Of a DNA stretch of 64,000 nt, positions 1 to 64,000 are shown piece after piece. The position numbers were made by a program, and so were the translations under genes. The notes below the pieces were generated by a model. The model searched no databases. It was not told the DNA's origin and worked only from the letters and a program-made list of their open reading frames with translations. Origin of the DNA: Hyaloraphidium curvatum SAG 235-1 (Eukaryota > Fungi > Monoblepharomycota); assembly GCA_025558095.1 (NCBI GenBank), contig JAIVFI010000018.1, positions 62,001-126,000 of the forward strand. The letters are read 5' to 3'. Position 1 is the first letter of the stretch; each line of letters begins with the position of its first letter.

Positions 1-1033
1 TGCCCTCGGGGAACTTGCGCGCGAACGCCGCGCCGGCCTCCACCGCCGCCTCCAGCTGCTCCCGCCTGGTCATGGGGGCGGGATGCTGCGACAGCGGCGG
101 GAAGTCGAAGAACCGCAGCGCGTCCGGCGCCACGGTGGCGTTCAGCTGCAGCCCGGCCTGGGTCCAGCGAATCCAGGCCTGGAAAAAGTGCTCCGCCGGG
201 GAGGGCACGGTGGAGAAGAAGGCCAGGAGGCGGCGGAGTTCCCTCCCGTTCCTGAAGAGCGAGGCGCAGAAGGCGCGGGAGAGGATGACCCACGCGTCGC
301 CGTGCGGCACGGGCACCGCGGGCTCGAAAGGGTAGGGTATCACGCCGTCGTACGGGTACGGGAGGGGGGAGAACTCCATCCCGGGCTGCCAGATGGAGCC
401 GTGGGTCGCGTTTCCCGACAACGCGGGGTCGAGGGAGAGCATCTTCCACCGCAACACCGGGTCCCAGAACGAGACGAAGGAGACGTCCAGGGGTGCGCCG
501 GCGGAGGAGACCGAGGCCTCGGCGAGGGCGGCGGCGAGGTCCCCCGGGAGGAGGAGGGGGTAGCAGTTGCCCGAGAGGTTGACGAAATGCGTCCAGTCGC
601 GCGACCACAGGAGCATGTGCTCGATGGCGTCCACGGTGTTGAGCACCATGGACACGCCGCGGTAGGTGATTTGGGCGGGGGAGAGGAAGCGCACGTTGCC
701 AAACTCGGGGCCGCGCAGCAGGCGGCGGAGCTCGGCGTCGCCGCGTTTGCCGACGGCGTTGGTGTCCAAATGAATGAGGTAGAAGTCCTCCGGGCGGTGG
801 ATCGCGCGGAGCAGCCGCGGCACGAGCGGCAGCGACGCGTTGGATATCTGCAGGAAGTAGGCCACGCGCACTTGGCGGGCGCGCGCGGAGGGCGACGGCG
901 CGGCGTCCGGTGCCGGCGGAGCGTCGGGCGGCCTCTTTCGGCGCGGCTCGTGGAGCGGCCGGAGCAGGAGAAAAGCGAGCACCAAACACACGGCGACGAA
1001 GGCCCGCCGCCGACGGTACCACGGCGGGCGCAT
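1..1033 (-). CDS. Core-2/I-branching beta-1,6-GlcNAc/xylosyltransferase-like glycosyltransferase (GT14), type II membrane; 3' end runs off the window
   Basis: Own translation from ATG 1033: MRPPWYRRRRAFVAVCLVLAFLLL (signal anchor) ... VAYFLQISNASLPLVPRLLRAIHRPEDFYLIHLD ... ITYRGVSMVLNT ... WTHFVNLSGNCYPL. These match GT14 motifs. Absent from the ORF track, apparently because no stop falls inside the window. Confidence 0.85.
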   Translation of the reverse strand, partial: MRPPWYRRRRAFVAVCLVLAFLLLRPLHEPRRKRPPDAPPAPDAAPSPSARARQVRVAYFLQISNASLPLVPRLLRAIHRPEDFYLIHLDTNAVGKRGDAELRRLLRGPEFGNVRFLSPAQITYRGVSMVLNTVDAIEHMLLWSRDWTHFVNLSGNCYPLLLPGDLAAALAEASVSSAGAPLDVSFVSFWDPVLRWKMLSLDPALSGNATHGSIWQPGMEFSPLPYPYDGVIPYPFEPAVPVPHGDAWVILSRAFCASLFRNGRELRRLLAFFSTVPSPAEHFFQAWIRWTQAGLQLNATVAPDALRFFDFPPLSQHPAPMTRREQLEAAVEAGAAFARKFPEG

Positions 1034-1250
1034 TCCGCCGCCCCGCGGACGCCGGGAGCGCCCGCACAAGATCGTGCCCCGCGGCGGGCCCGGACACGGG
1101 GGAGCGGTGTGTGCGGAGTTTTCGTAGGTGGGGCCGGTCGGCCGGCGCGCACAAGTCAACTAACCCCTCCCCTCTTCCCCGAATTCAATGTATATGGCGT
1201 GACGTGATGTATCGGGGTTGGGGGGCGCTCAGCGCCTGTGATAGAGATCT

Positions 1251-1435
1251 GACGTGATGCGCCTTTGCCCGCGCCTCCCCATTTCCGATCCCGCCCTGGC
1301 CAAAAGCTCCAAGGCGCCGACGATCCATCCGCATCCCTCGTCACGTGGTGCGCCTTTGCCCGCGCCTCCCCATTTCCGATCCCGCCCCGGCCAAAAGCTC
1401 CAAGACGCCGACGATCCATCCGCACCCCTTGTCAC
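1251..1435. repeat. Two-copy tandem repeat, period 91 bp
   Basis: gcctttgcccgcgcctccccatttccgatcccgccc..ggccaaaagctccaag.cgccgacgatccatccgca occurs at 1261 and 1352 with few mismatches. Confidence 0.95.
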
Positions 1436-1504
1436 CTACCCCCACACCCACGACCTTCCCCTTTGTTCGACCCTCTCCGTCCGCCAGCTTGTGCCCTCCG
1501 GCGA

Positions 1505-2358
1505 TCACGCCCCGAACCCCTCCCACTCCCACACCCCTCCCTCCCCCTCGCCCCAATCGTCGTCCGAGTCCTCCTCCGAGGAGCTGCACGCGCCCAGGCT
1601 CCGCCGCACGCGGGCCGCGACGGCTTTGGCGGTCCTGGGCTGCCTGCGGGGCGGGGCGGCGGCCTCCGAGGACGCCGGCGCCCGCCCCGTCCCTCGCGAA
1701 GCGGTGCCGAGCGCCGTCCGGACCTCGGCAAACTCGAACGCCGCGTCCCTCCAACCCCTCGGTCCCACGCCCTCCCTCGCCGCTTCGGAGCTGCTCCACA
1801 CGAACCCCCTTTCCCTCTCCCTCTGCCCGCGGTGCTCCGAGGGATGGTGGAACCCGGAAGAGATGGGTGAGAATGCGTGGCGCAGGGCGTCCCAGGGAGT
1901 CGTCTGCTGCGCGGGGCGCGCAGGGCGGTCCGAGGTCGGGGAGGTGGCTTCTCGCGCGGGGTCGGGAGAGTGGGGGGAGCGGCGGTGCGCGCGGGGCGCG
2001 GAGCGGGCGTCCGAGGGGTGCGGTGCCGGGGGTGCGTCGCGGGAGGGGGCGGGAGCGTCGTCTGTGCGCAACCGAAACGCCATGGGGGGGCACGTCATCG
2101 GTCGCGCCCCATCCCGACGGCCTCGTCCAACCCACCGAGCAGCACCAAAAGCGCCTGATACGCCTCCAAAACCTCCTGAAACGTCGCTTTGCCCCCTCCC
2201 CCCTTCCTGTCCTCCCGCTCCCGGGGGACCCGGTCGGGGTGCAGCTCCCGCGCCAGCCGGAGGTACGCCGCCCTGGCGTCGGCGCGGGTGGCGGTCAGGG
2301 GGAGGCCGAGGGTGGAGAGGCAGGAGGTGAGGGTGGAGCGGGTGGTGGGCTGGTCCAT
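1505..2358 (-). CDS. DnaJ (J-domain) protein with low-complexity C-terminal region, 2 exons
   Basis: LGLPLTATRADARAAYLRLARELHPDR...ATFQEVLEAYQAL is a J-domain with the HPD motif. Intron 2135-2062 (GTGGGT...CACAG) joins in frame to DDAPAPSRD...; stop at 1505. Confidence 0.75.
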
Positions 2359-3209
2359 TTCGGAGCGGGGATGGGGGTTGGGGCAAAGGAGCGTGAGGCG
2401 GAGGAGGCCCCGATGCGCCGCCCGTGTGCCCTCCCCCTCCGCGCTCACTGATCAATCCTTCATAACCCGTGTCCACCATGCACTTCTTCATTCCCGCCAC
2501 TGGCTCCTCTTCGCTACATACAGCACGCCTAGCGCCCCCCTTGTGGCAATAGCCGCCCGCAACCGCCCGGCCTCGAAGCTCCCCCTCCTGCGGCACGGGG
2601 CACCCCCAACGCCCGCGGCGCGCTTCACGACGCGTCCCGCCCAGCGCATCGTGCCGGCCCCAATCGGCTGCCTCCCATCCCAACACCGCGACGGCCGGCC
2701 GGGTTCAGGGTCTCCCGTGTCGTCATCGCTGCCGTTGCGCTGCGCGGGCGGTGGCAACCTGGCCGGCGGCCACCCCCCCCAATTCCCTCCAATCCAATCG
2801 CGGCCCTCCTTCCCGACCAACACCGAAGGGTCCTTCCCCCGGCCCTATTCCGCCGGTAGGGCCGATGAGCAAGAGGCGGGCCGAGCGGCAAGTCGGCAGA
2901 TCCTACCGAACAGGAGTGGGATCGCAGGGACAACACCAGCGGCGCATACCGCGGCGCGCCGGCCATCCCGACCGCTGCGGAGGTTCCTCCTGAGCGTGTC
3001 TCCAAGGAGATCGGGGATGTGCCGTGCGTTCCGGCGTGTTGGGTCCGTCCGATACAGGATCCTTCTTCGGACGGGGCGCAGCACGCGCGGGCACTGCATC
3101 GGCCGTGAGCCAAACCGTCCCTCACCGAGAGCCCGAGAGCGGCAGTCCCTTCGGTCCCTAGCAGGACTCTTCTACCGCCTATCGTCGTGCGCCGGGTGCC
3201 GCTGCCGCG

Positions 3210-4821
3210 ATGGCGATCCCCGTGCTGCTCCTCCTCGCGCTTGTCGCCTCCCCCGCCGTCGCCGGCCGCCCCTCCTGGCGGGCCGACGTCTCCCTCGCCG
3301 CCCTCGGCGGGCCGCGCCCCGTGCCCGGCTCGTCCGCGCTGTGGCGGCAGTGCTCGTCCGTCTCGCTCGCCAACCGCGCCGCCATCGCCGGCCGCTGGGC
3401 GGGCACGCTGCGGCTCGAGGGCGGCAGCCTGGCCTCGTCGTCGGGCGCCGCGCAGCTGGTCCGCCTGCACGGGACCAAGGACACCTACGAAGTCGAGCCC
3501 GCGGAGGGCCGCAACGCATCGGTCGACGCAAACGCCTCGCTCGACCTCCTGAGCTTCTGCGTGGACTACAGGAACGGGTGGGCCGCCAAGCCCGACATCT
3601 CCATCGAGCCCATCGAGGAAGGCTACGTCGAGGTCGCGCCCGACGGGGACGCTGCCTCCGCCGTGGGCGTGCAGGCGCCCTACAAGAAGCTCGTGCGCAG
3701 GCAGGACATGTTCGTCCAGGACTGGTGCGCCAACCCCCCTTGCCCTCCCTTCCCCGCTCACCCGCTCGCCGCGCCCCAGGTCCTCGGGAAGCTGCCGCTG
3801 CCTCAACGCCCTCGCCGCCGCCCTCCCCTCGCCCACCACCTCCCGCGCCGGCCCTACCTCCACCCCCCCGCCGCCGCCCCCGCCTCCGAGCGGCGGCGGC
3901 GGCACCCCCGCCTCCGAAGCCGCCGTCCTCGACTCGGTCTCGGCGCAGGCCGCATTCTCCGCCGATCGCACCGCCGAGCTCGGCGACAGGGACACGGCGC
4001 TCCTCTCGGGCCGCACCGAGCTCGGCGCCGGCGCGGTGGTCTGCTTCGTCCTCCGCACGGAAAAGGCCGAGACGTGGTACGGCACCGCCGTCGCCTCGGA
4101 AAAGGGCGCCTTCTCCTTCCTCACGGGCGCGCTGCCCGAGGGGGACAGCGAGGTGGTCGTGGTCACGGAGAAGGGCAAGTCGGAGGGGTACAAACTCTCG
4201 GTCAAGGCGGCGCCGGATCCGAGGAAGAGGCTGCCCGCGCTGGTCTCGGTCTCGGGGCGGCAGGTGGAGGGGGCAAAGGAGGGCGTCGTCGTCCCTCCCG
4301 GCGCCGTGCTCGTCGGCACCGGCCCGCTCGGAAGCAAGGTCGAGGTGCAGGTGGACGGCAAACCCGTTGGCGTGGTCTCCCTGGACCGCGACGGCGGGTT
4401 CGTGTTCGACGACCCCGAGGCGTTCGCGCGGGAGGGCGAGTACAAGGTCACCCTCATCGCCGACACGGGCGAGTCGGAGGGGTACCGCGTGGTGGTCAAG
4501 GAGGCCGAGCTCGAGAAGGCGATCCCGCCGTACCTGCTCTCCGTCTCGGGGTACGCGGCGGTGGCGGGGGTCAGCCCCGTGTCGGAGGACAAGGTCGAGG
4601 TCGAGGGGGTCGCCGAGTCGCGCGGCGGCAGCGCCGGCAGGGTGGTCGTGTACCGCGTGCCCGCGCCCGGCAAGGCGCCCGAGGAGTGGGGTGCAGCCGC
4701 GACGGAGGAGAAGACGGGGAGGTTCAGGCTGGCGGTGGACACGTCGGGGGAGGCGGTGGGGTACCTGTTCAGGGGCGAAGGGGGGACAGGGGCGCACCAC
4801 TTTGTCAGGAGGGCGGAGTAG
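3210..4821 (+). CDS. Secreted protein with Pro/Thr linker and three C-terminal bacterial Ig-like repeats
   Basis: Signal peptide MAIPVLLLLALVASPAVA. Intron 3725-3779 (GTGCGC...CCCAG) links to the frame of ORF 4036..4821. Repeats such as GTGPLGSKVEVQVDGKPVGVVSLDRDGGFVF...EGEYKVTLIADTGES. Confidence 0.7.
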
Positions 4822-5160
4822 CCTGGGGACGGGGGACTACAGCCGTTGGACGGCCATGTATGTATGCACCGCTATCGCATTGCCTTGTCTGTTTTCGCGG
4901 ATGCCTTCGCTCCCTGCCCTTCGGGAGATAGTCCGCGACGGCCGTTCACGACACCGCGCGAGCGTCCGCATCCCCGTCCGACGGCCCCGAGAACCCACGT
5001 GGATGCCGCAGTGGGCTGAAGGCGATGATCAGCTGCCGGCCATCGGCGGCAAAGTGAGCCGGGCCCCGTCACGACGGTGTATGGAAGCGCGGAACATTCC
5101 CGGATCGCATGGCTGACGCGCTCCTTCCCCGCGACTTCCAAATCCCCTTGCCCGCCCACG

Positions 5161-6252
5161 ATGCCCTCCACGCCGAGCCTCTTCGACCGCCTCACGGCGG
5201 TTACCCGCACGTCCCCCCGCGCGGCCCCCTCGGCCGAGTCGGTCTACCGCGCCAAGGTCGACCCGGAATGGGTCTCGGTGTTCGGCGCGGTGCCGGGCGC
5301 GGTGCTGCTCTCGCTCATTGTCCGCGCTTTGATGGACCACTTCAACGGCGCCGGGGCGGACGAGGGAATTGGAGCGAAGATCAGGCCGGCGGATATGGGT
5401 GTCGAGTACCTGTCGAGCCCGCCGAGGGGCGCGGAGCTGGAGATTACGATCCGCCCGACAAAGGTGGGCCGTTACGGACCTGCATTCCTGGAATGGACCG
5501 CCGATTGCCAATGGTTTCAGATTGGCGGCGCCCTTTCCTTCGCCCGCGTCGAGGTGCGCTCCGCAGCCCCACCTCACGCCTTGCACACCACGGCCACCGC
5601 GCTCCTCGCCGCCCTCCCCGCAATCCCGCGCCCGGGGGAGCTCCTCGGCCTCCCGCACGCCGCGTCGGTCGCGGAACTCGCGCTGCCGGACCACCCGGGT
5701 CCTCCGACCGGCGAGCGTCACACGGCCATCAGGGTGATGGAGCGGGCCGCGGTGGTGCCGGGCGGCCACGGGTACTTCCGCCACTTCGAGTGCCTCGAGC
5801 CCGCCGGCGGCAACCGGGGCATCCATGAAACCTCCCATCCCCTGTTGGGCGACGACCCCAAGTTCGTCCGCTTCGCCGGGTTCGAAGGGCCCCTCACCTG
5901 GCCCATGCTCGCCTTTTTCGCGGACCACATCTTCTCCACCGAGGAGTGGATACAGGTCGGCGCGCCGCAGCTCAAGCCGGGATCGCCCGTCGCGCGGTTC
6001 TCGTCCACGGCGACGCTCAGGGTGACCTTCTTCCGGCTGCCCGATCCCTCCGAGGGGCCGTGGATCAGGCAGCAGCAGACGATCACCGTGCGGAGCGGAA
6101 AGCTTAGCGAGTTTCAGACCGTGTGGGTGTTTCCGGCCGCGAGCTGGGGTGGCACGGAGCTGACCCGCTCCGGCAGCGTGTGGCCAAAGAGCGGCGGGAT
6201 CCCGTTGCTGATCGGAAGGCAGCTGCTCTACTGGGTCGACAAGAAGCTGTGA
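5161..6252 (+). CDS. Acyl-CoA thioesterase-like protein (double hotdog fold)
   Basis: FDRLTAV...YRAKVDPEWVSVFGAVPGAVLLSLIVRA, EYLSSP, IRPTK|IGGALSFARVEV, LAFFAD, ATLRVTF, GKLSEFQTVW. Probable in-frame intron 5464-5520. Confidence 0.75.
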   Translation: MPSTPSLFDRLTAVTRTSPRAAPSAESVYRAKVDPEWVSVFGAVPGAVLLSLIVRALMDHFNGAGADEGIGAKIRPADMGVEYLSSPPRGAELEITIRPTKVGRYGPAFLEWTADCQWFQIGGALSFARVEVRSAAPPHALHTTATALLAALPAIPRPGELLGLPHAASVAELALPDHPGPPTGERHTAIRVMERAAVVPGGHGYFRHFECLEPAGGNRGIHETSHPLLGDDPKFVRFAGFEGPLTWPMLAFFADHIFSTEEWIQVGAPQLKPGSPVARFSSTATLRVTFFRLPDPSEGPWIRQQQTITVRSGKLSEFQTVWVFPAASWGGTELTRSGSVWPKSGGIPLLIGRQLLYWVDKKL

Positions 6253-6352
6253 TCCGGCTCCGCTCCATGAGTTGGTTAGCAAGACCTCGGAGAGGACTGT
6301 AGTGTGGGTAGTAAGCCGACGGTTATCGTCCACGGTCACCTTCTCGATAAAG

Positions 6353-6449
6353 AGGGCCCCCTGCGCGCCCCTAAAAGCAGGCGGCTCCTAAACGTCCATA
6401 AGCGTTCCTAAAATGTCCTAAGCGGATTTAGGGGCGCGCAGGGGGCCCT
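6353..6449. mobile_element. MITE (non-autonomous DNA transposon), 97 bp
   Basis: Perfect 23-bp TIR AGGGCCCCCTGCGCGCCCCTAAA at 6353-6375 with its reverse complement at 6427-6449. Flanking direct repeat ATAAAG at 6347-6352 and 6450-6455. Internal CCTAA repeats. Confidence 0.9.
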
Positions 6450-6519
6450 ATAAAGCATGCTTCCAATGGTCAATACATAAGATACTCCGACATCCGCGTC
6501 GCCTTTTCTCCGCAAAGCC

Positions 6520-9231
6520 TCACTTGGCCATGCCGTTGTCCTCCTTGATGATATCCGCAGCCTGGGAAAGGAAGGTCAGCCAACGCGCGCGACCCGCGCC
6601 AGAGAACCCCGCCGACCTTCTCCGCGACGGCGTACACAGGTGCGTTGGTGTTTCCCATTACGATGTCCGGGAAGCAGCTCGCGTCGACGACCCGGAGGTG
6701 CTTGATCCCGCGGACCTTCAGGCTGAGGTCCAGCACGGCGTTCTTGTCGCCGTCGGGGCCCATTCTGCAGGTAGACACTGTGCGCGGGGATGATCAGACG
6801 AAGCCATTGCCGAGCAGACGAGATGCAGACGTACCAGGGTGGTACACGGTGATGGCCTTGCGCCGCACGAGCTCGCGGAGGTACTCGTCGCTCTCCGGGG
6901 GCGCCTGCACGAACGAGCGCGCGGTGAGCCGGATCGATCCCGCCGCCGCCGCCGACCGCGGACCCACCTTGATCTCCTCGTCCAGAATCTCGTGCAGTGT
7001 CAGCGACTTGAGCGGCTCCGAGGCAGCCACCTTGCGCGTCATCTTGAGGCCGCGGACCAGGGCTTCCTCGTCGTCGGGGTGGGCGAGGTAGTTGGGCTCG
7101 ATGAGGGGGTACTCGAAGGGGTCGGAGGATTTGAGGGAGAGGTGGCCGGCACTCTTGGGGTTCAGCATCACCGGCGTGAGGGTGTAAGCGTACGGGTATT
7201 TGCCCTTGGGGTCGAGGGGTTCGACTGTCGGGCGGGGTGACGATTAGCAGGCTGACAATCCCGCAGAAGGCAAGAAGCGCGCACTGTTGCCCGTGGCCTT
7301 GATGTCGGCAAACACATTTTTCGGCCCCCTGCGCCGAGGGTCCGTTAAGCAAGGCAGCAGCATCGCATGCGGTCCAGACCCACGAGTAGTACGTCGGCAT
7401 CCCGTAGAACTGCAGATCCGGCTTGCTCTTCTTCGTGTCCAGCCCGGAGTCGGCGTGCGCGATGATTTGGTGCTGCGGACCGGGATCAGGATGGGCGCCG
7501 ACAGCTCCCCGAGCGAGCTCACCGGAATGTACGCCAGGAAGCCCTTCTGGCTCCACAGGTTGCTATACACGGTCGAGAGCAGGTAGCTGTAGTCGAGCTC
7601 GTACATGGAGAACGGCCCTGGAGTCTGACGCGTGAGAAGAGAACCTGACGTCCGCGACCCCGGATTGAGCCCACCCTTATTCGTGGCGAAGCAGTGGTAA
7701 ACGAACAAGTGGTCTTTGAGGTTGCGGCCGACGGCGGGGATGTCGACGAGCGGCTTGATGCCGACCTTCTGCAGATCTTTCGCCGGACCGATACCCTGAC
7801 GAGCGGCAACAATCGTCAGATGCAGTTCGCGCTTCCCGGCGAAATCGTTGGCAGCCCACCGAAAGCATCAGCAGCCAGGGGCTGTTGATTGCGCCGCCCG
7901 AGAGGATGACCTCCTTCTTCGCCTTCACGACCTGGTCCGGCGCGTTCTTCATCTCGGCCGTCGTGTAGCCCTGGCGGAGCTGCACGCCCGTCGCGGTCTT
8001 GGTGGCCTCGTCGACGAGGATCTTGGTCGCGTGGGAGTTCTGAAGCGAGTGATCAGTGGGTTTCAGAACCGGAGAAAAGGGCGAATCGCGCAAGGACGCA
8101 CGGTGGCGATCGTCAGGTTCTTGCGGTTTATGGCACCTGAGGTGGTCGGGCACAATGAGTCCCCGGGTTCCAGCTCCACTGCCGCCAGCCAAGCACGTAC
8201 CCGTCTTCTGGAGGAACGCCCGGTACGCGTCGTCCCTGATCCCCTTGTCCACCGTGTGCTGCACCGGCGCCACACCCCGAAGCTCTCCTCCGTTGTAGTC
8301 CTCCGTGGCCTTTTCGATCCCGGCGTTGAGGAAAGACTTGTAGATGATGCCGTTCCAGGGGTGGAGGTTCTTCTCGACCTGCTCGGGCGTGAAGTAGGTG
8401 ACGGAGAGCGGGCCCGAGGTGCCGTGATTCGGGAGGGTGACGGGCTTCCCGTCGTCGTCCTGGAGCCTCTCGCTCTTCATGAAGTATGGCAAGAGCGACT
8501 TGTAATCCCAACCCTTGCAGCCCCACTTGGTGGCCCATTCCTGGCAAGAAACGCCCTCAGCGACTTCCCCGAGATGGAATTCGTCGTTGGAGCCTCACAT
8601 CGTAGTCCTGGGGGGCACACCTGACATACATCGCAGCGTTGATCGAAGAGCTGCCGCCGAGACCCTTTCCCCGGGGCTGGGAGTCTCCATGTGAGCGCCA
8701 AGACCTCCATGCCCTGCAGCAGCACACACCCAGAAGTGAACGCGGTCCGCAGTCGTCTTCTGCGGCGTGGTCCGGAACGACCAGTCGAACACGCTGTTCT
8801 GGAGGTTCGCGACACGCCTGCGGGTCCGCGGGGTGAGACACGCCGTTCCTCCAGGGCTGAAACCGGCCCCCACATCATCCTGTGAATGTCGAACGTGTCA
8901 TTGCTCTGTCCCGCTTCGAGCAGCAGGACGGAAACGTTGGGGTCCTGACGGGCGGCCAAAGTCAGTTCGGAGCCGCATTCCGCCCCGCGGCGCCGCTCAC
9001 CTCCGAAAGACGCGACGCCAGAACGCATCCCGCCGAGCCGGCTCCGACAATGACAACTGGAACGGGGAGGACTCACTCAGGATCCGTGGCGTCGACAACG
9101 AGACGCGTCCACCGACAGTCATATTCCTGCCCGTCCACCTTCTTCAGCCCGGAGCCCCAGAGCCCGAACGCGGCAAGCGCAGTGCCGGCACCTCCGGTGC
9201 CGAAGAACAGGGCGCGCAATCGGCCGGCCAT
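6520..9231 (-). CDS. GMC oxidoreductase (choline/alcohol dehydrogenase-like, AA3), many introns
   Basis: Spliced EYDFVIVGAGSAGCVLASRLSE, VLLLEAG, PRGKGLGGSSSINAAMYVR, KEVILSGGAINSPWLLMLS, TVYHP, LRVVDASCFP, GNTNAPVYAVAEK|AADIIK. Confidence 0.93.
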
Positions 9232-9690
9232 TGCTGCGCGCGAGTTCTCGCCCAGTGAGTCAAAAGGGTCGTTGCCCGGGTCAACAACCAATGTCCGACT
9301 CGGCACCGCCTCACCGACTCACTCGTCACCCGCTAACTCGAAGTGCACCCGGCCATCGAAAAGCAGGTAGCAGCGGTGTCATCATCCTTTACCTTCGGCT
9401 CCGTTCGAACGTTTCAACTGGATACGGCTACAGCGTTGCTCGCGGCCTCACCCTGGAAGCTAGAAGACGAAGAAGAAGCCTGCCCTGCGACCTACACATC
9501 CCAGCGCGGGACTCATCCATCATGAGCACCCTTCGGATGCTACACGCATAGGGCCGGGCCGCCGCGAGCCCTCGAATCCAGGCACCGCGGCAAGCCCTTG
9601 CCCCCCAAAGTCCGCGGTTTCCGAAGACGCGACCGGCACTCCGTGTTTCCCTCCAGCTGCCTTTTCCTTGTGCGCGCCCGCACCAGAACA

Positions 9691-10059
9691 ATGCTCCACC
9701 CCGTCTCCTCCGTCCTCGTCGGCCTCGTGGGCCTCGAGCACGCATATATCTTGTACTTGGAGATGTTCGCGTGGACGCGTCCCCGCACCCTCAAGATCTT
9801 CGGCACGAGTCCGGACCTCGCCGCGCGTACCGGTTCCATGGCCGCCAACCAGGGCCTGTACAACGGATTCCTGGCCGCGGGGCTCTTCTGGAGCATTCTG
9901 CACCCCAACAAGGACTTTGGCCGGCAGCTGGCGTGGTTCTTCTGCGGGTGCGTGGGGGTCGCGGCGGTCTACGGGGCGGCGACGGTCAAAGCGAGTATTC
10001 TGAGGCTGCAGGGAGGACCGGCGGCGCTGGCGATGGTCTCGCTGCTGCTGCTGAAGTGA
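9691..10059 (+). CDS. DUF1304 family small membrane protein
   Basis: LVGLEHAYILYLEMFAW...MAANQGLYNGFLAAGL...QGGPA signature; intronless. Confidence 0.88.
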   Translation: MLHPVSSVLVGLVGLEHAYILYLEMFAWTRPRTLKIFGTSPDLAARTGSMAANQGLYNGFLAAGLFWSILHPNKDFGRQLAWFFCGCVGVAAVYGAATVKASILRLQGGPAALAMVSLLLLK

Positions 10060-10212
10060 GAGCCAGTCGGACAGCGCTGGCATTGCGTCTCGCGGTTTAC
10101 GTGAGGGAGCAACGGACGATCTGGTGGAATGGTATGGATAAGCCGACAGGCAGTATTCGACTTTGTATCTTGTTCCGGGGACAGAGAATCGTGAAACACG
10201 GCTTCGCGTCGG

Positions 10213-10929
10213 CTATCGCCTCCGCGCCCGAAACAGCCAGAGATCCTCCCCGCCCTTGAAGTCCTCGTGCTGATCTTCCTCCTTGACGTGGGAAAACGGG
10301 AACTCCTGCCCGAGGAGGTGGAAGAATCGCGCCTCGACCTCGAGATCCCTCCTCTCGTAGGCCAGGAACACGGCAGTCCTCCGTCCCGCGGTCCCGGCCC
10401 CGGCCGGCGTTGATACCGCAACGAGTGTCTCCATCAGCGGCTCGAACAAGTCCGGCCAATGAACAACGTCGCTAAGGAGCACCACGTCGTAAGGCGGCTC
10501 CAAACCGCCGGCCCGCAGGGCGTCCAGGTGGTCCTTTCCCCACGGCAGCTCAGCAACCTTCACGTTCTCCCCCGCCCGCGTGGCGTTCGCCTTCGCCAGG
10601 TCCACGAACTTGTCTGTCAGCGCGACTTCGGCCCCCGGCCAGAGCCTCTTTGCCACCAGGCCCACCAACCCCGTCCCGCACCCGAGCTCGATCACTTTCT
10701 TCCCGTCTAGCGATTCGGACGCGTTGCCGTCCCGGCAGAGGCGCTCCAAGTACTTGGACAGCACGAGCGCGGAATCCCAGACGGTGGTACCGATCCCGCC
10801 TTCGCCCGAGGCTCGTTGGAGGACCGAGAGGGGAGCCAGGGAGGTGTCATCGAACTCGTATGTATACGGATAGTAGTCCGGGTCGTTGTCGAGCGAAGGC
10901 GAGGCAGCAGAGGACGCGTCGGCGGCCAT
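10213..10929 (-). CDS. METTL21-like protein-lysine methyltransferase (Methyltransf_16)
   Basis: GIGTTVWDSALVLSKYL, VIELGCGTGLVGL, VALTD, LPWG, YDVVLLSDVV, LAYERR. Confidence 0.92.
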   Translation of the reverse strand: MAADASSAASPSLDNDPDYYPYTYEFDDTSLAPLSVLQRASGEGGIGTTVWDSALVLSKYLERLCRDGNASESLDGKKVIELGCGTGLVGLVAKRLWPGAEVALTDKFVDLAKANATRAGENVKVAELPWGKDHLDALRAGGLEPPYDVVLLSDVVHWPDLFEPLMETLVAVSTPAGAGTAGRRTAVFLAYERRDLEVEARFFHLLGQEFPFSHVKEEDQHEDFKGGEDLWLFRARRR

Positions 10930-11067
10930 CGTTGAGTTGGCGTAAACAAAGCGACGCCGCGGACGGTCAGCGTGCCGAACATTTTACGCGTTGGGCTCCG
11001 CACTCGACAGTGGACCGCATCGCTGGCCCTCCGGCCTCCTACATCGCGTGCAATCTCGTTCTTAGTA

Positions 11068-14000
11068 ATGGAGCACGCAGAGAACCAGAGTGACGACATC
11101 CTGAGTCTGGCGCGAGTTGTTGCGGCGCGGGCTTGGGTGCGGCATGGCTGTGCTTCCTGGCCGTCGGCGATCCGGGGAGGCAGGCTCCGCAATGGCGTCT
11201 TCTCAGGCGACCGAGTACCGTAGCTACGGCGGGTTCGGCAACAACGAGCAGTTCCCGACGCGCGGCGCCGGGCTCCAGCCGTACCTCTTGACGAACGGCG
11301 GCGGCTTCGATGAGACGGAGCCCGAGTTCTCCGACGGCCGGGGTGCCGCGTTTGCATCGGCCGTCTCATTCGACCGCGCCTCCAATCGCTCGGTGTTTGT
11401 GCCCGCGGGCTCCGGCCGGCCGCGCACGCTGCCGACCGCGCGATTCCTCTCGAACGCGCTCTTTGCCTTCGGCGCCAACGTTTCGAGGCCCGGCGAGCTG
11501 CCTGCTGCGCCCGACCCGCCCAATTCGCGCCGCATGCTCTCGGACATGGTCACCTACTTCGGGCATCTTCTCTCGGGCGACATCGACCGCGGCATCCCCT
11601 CTGGCGAGTTCCATTTCCCCCTGGGCGCGACTACTCCGGAGCCATGGCCCCTGGCAATCCCCTCGTGCGACCCCGTGTTCGACCCGTTGTGCGCCGGAAC
11701 ACCTCAGCCCGCCGAGATGGCATTCACCCGCAACCTGGCGGTGACGAACGCATCCGACTCGCCCGGGCGCCGCCGGGCGATCAACAGCGTGTCGGCATTT
11801 GTCGACCTGTCGCCGCTCTACGCCGACGATCCCGAATCGGCGGCCTTTCTCCGGCGGGACACCGGCGGCCTCCTGCGCTCGCACGTGATTCCGACGACCT
11901 ACGTCGAGGACGGTGTCTCAACGACCGTCGACGCAGAATTTCCCCCGTTGATCCGCGAGATCGACGGACCGTGGTCGCGCTACAAGGTGCCCCGCGCAGG
12001 CCTCGTGGACCCCGGCGATCTCTTTGCCGTAGGCGCGATGAGTTTCAACGGCGCGATCCCCACCATCTCCCTGGTCACCCTTTTCCACCGGAACCATAAT
12101 CGCCTGGCGCGCCTGCTCTCGCAGGAGAACCCTTCGTGGGACGATGCCACCCTTTTCGAAGAAGCCCGCCGCCGCAACATCGCGCACTACCAGCGAGTCA
12201 CCTTCTTCGAGTACCTCCCCGTGCTCCTGGGCAGCAACGCGCTTCCCCCTTACCAAGGCTACAATGCCTCCCTCGACCCGGGCATTGACTGCTTCTTTGC
12301 TATGGCTACGATGCGCTACGGACACTCGGAAGTCGGCGACTCGGTCCGCATTGTCCCCCCTCGGACTTCGCCGCACCCCGAGCTATCCGTGCCCTTCGTC
12401 CAGCCGGCCTTCCGCCCGCTGTCCCTTCTTGAAACATACGACATTGGTGCGCCCCTACTGGGCGCGGCGGTAACGGTGCAGCGGGACGTGGACATCTACT
12501 ACTCCGACTCGCTCCGGAGCAAGGTGTGGGACCACCCCAACCGCGGCGGGAGGGACGAGGCGGCGATCGACATCGAACGCGGGAGGGACTGCGGATGCGG
12601 GAACTACCTCAACGCCCGGCGGGCGCTGGGTCTGCCTGTCCCGGCCGCGTTTGCCGAGGTCGCCGAGGATCCTGCGCTCGCTGAGCGCATGGCCGAGGCC
12701 TACGGTGGCAGGCTGGAGCTGCTGGATGCTCTGGTCGGTGCGTACGCAGAGCCAAAGGTGAACGGGGGCAACCTCGGCGCGACGTTCTTCGAGTCGCTTG
12801 TGAGGCAATTTGCCCGCCTGAGGGACGGGGACAGGTTCTACTACCTAGCGGACGAAGCGGGCTTCACGGACTTGGAGAGGGCCGAGATCGGGAACGTGAC
12901 GTTGCGCAAGCTGGTGCTGCTCAACTCGCCTGGCCTGGCGGAGGTGGACGTGCCGCGGGACCTGTGGCACGCGAGGTCGTCCGGCGGACTGGCCGCCGAC
13001 GACGGGGCCGATCCTCTCGCCGCGCGGTACACCAACGTCGTGCGCCTGACACCCGACTATACAATCTACTGGCGGATCGACGGGCGCTCGATCGCGGTCG
13101 CGCAGAAGCTGGCGAGTACGAGTGGCTGGGCTGGGTTGGCGTTCGCCGCGGGGATAGGACAGCTCATGCCGGGCGCCGACTTTGTCGTGGCTTCCAGGGA
13201 CGGGGTCAGTGGGAACGCGTCGGTGAGGCAGTACACCGCCAACCCGAAAGGATTCGACCGGCCTGTGGAACGGGATGATTCAGCGGTCAGGGTGGTCAAT
13301 GTTCAGGTCGGGAGCGACGGCCGATCGACGCTCTTCGAGTGGACTCGGCCGCTCGATACGGGCCAGCCCGGCGCCCAGGTGCTCGCTCGTGGCGCGCGGC
13401 AGCTGCTTTTTGCGTACGATACGTCCCAACCGGGGTTGACCTACCATGGAGCCAGCCGCGGCGCCTTCGTCGTCGATCTGTTTGACACGAGGGCGACGGC
13501 AGTGCTTGCCGCCCCGAGCAGTGTGGCAGTAGCTACGAGGACGGTGCACGGGATCGGAATGATTCTCGTCTTCGGAATCGTCTACCCGGCCGCAATCTAC
13601 ATCGCGCGCTACACGCGGCACACGGACTACTGGCTCAACCTCCACACCACGGCACAGACATTCGGCGGGGTGTCGTTCGTTGCACTGGGCACGGCAGCGG
13701 CAGCGACCGTTTCGGCAGTCGCGGTGACGAACCATGCCATAGGTGGGTTTGCGCGGCCCTGCTTGCTTTGTTCCTCCTGACGTTTCTCCTCCCAAGTCGG
13801 CATAACAATTTTCTCGCTCGTGGTGGTACAGCTTCTCCTCGGCTTCCTTGCTCGCCTCGGTCTCTCCAAGCGGTTCCAGGGCTATGCGTACCTCCGCATG
13901 GGGCACAGAGTGTTTGGTGCCTGCATCCTTCTACTCGGCTGGGCCAACATCCAGCTCGGCCTTCAGCAGCAGTGGCCGTCGACGGGCTGGATCGGCAACA

Positions 14001-15550
14001 TCGTCGTTGGGGCCTGGCAAGCTCTGCTGGCGACGCTGTTTCTCCTTACGGAGCTCGGTTGGCGCGGTATCGTACCTTTTCCGATGCCTGACGAGGTCCT
14101 GGGACCGGTGGTGGGCAAGGTCAGAAGATGGCTCTCTGGAGTCTTCGGTGGTGAGGCGCCCGAGAAAGAGGTCGCGGCGAAAGTGGTGGAGGTGCCGATC
14201 TATGGCTGGGCCGACGTAAACCGCCGGGTGGCGGAGGGCGAGGAGTGGGTCGTGATCGCCGGAGGGTGGGTGCTTTCTCCGATATCCAAACGTGAAGCGC
14301 TGAACCTTGTCGCCCTTGAAGAGTCTACGACGTATCCGAATGGAAATCTAGCCATCCTGGCGGCAAGGAGGTGCTGAAGAAGATGATCGGACTGGATGCG
14401 ACGGCCGTGAGTGGCGGCAAGTCGTGAGACCTGACTGAGCCGAGACCTGATCTCTTCTTCCATCGCACAGGAATTCTTCGGCGGCGTCGTCCCCAAGGAC
14501 GTGGAATCACCCGCCGACGACGATTTCGATGCCAACCTCGGCGGCACAAAGGCCCGCCGGCGCTGGCGTCGCGCGCCCACCGCGCCCTTGCTCGATCTAA
14601 ACGCGACAGTGCTCGGCTCGCAGGCGCAGCTTGTCGCCAAGCCCGCGCAGAAGATCGCCGCCGAGTCGCACGCGCACACGCCCTTCGCGGACGGCAAGCT
14701 CGCCTCGCTGCTCGTCGGTCGACTGGCCCGGAGCACGACGGAAAAGATAGCCGGGGGCTCGTCGGGGATGCAGGACGAGTTCAGGCGCTTCGTCGTCGCG
14801 GCCAAGGGCGAGTCGGCGCGGGGAAACACGGCAAGGAGGTTCACTCTAGTGCCGGTCGTGCCGCGATCGGGCGATGCGGCCGAGTTCCTACCGGGCCAGG
14901 CGGTTGAGATTCGGGCGCGGATCAAGAAGCGCATGGTGATCAGGTTGGAGCCGCCCCTTGAGAAGTGTTTTGCTTCTGCTGATGGTGGCCGCGATCGCAG
15001 GTCGTACACCCCGATCTCCGGGAACATGGTCGACGGCTTTGACATTGCCGTCAAGATCAAGCCCCGCGGACAGATGACCCCGTTCCTGGACTCGCTCGCG
15101 GTCGGCAAGGCCGTCGTGGAGGTCCGCGGCCCCACCGGCACGGTCGTGCTCGACGCCGACAGCCCGGACGGGTGCTACGACCACCTCCTGATGGTCGCCG
15201 GCGGGAGCGGGATCACGCCGATGGTGCAGCTGGCGCACTGGCACGCGCATCGGGCGTCGGCGCACGATCGGGGGCCCCTGCAGCGGCTGATCTACTACAA
15301 CCGGACCGAGGCCGAGGCGATGGAGCTCCCGGATCTGCGGAGGCTTTCCGATTTGACGGAGAGGAGGTTCGTCATGGAGCTCGAGGAGGGCGAGCCGGTG
15401 CAGGAGCAGCTTGCCGAGGGGGTTGCCGAGATCACGCTGGCGGAGGGGAGCAAGAAGATTGCGGTATGCGGGCCGGCAGGCTTTTGCTCGGCCGTTGAAG
15501 GCCTGCTCGGACACTTGGGAGTGCCCGAGGACCTGATCTATGTCATCTGA
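11068..15550 (+). CDS. Multidomain fusion: heme peroxidase-like + DOMON + cytochrome b561 + cytochrome b5 + FAD/NAD(P)H (cytochrome b5 reductase-like) domains
   Basis: Peroxidase: EYRSYGGFGNN, AINSVSAFVDLSPLY, FHRNHNRLA, RYGHS, IERGRDCG, RLRDGDRFYY. DOMON: GWAGLAF..MPGADFVV..YHG. b561: HGIGM, LHTTAQ, NHAIVG, GHRVFG. b5: WVVIAGGVYDVSEWKSSHPGG. Reductase: RSYTPIS, VRGPTG, VAGGSGITPM, CGPAGF. Introns 13743-13796, 14266-14321, 14407-14470 and 14944-15000 all preserve frame. Start is uncertain: ATG 11068 with intron 11137-11206, or ATG 11192. Confidence 0.88.
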
Positions 15551-15619
15551 AGTATTGGTCATGTATTCGAACTGACTTCTATCCGCGCGCGCGAAGCATC
15601 GCTGAACCCCCACCGAGCC

Positions 15620-17689
15620 TCACCCCGCCATCGCCGCAGCCCACACGCCCCACGTCCCCATCCCCACCCCCGCCAGCAACATCGCCCATCCAAAGGCCCT
15701 GTCCATCCTCCCCGCGTGCGGAAACATCCGGAGGTAGCACGCGCAAGGGAACACTAAGGCGGTCGGCGTCGCCAGCGCCGAGCCGAGCAGCGCCGCGGCG
15801 CGCAGGAAAGACGGGAGGAGGTACGACAGTAGAAGCACGACGAGGAGCAGTGCGATGCGGAGGGGGATGCGGAAGGGGCGGGGGAGCGTGGCCGGTTGCG
15901 GCGGGGCGATCGGGATGGGGATGGGGAACGGAGAGGGCGGGCGCAGGAGCGGTGTGCGCTCGCTGCTGTTTGCCGGGGTGGGGAAGTTCGATTGCCGGAT
16001 AGCGGAGGAGGGGGTGTGAAAGGATGCGAGGGGCGATCGCCGCGCGAACGGCTCGTCCTCCGAGTCCGAAGAGATCGACCCATTGTCCTGCTCGATCGCG
16101 ACCTCCGGTACCGCCTGCGACTCCGGCATCTCCGCGGAAGGCGTATCCATCGGCCGTCCGAAGAAGGCCGGCAGACGGGGCGACCACCTGTCAGCGATCG
16201 CCGCCGGGCTCGGCGCCCTCGGCCTCTCCACCCCCTGTCCCGCGGCCTCCTTCTCCCCCTTCCACCCCTCGACCATCCTCGCCACCGCCCCCTCCGCCAT
16301 CCGTCCGACGACCTCCATCACCACCCCGACCTTGCTCACGGGGTTGGCCGCCCAGACCCCCGCGATCGCGGCGGCGACCCAGCGGGGGTACCGCCCTTGG
16401 CCCGCCATCCGCGCGATGTTGCCCGTGACCTCGGCTTCCGAGTGGTCGCCAAACATCAGGTACCCTGCTGCGCCGAATGCCAGGTAGGTCGCGGCCACGA
16501 GGGCGTACGAGAGCGCGACGGCGGCGCCGAAGCGGGATTCGTCGCGCATCTCGCGCTTCAGGGAGGGGAGCACGATGTGACCCGCGAGGGAGGCCATGGC
16601 GATGCCGTAGGTGAGCGGGAGGGCGGATGGGAAGGTGTGGGAGACGAGGTGCGTGGGTGAGGGACGGAGGATGGAGCCGGTGGGGTCCGGCAGGGGGGAT
16701 TGCGCTGGGAGGAAGCCGAGGGTGAAGAGGGTGACGAGGAGGAAGATGATCGAGAGCAGGCCTGTGGGAGGATCCAGATGCAAACACGATCAACCATAAC
16801 CTATGTGATCGCGGGCATGCTGTCACCCACCGAAAGCGGCGACGTAGCTGAGGTACCGCATGCTACCCACGAAAGTGAGGGGCGCGACGACGACCCCGAT
16901 CACAACGTATAGCCAAAGGCTTCCCGCCGCCGACGGCAGGAGCGAAGCTACTGAGTCCGCGCACACGATCAGGTACGTCACCGAAACCACCAGGAGATCC
17001 AGCGCCACAACGCACCCCACCGCCACCTCCCCCCACCTCCCGAACGCCGCCCTGCCCACGTCCGCATAGGTCATTATCCTTGTCCCGTCCCCCGCCTCCG
17101 CGTCCATGCAGGCCGCGAGCATCCCCGCCGTCCGCACCGTCGCGAAGCACACGGCTAGCAGCGTCGTCGCGCCGGGGATCCAGCCGACCTGGGCGATGGC
17201 GCGGGGGAGGGCGAGGATGCCGATGCCGACCAGCATGTTGGAGGTGTTTGCAACGGTGTGGCCGAACGAGGAGAGGTGTGGGGACGAGGGGGGCGTTGCT
17301 TCGGAGCCGACCGACTCCTCGTCCGAGGGCGGTGAGAGGGTACGGGACGGGACGGCGGCGTGCGGCTTGATCGGCGAGCCCTCGGGGCTTCCGCGCGGCG
17401 TGTCCAGGGCGTGCGCGGGGCGGAAGCCGATTTCGAACGGCGAGCGGGGCGTGCTCGGAGACGCGGCACCGGCGGAAGAAAACGTCGGCTTCGGCATGTT
17501 CATCGATCGTGCGGCTCGTGGCGCAGTTTCGGGCCTCATCTCGGCGGGCGGGCGCGGCACGGGCGTGTGCCCCGATGACGTGGCAGGCGCCGCCGGCGGG
17601 CTGTTCTCCGCCGCCTCCGACCGCGCCGGGCCCTCCTCAGCAGTGTGGAAGGATAACGCTGAGGTCGACCGCGAGAATGGCGATGCCAT
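15620..17689 (-). CDS. Amino acid transporter, AAAP/Aa_trans family (AVT1-like vacuolar type)
   Basis: SSFGHTVANTSNMLVGIGILALPRAIAQVGWIPG, TYADVGRAAFG, LAGHIVLPSLKREM, GYLMFG, FPCACYL. Intron near 16770-16830. Confidence 0.9.
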
Positions 17690-17836
17690 CGAGTGGCGCG
17701 CAACGGGCAGCCGGGGAGACCGGCTTTCGACGGAACGGCGGAAGCAGCCAAGGGACTATGCGCGTCGCATCTGCCTCATTTGCTGGGCCGCTTCCCCCGG
17801 ATTGGTCGGCGCATTCGTGGTTAAAGCGCTGGCATT

Positions 17837-19120
17837 ATGTCCTCCGACGCGGACTCGGAGGTCTCCGCGGGGGACGGCGGCCCGCCGACGGCCGACGACG
17901 CGTCCGAAGCGTCCGACGACTCGGCGGCAAACACGCCGTCGCTGCCGCCCGAGCTGCTGCTTGACGTCATGCGGATCCTCGCGCGGCAGCACCTGAAGGG
18001 CACGCTGCTCGAGTTTGCCGCGGCGTCGCGGTCGTGCTGCGCCCTCGCCGTGCCGGAGCTCTACCGGCACGTCAACCTCCTCGCCGATTCCCCGGCTTCG
18101 GCACGATGGCTGGCCAACTTTGCCGAGGACGGACTCGGCATGGACAAGTGGACCAACGTGCGCTCCGTGCGGGCGTTTGTCGGGATCCGCACGGGGGAAG
18201 AGACCGGGGCGCGCGTGCGCCGGTCCGCCCGCTCCTTCAAGCGCTCCGACGCCGAGGCCAACGCGATAAAGTGCCGCATCCTGGGGGACTGCCGTGAAAC
18301 GGTGCGCACGATGGCGCTGAGCCTGGCCGGCGCCGAGGGACAGGACGTGTGGAACGAGCTGCCCCTGTTCCCGTCCCTGAAGCACCTCGACCTGACCGTC
18401 GGCCGGACCACCCTCCCCGCGGGCCCGATCCCCGGCCTGCCCCCCTCCCTGGAGCTCTTCACCCTCCGCAACTACACCGACGTCCAGGGCGCCGACTTTT
18501 CCCCGCTCCTTGGGGCTTTGGACGCCCACCCCTCACTGCAGGAATGGTCCCTCGCCGCCGACGTGGACCCGTGCCACCTCGCCGCCTTCCCGCGTCTGAT
18601 GCCCAAATTGGCACGCGTGGCCAAGGTGCACCGCGAGTCGACCGCGCTGGCGCTGCTCTCGGACCCGGCGTTCGCCCCGCGGGTGCTCGTCTTCCGGCGG
18701 AGCTACGCTTCCTCCCCCGCGGGCTGGAAAAAGGTCTGGGAGCTGGTCAAGAAGCTGGAGTCGCTCGAATATTTCCAGTTCCCGCTGCACCAGCAGCTCG
18801 ACGCCGGCATCCCCCTCTCTTCCGGCCTCCCCCCCAACCTCAAACGGCTCGTCGTCGAGAGCGTCGGCGTCAAACCCGAGCCCAAGCGCCTCGCGCGCAA
18901 CCTCAAGGACCTCCGCTCCTCCCTCGCCCGCACGCGCGCCGGGCCCGGGTTGGCGGTGCTGGTGGGCAAGGACGTGGGCGAGTTTTCGCCGCCCGAGAGG
19001 GCGCTCTGGAAGGGGCTCGGGGAAGGGGTGGAGCTGTGCGCGCCGGGGGACGAGAGGATGGCGAGGGTGGGGTTGGAGGAGGGTTGGAGGGCGCTGGACG
19101 AGTGCTGCGTGGCGTGGTGA
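17837..19120 (+). CDS. F-box-like / leucine-rich-repeat hypothetical protein
   Basis: N-terminal SLPPELLLDVMRIL...ASRSCCALAVPELYRHV, followed by LRR-like units FPSLKHLDL, LPPSLELFTL, LPPNLKRLVV; single ORF. Confidence 0.6.
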   Translation: MSSDADSEVSAGDGGPPTADDASEASDDSAANTPSLPPELLLDVMRILARQHLKGTLLEFAAASRSCCALAVPELYRHVNLLADSPASARWLANFAEDGLGMDKWTNVRSVRAFVGIRTGEETGARVRRSARSFKRSDAEANAIKCRILGDCRETVRTMALSLAGAEGQDVWNELPLFPSLKHLDLTVGRTTLPAGPIPGLPPSLELFTLRNYTDVQGADFSPLLGALDAHPSLQEWSLAADVDPCHLAAFPRLMPKLARVAKVHRESTALALLSDPAFAPRVLVFRRSYASSPAGWKKVWELVKKLESLEYFQFPLHQQLDAGIPLSSGLPPNLKRLVVESVGVKPEPKRLARNLKDLRSSLARTRAGPGLAVLVGKDVGEFSPPERALWKGLGEGVELCAPGDERMARVGLEEGWRALDECCVAW

Positions 19121-19268
19121 TGCGCATGATTTGGAATCTGGTATTTGGAGCAGCAACCGAACTGCGTGTGCGTCATCGCGATTCTTTTGCCCGCGGTCGT
19201 ACCTGGGGCTTGGGAGGCTCGGGACCTGGACCCCTTGGCCTTCAACCGTCGCTCCTGCTCTCTGCACC

Positions 19269-20833
19269 ATGGGAACCGCGGACCCGCCGTCGTTCGACCT
19301 GTCGCCGCGCGAATGGCTGACTGTTTTCCCAGAGCCCTCGCGGCGCCGTGACCCGGCGGGTCCCGCGCGCGCGGCGTCTCCTCTGGAACCGGCGACCTTC
19401 GTCGCCGCGGTCCGCGCGCGCAGCCGCATCCTGGCGGCCATGGACCTCATCTCCCTGCGGCTTTTCCGGGTCGCCCACTTGTTTACCGCGCGCTACGCGG
19501 CCTTTAGCGCCGCGTGCGTCGCGATGGTCGCGCCCGTCTTGGTGTTCAACGAGGGCCGGTTCGGGCAGCGCCAGGTCGATGCATTCCTCGGGAACACGGC
19601 CGTGATGACGGCGGTCAGTGCGCTGTGGTTCCTGCGGACCGAGATCCTCGGCGGGAAGGCCGCCCTTAGCAGCATCCTCAAGGTGAAGGGGATGTACCAG
19701 GAAGAGAGCGGCAAGAAGGACGATGTGGAGGAGCCGCCGGCCGCGAGCTCGCCACTCGACACGCACCCGGATGCTGTGGTCGCGAGGTGGTCGCAGCTGG
19801 CAGAGTTTGCGAACGCCGACGGCGAGGATGGGACCCAGGGCTCGCGGCTCCTCGTCCACGACGAGGACGCGCCGTGCCCTTGCCCGCTTCCAGGATGCGC
19901 AAGCAGACTCTTTGTGATCGCCGCGTTCCAGCGTCTAGTGACCGTGGCTTGGATCTTTATCGTCTTTATTCCTGGCTACACGGTCTTCTTGAACTGGACC
20001 TCCTGGGTCACTTTCGGCGCGCAGACGTGGACCACCGCATGGAGCTGCGCCCTCTCCATCGCGACCGTTCTTGTGCACCTCCTCTACCTAGGGATCAACC
20101 CGCTAGCAGCGGTCCTGAGCAACCCCGCGCTCCTCGAGCTCTCGGCGCGCCTCCAGCACCGCGCTTTGGTCCTTGCCCTGGACGCCTTCCTCGACGAGCA
20201 GGAGAAGGCCGCCGACGATGCTCCGCCCGCCGACGGCGACAAGGAGTGCTACATCCGCCTGCAGGAGCACCTGCAAGGCAGTTGGCAGCTCAGCCTGGAT
20301 CACATCTCCGCTGGTCGCTCCAACCCGTTCATCTGGATCCTCTTGCAAATCGTCGGCATGATCGTGACCATCGTGGGTCCGCTGTCTGCATCGCGCATCT
20401 GTGGGTCTTCTCACCTTTCCGCTCCTTCCCCTACGGCGCGCAGTCCACCGGCTCATGCATTACCATGACCCAGATCTGCTGCGCCGTCGCTCCTGCGGGC
20501 GTCATCGTCAACGACCTCGCCTCCATAGCCGTCTTCAACGCGGGCGTTGCGCGTACCTCGGCCCTCTGCCGCTCGGCTTCCTCCCGGCTGTGCCTCCTAG
20601 CTCTGCGCCGCCCTTCGTCGCCGCGGCTGACGGCGTTCGTGGCGCACCGCGGCGTGCTGGACGGGTTCGCCGTCCGCGCGGAGGGGTTCAGGGGCAAGTT
20701 CATGGGGTTCGGGGTGGGCTTCGGGATGATCAGGGCGCTGATGGCGGGGACCTTTGCCGCGGGGGTGGGGCTTGCGAGCATTCTGCGGGGATCGGGGATC
20801 TTCGTGACGGTCGAGTCGGTGTGCCCGGGGTGA
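19269..20833 (+). CDS. Seven-TM membrane protein, paralog A (candidate GRL/7TMIC-like)
   Basis: ORFs 19131.. and ..20833 are joined by intron 20373-20443. Seven hydrophobic segments. Highly similar to 23324-24901. Confidence 0.8.
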
Positions 20834-20954
20834 ACGCACAAAGACGGGGCGAACCGCTTGGAATAGAAAGGAAGCCAGGTTCAAGTTCGACTGGAAGAGC
20901 ATTCAATTTGAAACCACATCGTCTGTACAAGGTATCGCAATGCACGCATCCAAC

Positions 20955-22678
20955 TCAGGCCGACATGGCAACATCCGCGGCACGGCGCCTGATCATCATG
21001 TCGATTTTCTTCCCCGTGGGCTGCACGACAAAGTTCTCGCACGGCGCGACGGTCTCGCAGCCCTCGGCGAGCCGGAAGTCGTAGTTGGCGACAAAGTTTG
21101 CGATCATGATGCGCATCTCCTGCATGGCAAAGTTCTGCGGGGACGATCGGGGTGAGCGCGAGCAAAGCAGTGGTCGGATCGGAGGCCCACCTTGCCGACG
21201 CAGTCCCTCGATCCCATCGAGAACGGGAAGAAGGCGTCTTTGTACACCGTCCTCGGCCCCGGTCCGGCCTCCTCGGCCTCCTGCCAGCGCTCGGGCCACC
21301 AGTCCCGCGCGCGCTTCCAGAGCTGCGGGCTGCGGTGCATGGTCCAGGTGTTGACGATGATCACGGTGTTCTCGGGGATGGTCACGCTGCGGCCGTCGCG
21401 CTCGAAGGTGAAGCCGCCGGGCGGCGCCATCCGGGGAACGCCGACGTTGAGGGGGTGCAGGCGGAGGGTCTCGTTGATCATGCCGTTGAGGAGGGGGAGG
21501 GCCTTGAGGTCCGTGTGGCGGAAGAGGCCGTCCTGGAGCGGGAGGGCGGCGAGCTCGGCGCGCAGCTTGGGGATGTACTCCGGGTTCTTGGCGAGGAAGT
21601 AGATGACCCAGGACATGGTCATGGCGGTCGTGTCGCCTGTACCCGCAGTCAGCAGGTGCTCGATCGCAAGCATCCCACGGGACTCACCGCCGGCCCCGAG
21701 CATGAGCGACGACTCGGTGACGATCTCGTCAAAGTTGAGGGTCGCCCCGCTCTCCTTGTCCTTGGCGGTGATCAGGTTCTGCAGGATGTCCTTGGGCGCC
21801 GCGGCCGGATCCTCCGCCGTGAGCCGCTGCCTCTCCGAGACGATGTCGGCGGTGAACTTGGGGATGAACTCGATCGAAGGGGCCGTGGGGAGCGAGCGCC
21901 AGTTCTGGAACAGCGAGGGGTCGGCGAACCACATCATGAGCGACTTGAACCATTCATCCATGGCCTTCAGGAACGGGTGCAGCTCGGAAGAGTCCACGGA
22001 GCGGAACGACTGCCCAAAGGCGGTGGCGCCGATCACGTCCGAGGCCGCGGCGTTCATGAGCGAGACCACGTTGAGCTTGGCCTCCTTCTCCGGGGTCGCA
22101 GCAATGTCCCGATCGATTCGGCCGGTAAGGTCGCTCCACACCTGCGACATGTGGCCCTCGAGCCCGTTGAGGTAGGCGATCGAGAAGGAGGGCGACATGA
22201 GCCGGCGGCGGGTGCGGTGGTAGTCCTTGTCGGTGGTCGAGAACATCGAAGGCGGCAGCTGCGGGAGCCGGCCCATGTCGTAGAACATGGAGGCCTTCGG
22301 GGATCGTTAGTGTCGGCCTCTCACTGCCCACCGACTTGGGCGACCCACCTTGGGGAGGTCGCGCGACTTGAGGATGCACTGCGCCAGGGCGGGGTCGGCG
22401 ACCGAGACGGTGAAGGTGTTGGTGCGCACGAGGGAGCCGAGCTTGTCGTGGAGCGCCTCCCAGCGGAAGTGACGCGCGCCCGACATCAGGTCCTCCGCGA
22501 AGATGCTGGGGTTCCACAGCGCCGAGAACGGCGCGGGGATGCTCCGCATGGGCGACAGGAAGTAGTCCGAGAAACGGGCAGCCAGGAAGCGCGCTGCGTC
22601 GGCTATCCGGCGCGAGGCCAGGGCGAGCACGACCGCGGCTGCGAGGAGCACGGTGAGGGAGACGGTGACGAGAGCCAT
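20955..22678 (-). CDS. Cytochrome P450, several introns
   Basis: N-terminal anchor MALVTVSLTVLLAAAVVLAL, AG|GDTT I-helix, ETLRL (ExxR), PERW, FFPFSMGSRDCVGK heme motif. Confidence 0.95.
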
Positions 22679-22942
22679 TGCTGTTCGTTGGTTTGCTGGA
22701 GACGATGGGGAATGTGGACGTTCTGCGCCTGCTTATATTCTTCGGAGCTCGGAAAGTCCTGTGGAAGTGTCTGTTCCCGGGAACCGGGAAGTGACCCTTC
22801 CGAAGAACACGCCCGCGGGATCCTTCCTTTGACGTCACCTGCACAATGTAGCACCGCCCAACACACTGAGAACGCATATTCAATGGACGACTCGAGCGAT
22901 TCAAGTGTTCTGAGGTCTTGCTATGCATCTCCATGCGTAATT

Positions 22943-23181
22943 GCATCCGGATGCGGTGCGCGCCTTTCCCCTGAATTGCTCGTCTCACCTGCAAAGGCCG
23001 CAGGAGTGGAAGCGATTGCTTCCAAAGCCCCGCTTAAAGCAGATGGACGCGTCCTGTGTTGGCATCCGGATGCGGTGCGCGCCTTGCCCCTGAATTGCTC
23101 GCCTCACATGCAAAGGCCGCAGGAGTGGAAGCGATTGCTTCCAAAGCCCCGTTTAAAGCAGATGGACGCGTCCTGCGTTGG
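22943..23181. repeat. Two-copy tandem repeat, period 119 bp, rich in palindromes
   Basis: gcatccggatgcggtgcgcgcc...ggaagcgattgcttccaaagccccg.ttaaagcagatggacgcgtcctg.gttgg starts at 22943 and 23062. Confidence 0.95.
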
Positions 23182-23323
23182 TACTCGCCTTCGTCGTCGC
23201 TGCGGACGAAGCGAACCCGCCTGGAGGAGGGTGGGAGACATCTACATCTTGGGCAGTAGCTTCTAGAACGGCTGGTGGCTGTGGCGGCGTTTGCTTGTTC
23301 ACCCTCCCCCTCCGGAGAACGCG

Positions 23324-24901
23324 ATGGACGCGGCAGGACCCCCTAGCCCGGACCCGACTCCGTTTGACCTCTCGCCGCGCGAATGGCTCACAGTTTTCCC
23401 CGAACGCGCGCACCGCCGGGACCCGGCGGCCTCCGCGCGCGCGGCGTCGCCCCTCGACCCCGCGAGCTTTGTCGCCGCGGTCCGCGCGCGCAGCCGCACC
23501 CTCGCCGCCATGGACGTCATCTCCCTGCGGCTATTCCGCATCGGCCACCTGTTTGCCGCACGATATGCTGGCTTTATCGCGACGTCGATCGCGATGGTGG
23601 CGCCGGTGCTGGTTTTCAACGAAGGCCGGTTCGGGCAGCGCCAGGTCAACGCGTTCGTCGCGAACGCGGTGGTGGTAACCGTCGGCAGCGCGCTCTGGTA
23701 CCTGCGGGGCGAGGCTTTAGGCGGGAAGGCCGCCTTGAGCAGCATACTCAAGGTCAAAGCTATGTACGATAATGCAGAGGGCGACAAGAAGGACGACGCG
23801 ATGGAGCCGCAGCCGGTCGCGGACTCCCCGCTCGACACGCACCCGGATGCTGTGCTCGCGAGGTGGTCGCAGCTGGCAGAGTTCGCGAACGCCGACGGCG
23901 AGGATGGGACCCAGGGCTCGCGACTCCTCGTCCACGACGAGGACGCGCCGTGCCCTTGCCCGCGGCCCCGATGCGCCGGCCGCCTCGTCCTGATTGCCGC
24001 CTGGCAGCGCGTCGCGATCGTGGCTTGGGTATTTGCTGTCTTTATTCTTGGCTATATGGTATTCTGGAACTGGACCTCCTGGGTCACTTTGGGCGCGCAG
24101 ACTTGGACCACCCCCTGGAGCTGCGCCCTCTCCGTCATCACTATCCTCTCGGTTCTTGTCTACCTGGGCATCAACCCGCTGGCGGCGGTAGTCCCCAACC
24201 CCGCGCTGTTCGAGCTCTCGGCCCGCCTCCAGCTCCGCGCGCTGATCCAGGCCATTGAAGCTTTCCTCGTCGAGCAGGAGAACGCGGCAGACGATGTGCC
24301 GCCCGCTGGCGGCGACAAGGAGTGCTACATACGTCTGCAGGAGCACCTCCAGGCTAGCTGGCAGCGCAACCTGGAACGCTACTCCGCGGGCCGCTCAAAC
24401 TTCTTGCTCATAATCCTGTTGCATATTGTCTGCATGATCGTGACGGTCGTGGGTCCTCCGTCTCCGCCGCGCGAAGTGCCCGGATTGCTTACTCCCCCGT
24501 TTGGCGGACAGACCACCGGTTCCTGCGTCACCATGACACAGATCTGCGGCGCCCTCGCCTGCGGAGGCGTCCTCGCCAGCGACCTGGCAGCGATAGCAGT
24601 CTTCAATTCCGGCGTTTCGCGCACTTCGGCCCTGTACCGCGACGCCTCATCCCGGCTGTCCCTCCTCGCCCTCCGCAACCCCAGTTCGCCCCGCCAGCAG
24701 GCCTTCGCTGCGCACGCGCGCGTCCTGGACGGCTTCGCCCTCCGCGCGGAGGGGTTCAGGGGGAAGTTCATGGGCTTCGGTGTGGGCTTCGGAATGATCA
24801 GGGGGCTGATGGCAGGGATTTTTGCCGCGGGGGTGGGGTTGGCAAGCATCCTGAGGGGGTCGGGGATCTTCGTGACGATCGAATCGGTGTGCCCGGGGTA
24901 G
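23324..24901 (+). CDS. Seven-TM membrane protein, paralog B (candidate GRL/7TMIC-like)
   Basis: ORF 23291..24901 contains an in-frame 63-nt intron (24449-24511) at the same position as in paralog A. Shared blocks include FDLSPREWLTVFPE, HPDAV.ARWSQLAEF and GFRGKFMGFGVGFGMIR. Confidence 0.8.
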   Translation: MDAAGPPSPDPTPFDLSPREWLTVFPERAHRRDPAASARAASPLDPASFVAAVRARSRTLAAMDVISLRLFRIGHLFAARYAGFIATSIAMVAPVLVFNEGRFGQRQVNAFVANAVVVTVGSALWYLRGEALGGKAALSSILKVKAMYDNAEGDKKDDAMEPQPVADSPLDTHPDAVLARWSQLAEFANADGEDGTQGSRLLVHDEDAPCPCPRPRCAGRLVLIAAWQRVAIVAWVFAVFILGYMVFWNWTSWVTLGAQTWTTPWSCALSVITILSVLVYLGINPLAAVVPNPALFELSARLQLRALIQAIEAFLVEQENAADDVPPAGGDKECYIRLQEHLQASWQRNLERYSAGRSNFLLIILLHIVCMIVTVVGPPSPPREVPGLLTPPFGGQTTGSCVTMTQICGALACGGVLASDLAAIAVFNSGVSRTSALYRDASSRLSLLALRNPSSPRQQAFAAHARVLDGFALRAEGFRGKFMGFGVGFGMIRGLMAGIFAAGVGLASILRGSGIFVTIESVCPG

Positions 24902-25013
24902 CGCATTCGTTTCTGTACTGAACAAATGGCAACCGCTCGACTCGAGCGTATGCGGTCAAGCCCCCAAAAGCTGATGGTAACGATGGTCCCACTCCGACGA
25001 TGCCCCGCGCGCC

Positions 25014-26452
25014 TCAAGCGGTCCACGCGGTCACCGGCTCCATCTCCCTCCACATCCTGTGCATGCACCCGCCCTCCTCCTCCATCGCCTTGCGGATCTC
25101 CTCCTCGGTCTCGGCATCCAGCTCCGGCGCGGCGGCGGCGTCGGCCTCGCGGGCGAGCAGCTCGAGATCCTTGGGCGGCATGAGCACGTCCGACAGCACG
25201 TGCACGGCACCGTTGGCGACGGGAACGTCGGGGAAGATGACCGTCGAGGCCTCGTTGATAACAATCTGAAAAAGGGTGGCCGGTCAGCACAAGCTTCTGG
25301 GAAACCGGCACGCGGGACACCCACAGCGTCAAACTCCTTGTCGTGCCACTGCTTCTTCTCCACCTTGAGCTTGAGCACTCCGCCCTCGAGGGTCTTGAGG
25401 TCGGCGTGGCCGTGCTCGAAGACGACGGGGGAGTAGGCCAGGTCCGCCGAGACGTGGTACGAGAGCACCTTGCGCAGGGTGGCGTAGCCGGGGGGCGAAA
25501 GCAGGAAGCGCAGCGTCTTCCAGCCGAGCTTGGCGAAGGCGCGGTTGGTCGGGGCAAACACGGTGATGGCCTTCGAGTTGTCGAGCGTGCCGGAGAGCTC
25601 GGCCTTGCGGGCGGCGAGGATGAAGAGGCCAAAAACGCGGGGAAGGCGGGAGAGGTGGCGGGTCACCGGGCCGGGGGGGATGAGCACGCTGGTATTGGAG
25701 GAGAGTGAGCTCCGAAGCGGATCGCGGTCCGTGCAATAGTGGAAACGCACCCGCCGATCTCGTGGACGACGCCGTTGCTGGCCTCAATGTCGGCGCGGCG
25801 CACGGGCGCGACACAGTTGACCAGCACGTGCTTCTCGTCCTCCTCCTTGCGCTGCCACGCACAGATGCGCAGCTTCTGCTTGGCCCCCTTGAGGCTATCC
25901 AGCGCCAGCTCCGAGTCGAGCAGGTCTCCGCGGCCGAGGTCTCCGGCCTTCTTGGCTTCTCCGACGGTGTGGTACAGCAGCACCTCGTGGAGCACCTCCT
26001 TGGGCGGGGTCGGCGGGTGCTCGCCCGGCCGGTGCGGCGGCGTAACCCGGCGCAGGGCATCGTCGTTGGGCGCGAAGAAGGTGAGCGGGCCGTGGCCCTC
26101 GAGCAGGGCCGCGAAATCGCGGTCCTCCTTGACGACGTGGGCAATGAGGCCGAACTGCGGGTCGTCCTCGAGAACGCCTGGGGCGCGGGATCCGAGCGAG
26201 GTTCGGGGTTCACAGGCAGCCGGAACATGACCGCGGGCACCCGAGCATGTCAGATGCCGTTCCACGACGACAGAATAGAATTACGGTCGGAGCAGGTCAG
26301 ACGCGGAATCAGGGAGAGAGGCCCACCCGCGGCCCACCGAGGATGTTCTTGGACGCGACGGGCACCGCGCGGAACTCGCCCTCGTGGTCCAGGGGAGCGG
26401 CGATCGAGGGGGCCGCGAGCGCGAGCGCAGCAACGAGCACGGCGAGGCGCAT
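25014..26452 (-). CDS. Secreted fasciclin (two FAS1 domains) protein
   Basis: Signal peptide MRLAVLVAALALAAPSIA. LTFFAPNDDAL...LLYH...DIEASNGVVHEI and ITVFAPTNRAF...VLSYHV...NGAVHVLSDVL. Confidence 0.9.
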
Positions 26453-26774
26453 GGCGTTCGTTGGGCGGGGCCTCGGAACGATGTGAATCCTCGAGTTGCG
26501 CAAGCGTGGTGCACGCGCCGCGAAAACCAAACTCCGGGGATGGACCCTGTCGTCAATCTCGAGCGATCCGGTTGATATCTGGCCATCGGTGGGCCCTTTG
26601 AGGACGGAATCGATGACCTAGGGCCTCCGATCGCGTGGATCAACTCCCTGGTCTTGCTCTGTCAAGCGAAAGCCCGGCGAGGGGCCGCCCGGCAGCTTCG
26701 GGTCTTATGCTCTCCAAGAGCCACCTGTATGGACTCTTAGCATTGTGCGACACTAGAATGACATCTTCTCAGGC

Positions 26775-27883
26775 CTACAGCCTGCTCGCGCCTGCCCCGG
26801 GCAGCGTTCCGCGCTCCTTCTGCTCGGCGACCCACTTTTCCAGCGACGTCGGGACGATCTGCGGCCAGTTGTGGTTGTCCCAGCGCGAGTACGGAATATA
26901 GAAATGGCCTGAATGCATCAGCCGGGGGAACACGCGCGGGCGGGCCTCCTTCGAGGCGGGGTCGAGCGAAGTGACCTTGAGCCGCTTGCCTGCCAGGAAT
27001 CGGTCAGGCTTCCCGCCTCCTTGCCCAACCAGCACGCCTACCCGTGTTGTCCTCCCACAGCTTGCGCACCCGCTCCATCGAGAAGGTGTCGCCCATGATC
27101 TTGACCGCGCGGTTCCTGCTCTTGCCCTCGTCGGGGTCCACGAGCATCTCGGCGACGAAGCGGCCGATGTCGCGGAGGCAGATGCCCGTGACGGGCTCAG
27201 AGGCGCCGGCGATCTCGACGACGGACTCGTTGCCGGGTTTGAGCTCGTACCCGCAGAGAGGCAGGTACAGGATCTCGTAGTACACCGCTGAACAGGAGAA
27301 GGTGTGAGAAACAGCACGTCGGAGGACGAACAGGAGGAAGGTTGTGAGGACGAGGACGAATGTCGGCCCATTCAGACCACCCACAGGTCACGACGACGGT
27401 CCACTCCATGCCCAGCCGCTTGATCTCGTCCAGCACCCTGCCCTTGCGGGCCTGCACCTCCTTGGTCTCCCTCCGGTCGTACTCGGGAGTGATGTCGGTG
27501 CCGTACTGCGACGGGAAGAACCTGCGAACGGTCCCTGCGGCCGCGGCGGCGCGCACCAGCGCCGGCTCCGACTCGGTGATGGCCTTGGCGTCCTGGATCG
27601 CCATGGTGCTCACGACGCACTCGATCCCGCGCGATTTCAGGAGCTCCGCGACGGCCTTCTCGTCGGAATAGTCCACTCCGACGAAATGCGCGCCGCGCTT
27701 CTCGGCCGCGTCTATCTGCGCCTGCTTCGTCGCGTTGCCCGCCGGGGGGCGGCCGATGATCAGGATCTCGTCGACCAGGCCGGCGGCCTTCTTGTCGAGC
27801 AGCGAGTTCAGGATGAAGTTGCCGGTCGACAGGCCCGGGCCGCCGCCGACGGCGCCTGCAAGGGCAATCCTCTTGTACCCCAT
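26775..27883 (-). CDS. NmrA/isoflavone reductase-like NAD(P)-binding protein, C-terminal SRL
   Basis: KRIALAGAVGG, VDYSD, VVST, LVRAAAAAGTVRRFFPSQYG, WTVVVTC, DIGRFVA; ends ASRL*. Confidence 0.85.
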
Positions 27884-28128
27884 CGCAGCTGAGGCTCTAG
27901 AGACGAATTCTACGAGAGGTGGCCCGCTTGGAGTGATACCGACGCGCGATGGTGATTGGGAGACGTTTGTCGACCGGGGGATCCCGCGGAGCCGTGGCGG
28001 GACTCCGCGTCGATCACGCACGTGGTCGAACCCCGCTACGGCACCGCATCGCATCTTGCGAAAGGGCAGTTGGGCTCTGGAACACGCGAACGATACCGCC
28101 GCGGAAGCTGGCCGCAGCTGCGCCCGCG

Positions 28129-30138
28129 ATGGGCCCTCCCACCGACCCCCCGACGCTCCGGATCCTCGCGATAAACGACGTCTACGAGCTCGCCGCTTTC
28201 CCGCACCTGGCCACCTTCGTCCGCGCCGAAAAAGCCCGCGCAGGCACGCCCGGCGGGCCGGACGCGGTCATCTGCACAGTGGCGGGGGACTTCCTATCGC
28301 CTTCGCAACTCTCGAGCCTCGACTTTGGGCAGGGCATGGTGCGGGTGCTCAACGCGTGCGGGGTGGACTACGCGTGCCTGGGGAACCACGAGAGCGACGT
28401 GCCACACGCGGGGATCGTGAAGCGTATCGACGAGTCGGAGTTCGTCTGGATCAACACCAACCTGCCCAACTTCCTCGACGAGGACGCGGACCCGGCCGTC
28501 AAGGCCAAGATGACCGACCTCGCGGTCGTCCAGGTCGGCGACAGGCGCGTCGGGCTGATCGGACTGTGCGGCATGACCTCGGCCATGCTGACGAACCCCG
28601 GCTTCCGTCACGAGTGCGTAAAGGCCTACAGAAGGCCGATCGAGGTCCTCAGGGAGCTCCATGCCCGACACGTCGCCACGGGGGAGCTGGCGCTGCTGGT
28701 GCCGATCACGCACCAGCCGTTGCCGGAGGACCGTGCGCTGCTGCAGAGCGGGCTCGCCCCTTTGATCCTCGCCGGACACGAGCACGAGGTCATTATTGAG
28801 CAGGTGCCGGCCGAGGGCCTCGGAACCGCGGACGTTTCCTTTGTCGTTGGGGAGACCAGCGTCGCGGCCCAGGCCAAAAGGTCCGAAAGACTCATGGTCA
28901 AGGGCGGCATGGACGCCAACAACATTGTGGGTTGCCCTTTTCGTCCTCGCCCACGTGCCGACTAACCATTCGCAGGTGGTCGTGGATGTCACCTGGGATT
29001 CATCTGGCAAACCCACCGTCACGCACTCCCTGCTCACGACGACCGCCTTCCCCGCGGACCCTGCCGTCACCTCCCTCGCCGCCGACCTGAATCTGCGCAC
29101 CGCCGCCCTTGCCCACATCCCCCTCACCCTCTTTGTTCCTCCGCCGTACCTTCCCCTGTCTTCCAAAGGCTCCCGCGTCGGCCCCACGACGGTCGCCAGG
29201 ATGCTGTGCTCGATCGGCCGCGACGGCTCCGCGGCGGACCTGTGCATGATCAACGGCGCCGCGATCCGGATCGAGCGCGACTTTGACGCCAGGCCGCCGC
29301 CCGGGTGGGGGGATGACGAGCTGGGGCGGTGCTGCATCCCGTTCACGTACTCGGACCTGCTCGCGCTGCTGCCGTTTGCGATGCTGCTGGTGACGGTGCC
29401 GCTCCCGGGGAACGTGGTGCTGGATGCGATACGGTACTCGCGAAAGTCGATCCTGACCAAAGGGTACAGCAATGGATACTTGCACACGGACGACGGCGTC
29501 GTCTTTCGGTCGCGGGAAGCGACACCGGAGGCGGAGATCGAGAGCATTGCTGGGTACGCCGGCAATTTGCGACGCAGCATCGTATCTTGCTGACGAGTTC
29601 CCCATCCAGCTCGCCGTTCGACCCAAACAAGGTCTACCGCACGGCCGTGCTCGACGTCCTCATGGACGGCCTCGCGCACATCGAGCCCCTGACGGACTGG
29701 GTCGCCGCGGATCCCGCCCACGCTGCGGCGCTGGACGCCGTTCGCGATGACGGCCGGCGCGTCAAGCTGACCTGCGTGGGCTTCTTCGCCACCCTCTGGT
29801 GGCGGCTGCTCCCGGACTTCGAGAGCCTGGACGCCGACCGCGACGGGTTCGTCACCATGGAGGAGCTGCGGAGCGCGCTGGAGAGCGTGATCGAGGGCGT
29901 GCAGTCGAGCGACGGCAAGATGGACGACGAGGAGCGGATCGCGCTGGACAAGGTGGTGCAGGCGCTGCTGGGCCGCGTGGACGCCAACAAGGACGGTCTC
30001 GTGGACAAGGAGGAGTATCTCGAAGTCACGCGGCAGGAGAGCGGCGGGACGATGAAGCTTTTCGAGGGGGTCGGGAAGAAGGCCATTGCCCGCGGGTTGG
30101 AAGTGGCCCACGTTCCGGCCAAGGCCCAATCCAGGTAG
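28129..30138 (+). CDS. 5'-nucleotidase/apyrase-type metallophosphoesterase with C-terminal EF-hand pair
   Basis: LRILAINDVYE, AGDFLSPS, LGNHE, ITHQ, ILAGHEH, INGAAIR, LPF; EF-hands DADRDGFVTMEEL and DANKDGLVDKEEY; two short introns. Confidence 0.88.
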
Positions 30139-30535
30139 ATTATTCAATCCTATACCTTAGAGCGGGATAGAAGAATCTAGTGGATGGCGTCGAATTGGTT
30201 GGCCGCAAGGCTGGCCGGTGCGGTTCCTTCACGGGTCCCCGCCGCATCAACACCGGCTGCGGGTGACCCCGCCCCTCAGCGGGATCGCGGATCGCGTTGC
30301 GGACCCCCGGGTGAGGTTGGGCGGTCGATCATCTGGACGCGATGCGCTTTTCCGACCGCTGCTGGGCGCCGCCCTGCTCCTCGGCGCGCTCCTGGCGCTC
30401 CTCGCGCCCGCCGCCCGCCGCGGCGGGGTATCGGACGCCGGAAGCGGAACCGGCCGACCGCGAAAGGATGGGGATCGATCGCAAGATTCCATTCCACCGG
30501 ACGCCTCCACCGTGCACCAGCAACCCGACCCCGGG

Positions 30536-31732
30536 CTACACCCACCACCCCCTCCTCGTCCTCGTCCGCACCACGGACGTCTCGACCGCCACCGCGCCCA
30601 GCAGCAACCTCCCCCTCCGCGTGGGCGACGGATCCGTCGGCGCCGCCGTCCGCGTGCCCGTTCCCGATGCGGATGCGGATGCCGTGGTCGCCGATCCCGC
30701 CGAGGTGGGCGTGCCGCTGGCGGTCGCGGTGGGGAGGGAGCTCCCCGTCTGCGCCGACGCGCTGCCCGTCGCCGACCCCGTGGTGGACAGCGCGGTGCCG
30801 GTGGCCGTACCCGAGGCGCTCGTCGGGACGCCGCTGGAGGCCGCAGATCCCGTCGCTGTTGCGCCCGAGGCGGTCGCCGTCCCGGTCCCGGAGCCGCTGG
30901 TCGCCAAGGATTCGCTGGTCGCCAAGGATCCCGTGGCGGTCCCCGAAACCGACGCTGTCGTCCCCGTTTCCGACGCCGCGCTCCCCGTCGCCGTCCCGCT
31001 CGCCGCCGACCCCGTCCCGCTCGCCGTCCCCCCCGTCGCGGTCCCCTTCGTCGTCGTCGTCTCGGCGTCCGGATCCAGGCTCGCCGTCGTCGTCGCCGTC
31101 GTCCGCGTCGACAGCACCGCGCTCGTCCGCGCGGTCGTCGCCGCGGGCTGCGTTGTCCGCGTGGGGGTGACGATCCACGTGCTCGTCACGATGTAGCTCG
31201 TTACGATCGTCCCCGGTGTCGTGCCGTTGCTCGGCGGGCGGAAGATGGCGTTCTTCAACGGGGAAGTGTTCCACGCCTCGGAGATCTGCGGCCACAGCAG
31301 GCCCACCGCCACCCCGATCCCGGCGAGGCAGACGACCGTGCACGCCGCCGCAATGAGCTTCGCCGTCAGCGAGTGCAGGCAGCAGCAGCAGCACCCGCGG
31401 GCACAGCACTGCTCGCAGTCCTGCGGTTTCTTCTTCCTGGGCCTCCCGACCTGCGGGCCCGGCCCCCCGGGGGGCGGGTATCCCATCGCCATCGACACGG
31501 GCGGGCGGTCCGAGGCAATGTACCCCGCGTACGGCAGGAGCGGGTCCGTGTCGGCGTAGCCCCCGCCAGGGCCGGGGGCGCCGTAGCCGTACGGGTCGGG
31601 CGGGGGGCCGGGGTAGCCCGGCGGCCCGCCGCCGCCGTACGATCCGCCGGGCACGGTGCCGGCGAACATCGACGAGGTCGGCGGGACGGAGGGGTACCCG
31701 TAGGGGTCGAGGGGCGCGTAGGAGTAGGACAT
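30536..31732 (-). CDS. Type II membrane protein: Pro/Gly/Tyr-rich N-terminus, Cys cluster, TM helix, Ser/Thr-rich stalk
   Basis: MSYSYAPLDPYGYP..., CEQCCARGCCCCCLH, LIAAACTVVCLAGIGVAVGLLW, then a long T/S/A/G-rich region. Confidence 0.7.
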   Translation of the reverse strand: MSYSYAPLDPYGYPSVPPTSSMFAGTVPGGSYGGGGPPGYPGPPPDPYGYGAPGPGGGYADTDPLLPYAGYIASDRPPVSMAMGYPPPGGPGPQVGRPRKKKPQDCEQCCARGCCCCCLHSLTAKLIAAACTVVCLAGIGVAVGLLWPQISEAWNTSPLKNAIFRPPSNGTTPGTIVTSYIVTSTWIVTPTRTTQPAATTARTSAVLSTRTTATTTASLDPDAETTTTKGTATGGTASGTGSAASGTATGSAASETGTTASVSGTATGSLATSESLATSGSGTGTATASGATATGSAASSGVPTSASGTATGTALSTTGSATGSASAQTGSSLPTATASGTPTSAGSATTASASASGTGTRTAAPTDPSPTRRGRLLLGAVAVETSVVRTRTRRGWWV

Positions 31733-32907
31733 GTTCGCGGGTGAGGAGTAGGGACGTGCAAGGGACTAATAATGTGCTGCGCCCGGTGGTGACGATGAGC
31801 CGGGGTCACCGGCGACGGCGTGCAAACGACTCGGATCTGCTGCAAAGTAGGAGTTCACAGCAACTCGATGCTGCTGCAGGTGGCGGGATTCGGTGCGGCG
31901 GGGCGGATGGGCGCCGCGGGAGGCGTGCCCGCCGCGCGGCCGGGCGGTCCGGCGCGACGCGGACGCGGCGGCCGCCGGACGGACTTCCCCGCGCCCGCAT
32001 CCCAAGCCGCACGTCCGCGGTGTCCGCGCGGGGAAGGCGTTATAGGGGATTCGCCGCCGGGGGTGCGCCGCGCCGCGCCGCTTCTCCGTCCGGCCACCGG
32101 GCACCGCGACGGTCGCGCCAAAGCCCGGGCCGCACGGTTCGGGGGGAAAACCCGCAATCCCGAACGCCGCGCCGCATGCCGATCCGTCCGTTTCGCCGGC
32201 TCCGGGGGGAGGCCGCCCGCAACTTGCCGCATACTTGCCCCTGTCGGCCCTGCGCACCCCCCTGAATCCGTCGTCCGCCGCCTCCCGGCGCCGCCGTCCG
32301 CCCGCCCGTCCGCACGAAGCCATTTTTCCCCGTCCCCGGAGCCCGCCGTGCACGGCCCGTGCGGGATCGGGGTGCGACCGGGGGCCGCGTTGGCCGGCGC
32401 GCGGTCGAGGCCCCTTTCGGCACCGGGGCGGGATGGCGCGATCGGGGGCTCCCCACGCGCGCGGGGACGGGTCGCATCCGCCCCCGCCGCGGGCCATCAG
32501 GAAGGGCACCTGCTGCGTGGCCGAGGCGATTGCGCACGGGCGATCTCCCGCGCGTGCGTGGACGGGGGGTGCCTTGGTTGCGGCGGGGAGGGGGGGGGGC
32601 GGGGCGGCGCGGGGGCCTGCGGGGTCGCCTCGCGCGGTGCTTGCGGGCCGGGGGCGCAGCGGCGCGGAGGCGTCCGCGTGATGCCACATGTGCGGGAACC
32701 GGGGCCGACGGGGACCGCGGGCGGCCGAATGTTCGCCAGGGGGCGGCTGAAACCGCGGCTGGATCGCCGCCTTGGCGAAACCGCCGTCGGGCCTCCGCGC
32801 ATCCGGCGAGGCGCGGGCGCGGCACAGCGCGCCACCGGGCGGCGGACGCCGCGCGGCGCATCGGCGGCGCGGAGGGGCGGCGGCGCACGGGCGCGCCGGG
32901 CCGCCGC

Positions 32908-34285
32908 ATGGACGCGGGGCGCGACGGCCCGGGCGGCGAGGGCGCCGAGGGCGGCGGGGGCGGCGGCGGGGACGGCGGCGGCGGCAGGCGGCCGCAGCGG
33001 CGGGCGGCGCGGGCCGCGTGGGGCAGCGGGGGCAGCAGCGGCGGCAGCAGCGCCGAGAGCGGCGGCGACGAGAGCGGCAGCGACGAGCGGCCCGCGCGGC
33101 GGCGCCAACGCGGCCCGCGGCCCGGCGGCCAGCTGGCGGCCGCCGCATTCGGCGGCGTGGAGCAGCCAGGCAACCCGCGGATGGTCACGTCCGAGCTGGG
33201 CACCATGCGCAAGAGGTGGGCGCCCCCCGAACCGGCGGGGCATTTCTCCGCACCGGGGAGCGCCCCGCCCGGCCCGCCTGTCGCGTCCGGCGACTCACTG
33301 CATGTGCCCGCCACCCTGCAGGGCCTGCCAGTACTGCCAGCGCCGCCGCATCCGCTGCTCGGGCGAGTTCCCCTGCGAGCGGTGCCGCCTCCGGTGGGCC
33401 GCGCCAAGGCCGAGCACGTGTTCCGCGCTGACCCCGCCCTCCCTGCTGCTCCCCGTGCGCCGTGTCGGCAGCCGCCGCGAGTGCACGTACGGCCCCGGCA
33501 AGCAGCGGCAGTCCAAGATCGCCCTCGCCATCTCCACCAGCGCGTCGCGCTCGCGCCCGCAGGCCGCGCAGCCGCCGTCCCCGGACCCGCCGCCGCGGCG
33601 CCGCGCCAGCGCACCCTCGCGCGGGATGCCCGACGGCGCGGGGTCGGACGGCTCGTCGCCCGTGGCCAGCGTCGCGCGCGGGCCCTCGTCCGCCCTGGCC
33701 TCCCCGCGCACCGCGTCCCCGCGCCTGGCATCCCCGCGCTCGAGCGACGCCCCGCCCCTCGACCCCCCCGCGCAGTCGCAGCCGCAGCCGCAGCCGCAGC
33801 CGCAGCCGCAGCCGCACGCGCCCCTCCCTCCCATCCGGAACCCGTACCCCTTCCCCGAACCGCAGCAGCCGCAGCCGTACGCCTACCCCCGCCCGCCGCC
33901 GTCCTTCCCCGCGGCGCCCTACCCGCCCTACCAACCCCAGCAGGGCCACTACCCCCCGCAGCAGCACGGCGGCTACCCCCCGCCGCAGCATCCGTACCCC
34001 CCGCAGCCGCAGCCGTACCCCCCGCAACCCTCCTTCCCGCATCCCTACGCCCCCTACGGTCCCCCCGGGCAGGCACCCGGGTACCCCGCGCAGCAGCAGC
34101 CCTACCCCTACCAGTCGTACTACCCGTACGCAGCCGCGCCGCAGCAGGGGTACTATCCGTACCCGGGACCCCCGCAGCAGCACCCGGGCTACCCGGACCA
34201 GCAGCGGCCGCCCCAAGGGGGGCAGGGCGGGCCGGGACCGCCGCTGCCGCCGCTGGCGAGGCTGTTCCCCGGTCCGCCGCCGTGA
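32908..34285 (+). CDS. Zn(II)2Cys6 fungal transcription factor with P/Q/Y-rich C-terminus
   Basis: Intron 33216-33321 plus a second intron near 33393-33470 give RKRACQYCQRRRIRCSGEFPCERCRLRRRECTY. The tail contains LPPIRN and LPPLARL. Confidence 0.88.
33779..33814 (+). repeat. (CAGCCG)6 coding microsatellite encoding poly-QP
   Basis: Direct read of the sequence. Confidence 0.9.
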
Positions 34286-34943
34286 TCTGCACGGCTGGAT
34301 GGTCGAGGACGGGATGAAGGTGGTGGAGAGGGGCTGGACGCGGGCTTAATCCGGTGGAGGCGACGAGGGGTAATTCCTGGCTTCTTGGATAACTAGGTGG
34401 CTCTGAACTTGGCTGCTGGTCTCTTGGCTCCCTCACGTTGCCGTCCATAGGTCCGTCTCTCCCGTTGCTTGCCGGCAGAATGGATGTTTGGGGTCGGGAA
34501 AGCCGCGCGCCACGTCAGCGCCCCGACGGGCAAACAAGCACCCCGCCGCCCAGTTTCGGCCGATTCGTATGCCGGCCGGAGCCGCACATCCGCCTTGCTC
34601 GAGGGCGGGACAACCCGATGGTTCGCAAGGGTCCGAGAGAGACCGAGATGCGCGAGCACCGGCGGCCGGGCCACGGGCAGACCCGCGGCGCTGCTCGATT
34701 TCCCGATTTCCGTCCGAAAACCGGGGCGCACAGACTTTTCTCGGAATCGGGACGCGCGGAACCGGGGCACGCCGAGGTCGGCGCATGTTCGGGATCCGCG
34801 AGTTTGCAGCGGGTGTGGCTTGTGCGTTGCTGGGGATGACAGGCGGCATGCGCGGGCTTTTCGGTCGGCACACTGCCGACCCGCGAGAATCCGAAAGACA
34901 GCACGGGATAACAGTTCAGGCTCTCCACAGGCGGGAACGGAGC

Positions 34944-37900
34944 ATGGCAGACGCGCCGCACGGCGGTGCCGCCCCTCCCGCCGCCGCCCCGCGCGCGGCC
35001 TCCCCCCAGCCGGAAGACCCGCCCCTCCCGTGGCCGCTCTCTTTGCTCGCCGCGTACGTGCCGCCGGCGGCGCGGCCGCTGCTCTCGGAGGCGCGCATCG
35101 GCCTCCGCGCATCGTGGGCCGCCACCCTGCTCCTGCCCGCGGCGCTGCTCCCCTCCCTCCTCGCGCTCGCCCTCCCCTTGCCGGCCGCCCTGGTCGCCAT
35201 CGCCCTCTTTGTCCCGTGGCTCGCGGGCGCGTGGCAGCGCCGCCTTTCCGACCTGTGGACCGCCGCGCGGGCCGCGGCGGGGCGTCAGCTCGCCCGCGAG
35301 GCAAAGTGGGCGGGGCAGGGCGAGACGGCCGAGTGGGCCAACGCGTGGGTGCAGCTGCATTGGGAGAAGGTGGAGCCGTGGGTTTCCGCGCAGGTGCGCC
35401 TGGCCTCCCCGCCTCCTCCGCCCGGGGCAAGACGCTGATCGGGAAAAGGTGACGGCGGTGGCCAACGCGCTGCTGGACGAGAACCGGCCGGCCTTCCTCG
35501 ACGCACTCGAGCTCTCCGAGTTCACCCTCGGCGGGGAAGCCCCCCGGATCGAGTCGATCGCCACGCATGCCGAGCCCGGGGGCGACTTCGTGGTCGGTAC
35601 CCCCTTCGATCCGCGGGAAACACGGCTGACGCACCGCACCGCGCGCGATAGCAATACCGCATCCGCCTCGGCTTCCACCCCCCTCCCACCCCCGGCCCGC
35701 GGATCGTGCTCACGGCGACCGTCGGCCGCGCCGGGCTGCGGCTGCCCGTGCCCGTGCTCGTCAGCGACCTGTCGTTCGGCATCGCGCTGACCGTCCGCGC
35801 GAGGCTCGAGGCGGGGGCGCCGCCCAATGTGCGGACGGTGAACGTGGCGGTGGCGGAGGGGGACGCAAAGGGGGTGGAGGTGGGCTTCGTGCTCCGGCCG
35901 CTCAAGAGCGTCGACCTCCTGGACGTGGGTCCCTCCCCCGCCGCCGCGCAACCCCGGAGGTTGCTGATCGGCACGCTCCCCGGCGGACGAAGCTCCCGGG
36001 CCTGAGGTACTTCATCAACTCGCTCGTGGACACCAACGTGCGCACCCTCCTGGCCCCGCCGGGGGTGACCATCGACGTCGGCGCGCTGCTGGCCCCCGAC
36101 ACCCACGTCAACCGCGGTACCCCCCCCTTCCGCGCGCAATTCGCAGCGCTGATCGTCCGTCCCGCCCGCATCAGATCTCGCCGTCGGCCTCCTCCGCGTG
36201 CGCATCCTCCGCGCGCGCAACCTCGCGGGCGAAGGGTGGCTCGGCGGGCGCGGGGACCCGTACGTGCGCGTGCTGCTGGGCCCGGCGGGGTCGACGAGGG
36301 AGCTGGCGCGGACGAGGTGGATACCCCGATCGTGGGTGTCGCCGTTTCCGTGCGCCGGAAAGGGGCGGGCGGGGCTGACGCGGCGTTGTTTCCCCAAGGG
36401 GGGATCCGGACTGGCTGGAGCTGCACCACGTGCTCGTCCCCGGGGCGGCCTTCTCGTCGCCCGCGGAGGACCTCGGCGATCTCGTGCACTTCGAGGTGCG
36501 GGACCACGCCGACTTTTCGGGGGACAGGCTGGTCGGGGTCACGCAGCCGCTCAGGCTGGGGAAGTGGGCTTCGCTGCTGCCCAAGGCGCCCGCGGCGGAT
36601 GGCAAGGGGAAGGAAGGAGGGGATGCGGAGGTGCAGGGGATCGAGGGGATGGAGGATCCGGGGGAGGAGGAGAGGATGAGGCAGGCTTGGGGCAGTCCGC
36701 TCGGCGGGGACAGCGTGTGGGTTCTCCGGCTTCGCCCGTCGCACATCCCGTGTACTCACCGAGCCCTTGCCTGGTCGACCCACAGCTGGAAGCTCCTGCA
36801 CCGCCCCAACCGCCGCCCCGCGGACCAGTGCGGCCTGCTGCAGCTGCAGCTCGCGTACTTCCCCATCCGCGACACGACCGGCGAGCGGGTCGAGCCGGCG
36901 GCGACCAAAGGCAGCGCGCTCGAGGCCAGCGCGGCGGCGGTGCCGGAGGAGGAAGGCAAGGTGGATCCGAAGGGGGAGATGGAGGCAAAGGAGGCGGTGC
37001 CGGGGGGCCTGAAGGAGGAGGACGGGGACAGGGGGATCAAGGTGGTCGCGGTGCCGGCCGAGACGATGGATGCCGCTGCGCCGGACGGGTTGGAGAGGGG
37101 CGGCGACACGACGCCGGCGCCGTCGCTCAAGGAGGAGCTGGGGATCGCCAAGCCTCCGATCCGTGGGTCCCCCACCTGGCTGGTACCCGGTCTCGGCACC
37201 GCTCACCCCCGCATGTGCACAGACACCGGCATCCTCCGCGTCACCGTCCACCAGGCGCGCAACCTCGACACCGACGGCCCCGACGAGCAGCACCGCAACC
37301 GTTCGGCGGCGCGGTTCCTGTTCGAGGCGGCGCAGAAGGCGGTGGGAGGCGTGGCGGGGCTGATCCTGTCGGGGGCGTTCGCGCCGTACGTGGCGGTGAG
37401 GACCGGGGACGGGAAGGTGGCGTGGAAGAGCGTGAGGAGGAGAAGGACGGTGGATCCGCTGTTCGAGGTGCGCTGCGCTTCGGACGGGGCTTGATGGGAC
37501 CGTTCGTGTGGCTCACCGCGTCCTGCAATGCTTCGCACAGCAAACCTTCGAGCTCTTCGTCGAGGACATCCGCCGCGCCCGGCTCCACTTTGCCGTGCGC
37601 AACGCGACCGACTTTGCCTCGGATCCCGTGGTCGGCGAGTGCACGGTGCGGATCGCCGAGGCGCTGCAGAGGAACCCCCTGGACGACTGGTACACGCTCT
37701 ACAAGTGGGTTGATTGGCCACGTCATTGTTAAGCTTCGGAAGTTTAACTTGGTTGCTGGCATTACGATCCACAGCTGCGACACGGGCGAGCTCCGCCTCA
37801 CCTTCGTCTTCCTCCCGATCGACCTGCGCCGGCTCATGCACCAGGTGCACAAGGTCCGCCGCAACGTGAGGCTCGGTAGGCCCGCCAACGCCGACACGGA

Positions 37901-39652
37901 TTCTGTCTCCGTGAGCTCGGATAACTCGGAGTCGGAGGCCTCGTCGGAACCGCCGCAGCCCGACATGCCCCGCGCCGAACCCGGCGAGCCGCGCCTCTTC
38001 CCCGCCGGCATCCGCGCGGGCGCCGGCAACCCGCGGCTGTACATCACCCTGCACTCTGTTCGCAACCTCCCCTCCTCGGTCGACGCCTACGTCCTGGCCT
38101 CGATCGCCGCCGGCGCCAACGACCCCGAGCCCGTGCCCGTGTTCCGCACCAAGGCCGCCATCCAGGACCCCGACCCCGAGTTCGACGACCGGTTCGACCT
38201 GGACATCGACGACTGGATGCCGCGCGACGCGAGGATGGTGTTCGAGGTGCGCGACCGCAGGGACGGGGTGGACCCGACGGACGACCCCGTGGTCGGCCGC
38301 GCGCACGTGGGCCTCGCGCAGCTCAGGCCCAACGTGATGAAGGAGGCTTGGCTCCCGATCAGGACCGTGGAGGGGGGATGGGAGCTGGACCGGGATGCGG
38401 GAGTCAGGGTGGCGCTGCTGCTGAGGCCGGACGATAGCCTCGGGGACTTTCGCGTCGAAGAGGACCGCGGCAGGGTGGCGATCCCGCCGGAGCTGGCGGA
38501 GCGGCCGAGGCCAAGCATGGAGGAGAAGAGGCTCGAGAAGCTGGAGGGCGGCGGGAACGGGATCAGGGCAGGCGTCAAGGACCTCGGGCAGAAGGTTGGC
38601 CGGACCTTCAAGTCGTTGGGTGGGTGGGACTTCTATCGTCAAGGATTGCACATCACTGACGACATGGATCCGTTCCCACAGCGAGGACGCCAGTCAACCT
38701 CGTGACGTCGCCCAAGCGCGCCCACGATGCCCCTGCGGAGCCCAATCCCGACTTCAGCGATCCCACGGCCGAACCGGGCAGCCTGCTCCACTACGCTCCG
38801 CCGACCAAGCTCCACCGGGCCAAAACGGCGGTCGGCAAGTCCGGCATCGGTGCGGAGATCATGTATTGGATCAATTTCCTCGGACGCGGCGTCGTCAGGC
38901 CCAAGCACATGGTCGGAGGCGTGCTGCGCATGAGGCTGGTGTCGGTCACGTCGCCGGACGGCAAGTTCGACCAGAGTGGGTCTCCCGCAGCCGCTCATGC
39001 AACTGTATTGCTTACTCGACATGCTCATCCAGCGATCCGGATCGTCAGGCCGCAGCATACCTTCACCAAATCCGCGATTCCCGTCAACAACATGCTCGCG
39101 CCCAACGGGGCCGTCGAGCTCCCTCTGGGCCCCTCGGAAGCCGCCAAGTTCTCCATCCAGCTCTTTGGCCACGGAGGCGTGCTCTCGCTGGGCGGCAAGA
39201 CCTTGAACGTGGACCTGGACATGCGCGAGATCTTGCGGACCCGCGGAAACGGCTGGACCGAGGGCGACGAGGGATCCGTGTGGCACGACGTGGTCGCCAT
39301 CGCCGTCAACCCCGAGGACGGAACGGCGGGCGCCGCGGAGACGGTGGTGGCGCCGAACAGGGTGGATGTCACGCTGGACGTCGAGTTCCGGGCCGTGGCC
39401 GACGAGGGCAGGCTCAAGAGGATCTTCCAGATCACCGAGACCCGGACCCGCGACCCGCTCATTGCCATCAGCTCGACCGCAGCTCAGAGCGTCGCCCCGA
39501 GCGCACCAAGAGCGGGAAACGTGGCGGCAGATTCTCCTTTGGCGATGCTGACCACCGTCCAGCCGGCGCCGACAGTCCCGGCCGATGTGACTCTGCAGAA
39601 CGCGCTCGAGCACCAGGAACTGGAGAACGAACGATACCCTCCCGAGATCTGA
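34944..39652 (+). CDS. Tricalbin / extended synaptotagmin (TM hairpin + SMP + multiple C2 domains), many introns
   Basis: SMP start GETAEWANAWVQLHW, LSEFTLGGEAPRI. C2 domains: VRILRARNL..GDPYVRV, GILRVTVHQARNL..PYVAV, LYITLHSVRNL..DAYV. An intron near 38620-38680 links to ORF 38702..39652. Confidence 0.85.
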
Positions 39653-39731
39653 TCATGCCGATGGATGGAGATGGGATCTTCTTCGAGCTAAATAGCAGTC
39701 TACTCATCTCAAATACCAGACATAAGCGTGC

Positions 39732-42022
39732 TCACTCGCCGCCTTCGCCCTTCTTGTACTGATCGTCGTTGCCCTCGCCCTCCGGAGGTGCGGCGCCGTC
39801 GCCGCCCCCGGCATTGTCATTTTCGGCCGCCGGCGCCTCGGGCTCCCCGCCCCTGGCGGCGTCCTTCGGGTCCTCGGGCACCGTGTCGCGCTCCAGCGAC
39901 TTGACCTTGTCCTTCGGGATGCCGTGGTACTGCCACAGGCTGTCGTACCAGATGTGGCCCAGTTTGCGGAGCACCAGGCGCTCGGCCCTGGTGAGATGCG
40001 TGAGCTTCTGCGAGGGCGAGTCGATGTAGATGCAAGCGATGTTGTCTTCGTAGAGCTCCCAGCGCGCCGGCTCCAGCGTCCAGACCTGAATGGTGTTGTC
40101 GCGATAAGCAACGGCAGCGGCATACGTAGAAACAGACAACCCACCTCGAACTGCGCCACGGGCCCGCCCAGGCTCCCGACGAACTTGTCCCGCAGGATGC
40201 CGCCGTTGAACCACATAATGGCCCTGCCCGACGAATCCGGGTGCGCAAGCTGCAGCGCGCACACCCTCTTCTTGTTCTTGTTGTTCTCGGAACCCTTCTT
40301 GACCACCATCTGGCCCGTCCGCAGCGCCTTGGTCGGGTCCATGTCCCCGGGAAGCAACTGCCCCATGGCCCCGGCGCGGTGCGGCGAGAACGCGTAGCCC
40401 CAGTCGCCCACCATCTCGAAGCCGGCCCAGAACGTCTCCTTGTCCCCATGGAATTTCCGATAGACGATCTTGTCCCGCGTCCGCTTCTCGTTGAGCTTGC
40501 ACACGCCCAAGAGACCCCACCAGTGCCGGACCTTGTCGATGACCACCACGCCGGACTCCATGTAGTGCACGGTCTCTTGGGTGAACATGCCGTTGCGCAG
40601 CATTTCGGGGGAGTAGGGCTCGGGGAGGAAGGATTTGAGGAAGTTGGAGTGGGACTCGTCGCCGCCAAACATGGAGCGGCGGTCCCAGTAGAAAAGCGTG
40701 CCCGTCCTCTGGTAGGTCGGATCGTTGTAGAGGTCCTCTGGGTTCTGGAGGAAGACGACGTCTGGGACCGTGGTGATCAGTTGGACTGACGATGGCGGCG
40801 GCAGTTTAAGCTCACCGGCGTCCATAAAGATGACCTCGCGGAAGCCGCTGGCCATAATCGCAAACGGCTTCACGTCCCACCCTTCGAGAATGACAATGCT
40901 GTTGTCAAACACCTGGGTAATGTCTCGGGTGACGACTCCAGGGAAGGAGGTGAGCTATCGAAGTTGGCAAGACGCACACAGCAGAGTTAGAGGCCAAAGA
41001 ACGGAGCACAGGACGCCAGACGAAGCTCACCACGCCGCGCTCCTTTTCGCTCAGATCCCGCTCGCCGATGTACCACACCTCGATCGGGATCTTGGTCTTC
41101 ATAATCTCCCGAAGGCTGCGGATGAGGAACACCGCCTGCTTGACGTGCCCGTTGCCGACGCACATGACGATGCCCCTCCCGCCGTAGCTGAAGGACTGCA
41201 CGAGCGCCTGCACCGACGGGTGGTAGGGCCTGAGCCACGGGAACAGGATGTTCTCCAAGACGCGCGTGGCGCGGAGGAAAGGGTCCAGGAGCGGGGAGGA
41301 GAAGAGGGTTTCCGGGATGTCGGTCGGGGTGGAGGGGGTAGAGAGGTAGCCGCGGATGGATTCTGCGACGGCGTAGAGCTGGAAGAAGCGCCGGATCTTG
41401 CGCGTCATGGACTTGAGGTCGTCGGGATCCAGCTTCTCCGTCAGGTCCTTCTTGTCCTCGTCCGTAAGGTGCAGGGAGTTTTCGGTGATGGGGGAGGATA
41501 TTTGGGGGATAGGCATGGCGACGGGAGGCACCGAGTACGGCGCCGGAGGGGCAGGGAGGTGGATGACGATGTTCTGGGTGGAACGGAATGGGTCAGCCTT
41601 CAACATGAAGATTTCCGATACGATACAGCAAAAAGACTCACCCCAAATTCCTTGGTAATGCCGGCATCCTCCCAGCCCACGTCCACGGTGATGTGGGTCT
41701 TGCCGTCGGACCCCACGACGGCACCCCCGGCGTCCCCCGCCCCTTTTCTCGGTTTCGGCGGCTTCATCCCACCCTCAACGCGCACCTCGGTCGTCTCCAT
41801 GCCATAGAACCAGTACCAAAGCCCAAGGATCGCGACGGCCGCGACCGCGATCCTCTTCCACCCGCCGAACCGCCGCCAGCGCGACGGCGACAGCGCGAGG
41901 CCGCTGCCTCCGGTCCGCAGGTCCCGCGCATATTCGCGCTCTCTCTCCTTTTCGCGTTCCCGGTCGCGGTGGTACCGCGCGGCCTCGGTGTCGTGAGCCG
42001 GCGAACGGTCCAGCAGAGACAT
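39732..42022 (-). CDS. Alpha-mannosyltransferase, GT71 (MNN1/MNN2-like), type II Golgi protein
   Basis: TM IAVAAVAILGLWYWFY; GRGIVMCVG, PIEVWY, GWDVKPFAIMASGFREVIFMDA|D (DxD), TGTLFYWDR, MESGVVVIDK, HGDKETFW. Confidence 0.92.
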
Positions 42023-42508
42023 TATCCAGTGCCGCCGCCTTCACCGGCAGCGAGGGTCCAGTCTCCCAATAAATAGCTCAGCAGCAGATTCGCCGGCCGG
42101 CGCAGACCGCTCTGGCCGGGGAAGCGGCCTCCGCGCGGCCTGGTCGCGGCGCCCGTCCGCACCCGTGGGGGCGCGCCGCGGTCCTGCGCCGCCGCGTCGT
42201 CCTATTGCCGCCGCGGCTCTGTGCGTTACCGACGCAAATGCATTCGCGGAACGGGCGGCCGGGGCTTGGATTCCGGGGAGGCCCTCGGCGAACCGGGCAA
42301 GAGCGGGGCCCAACGCAGCGCTGCCACGAAGCCCAAAACACATCGCCCTTTGAGCGACCGCCGATCACATCCAGTACATCAGCGGAGCGAGAAGAGTGCT
42401 AGCAAGCCGGAAAGAACTACCAAGTCAAGTCTACGGACGAAACAAGTGGATGACCTCGTTACAGATGAAGCGAAATACATGCGTCCTAGAAGCTAAACAT
42501 CTCACACC

Positions 42509-44817
42509 TCACACCCTCGACTTGACAACGAAGTAGCTCGCCGCGGCGACGGCGGCGATGAGCACCAGGCCCGGCGCCGAGGTCAGGAAGGGACCCTTGG
42601 GCTTGACGTTGCGCGAGGGGCCGGTCCACTTCATCACGAACTTGAGCAGGTCGATGATTTTGGGGTTGTACGGGGGTCCGAGGCTGTCGAGCTGGCCCTT
42701 GCGGGAGCTGGACTGCACGCACGCCTTGTGGTGCTGAAAACGCGGGCGGAGTCAGGCCGGGCAAGTAGAGGGCGGCGGCAAAGCGGCTCACCGAGAAGGT
42801 GTCGAAGCCCCACTTGCCGTGGTAGTACCCGAGGCCCGAGTTGCCGACGCCGCCGAAGGGCAGGTTGAAGTTGGACACTTGCACGATGCAGTTGTTGGCA
42901 ACGAAGCCGCCGCTGTGCGTGTTGTTGCGGACCTGGTCGATGACCTTCTTGCTCTTGGCAAAGACGTAGGCCGCCAGCGGGTGCTCGCCCGCGTTGACGT
43001 ACGCGAGGCCCTCCTCGATCGAGTTGATCTTGATGAAGGGCAGGATGGGGCCGAAGCTGTACAAAGGGTCAGCACGCCGCCGCACACGGAGACCGCAATT
43101 GACCCACATCTCGTCCTGCATGATAGGCCCGTCGAACTTGACGCCCGTCAGGATGGTGGGCTCGATGAAGCGGTCGGCCTCCTTGCCCGAGCCGCCCGTG
43201 GCCACCACGGTACCGGCGGTCGCCTTCTGCTTCTCCATGACGTCCATGAGGCGCTTCCAGTGGCGGGTGTTGACGATGCGGGCGTAGTCGGGGGACGAGG
43301 CCACATCGCCCTTGTAGTTGGCCTTGATCTTCTCGACCATGGCGGCAACGAGCTTGTCGTGCACGTCGGCGTGGGCCATGACGTAGTCGGGGGCGATGCA
43401 GGTCTGGCCGTTGTTGAAGAGCTTGGTGAAGACCAGGCGGGAGGCGGTGACGTCGATGTCGGCCGACTTGTCGACAAAGACGGGCGACTTGCCGCCGAGC
43501 TCGAGGAGGACGGGGGTCAGGTTCTTGGCGGCGGCCGACATGACGATCTTGCCGACGGCGGTGTTGCCGGTGTCTTTCGGGAACGTCAGCGGCGGCCGCA
43601 GGCCAAGAATGCCGACGGCAACCCACAGGTGATGTGGTCCCAGCGCAACTCGAGCAGCTTCGAGGTCTCGGCCACGGCGCCGTTCACAACCTTGACCGCC
43701 TCGGGGTCAAGGTACTTGGGCACGAGCTCGGCGATGAGCGCGGCGGCGTTCGGGGTCATCTCGCTGGGCTTCAGCACGGCGGTGTTGCCCGCGGCGATGG
43801 CGCCGATGAGGGGCGAAAAGATCAGGTTGACGGGGTAGTTGAAAGGAGCTGCGCGGCAGGGTCGTCAGACGTCCGCCCGGAGCCTCGCCCAGACGCCGCA
43901 GCCGCACCGATGATCAGGCAGAGGCCGTAAGGCTCCTTCTGGACGAAAGCCTTGTCCCCGAACCACGACGAGTGGTCCTCCGGCGCCATCCACTTCTCAA
44001 GGTGCTTCAGGGTGTCCGCAGCCTCGGTGGAGGTGCCCATGACCTCGCCGGCCTGACCCGAAACATGTCAGTACGCCCGCGGCAGCTTAGGCTAAATCTG
44101 GGACGCACCCAGGCCTCCAGAGTGGGCTTGTTGAAGTCCTTGGCGAGCGCGGCGACGATCCGGTCAGCCTCCTAATCGTGCCAAGGGCAATCCGGTGAGA
44201 ATCGGCGGGACATCGGGGGCTCGGGACGGCTCCCACGGACCTTGGTGATCATGTCGTAGATCCCGAGGAGCTGGGTCTTGCGCCTGCAAAGCCGGGCAGT
44301 CAGCACACGTCGTGGATACTCCGCACGGCCGGCGGCGGGGCCATCGGCAGGAAGAGGCCGCCGCCGCCGGGCCCGGAGAGGTTCCCGAACCCCACCATTC
44401 CACGGTCTTCGTCCGGCCATCCTTGAAGGCGGCGCGGGCAGCCTCCACTGCGAAACGAAGCGGACGGGTTAGAAAAGTGTACCGGAGGAAGTAGGGCGAG
44501 GCAGGAGCGTACCGAGCTGTTGGTCCGGGCGGTCAACAACGGGTCGGCGTCGGGTATTCGGCAGAGCGCGAGGGCAGAGATCGCGCGGGCGGGGAGCGAA
44601 TCGCGGCCGGCGGGCGCGAAACCGTCGGCAAAGCGAGGAGTTTGGCCAGGCATTGGTAGGAGAACGGCCAGCACGTCGGCAGCACGAGAGGGAAGCGGGC
44701 GACGAGTGAGAACGGTGTCCACGGCGCCCGGCACGCGGCAGCCGCAGGAACAGGCCCGGACTCTGCGATGCGCACCTTAGGAATCTCCTCAATGGGGGTC
44801 GCAACGAAGTCGGCCAT
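42509..44817 (-). CDS. Aldehyde dehydrogenase, ALDH3/fatty aldehyde dehydrogenase type, C-terminal TM anchor
   Basis: KEPYGLCLII|APFNYP, LKPSE, YTGN, LELGGKSP, NGQTCIAPDY, FGPILP, PFGGVGNSGLGYYHGKWGFDTFS; C-terminal hydrophobic helix; includes a 4-nt exon at 44513-44516. Confidence 0.95.
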
Positions 44818-45023
44818 AGTTGCGGCGGCTTGCGCGGACAAAGGTGCGACGCTCGCCGGAGAAATCGAGTTTCCCGAGCACATGGCGCAGCAGCGTGCCC
44901 AGAACCTCGCGATCGGGTTGAACCGCCAATCGCAAGTGCCATTCACTCGACGAGCATGCCCCTAAACATCGCTAAATGCGCGACTTGACGCAGAGACGAG
45001 AAACGTTGAATCGTGTACGCCAC

Positions 45024-46148
45024 TTACACCTCCCCGTACAGCGCTCTCCATGCCACCACCGTCTCGGCATCCTTGCCGTACCACGCTTTCGACCTTGCCC
45101 TAGTGTAGTTCAGCGTGCTGCACCCTTGGGGAGCGGCACCCGGCTTGGGTGGCTTCACCCGCAGCGCGGGATACGCCCCCGGATCGACCAACAGCGAGGC
45201 GTTCCCGCATTCCAGGCCGTTGATCCAGATTCCGGTCCGAGACGGCGGTCTACCCTTGAAGTTGGGGCACATCCGCCGCATATTGACCCACGGAACGTCG
45301 TAGCCTGCGGCGTAACCCTCCACGGGACCCAGGCAGTCAGCAGGTCGGAGCACGGGCCCGGTGCCAACCCAAGCCTCGGCAAAAAATCGTCCCAACCCGA
45401 GGAAGAGACCGCTGCAGGAGCCCGCGCCGCTTTCCGAGGCGAAGCCCTGCAGCTGCGCGAAGATTCCCGGCTCCTCCACCCGCGCGGGATCGATGAGCCC
45501 CGCGATGTACCCGCAACGGGCCCACCAGAAGTTGCCCGGGACATGCAGGTAGGGATACGGGCTGATCCGCATGCCGCACAGGTCGTACCCCTCTCGGAGG
45601 AGCTCCAGGCAGCCCGCGCCGCGCGGGCCCGACCCCAGCACGGCGCAATCGAGGGCCTCGCGGAATGCGAGATTGTACTCCTGCTGGTGGTGTGAACCCT
45701 TGTTGTGATAGTACACCACGATGCCCTCCCGGTCTCGGCGGCAGTGTTCCCAGAGGTGGTGCAGCGTCGCCACCTCGTCGCCCCGTGTCCGCTGCTCCAG
45801 CTTGACCAGTTTCCCGGACCAGGCCGGCGACCCGCTCGTCGCGTTCGCCAGGTCGAACGGCGCGCCCGAAGGTACGATGGCCACGTATCGGATCGAGGAC
45901 AGGTGCTGCAGCAGCCGGAAGCGTTCGACGGCCTCCAACTGCACCCTCGTGACGTTCATAGCCCACTCGTTCGGCATGTAAACATTGTAAAACGCGACCG
46001 CGCGCCGCGGGGGACGCGTCGACGGAGCGGAGGGCGGGCCGGGGCCGGGCGGTTGCAGGAGCAGTCCGACCGTGACCAGGAGGCCCAGCGCCATCGGTAG
46101 GGCCAAGAACAGCGCCGCTGCTGGCGCGAAACGCGACGCTAGGGACAT
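45024..46148 (-). CDS. Uncharacterised type II membrane/secreted protein with YxHxKG ... HxxGNFWWA motifs (putative glycan-modifying enzyme)
   Basis: Intronless ORF; N-terminal TM; EVATLHHLWEHC, VVYYHNKGS, HVPGNFWWARCGYIAGL, RFFAEAWVG. Confidence 0.7.
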   Translation of the reverse strand: MSLASRFAPAAALFLALPMALGLLVTVGLLLQPPGPGPPSAPSTRPPRRAVAFYNVYMPNEWAMNVTRVQLEAVERFRLLQHLSSIRYVAIVPSGAPFDLANATSGSPAWSGKLVKLEQRTRGDEVATLHHLWEHCRRDREGIVVYYHNKGSHHQQEYNLAFREALDCAVLGSGPRGAGCLELLREGYDLCGMRISPYPYLHVPGNFWWARCGYIAGLIDPARVEEPGIFAQLQGFASESGAGSCSGLFLGLGRFFAEAWVGTGPVLRPADCLGPVEGYAAGYDVPWVNMRRMCPNFKGRPPSRTGIWINGLECGNASLLVDPGAYPALRVKPPKPGAAPQGCSTLNYTRARSKAWYGKDAETVVAWRALYGEV

Positions 46149-46227
46149 GCGGCTGGCTGGCGCGGAACGGCTCGTCTCAAAAGGCGTGCCAGCCGGCCCC
46201 CGCCCAGCGATAATGAGCGACATCAAT

Positions 46228-47336
46228 CTAGAGCTTCTCGCTGGCTGCAGCATACACCGACTTCTTCTTGCGCAGGTTGACGAACCCTTGGCTCGACAGC
46301 AGCGCTCCGTCGACGTTTATCAACGCCCCCGACTGCTTCCGCGTCAGCACGGCCTGGAGGTTCAGGAACAGCCGCAGCTACCCACCACGAACGATCCCGC
46401 CCTCGACGAGAGGAACAAAACAGCGCCAGCCATGTCTTCTGGGGTACCGATCCTGAGGAAGGGTTGGGTCTTGCCCCAATCGGGTGCCGAGTTGAGGAAG
46501 TCCGCCATCATCTCCGACAGGAACGGTCCGGGTCCTATGGCATTACAAGTGACGTTGGACGAGTAGAGCCGTCCCGCGAGGTTCTTGCTAAGCTGAATCA
46601 AGCCCGCCTTTGCGGAGACGTAGGCATAGTTTTCGTACTCGACGGGGGTGCGCTGGCCGTCCACGCTGGCGATCATGATGACGCGGCCAGGGTCGTCCGG
46701 AGTGCCCGCGGCGGCGAGGAGCGGGAGCATCTTCTGGGTAACGGTGAAACATCGAGTCAGGTTGAGGTGCACGACGTCCTGGAAAGCCTTGTCCGGGAAG
46801 GTCTCGATGGTGTCGCGGTCCCAGTCGATTCTGCAGTCAACCAGATCAGTCCAGATTCACGAAGAGCGAAAGGTTACCCACCCGGCGTTGTTGCACAAGA
46901 TGTGGACCTTGTCTGTCAGCTTCCTGGTTTCGGCCACGAGCTTCTCCACGCCGTCCAGCGGCGCCAGGTCCGCCGCCACAGCATACGCCTTCCCCGGTCC
47001 GGCCTTGTTCAGGATCTCCGCCGCCTCGGCCAGCTTCTTTTCGTCCCGCGCCGTGATTATGACATTCGCCCCGTTCTGCACCAGTCCCGCCGCGATCATG
47101 AGCCCGATTCCCACTCGACCACCCGTTACGACGGCCCATTTGCCGTGGACGCCAAAGAGCTTGGAGACCTCGAAGCTTTTCGCCGCGAGGGCATCGACGA
47201 TGGGCTGCGGAGACAGGTGGGAGGCAATCACAAAAGATAGCGCGTCAGGCCTTCTGCGACGCGGCAGACGCGGAGGCTTCGGCGTGGCCACCTTGTTGAT
47301 GACCTCGGAAGGCACCGTCGTCGTCGTCGCACTCAT
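46228..47336 (-). CDS. Short-chain dehydrogenase/reductase (RhlG-like), ends EKL
   Basis: VVTGGRVGIG, NNAG, RVIMIAS, YVSAK, CNAIGPGPF, RIGTPEDMAG; spliced last exon SGALINVDG...ASEKL*. Confidence 0.9.
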
Positions 47337-47883
47337 GGCGTCGCGGCGAGAGTGTGGAGATTCACCGACGGAACGGATGTCCCAGAAGCGGGGCAGATCT
47401 GATGGATCGAAACCGTCTCCCGTGGATGTCCATCCTCCCTGAAACAAGGCCTGCAACATCAATTCACTTCTTGTTTCGTCAGCTCCTCCATTCTCTTTTG
47501 CTTTAGCTCGTAGTTGATGTCATGAAGCCTGTATTGGAAACCGGGCCGTTTTCCCTGTAGCTGCTTCCTTAGCCAGATCGGACTTGCGTATGCTTGGCTG
47601 ACTATCTCAAGAAGATGGCGGAGTGTCGGATGCCACTTCTTTCGTCGCACAGGGCTTGTCGATCGGGTCGTCGGGCCGGGTTTATGCGCCGGGACGCGGC
47701 TGGCCGCCTGCCTTTGACTCCGCACAACTTCCGAAGTTCCGCGGCGCCCACAAAAGACCAGTGCCGCCTCAGCTCGCCCTCTCCGGCGACTAGCCGCCCC
47801 TCCGCATCTCCCACTGTCCCTGAACCCGGCCTGCGCGGCCTCCCGAATCCCCCGTCGCCCTATCCCGCCCCCTTGGAACCGCC

Positions 47884-49022
47884 ATGGCCCCCGTCGCCAA
47901 CTCCACCCTCCTCACCGTCCTCATCGTCGACGCCGGCATCCAGCTGGTATTCTACATCCACGCCGCCCTGGCCAAGACCGAGAAGTTTTACGACCTCAGC
48001 GGCGCCCTGACGTACCTTTCGTGCATGCTCGTCTCGCTCCTCGTCCGGCCCGAGGGGCAGACGCTCGACGGCATCGCGGGGCGGCAGATCATGGCGTCGG
48101 TGCTCATGGCCGTGTGGTGCATACGGCTGGGCGGGTTCCTGTTCATGCGGATCCTGAGGACGAAGGACGACAAGCGGTTCGACGAGCTCAAGAAGGTGCC
48201 CTCCCTCGCCGCGCCCACCGCCTCCACATCCTGATCCTCCCCTTCACGACAACAGGACCCGATCCAGTTCGCGATCCCGTGGTCGCTCCAGATCGTCTGG
48301 GTCTTCCTGACCGCACTCAACGTCTGGATCGTCAACGGCAACAACCCCGCCCAGATGCGCGGCTGGTGGGCCCTGGATTTCGTCGGGCTCGCCGTGTGGT
48401 GTGTCGGTTGGGGGTGGGAAGTGATCGCGGACCACCAGAAGAACGCTTTCAAGGTCGGCCGTCGGTCGGAACGCGATTGAGTGAGGCCGAAACTGACGGC
48501 CGGTCTCCTGGCAGACGCTCCACCCCAAGGACTTCATATCCACCGGCCTGTTCCGCTTCTCTCGCTACCCGTCCTACTTTGGCGAGCTCGTGCTCTGGAT
48601 CGGCATGTGGCTCATCTGCATTGGCGGCTACACGGACGGCTGGAACTGGGTCGGCACCGTGTCGCCCGTCTTTGTCTTCATCCTCCTGTGGGCCCCACGT
48701 CGTTCGTCAACGTTGATGATCCTTGCTGACATTCTCCTCAGCTACTTCATCAGCGGTGTCAGGATGCTGGAAAACAGCTCCGAGAAACGCTACGGGAAGC
48801 GGGAGGACTACCAGAGGTTGGTGCCCCATGCCCTCCCCGACCGCCCTCTCTGATCATCTCTTCACGTCCAGGTACAAGGCCTCCACCTCCAAGTTCATCC
48901 CCTGGTTCCCCAAGAAGCTCCCTGACGACTGGAAGCCGACGCTGCTCTCGGATCCGGAGCAGGCAGGGCAGGCGGCCGCGGCCGCGAGCTCCGAGGCCAC
49001 GCCCGTGACTGCGGCATCATAG
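47884..49022 (+). CDS. DUF1295 / steroid 5-alpha-reductase-like membrane protein
   Basis: TEKFYDLSGALTY, WCIRLGGFLFMRI, DKRFDE, EVIADHQK, TGLFRFSRYPSYFGE, YKASTSKFIPW; several introns. Confidence 0.9.
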
Positions 49023-49362
49023 AACATTGCGAGGAGGGGCGCATGATGGCACGGTGGTGGCGATATGGTATATGCTCGTATGTCTCTGTCTGAAGAAATG
49101 GACAACTGTCAGATCGACATAGGTGGTCTACCATGCAGACGGCAGGATGGCTTGATTCGTGTCGCAACATGCTCGGGGCCGCCTTGGTTTGGCACCCGAT
49201 CGCAGCGGCCGGCGTTATTGCGGCGGTGCTGAGTGAGGCGCTTTCCGCACGGCGGCGCCCACCCGAAACGGGGACTCGCTCCGCCGACTCACGCCGGAAC
49301 AAAGCACGCTGGCGGCGCCCGACAAATCCGTGCGCCGCCGCAACTCACCGCCGAACGACGCC

Positions 49363-50728
49363 ATGGACGACGCGGGGGAGAAGCCGCTGCTCAAGGCCGC
49401 GGCCACCGGCACGCAGAAGGGCGTGGAGGAGGACTCGATGGCCGCCGCGCCGCCGCCGCGCGCGCGCCGCGGCTGGCTCATCGCCGCCGCGCTGGGCGCG
49501 CTGCTGCTGGTCGGCCTGATCGTCGGGCTCGGCGTGGGGCTGGGAACCAAGTCAGCGGACGCATCTTCGTCGACCGCCCAGGGCGCGACGCTGGCCGCCG
49601 ACTCAGGCTCGCCGAAATTGGGCCCTGCCGGTGGAAACGTCAGCATTCTTTACGTGGGCTCGGAGCTCAAGGACTGCACCGGAATGATGCCGATGAAGTG
49701 GTACGTGGCAGCCCCGCCGGCTCCCCTTGAACGTTAACCCTGACCCGACTCCGGTCGTCCCTCGTTGCCTTTTGCGTGAACACAGCATGCAGGTCCGCGA
49801 CGACCCGTCGAAGCCCTGGCTCAACTTCTTCGGCGACATCCGCAACTTCACCTACGAGCCCGGCTTCGTCTACACGCTCCGCGTCGAGAAGACGCGGGTG
49901 CCCAACCCGCCGGCGGACGGCTCCTCCATCATCGTCACCTGCCTCGAGGTCATCTCGAAAGTCGGCCTGCCCGACGAGAAGCCCGAGATCCCGCCGCTCG
50001 AGGGCACCGAGTGGCAGCTCGTCGCCTTCCCCGCGCACGGCGGCGCCGTCGCTTCCGACCGTCGCGGCCCGCCCACGCTGCAGATCCAAGGCGGGCGGGC
50101 AGCGGGCATGGCCAGCGTCAACAGGTTCAGCGGCGAGGTCAACCACGACGACCGGTCCATCTCCTTCGGCCGCCTCGCGATGACGCGCATGATGGGCCCC
50201 GAGGCGCTCATGCGGCAGGAGCAGCTCTACGCCTCGCTGCTCGCCAACTCGACCGCGTACAGCATCCACATGCTCACGGGCAGCCCCAAGCTCGACCTCC
50301 TCAACTCTAGCGGCACCGTTGTCCTCACCTTCGCCCCCAAGGAGGCCGGTGCGGGCGCCGGATCCGGCTCCGGTGCCGCCTCGACGCTGCTCGGCACCTC
50401 GTGGACGCTGAAACTGCTCGGCGGCAACCCGCCCCGGGCGGAGCGCATCCCGACGCTGCAGTTCTCGGACTCGGAGCCCGTGCGCGCCTCCGGCCTAGCG
50501 ACCGTCAACCGCTACTCGGCCTCGGCGACTATCGACGGGTCCAAGCTGTCGTTTGGGAAAGACATGGTGATGACCATGATGGCTGCGGATCCCCGGAGCA
50601 TGGAGCAGGAGTCGCAGTTCACGGGGGCGCTGGGCCGAGTGGCGACCTGGGAGGTGGCTGAGGTGGTCGGGAAGAAGCAGCTTACGCTCAAGGACGAGCA
50701 GGGCGAGGCGATCCTCGTCTTCCAATGA
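49363..50728 (+). CDS. Membrane-anchored DUF4377 + 2x META (HslJ-like) domain protein
   Basis: TM LIAAALGALLLVGLIVGLGVGLG. DUF4377: DCTGMMPMK|CMQVR...FTYEPGFVYTLRV...NPPADGSS. META units: LEGTEWQL..PTLQI..SVNRFSG..TRMMG and LLGTSWTL..PTLQF..TVNRYS..TMMAA. Intron 49701-49785. Confidence 0.85.
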
Positions 50729-51032
50729 GGTGACCGCCGACGACCGGGAAAAATCTTGAACGAGGACGTTGGGTGGGCGGTTGCGCCGCCGTGCCGCCGT
50801 ATGCGGATATCGTGCCATGTATCATCTGAACTGTGATTCCATATGGTTTGCTTCACAATACCTGCCCGGCATTGCGGGAAATCTGGGGAGTTCCGCATTG
50901 GGAACTCAGCGCTGACTCCCCGCTGCGCCACACCGCCAGCCTCGCGCCCACTGAACGACCGACCGACTCTTCCAAGGATCTCGTTCTCTCGAGCGCAATA
51001 ACCCTGCAAATGCTTTTTCTGTCTTGTGCCTC

Positions 51033-53696
51033 ATGATCCTGGAGCATCTGGACGCAGACGCTTTCTCGGCCGCGGCAGGTACCGCGGCGGACTGTTGGGG
51101 GATCCCCGCCCTTGCCGCCGGCGCCCCTGGCACGCCGCAGGGCCCGGGAACCCCGATGACGGGCCGGAAACCCGATACGGACACGATCGCCATGGCGTGC
51201 CGCCCGGAACGGGAGCGGCATAGGCGCCGGAGGACGCTGTGGGCCCCGACTGCCGCGCTGGTGGTCCTGTGTGCGGTGCTGGCGCTGCTGGCGTGCGCCT
51301 GCTCATCGGCTGCGGAGAGCACCGATGCGGCCCTTGCCTATGATTCCCCTGGTGCGGAGCCCCGCAGGATTGCCGTCCCGCCGCGGGAGCACCGGCACGC
51401 GCTGCACCGCCGTCAAATCAGCGTCAACCGGCCGACGCGGGTCAAAACCCTGGCCCGGCGGACGACCAAGCGCGGCGCGCGGCCCAGCCCGACGCCGAGC
51501 AACGCTCCGGGGCCGCGGTGGCCGCAGTACCGGCCGGGGGCCTTCAACAGCAAGCCTGTTGAAGTTGTCTTTGCTTCGAACTGGGGCGCCAACAGGCCCG
51601 GGGCGGACGTGACGAGCAACCTCCAGCGGGCCATAAATGAGTGCTTCAGGCGCACGGTGAACGAAAGCAAAGGCCGCTGCGAGCTGCGGTTGGGCGCGAG
51701 GATCAACTGTGGGTTTCTCCTCCGTGCGGCAAGGTCTTCCGTCCGCTGACCCGTCCGTTTCCTGCAGACCGCGTGACGCAGCTCACCATCCCCCATAACA
51801 TGATGGACTTCACCCTGGTCGGGTTCAACAGCACCCTGACCTTCGAGCGCAACAGCATGGATCCCCCGGACGTCCCCCCCGACTCGACCAAGGACATCAT
51901 AAACCCCCCGCTCATCGGCATCACCCGGTGCCGACGGTGCGAATTCAAGGATCTCGTAATTGACTGGAACTGGAGCCGCTGGCGGATCGCTTCGATGGCC
52001 CGGTTCCTCCGGCGCGACGTGGACTCGACCAACTTCGTACAGACGTGGCGGTTCAACCTGACGGCGCCGATCCCGCGCACCGGGCTCAGAACCGAGACCT
52101 TCTACGCCTTCCAGTCCATACACCCCGTGGACGAACGGACGTTCAGCATCGGAGTGCAAGGGCAGCCGGAGTACTACTTTGTCGGCGCCAACGGGACCTT
52201 TTTCAACGGCACGAGGCTCGGCAAGCGCCAGGCGAAGATCCCGCAGCCGACGGACCTTCCGCCGGGGGCATTCGACAACCCGCTCGCCGTAGTGCTGCCC
52301 GTCGTCTCGATCGGGCTGGAGAGCGGCGGGCTGTCGCCCAACGGCATCGCGACCTCGTCGAGGCTCAACATCGTCTTCCGCTACAACTCGACGACGAACA
52401 ACTTCGGAACCAACGTTCCCGCGAGGAACTCCCTCTGGATGATCAAGCACCTCACGTACGAGGTCCACGGGTTCAGGCTCCAGGATTGCGTCAATTGGTT
52501 GGTTGACTCGCGTTGCGCATGAGCGCACGCCTGATATTCTTCCTCTTCATTAGCTTCTTCACGAATGTGCACATCCGCTCGACGCCGGGCAAAGCAGTGT
52601 GGATCGACCGCGACTCTTCGAACCTCCAGTTCGACAACGTGCGCATCGACGAGTTCAACACGATCAACGCGGCCTCGCAGAGGCCCATGTCGAACGCGGC
52701 GGACGGCATCTGGGGAAGCATGACGAAGGGCAACATCCTGATCCAGAACTCGCAGTTCGGCTTCCTCGGTGACGACGCGATCAATATCCACACCCCCACC
52801 ATGCTCAGGGGGCTCACGTTCGAGGTCAAGAACGCCACGACCGGGGAGCTGAACTTGAAGCGCTTCTCGTTCCCGTCGCCCGCTTGGCGGGTATATTACG
52901 AGGAGAACGACGAGATCGGGTTCCTCTCGACCGTGGACCTCGTGTCCTCGTCGACGACCCGGACCGTCGTGTCGGCCGCGTACAACTCGACTCTCAACGG
53001 TGGGACCTGGACACTGGAGCTGGACGACGACGTTCCCACCAGCGAGGACGGCTTGAGCGACCCGAAGAACATCGGCATCGTCAACAGGCGGCACCTCGTG
53101 CAGAACGTGATCGTCCGCAACGTCGTGACGCGGAACCATCGTGCGAGGGGCATCCTGCTGCAGAGCCAGAACGCCGTCATCGAGAAATGCCAGCTGACCA
53201 ACGTGCAAGTGGCCGGCATCCTCATCCGGTCCTCGGGCTTCACCCAGGAAGGCGTCGGCGTACGGGACGTGCTCATCACCAACAATCACCTCAACAACGT
53301 CGACATCAACGGCGCAGAGGCTGCCATCGTCGTCGACGCTGTCAACGCGGCGCAGGAGCAGATTGCTTTGGACGGCGATAAGCTAATCAACAACAACGTA
53401 ACCCTCACCAACAACCTTTTCGAAAACACTGAGAGGTACGGCAGGAGCTCCGACCTGCTGGTGAACGCAGTGCTTACTTTTGATGCAGGTACTCCATCCT
53501 CGCATCCTCCGTCGGCCAGCTCGTGGTCCGCAGCAATCGGATCAGCATTGATCCGGCTTCGCCTTGGGCTTCCAAGGAGGCGGGGCAGATCAGGCATCTG
53601 GATTGCCCGGAAGCTGTCTTCGAGCGCAATTCGTTCTGCCCAGCATCCTGTCGATTGGCTACGAACTGGATTTCCATCGACGGAACTGCAAGCTGA
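51033..53696 (+). CDS. Right-handed beta-helix (pectin lyase fold) protein, GH110 alpha-galactosidase-like
   Basis: Signal/TM ALVVLCAVLALLACACS; ADGIW..GNILIQNSQFGFLGDDAINIH, RNHRARGILL..AVIEKC, RDVLITNN. Introns near 51709-51767, 52497-52553 and 53436-53489. Start could also be ATG 51192. Confidence 0.75.
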
Positions 53697-53880
53697 ATGG
53701 CTGGGCTGTTCTGAAACTGGCGCATGGTGATAACTGACTATTTCGACTCGGACATATGGTGTACGTCTTCGCAGTAGAGCATTCAAGGACCACGAATCGT
53801 GCCCAGTTCCGGATAAGTCTATCGCCTCATTCTATACGTAGCAGACCAGCATTTGATCAGCGGTGCAGATAAGTTTGGGT

Positions 53881-55377
53881 TCATACCAACAGAAGGCCAG
53901 CCATTACGGCAGCCGCGAGAGAGCAGGTAACGAGCGATGAGCTCGACGACGCTGCTCCGCTGGGCTTCACCGTGTTCGTCCCAATACCCCCTTCCGCAGA
54001 CGACACGGGGACCAGTGCGGGCGCGGATGGATCCTCGACGAGCCGAATGACCTGCCCCACGGAGTCGATCGAGACCCAGATTCCCCCCTGGCGATCGATC
54101 ACGACCCCGACGGGCCTGATGCAGTTAATGCGTTCGGCGGTGGTCCTGCACTTCGTGAGGTCGGAGTCACCAAAGAGAACCTCGTACTTGGTCGTGCTCG
54201 TGACCGTCAGCGGCGAAGATGCGAGGCCACGAACGAGGTACAGTGCGTAGCCTTGCGGAACCGGCCGGTTCCACGAGCCATGAGTGGCCACGAGCATGTC
54301 GCCTCTGGAGAGCTTGCTCGTCGAGTTCTCGACGATCGCGAGGTCCAAAGGAGCAGTGTGCGGGGGCAATAGAAAGACAGGAGGCACATTGCGCGCGGGA
54401 TTGCGGCAGATAGCGTCGTTGGCAGCGGATGCGGTGTAGTTTTCGCCCGTCACCGACCACTGGTTGCCGCGGAATGAAGTGTGAGGGGACGGCAGCAAGA
54501 ATTCGGAAAAGCACATGGGAAAACCAAAGTCTGGGACCTTCGAGTTGCTGCTGCTACTCGGGATCGGGATGACGTTGACCTCTTCGCCAGGGTTGTCGAC
54601 GTAGATACTGCCTCCGAGATCCGCCCGCTCGAGGTCGTCCGAGCCATTGTCGATGCTCCAGATCCCGCCAGGGCCGAAGCGAAAGGCGACGATGTTTCGC
54701 AGGCCAGTCGCAACGAGCTCGGCACCGGCCGGGAAGACCAAAGCGTTTGCCGAGTCCTCGATTGCGGCCAGCGTTGAAAGAGGGTAGCGCCATAGCGTGG
54801 CCCGGTTCTCGCCCGCCAGGAGGTTGCCGTAGCTGCCGACCGAGATATAGAGGAAAGTCGCCAGACCAGGATCGACCTCGAGCGTCCTGGTGTAGTGTCC
54901 TTGCGGGGGGATGTCGCGTATGACGATGACCGGGGAATCAGTGTTCTGCGGTGTGCTCGCGTTGCCGCAGCCTTCCCAACGCCAGCGATAGACGAACTGG
55001 GGCGACGAGAGGTAAATCTGTCGACGAGAAGAGTCCACCGCGACGCCGTGGTTGGGCCGCGTGTCCAGTGTGTCCGCAATCGTCTCCGTGAAGTCGAGCG
55101 CCGTGAAGGGTCGAGTGGCGTTGGCTCGCAGGCAGGCGAGCCGGCGGGACCCAGGGATCACGGCGAGAACGGCGTCCGATAAGGGATCGAGCGTGATGCC
55201 CCGAACGCCGGCAAGCGTGGTGAACACGCGGTCGACAAGGAGTCCGGCAGCGAGGTCGTATTGGGAAGCATTTATTGGGGTTCCCTGGTACGCGAGTCCC
55301 GGGGCGGCCAGGAGCATTGTTGCCGCAAGCGCTGCCACAGCGATGGCGCGGAATGGCGGGGTCATCGTGGGCGCCAT
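53881..55377 (-). CDS. PQQ-dependent glucose/sorbosone dehydrogenase family (AA12-like), secreted, probable GPI anchor
   Basis: Signal peptide; NHGVAV, GHYTRTL, LYISVGS, ATGLRN, DNGSD..DNPGEEVN, FGFPMC, HTAPLDL, HGSWNR, RPVGV; C-terminal small-residue site followed by a hydrophobic tail. Confidence 0.9.
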   Translation of the reverse strand: MAPTMTPPFRAIAVAALAATMLLAAPGLAYQGTPINASQYDLAAGLLVDRVFTTLAGVRGITLDPLSDAVLAVIPGSRRLACLRANATRPFTALDFTETIADTLDTRPNHGVAVDSSRRQIYLSSPQFVYRWRWEGCGNASTPQNTDSPVIVIRDIPPQGHYTRTLEVDPGLATFLYISVGSYGNLLAGENRATLWRYPLSTLAAIEDSANALVFPAGAELVATGLRNIVAFRFGPGGIWSIDNGSDDLERADLGGSIYVDNPGEEVNVIPIPSSSSNSKVPDFGFPMCFSEFLLPSPHTSFRGNQWSVTGENYTASAANDAICRNPARNVPPVFLLPPHTAPLDLAIVENSTSKLSRGDMLVATHGSWNRPVPQGYALYLVRGLASSPLTVTSTTKYEVLFGDSDLTKCRTTAERINCIRPVGVVIDRQGGIWVSIDSVGQVIRLVEDPSAPALVPVSSAEGGIGTNTVKPSGAASSSSSLVTCSLAAAVMAGLLLV

Positions 55378-55617
55378 TTACGGGGTCGTGAGCGGAGGGA
55401 TGCGGGGCCGCAGCAGAAACGCGTCGGATCAACAACCCAAATCCAGCCCTACCAACGCCCGAATCGGGCGACCTCAGTTCCAGCCAGCCATAAACTAGTG
55501 ATGCCGAAATGCAGTGGACGACGTCAGCGAAAAGAATCATAGTCTTCCTCAAGAAGAAGCTCGATCAAGCAATGGTTGGCAAAACTCTGAAAATGATCAG
55601 CTCTCGCTGATCCCACG

Positions 55618-56771
55618 ATGACGCAAAAGCCAAAGCAGACAGTCGAGAGTTTGGAAAGAATGCATGCTGAACGACAATGGTTCTGCTCCGTCGGCTGGGA
55701 GACGCAACGACGGCAAACCGGGGTCCGGAGTCAAAAGCGAGGTCGCGTCGCCGTCTTCAAACCCTGGTCAGGTAGACACCAGGTCCTCCGAGCATTCCTG
55801 TTCCTGCTTTTCACGGATCTTTTGCTCTTGACCATTGCCGTGGAGGCCGCTCCGGGATGCTATGGCCCTCGATCCTCGGTGACTTTGACGCATTACTGGA
55901 TTCCGGTCGAGGGCACGGTCGACGACCGGGGTCTCCTCACCGGACCCCTGGACACGCCGCTCAACGAGTGCGTGACCAATAGGACAATCAAGATGGTGGC
56001 GAAGGAAACGTACCGCAAAGCTCACCTGGAGGGAACCTTGAAGCTCACGACCGCGCAAGTCGTGAATCTAGGACCTTCACGAGACCCGAAGAACAACCCG
56101 TGCTTTATCGAGCTCGGAGACGACGCCCCGTACGGGCTCGGTTCTAGCCCCGACCGACCGTTGGTTCCATGGATCTCGGTAGCTAGCAACGACGTGCCGC
56201 AAGGAACCATCCTCTATGTTGCCACGTTGGATGGCCACGTACTGCCGGGCACAAACGGCAAAAGGCACAACGGATGCGTCCGAGTTGACGATCTGAGTTG
56301 GAGTTTCGATGGTTGTTGGCTTGATTGGTTCGTTTTGAGGTCCGTTCGTCTGCGACAGGTTCCGTTTCTCGCGGCTTATAAACGCATGACAGCTTCGCCC
56401 ACTACCACGACTTTGCGTCCAAACTTCCGGCTCGAGTTTCCGCCTCCGTCAGAACGTCAGGGAGCTGCCCTTTGCTTGAATACGTTCCTTGGCCCCGATC
56501 AGCGCGGCCGGTCCAAACGACGGCGACGTCATGGCCGTTCTCAACTGGGAAGAGCGCATCACCGGTTCGAACCACAACGAGGCGCACGTCCACAAGCGCC
56601 AGGAGCGCACTGGCTGTAAGCTCAACGTCTCCATCTTCGAAGAAGGCGACCTCGCGCGGACAAAAGAGGACGAGCACCAGAAAGCTGGTCCATTCCTCCC
56701 GACTTCCAACCACCAGATCTCGGACTACAAGGCGACGGATCCGGTCGCGCGCAAGCAAACTCATTGCATAA
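55618..56771 (+). CDS. Secreted 3D-domain (MltA-like double-psi beta-barrel) protein with Ser/Thr/basic tail
   Basis: TLTHYW, LEGT, YGLG...LVPWISVASNDVPQGTILYVATLDG...HNGCVRVDD...GCWLDWFV. Intron near 56340-56392 joins to the frame of ORF 56472..56771. Confidence 0.72.
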
Positions 56772-56831
56772 ATCTTTGTGACTGTGTACGCTTGAACGAA
56801 GCTTTTATCCTTTTGCCGAAAGGTTCCAACG

Positions 56832-58751
56832 TCACTTCCCCAACGCGAAACCAGGGAATCCGTCGGCTAGGAGGTCGTTGCAGGCTTTTCTGTACGCCGT
56901 GAATCCGCCGATGTACGGCCTTGAGGGAAGAGGAAGTCAGATAAGCAGATTGACGCGCGTCCGTGGCTCTCACATGAGGACTCTTGGCTTGCCTGGTATG
57001 TTTGCTCCCTGCCGAAGCGGTGAAAGAATGAGAAAGAAACGTCGGGGCCATGGCATGCAAGCCTTGAAAGACACTTACAACGTACCAAGAGGCGCAGCCA
57101 TGGCTGAACAGCGTCCCCTTTCCCAGGTTGTTGTTGTGAGTAACCCACGCATCCACGGTTTCGGGCAGCGGATCCAGAGTTTTGATGCCCTCTTTCCGCA
57201 TCCACGCAATCACGTCGGTCGTGTACTCGACCATTTGCTCGAGGGAAATGACCATGTTCGCTGGCAGGCAGAGTCGTGAGTTGGACCGCCCCCGGATGAT
57301 GGAAGCAGTATCTCCCCACTCAGCACAGACGGCGATCCCGGTCCGGAAATGAGGAAGAGATTCGGGAAACCATCGACCATGGAACCCAAGATAGTCTTCG
57401 GGCCCTCGGCCCAGCGATCCTTCATCGTCACGCCGTTCCGGCCGACGATGTCCATCCTGAGGACTGAACCCGTCATTGCATCGAATCCTGTCGCGCAGAT
57501 GATCGAGTCGAAAGGCCCGTAGCGATCTCCGTTTGCCAGCGTAACCATTCCATCCGGACCTCCGACCTTTTTTATCGGGTTGTCCTTCACACTGACCAGC
57601 TTCACCTGTGGTAAATTGTAAGTCTGGTAGTAGCCAACGTCGATGCAGCTCCTTTTGCAGCCGATCGGAAAGTCCGGGCACAAGAGCTCCGCTGTTGCAG
57701 GATCCTGAACGATGGATCGGATCTTCCTGTGGACGAACGCCTTCACCACGTCGTTGGCTTCCTGGGAAGCCACAATGTCCGTCGCTATTCTGCCGAATCC
57801 GAGGCCGCCGAAGCGCCACTGTTCTTCAAGCAAGGCCTCGATTTCTTCGCTGGTCATCTCGTTCATCCGCTTAGTGGGGATCATGAACCCCTGAACAACG
57901 CAGGCAGGCCGCCGGAGGGCCTCGCTCCGAAGCTCGTCGTAGTGGGCCTTGTCCTCTGCCACTTCCTCGAGAGACAGTTGCCGATTATGCGCGGGAATGC
58001 TGTAGCACGGAGTCCTCTGGAACACCGTAAGAGCCGCCGTCTCCTTGGCGATGGCCGTGATGGTCTGGTTGCCCGAGCTGCCTGTGCCAATCACCGCGAC
58101 CTTCTCCCCCTCGAAGCTGACCTTCTCGACCGGCCAGCGCGCAGTGTGGAAGATCCGCCCTTTGTACGTTTCGAAGCCGGGCCACTTAGGCAGGTTCGGC
58201 GCGCTCAGGCATCCGGTCGCAAGGATGAGAAACGACGACTTATAGTGCCCGACGCGCTGCTCGCCCCCGTCTTTCCCCAGCAGGTCACCGATCGAACGCT
58301 CCCCGGTTTCCCGGTGCGAGACGGTGATGTCCCAGCACTTTTCGTCCTCGTTCCACGCGCAGCTCTTCACTCGGGAATTGAACTGGATGCTGCGCGCCAG
58401 GCCGAATCGCTCCACGACGTGGTCGATGTACGTCATGAGCTCGGGTTGCGGGGCGAACCTCTCCTTCCACGTCCATTCCTGCTGTAAGTCCTTGTCGAAC
58501 GAGTAAGAATACTCGGCACTGCGGACGTCCACGCGGGCGCCAGGATAGCGATTGTGGTTCCAGGTCCCTCCTGGTCGGTCGCTCAATTCCTAAAGGGGGA
58601 CAATGCTGAGCCGGCAAGGTACCTGAACGGAATGACATGGACCCACAAAGCACGCCACGTCGAGGTTCAAGAAGTCGCGCAGCCGCCGAATGAGATAGAG
58701 GCCGGAGAAGCCGCTCCCCACGACCACGACGTCGTGGACTTTTGCTGCCAT
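56832..58751 (-). CDS. Baeyer-Villiger monooxygenase (cyclohexanone/phenylacetone monooxygenase type)
   Basis: VVVVGSGFSG, GGTWNHNRYPG, ATGCLS, YKGRIFHTARWP (BVMO fingerprint), VIGTGSSG, FQRTP, ATGFD, GFPNLF, MPYIGG. Confidence 0.95.
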
Positions 58752-59056
58752 ATTTCCGCGTCTCCGAACCGCAGATTGCGGGCGACAAAAGTAGCAAAGG
58801 TTCTGAAACGCAACGAGCCCCCGCGGAGCGAGATTGGGTGGCAGTGGGGAAACGAATCGGGGGAAGCTTCTACGCGGAATGTCTCCCCCGGCTGACCGGC
58901 CCCATTCCCCGCAAGTGAACGTGGAGCTCCGAAACGCATCGCCCTCTTGTATCGTATCAATTCGCAGAGTAAGATCAACTGTACAGAGCCCGATTCGGGG
59001 GAAAGAACAGCTAGCTAGACGGTTTCCCGACGTCCCAAGACCGAAGAACGAAGACC

Positions 59057-59838
59057 TCAAGCCTTCTGCTGCCTCCTCTTCTCCGCGAGCCTGTTCCACT
59101 CCGAGGGGTCCTGGTGACAAGACATCAGCCCCAAATGGGTGTTATTGTTCCGTGGGACGCACCTTGGGCTCGGCGTGGAACTGCGTGAGGGAGCCGTCCG
59201 AGCCGACCTTGGCGGTGATGACGGAGCAGAAGCCCTGCATACAGATCGATCAGTTGCGCACGTTTGACAAACGTATCCGAAATCGAATCTACCTTGGGGA
59301 AGTCGCTCGAGGGGATCATGTCGCCGGTGGTGTACTGCGGACATCGTCCGTGTGATCCATCGATCCGATAGCACAGTCAGCGACGGAGAACCCACGACTT
59401 CGGCCCTGGCAGTGTCTCCTTCGACCTTGATCGGGGAAGCGGGCTCGACCTTTACATGCTGCTGCTTGATCCGGTCTTCAAAGGCACAGACGATCAGCGG
59501 CGACCAGGGAGCGGCGCCGATCCATGCGAAACACCAACGCTCGAGCCACTCCTTGACCTCGTCCCCGCGCATGGTCTGCTGCGCCGTGACCCCGTGAGGC
59601 ACCTATGTAGACTTCCAGATTCAGCCTCATCGCCGCGGCCGACGCTGCCGACCAACCCACCCGGACCTCGGCGTTCTTGAGGACGTTGTAGGCCCTGTCG
59701 TCGGAGTGTTCGTGCTGCGCAAAAGGGGAAGCGGGGGACGAGACGCTACCTGTCCGGTTCTCCGGCGTTAACCGCCTCAATGTACTCCTTGACGCACTCC
59801 CCCGCCCGCCCGCTGCCTTCCATCTGAATGTTGCTCAT
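59057..59838 (-). CDS. Small NTF2/SnoaL-like protein, paralog 1 (multi-exon)
   Basis: Spliced MSNIQMEGSGRAGECVKEYIEAVNAGEPDR|AYNVLKNAEV|PHG..GDEVKEWL|..IKVEGDTARAEV|..DMIP|GFCSVITAKVGSDGSLTQFHAEPK|DPSEW..; homologous to 61378-62070. Fold call is by pattern only. Confidence 0.6.
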
Positions 59839-60029
59839 GATCGTTGGCGAAGGGGTGTAGAAATGTCGGTGTTGGCGCGATGAAATGCGATGGAGGAGTT
59901 TGGCGAGTCGACGTCCCATGGATGACTGGACGCCGGTGAATCACCCACAGCGAGCGAACAGCGAAACCGACACCTGAACCTGAACCTCCTATCCAATGGC
60001 GCTCGCTCGATAAGGCAGCTACAATACAT

Positions 60030-61236
60030 TCAATGCTGGATGCCATGCGGCGCTCGTTCCTCGAGGTCCACCTTCCTCGCTGCGCACATCATCCCGACCT
60101 GCACCTCGCGGATCTCGACCATCCAATAGATCCGCCCGCCGACCTCCACTTCCCCCGCCCATCCGCGCGTCGTCAGCCCGTCCGCGATGCCGCGAAACCT
60201 GCGCCGTTCGGATGTGCAAAAGTCCGGGACGGGAAGCGGGACGGCGAAGGAGCCTGTCGGGGTCAGGTGCCTGCCCCTGTCGGTATCGGCCAACCAGAGG
60301 GAATCGAGGGCAGCCGCTAGGGGCAGCATGTGTCCGCGCCCGACGTGCACCTTGTCCTTGTCGACATCCAAGAGATCGAGCGAACGGCCGGGTGGCGCCG
60401 ACGACGGATCGGGCTCCACAACCTGGAACTGGTGAAGGGGTCACGAATCAGAGTCAAACAGCGGTACGGCCCATCCCGAAAGAGCTCACCTCGTCCCACC
60501 AACCCGGATTCCCCGTCAGCAAACGCCGCGGCTTCCCTCCCGGCTCAGTCGGAGGCAGATCGTCCGAGTCCACAAGAGCAAAGAAGACCGAGGACGGCGC
60601 ATGCCGCGGGCGCGAGGCAAACACCCGAAACGACTCGGAGGGAGCGAAAGAGACGCGTTTAGAGTTGAAGAAGCCCTTCACGAGCTGCCGAAAGGTCGGC
60701 GGCTTCTTTGGCGGCGGCACCGAGTCCGGTTCGCGGAGGATAATGGGCAGCCCGCGGTACCCGTCACCCTTGCTCGCTCGCCAGCCGCGGAGAAGGATGG
60801 AGTCCGGGGTTGTCTGCTCCCCAGGTCCGCTCCACTCTCCCAGCCAAGGATTGGCAGAAAGACCCATCTCCACGGCGTTGAGGACAAAAGCGCCCTTCGA
60901 TTTCCCATTGGACTGCTCAGATTCATCCGAGAGATAATCCGAATCGTCCGAATCGGGCTCTGGCCACCCGCACGCGAATGTCGCCCGCAACGGGTGGGCT
61001 CCCTCGGCGAAGTGTGCTCGCAGACGCGCGCGCAGCAGGAACGGCAGGCGGGCCAGGTGTGACCGCGATAGGCGCGCAGTCACGCGCACGAGCTCCGACG
61101 TTGGAAGGCACAAGAGGACGCGGTCGACGAGCTCGGGAGGAAGCTCTGGAAGCTCCGGCGCCGCACCATCGGTCGCATCGGCCACGATGCGCGGCGGCAC
61201 GCCCGCTGCTGGGTGTTTGGTTGCCTTCTTTGGCAT
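60030..61236 (-). CDS. F-box-like protein
   Basis: LPELPPELVDRVLLCLPTSELVRVTARLSR near the N-terminus; probable intron near 60430-60490 joins ORF 60030..60419. Confidence 0.6.
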
Positions 61237-61377
61237 CCCGATGACCCGAGCGTCGGGAGCTGCAGCAGGAGCAGCGGGTTTGGCCGGTCAGGGATCGGAG
61301 ACGACGCGGCGCGGCCGCGCCCGAGGTGACAGCTCATCCAAGTTCGAATCACCGCTTCCCACGGCGACCGGAAAACG

Positions 61378-62070
61378 ATGGAGGCAGAGATCAAGATCCA
61401 GCGGAAAAGGCGCTGCCGGCGAAGCTGTCAAATCGTACATCGAACGGGTCAATGCAGGAGACCCCGACGGAGCATTCGAGCTCATGCGGGACTGCGAAGT
61501 CATGGTGAGCATTCCCTGCTCAGCAGCGCCCTGAAGCTCAAGGGAGCCTGGCTGCAGGTGCCTCACGGGACTACCTTGCACCACAAGATGACGGGCAAAC
61601 AGGTCCAGGATTGGCTCATTCGTGCGGACTCTGTGGCTTCGTCTCGTTTTTCTTGCCTGACATCAGTCGTAAGATCGGATCAAGGAGCAGCACGCGAAAG
61701 TGACTGTGGCATCGCCAATCATGGTTGAGGGCGACAGCGCTACGGTTGAGATGGTACAGCTCGTCCTGACAGCTAGTGCTGGAGGTCCAGGCTGATGAGC
61801 TGTCAATTCAGAGGACGAGCAACGACATGATTCCTCGCACCCTCTTTCCGGACGTGCGTGTTCCCACCATCCTCTATTTACATAGCTTAATGCTCCATGC
61901 TCCAGGGTTTCCCGGACATAGCTTAATGCTCCATGCTCCAGGGTTTCCCGGCCATCGTACACGCCCGCGTGGGACCCGACGGCAAGTTCACAGAGTTCCG
62001 GGCCTCGCCCAAGGACATGGAGGGCTGGAAGACACTGGCGTCCCACAGGGACAGCGAGTGGGGAGAGTAG
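61378..62070 (+). pseudogene. Small NTF2/SnoaL-like protein, paralog 2, probably disrupted
   Basis: GEAVKSYIERVNAGDPD, VPHGTT..GKQVQDWL, IMVEGDSATVEM, DMIP, GFPAIVHARVGPDGKFTEFRASPKD match paralog 1. The likely ATG (61378) is one nt out of frame, and a 36-bp duplication sits at the last acceptor. Confidence 0.55.
61880..61951. repeat. Perfect 36-bp tandem duplication
   Basis: acatagcttaatgctccatgctccagggtttcccgg at 61880-61915 and 61916-61951. Confidence 0.97.
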
Positions 62071-62135
62071 GGCCAAAGGGGGCGGAATCAATCTTTGCAA
62101 TCGCATCGAGACTCGCAGTCAAGTTTGCATCTTGA

Positions 62136-64000
62136 TCAGTGGTTGTGCCTCGCCTCTCCCCTCGTCTCGATCACCCGAAGGTACTTGACCGCGTCCTCCA
62201 GGCACCCTCCAGTCGCCAGCTGCCCGACCATGCCCCTGTAAATCTCCTCCCACGGGGTCTGGTTCACCAGCACGGGCGGCTTCCACTCCGCCCTCCGCCG
62301 CTCCATCTCCCCCCCGGGAAGCACGACGTCCACGGTCCGCGAGTTCAGGTCCATCCGGATCTTGTCGCCCGTGCGGAGCAGCGCGAGACCGCCGCCGATC
62401 GCCGCTTCGGGAGAAACGTTGAGGACCGAGGGGGAACCGGAGGTGCCGGATTGCCGGCCGTCGCCGAGGGTGGGCAGGGCGGATATGCCCTGCTTGATGA
62501 GGTACGAAGGAGGCTGCATGTTGACGACTGTACGAAGAAAGCGGTGAGACCACGCCTTGTCAGCGGGAGACCAGGTTTCCCACCTTCGGCCGATCCCGGA
62601 TAGCCAACAGGTCCGCAATTCCGAATGATCAGTATCGACTGCGGAGGGATGGCCAAGCTCGGGTCGTCGATCCGCTTGTGGTAATCCTCCGGCCCTTCAA
62701 ACACAAACGCAGTGCCCTCGAAGACATTCTCGCGCCCGGGAGTGCTGAGGAAACGCTGGCGGAACTCGTCATCAATCACCGAAACCTTCAGCACGGCTGA
62801 TTCGAAGAAGTTGCCGCTGAGCACCACGTAGCTGTCGGAAGAGGCATATTCAGCCAGGAATCTTCACCGAAGAAGACACGGGCACCGACCCAGCGTTCTT
62901 CTTCATCGGGCTGTCGTAGGCGCGGATCACTTCGCGATCGGTGTCCTCCATCTTCACTTTGGCCAGGTTCTCGGCCACGGTCTTGCCCGTGACGGTCATG
63001 CAGGACCCGTCCAGCACGCCGGCGTCGAGCAGCTCCCTCATGACCGCCGGCACGCCTCCGCCGCGGTAGAATCGTTCCCCGAGCCATCTAAGGGGGAAAG
63101 ATGCCAATGTCGGTTAACTGCTCTTCAAAAGCTCGCAACGCCCAGATGCCACCTCCCCGCCGGCTGCATGTCGACCAGGAGCGGCACCGACGGTCCGACC
63201 TCCTGCCAATCGTCCAAAGAGTGCTGCACTCCGGCGTGGCGCGCGATGGCGACCATGTGGATGGGGCAGTTGGAGGAGGCGCCGAGGGCCGCGGCGGCGG
63301 CGGCGCAGTTGCGGAACGAGGCGGGGGAAAGGATCTTGGAAGGCTTGAGGTCCTCTCGGACCATGTGTACTATCCGTCTGAACAAGGAGATGGTCAGACG
63401 CGTTTTGAATGAAAGTCGAACCGAACGACTCACTTTCCGGTCTCGTAGGCCATCTGCCCTCGTTGCCGGTACGCCGCAGGGATCGCGGAACACCCCGGCA
63501 AGCTCATTCCCAGCACTTCGGCGAGCGCATTCATCGACGAAGCCGTCCCCATTGTCGAGCAGTGCCCCCACGAGGTCGACGACGCCGCAACCATCTCGAC
63601 AAACTCCGAATCGTTGATCTCCCCTGCGGAGTGGAGTTTTCGCGCCTTCCACAGCACCGTCCCGCTCCCCGCCAGTTCCCCGCGGAAGTACCCGTCCAGC
63701 ATCGGACCGCCGCTGAACACGATCGCGGGCAGGTCCACGGTGGCCGCGCCCATCAGCATGGCGGGTGTAGTCTTGTCGCACCCCGTAGTCAGGACGACGC
63801 CGTCGATCGGATACCCGTGGAGCACCTCGACCAGGCCGAGGTAGGCGAGGTTGCGATCAAGGGCCGCGGTCGGGCGCTTCCCGGTCTCCTGGATCGGGTG
63901 CACGGGGAATTCGAGGGGGACGCCGCCGGCGGCAATGATTCCGTCACGGAGGCGGGAAGCGAGGATGGTGTGGTGCCTATTGCAGGGGCTGAACCACGGG
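62136..64000 (-). CDS. IlvD/Edd-family dehydratase, sugar-acid (xylonate/arabinonate dehydratase, XylD-like) type; 5' end outside the window
   Basis: [76 protein letters not shown]-terminal RHNH; contains introns. Confidence 0.93.

Follow-up and report, generated by a model that had tools for sequence, protein, structure and literature searches.

Gene model and domain order

The window (the whole 64,000-nucleotide stretch analysed) contains a Hyaloraphidium curvatum gene labelled 'heme peroxidase', with a CDS at 11144-15550 on the forward strand and a product of 1,391 a.a. that consists of six domains in the order peroxidase-fold, DOMON, 5-TM cytochrome b561, b5, FAD and NAD(P)H (Table 1). 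A single contig from run X1 (presumed to be RNA; the contig is spliced) covers 10150-15445 with 0 mismatches and has exactly four GT..AG introns spliced out; the joined frame 11144-15550 has no internal stop and equals NCBI protein P0001 over 1,391 a.a. This bears out the first-pass annotation in joining one frame of about 1,400 a.a. across four canonical introns, and in reading it as a single polypeptide. The contig reads through adjacent genes, so it is evidence for splicing and not for transcript ends. Separate genes, or an annotation artefact, are rejected on the one spliced contig, the one stop-free frame and the occurrence of the same fusion in dozens of clusters. The start proposed earlier, at 11068, has to be moved: that ATG is not in the reading frame, which by the RNA evidence starts at 11144. 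An intron (11137-11206) that would restore the frame is absent from the X1 contig and would give a weak leader, and none of the other GT-AG introns from the ATG at 11068 yields a good one.

Table 1. Positions of the gene, its exons and introns, and the encoded domains within the window
Feature	Position	Strand	Evidence
Upstream ORF, 51 codons, out of frame; begins at the ATG of the first-pass annotation and overlaps the true start	11068-11223	+	
Exon 1 CDS, Met1 to codon 867: short non-hydrophobic leader, peroxidase-fold domain, DOMON, b561 TM1-2	11144-13742	+	X1 contig, P0001
Peroxidase-cyclooxygenase-fold domain, aa 23-610	11210-12973	+	Pfam, sequence and structure matches
DOMON, aa 628-780; heme ligands Met675 (13166), His768 (13445)	13025-13483	+	Pfam, family alignment, model
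Cytochrome b561 core and fifth TM, aa 793-955	13520-14062	+	Pfam, motifs, model
Intron 1, 54 nt	13743-13796	+	X1 contig
Exon 2: TM3-5, amphipathic helix, beginning of b5	13797-14265	+	X1 contig, AlphaFold model
Cytochrome b5 domain, aa 1000-1135; second ligand His1120 (14675)	14195-14722	+	Pfam, family alignment, model
Intron 2, 56 nt	14266-14321	+	X1 contig
Exon 3, 85 nt, carries b5 HPGG (His1034 at 14353)	14322-14406	+	X1 contig
Intron 3, 64 nt	14407-14470	+	X1 contig
Exon 4: b5 insertion and second His, beginning of FAD domain	14471-14943	+	X1 contig
FAD-binding domain, b5-reductase type, RxYTP	14765-15148	+	Pfam, PDB matches
Intron 4, 57 nt, stop-free and in frame; interrupts the Arg codon of RSYTP	14944-15000	+	X1 contig
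Exon 5	15001-15550	+	
NAD(P)H-binding domain (GGSGITP, CGP) and stop codon	15170-15550	+	Pfam, PDB matches

The domain order agrees with the earlier proposal, all six Pfam families matching in the same sequence: An_peroxidase (PF03098; E-value 3e-86), DOMON (PF03351; 3e-8), Cytochrom_B561 (PF03188; 8e-7), Cyt-b5 (1e-13), FAD_binding_6 (3e-13) and NAD_binding_1 (1e-5). Every motif named in that proposal was found in the protein, and the b5 reductase (FNR family) motifs RxY(T/S), GxGxxP and CG are present. By topology, His802/His864 are assigned to the outer b561 heme and His834/His903 to the inner one. The b5 domain has a long low-confidence insertion ahead of its second ligand, which is typical of the family. 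Top PDB matches of the reductase/b5 module are b5 reductases and b5, and no solved structure matches DOMON-b561 by sequence. The position of the NADH-specifying Asp is mostly Ser or Lys across the family and is unaligned in the H. curvatum copy. Pfam gave no PF01794 or PF08022 match to this protein, and no EF-hand match at E<=0.1.

Five TM helices are seen by hydropathy and in the AlphaFold model (built from 81 sequences; pLDDT 84, pTM 0.69). Loops 1-2, 3-4 and the segment after TM5 have two, five and four K+R, vs none in loops 2-3 and 4-5; together with the model these counts suggest an N-out/C-in topology, in line with the odd TM number claimed at first. The same topology would put the peroxidase and DOMON domains outside, as had been proposed, but it needs a signal peptide and, a point not flagged then, the RNA-supported frame from 11144 has none by a hydropathy proxy (not SignalP): the leader scores 0.19, vs at least 1.7 in 25 of the 26 members with intact N-termini. 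A hydrophobic leader is present in the orthologue (P0002) and in the paralogues. The GC3 of the leader is 0.57, vs 0.84 in the domain.

Peroxidase fold and conservation across the family

With exons or P0001 as queries, 64 clusters (50% identity) were found that extend as far as the FAD domain; they come from chytrids, Blastocladiomycota, Monoblepharidomycetes, Mortierella, Glomeromycota and the green alga Cymbomonas (word-indexed searches recovered few members and are not informative on range). Database labels for the family are only 'heme peroxidase' or hypothetical. Our literature search returned no publication that describes the six-domain architecture or studies the family; one paper (PMC10629195) names 'animal-like heme peroxidases' from Mucoromycota and does not give them this architecture. 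The statement that no protein of this architecture has been characterised thus stands as far as the literature searched, but the H. curvatum protein is not singular; it belongs to a broad family. The peroxidase-DOMON pair is also found on class C GPCRs and nucleotide cyclases.

Per-domain alignments of these clusters show 97-100% conservation of the eight heme ligands of DOMON, b561 and b5: Met 63/63 and His 63/63 in DOMON; His 62/62, 62/62, 63/63 and 60/62 in b561; His 64/64 and 62/64 in b5. The proximal side of the peroxidase domain is kept as well (proximal His 61/63, Arg333-equivalent 63/64, Arg424-equivalent 61/63). The distal His (20/47) and distal Arg (27/52) are found in about 40-50% of members, the gaps at these sites being partly due to truncated gene calls or alignment uncertainty. 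The triad is intact in full-length members from Sorochytrium, Cladochytrium, Spizellomyces and Boothiomyces; the Cymbomonas member keeps both distal His and Arg.

The ectodomain of the H. curvatum protein has the PF03098 domain and the peroxidase-cyclooxygenase superfamily fold; its best matches, by sequence and by structure, are Dictyostelium DdPoxA and bacterial family-6-type peroxidases (PDB 6ERC, 8S6C; E 1.7e-54), and the AlphaFold model gives a TM-score of 0.88 (by target) against DdPoxA. It shares with these the proximal His and Arg and the Cys pair of the first disulfide; they differ from it in being soluble and in having the distal Gln/His/Arg and ester-forming Glu, all replaced in the H. 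curvatum copy. The distal G-Q-x-x-D-H-D and R-x-x-E read GHLLSGD and S-F-N-G: Gln is His141 (11564), the ester Asp is Ser144, the distal His is Gly145 (11576), Arg is Ser300 (12041) and Glu is Gly303. Efficient Compound I formation requires the distal His and Arg, so it is doubtful that this copy, having lost both, reduces peroxide in the classical way. Arg391, His394 (12323) and Arg479 on the proximal side are kept; the proximal Asn is Asp476, as in 42 of the 64 family members. Cys175 and Cys183 are kept, and there are five N-glycosylation sequons in the domain. Identity with the orthologue is 55% for the peroxidase domain, 55% for DOMON and 54% for the FAD domain. A cyclooxygenase, alpha-dioxygenase or linoleate diol synthase type is rejected: the proximal RYGH lacks the catalytic Tyr, and these enzymes match far more weakly.

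Related electron-transfer chains

The membrane part resembles CYBDOM proteins (Arabidopsis HYP1/CRR), which form a three-heme trans-membrane conduit (PMC10784544), in having DOMON Met/His ligands N-terminal to a b561 with two His pairs. CYBDOMs, however, are fed by ascorbate and are not fused to a b5, an FAD/NAD(P)H reductase or a peroxidase domain; the H. curvatum protein exceeds DOMON plus b561 by four domains, its own flavin reductase included. With NADH-cytochrome b5 reductase, the b5/b5R module of nitrate reductase and CYB5R4 it shares RxYTP, GxGITP and CGP, but here the module sits behind b561 and the b5 carries the insertion. DOMON-ferric reductase fusions, known from Naegleria and oomycetes (PMC3591440), also have a DOMON outside the cell, joined to a trans-membrane chain that NAD(P)H feeds; their core is an FRD, not b561, and no b5 or peroxidase domain is described for them.

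DUOX1/2 likewise combine a peroxidase-fold ectodomain (a structural match of the H. curvatum one), a di-heme membrane domain and, on the cytosolic side, an FAD/NAD(P)H domain within a single chain. DUOX does so with a ferric-reductase (NOX) core, FAD_binding_8 and EF-hands, whereas the present family has b561, DOMON and b5 and no EF-hands, with FAD_binding_6 in the H. curvatum protein; and the proximal His, lost in the DUOX peroxidase domain (PMC4420034), is kept in the family. The comparison with DUOX made in the first-pass annotation therefore holds for the layout, but not for the peroxidase domain, whose proximal ligand is kept and whose whole catalytic triad is intact in many members.

Proposed electron route and terminal reaction

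We consider it highly likely that the protein is a single-chain wire from NAD(P)H through FAD, b5, b561 and DOMON to the peroxidase domain. It would be a self-sufficient trans-membrane reductase: FAD would be reduced by cytosolic NAD(P)H, and electrons would then run through the b5 heme, the b561 hemes (inner before outer) and the DOMON heme, the predicted last stop being a heme in the peroxidase-fold domain on the outer membrane face. The route as first drawn up to DOMON is supported, with heme occupancy and electron flow along it predicted.

The terminal heme would use up an oxidant, not produce one, a role to which we give a nearly even chance. Compound I/II has a potential of about +1 V, so its reduction by the wire would be strongly downhill. 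Potentials of b561/DOMON proteins are -29 to +190 mV (PMC12723747), and Fe(III)/Fe(II) of DdPoxA is at -276 mV, fewer ester bonds making it more negative (PMC5787809); on these values, borrowed from plant and amoebal proteins, reduction of the resting ferric heme, or of O2 to superoxide, would be uphill. Published potentials thus suggest NAD(P)H-fed peroxide or chelate reduction in preference to the extracellular ROS generation considered at first. Members with an intact Gln/His/Arg distal triad would be NAD(P)H:H2O2 oxidoreductases whose Compounds I/II are re-reduced by the wire, i.e. a cell-surface peroxide sink supplied from the cytosol. In the subfamily of the H. curvatum protein (distal His/Arg and ester residues lost) the heme may be kept as an open, non-covalent site with the proximal His-Asp pair and the new distal His141, and the acceptor may differ (peroxide, quinone or metal chelate).

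A DUOX analogue, in which O2 would be turned into superoxide/H2O2 by the outer b561 heme, the DOMON heme or the open heme of the peroxidase domain and triad-intact members would then spend H2O2 on halide oxidation or wall cross-linking, seems unlikely. It shares the DUOX layout; DdPoxA, the nearest solved relative, is a halogenating peroxidase, an open distal pocket with a proximal His-Asp pair could perhaps autoxidise, and a DOMON protein, AIR12, acts with NQR to modulate apoplastic ROS (PMC12723747). But the b561/DOMON hemes are of high potential, neither a NOX-type ferric reductase domain nor an EF-hand was found in the protein, other parts of the genome hold at least four separate matches to Ferric_reduct (PF01794, FRE/NOX-type), and classical use of H2O2 is doubtful for the H. 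curvatum copy.

Rather less probable is an NAD(P)H-fed CYBDOM-type reductase of ferric/cupric chelates or quinones, with electrons leaving at the DOMON heme and the peroxidase fold as a binding or scaffold module. Fe(III)/Cu(II) reduction is known for the characterised HYP1 and CRR, a DOMON/b5/FAD cluster without peroxidase exists (mostly in ciliates), and several clades, separately, show a decayed distal pocket. However, the proximal His and the Arg333/Arg424-equivalents are 97-98% kept even where the distal side is lost, which a heme-free scaffold would not need, and none of the flanking genes checked is a metal transporter. Compatible with any family-level reading, yet improbable, is that the H. 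curvatum copy is mis-targeted or decaying, with a paralogue doing the job: among the 26 intact N-termini its own alone has no hydrophobic leader, and the GC3 there is low, but its 4.2-kb frame is intact and spliced with all wire ligands present, its branch (0.27 vs 0.43 for the orthologue) is no longer, and minor splice forms get dropped from contigs. Reductive O2 activation (heme-oxygenase- or P450-like, for extracellular oxygenation or heme breakdown at a non-covalent His-ligated heme) would fit the loss of ester-forming residues and distal His/Arg beside a kept proximal ligand and a fused reductase chain, but is very improbable, the first electron being uphill by the borrowed potentials, with no substrate clue and no catalytic Tyr in RYGH as in COX or alpha-dioxygenase.

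Returning to the oxidant sink, we tentatively propose, as a possibility short of probable, an undescribed eukaryotic enzyme class whose electrons would end on a heme of the myeloperoxidase fold. This heme would close a seven-cofactor single-chain wire that starts at cytosolic NAD(P)H and comprises FAD, as many as five cytochrome hemes and the peroxidase heme itself. Triad-intact members would reduce extracellular peroxide, and derived ones, the H. curvatum protein among them, would carry out reductive chemistry of a new kind; the two-heme peroxidase-DOMON unit would serve again, as an ectodomain that senses redox state, in class C GPCRs and nucleotide cyclases. A peroxide sink or reductase at the surface, supplied from the cytosol, might bear on how symbiotic and parasitic early fungi cope with host oxidative bursts and metals. 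The role of the DUOX peroxidase domain is obscure; here a second, independently assembled DUOX-type layout, in arbuscular mycorrhizal fungi, chytrids and relatives and a green alga, keeps the ligand and occurs naturally both in forms that have the distal triad and in forms that lack it, which makes the role of a peroxidase fold at the end of a trans-membrane wire directly testable.

Gene structure, topology and leader of the fusion

A single locus encodes the fusion: a 5.5 kb contig from X1 (guessed to be RNA), the only public run that contains this DNA, matches 10150–15445 with zero differences and contains four GT..AG joints. Once spliced, the frame opens with the ATG at 11144, stops at 15550 and encodes exactly the 1,391 a.a. 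of the NCBI entry 'heme peroxidase [Hyaloraphidium curvatum]' (P0001). The single gene with four introns in one frame described in the first-pass annotation is thus borne out; of the confirmation by RNA proposed there, the contig shows splicing but not transcript ends, since the contig also covers neighbouring genes. The start proposed at 11068 does not hold: the ATG there opens a 51-codon ORF that is out of frame, the intron that would bring it into frame (11137–11206) is absent from the X1 contig, and the resulting leader would be weak (hydropathy 1.55).

Coordinates of the fusion gene introns, neighbouring genes and paralogue
Feature	Position	Strand	Remarks
Intron 1	13743–13796	+	X1 contig joint, GT..AG
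Intron 2	14266–14321	+	X1 contig joint, GT..AG
Intron 3	14407–14470	+	X1 contig joint, GT..AG
Intron 4	14944–15000	+	X1 contig joint, GT..AG
DUF1304 gene	within 9598–10929	+	neighbour of fusion gene
Methyltransf_16 gene	within 9598–10929	-	start only 215 nt from fusion ATG
Aa_trans amino-acid transporter gene	15620–17689	-	converges on fusion 3' end
Paralogue P0003 (L006)	G000:C13, about 240290–244700		1,445 a.a., identical architecture, clear signal peptide

Pfam matches follow the claimed order: An_peroxidase, DOMON, Cytochrom_B561, Cyt-b5, FAD_binding_6 and NAD_binding_1. The nearest relatives of the C-terminal part are NADH-cytochrome b5 reductases and b5; the NADH/NADPH specificity position, mostly Ser or Lys across the family, is unaligned in P0001. 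With 81 relatives as input, AlphaFold gave a confident model of residues 23–1135 (pLDDT 84, pTM 0.69). In it a peroxidase fold (TM-score 0.88 to the Dictyostelium peroxidase DdPoxA) is followed by a beta-sandwich, then by five long membrane helices and an amphipathic helix, and last by a b5 domain, whose insertion is of low confidence. Basic residues number two in loop 1–2, five in loop 3–4, four after TM5 and none in loops 2–3 and 4–5; this distribution points to N-out, C-in, which, with the five helices, agrees with the topology first proposed. Given that topology, His802/His864 would hold the outer b561 heme and His834/His903 the inner one, the same pairing as in a model of HYP1, an Arabidopsis DOMON–b561 (CYBDOM) protein (PMC10784544).

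A 790-residue ectodomain requires a signal peptide. Leader hydropathy is 0.19 for P0001 (11144 start) and 1.7–3.9 in the other 25 of 26 family members with intact N-termini, including its orthologue P0002 and its paralogue P0003. Either a minor 5' splice form is missing from the X1 contig or the leader was lost recently; that the gene is a decaying copy seems improbable. A third reading frame in 11097–11206 has a signal-like hydrophobic stretch (hydropathy 2.05) with no start codon, which a 44-nt intron (11163–11206) would link to the peroxidase domain; it is either a relic leader or chance.

Family range and heme ligands

Profile searching across 1.84 billion representatives, combined with local domain models, gave at least 39 proteins with all six domains at a strict cut-off and at least 64 extending at least to the FAD domain; in ten divergent members the reductase part was also recognised by Pfam. 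Named members belong to Monoblepharidomycetes, Chytridiomycota (Cladochytrium, Spizellomyces, Synchytrium, Phlyctochytrium, Boothiomyces, Quaeritorhiza), Blastocladiomycota (Blastocladiella, Sorochytrium, Paraphysoderma), Mortierella, Glomeromycota (Gigaspora, Acaulospora, Funneliformis, Diversispora, Cetraspora, Entrophospora) and the green alga Cymbomonas; none of 30 proteins looked up (a sample, not a census) was from Dikarya or animals. Diphylleia, Pyxidicula, Edaphochlamys and Prymnesium have shorter peroxidase–DOMON–b561 forms. In the ESM Atlas there is a matching cluster of 179 members and a separate, mostly ciliate, DOMON/b5/FAD cluster without peroxidase. The H. curvatum genome has two copies of the fusion, and a relative in SRR26194948 has orthologues of both.

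Searches of openly available full texts yielded no paper on this architecture, in keeping with the earlier statement that no characterised protein of this kind is known; an FRD survey lists DOMON-FRE and DUOX and no b561 form, and unnamed 'animal-like heme peroxidases' are noted in Mucoromycota (PMC10629195). The family is a variant of the trans-membrane flavocytochromes and is apparently uncharacterised: the original observation is confirmed, its interpretation partly supported.

Among the matches listed (64 family members), the eight wire ligands (DOMON Met/His, four b561 His, two b5 His) are 97–100% conserved, the peroxidase proximal His is kept in 61/63 and its two flanking Arg in 63/64 and 61/63. 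DUOX, in contrast, has lost the proximal His. In the same matches the ester Asp is essentially absent, the proximal Asn is replaced by Asp in 42/64, and the distal residues are clade-dependent, His being present in 20/47 and Arg in 27/52; comparison of the sequences suggests that the distal pocket was remodelled repeatedly among clades. In P0001 the distal Gln is replaced by His141, the distal His by Gly and the distal Arg by Ser; its three nearest relatives among the matches listed share the Gln-to-His change and likewise have neither the distal His nor the distal Arg. Judged by peroxidase-cyclooxygenase superfamily signatures (PMC4420034), P0001 is not a classical peroxidase. In the family alignment, clades differ in having His at the Gln91, Asp94 or His95 position of the distal helix (MPO numbering), and some have Glu at the Gln91 position.

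Proposed electron route and terminal step

Between P0001 and its orthologue, the peroxidase domain is conserved to the same degree as the wire domains; by inference it retains a heme, at which the chain would end. Electrons would pass from NAD(P)H through FAD, b5, the two b561 hemes and the DOMON heme to the peroxidase heme, a route that, as first proposed, is in line with the domain and ligand anatomy and on that anatomy is very probable. Plant b561/DOMON proteins have potentials of -29 to +190 mV (PMC12723747); DdPoxA, the nearest solved peroxidase, has an Fe(III)/Fe(II) potential of -276 mV, more negative with fewer ester links (PMC5787809). With these borrowed values, the wire appears ill suited to producing superoxide or reducing the resting heme, and well suited to reducing Compound I/II, quinones or ferric chelates. 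Because the potentials favour oxidant reduction over superoxide, we tentatively rank first a terminal heme that serves as an oxidant sink; a plain peroxide reductase is weakened for P0001 by its loss of distal His and Arg. A DUOX-like ROS source, one of the outputs named in the first-pass annotation, ranks second and is unlikely: the layout stands, but ROS output is disfavoured by the borrowed potentials. Less likely again is a CYBDOM-type metal reductase with a passive peroxidase ectodomain, and reductive O2 activation is highly improbable.

Reuse of the peroxidase–DOMON pair and gene neighbours

The peroxidase–DOMON pair also occurs in other fusions: P0091 (L007), P0118 and P0130 (L008) join it to the 7-TM domain of class C GPCRs (7tm_3), P0114 and P0138 to an adenylate/guanylate cyclase domain, with the proximal His and DOMON Met/His intact in both kinds of fusion. 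This shows that the two domains move together as one unit and suggests a redox-sensing use on GPCRs and cyclases; P0091, P0118 and P0130 are candidate redox or peroxide receptors. The DUF1304 and Methyltransf_16 genes beside the fusion gene show no synteny with the genes called at the orthologue locus (L004). In P0139 (Prymnesium parvum) peroxidase–DOMON–b561 is followed by a TIR_2 domain. Two giant proteins, P0026 (Arcella) with 12 tandem DOMON ahead of b561 and P0038 with at least 15 and also b5, have putative long extracellular heme arrays.
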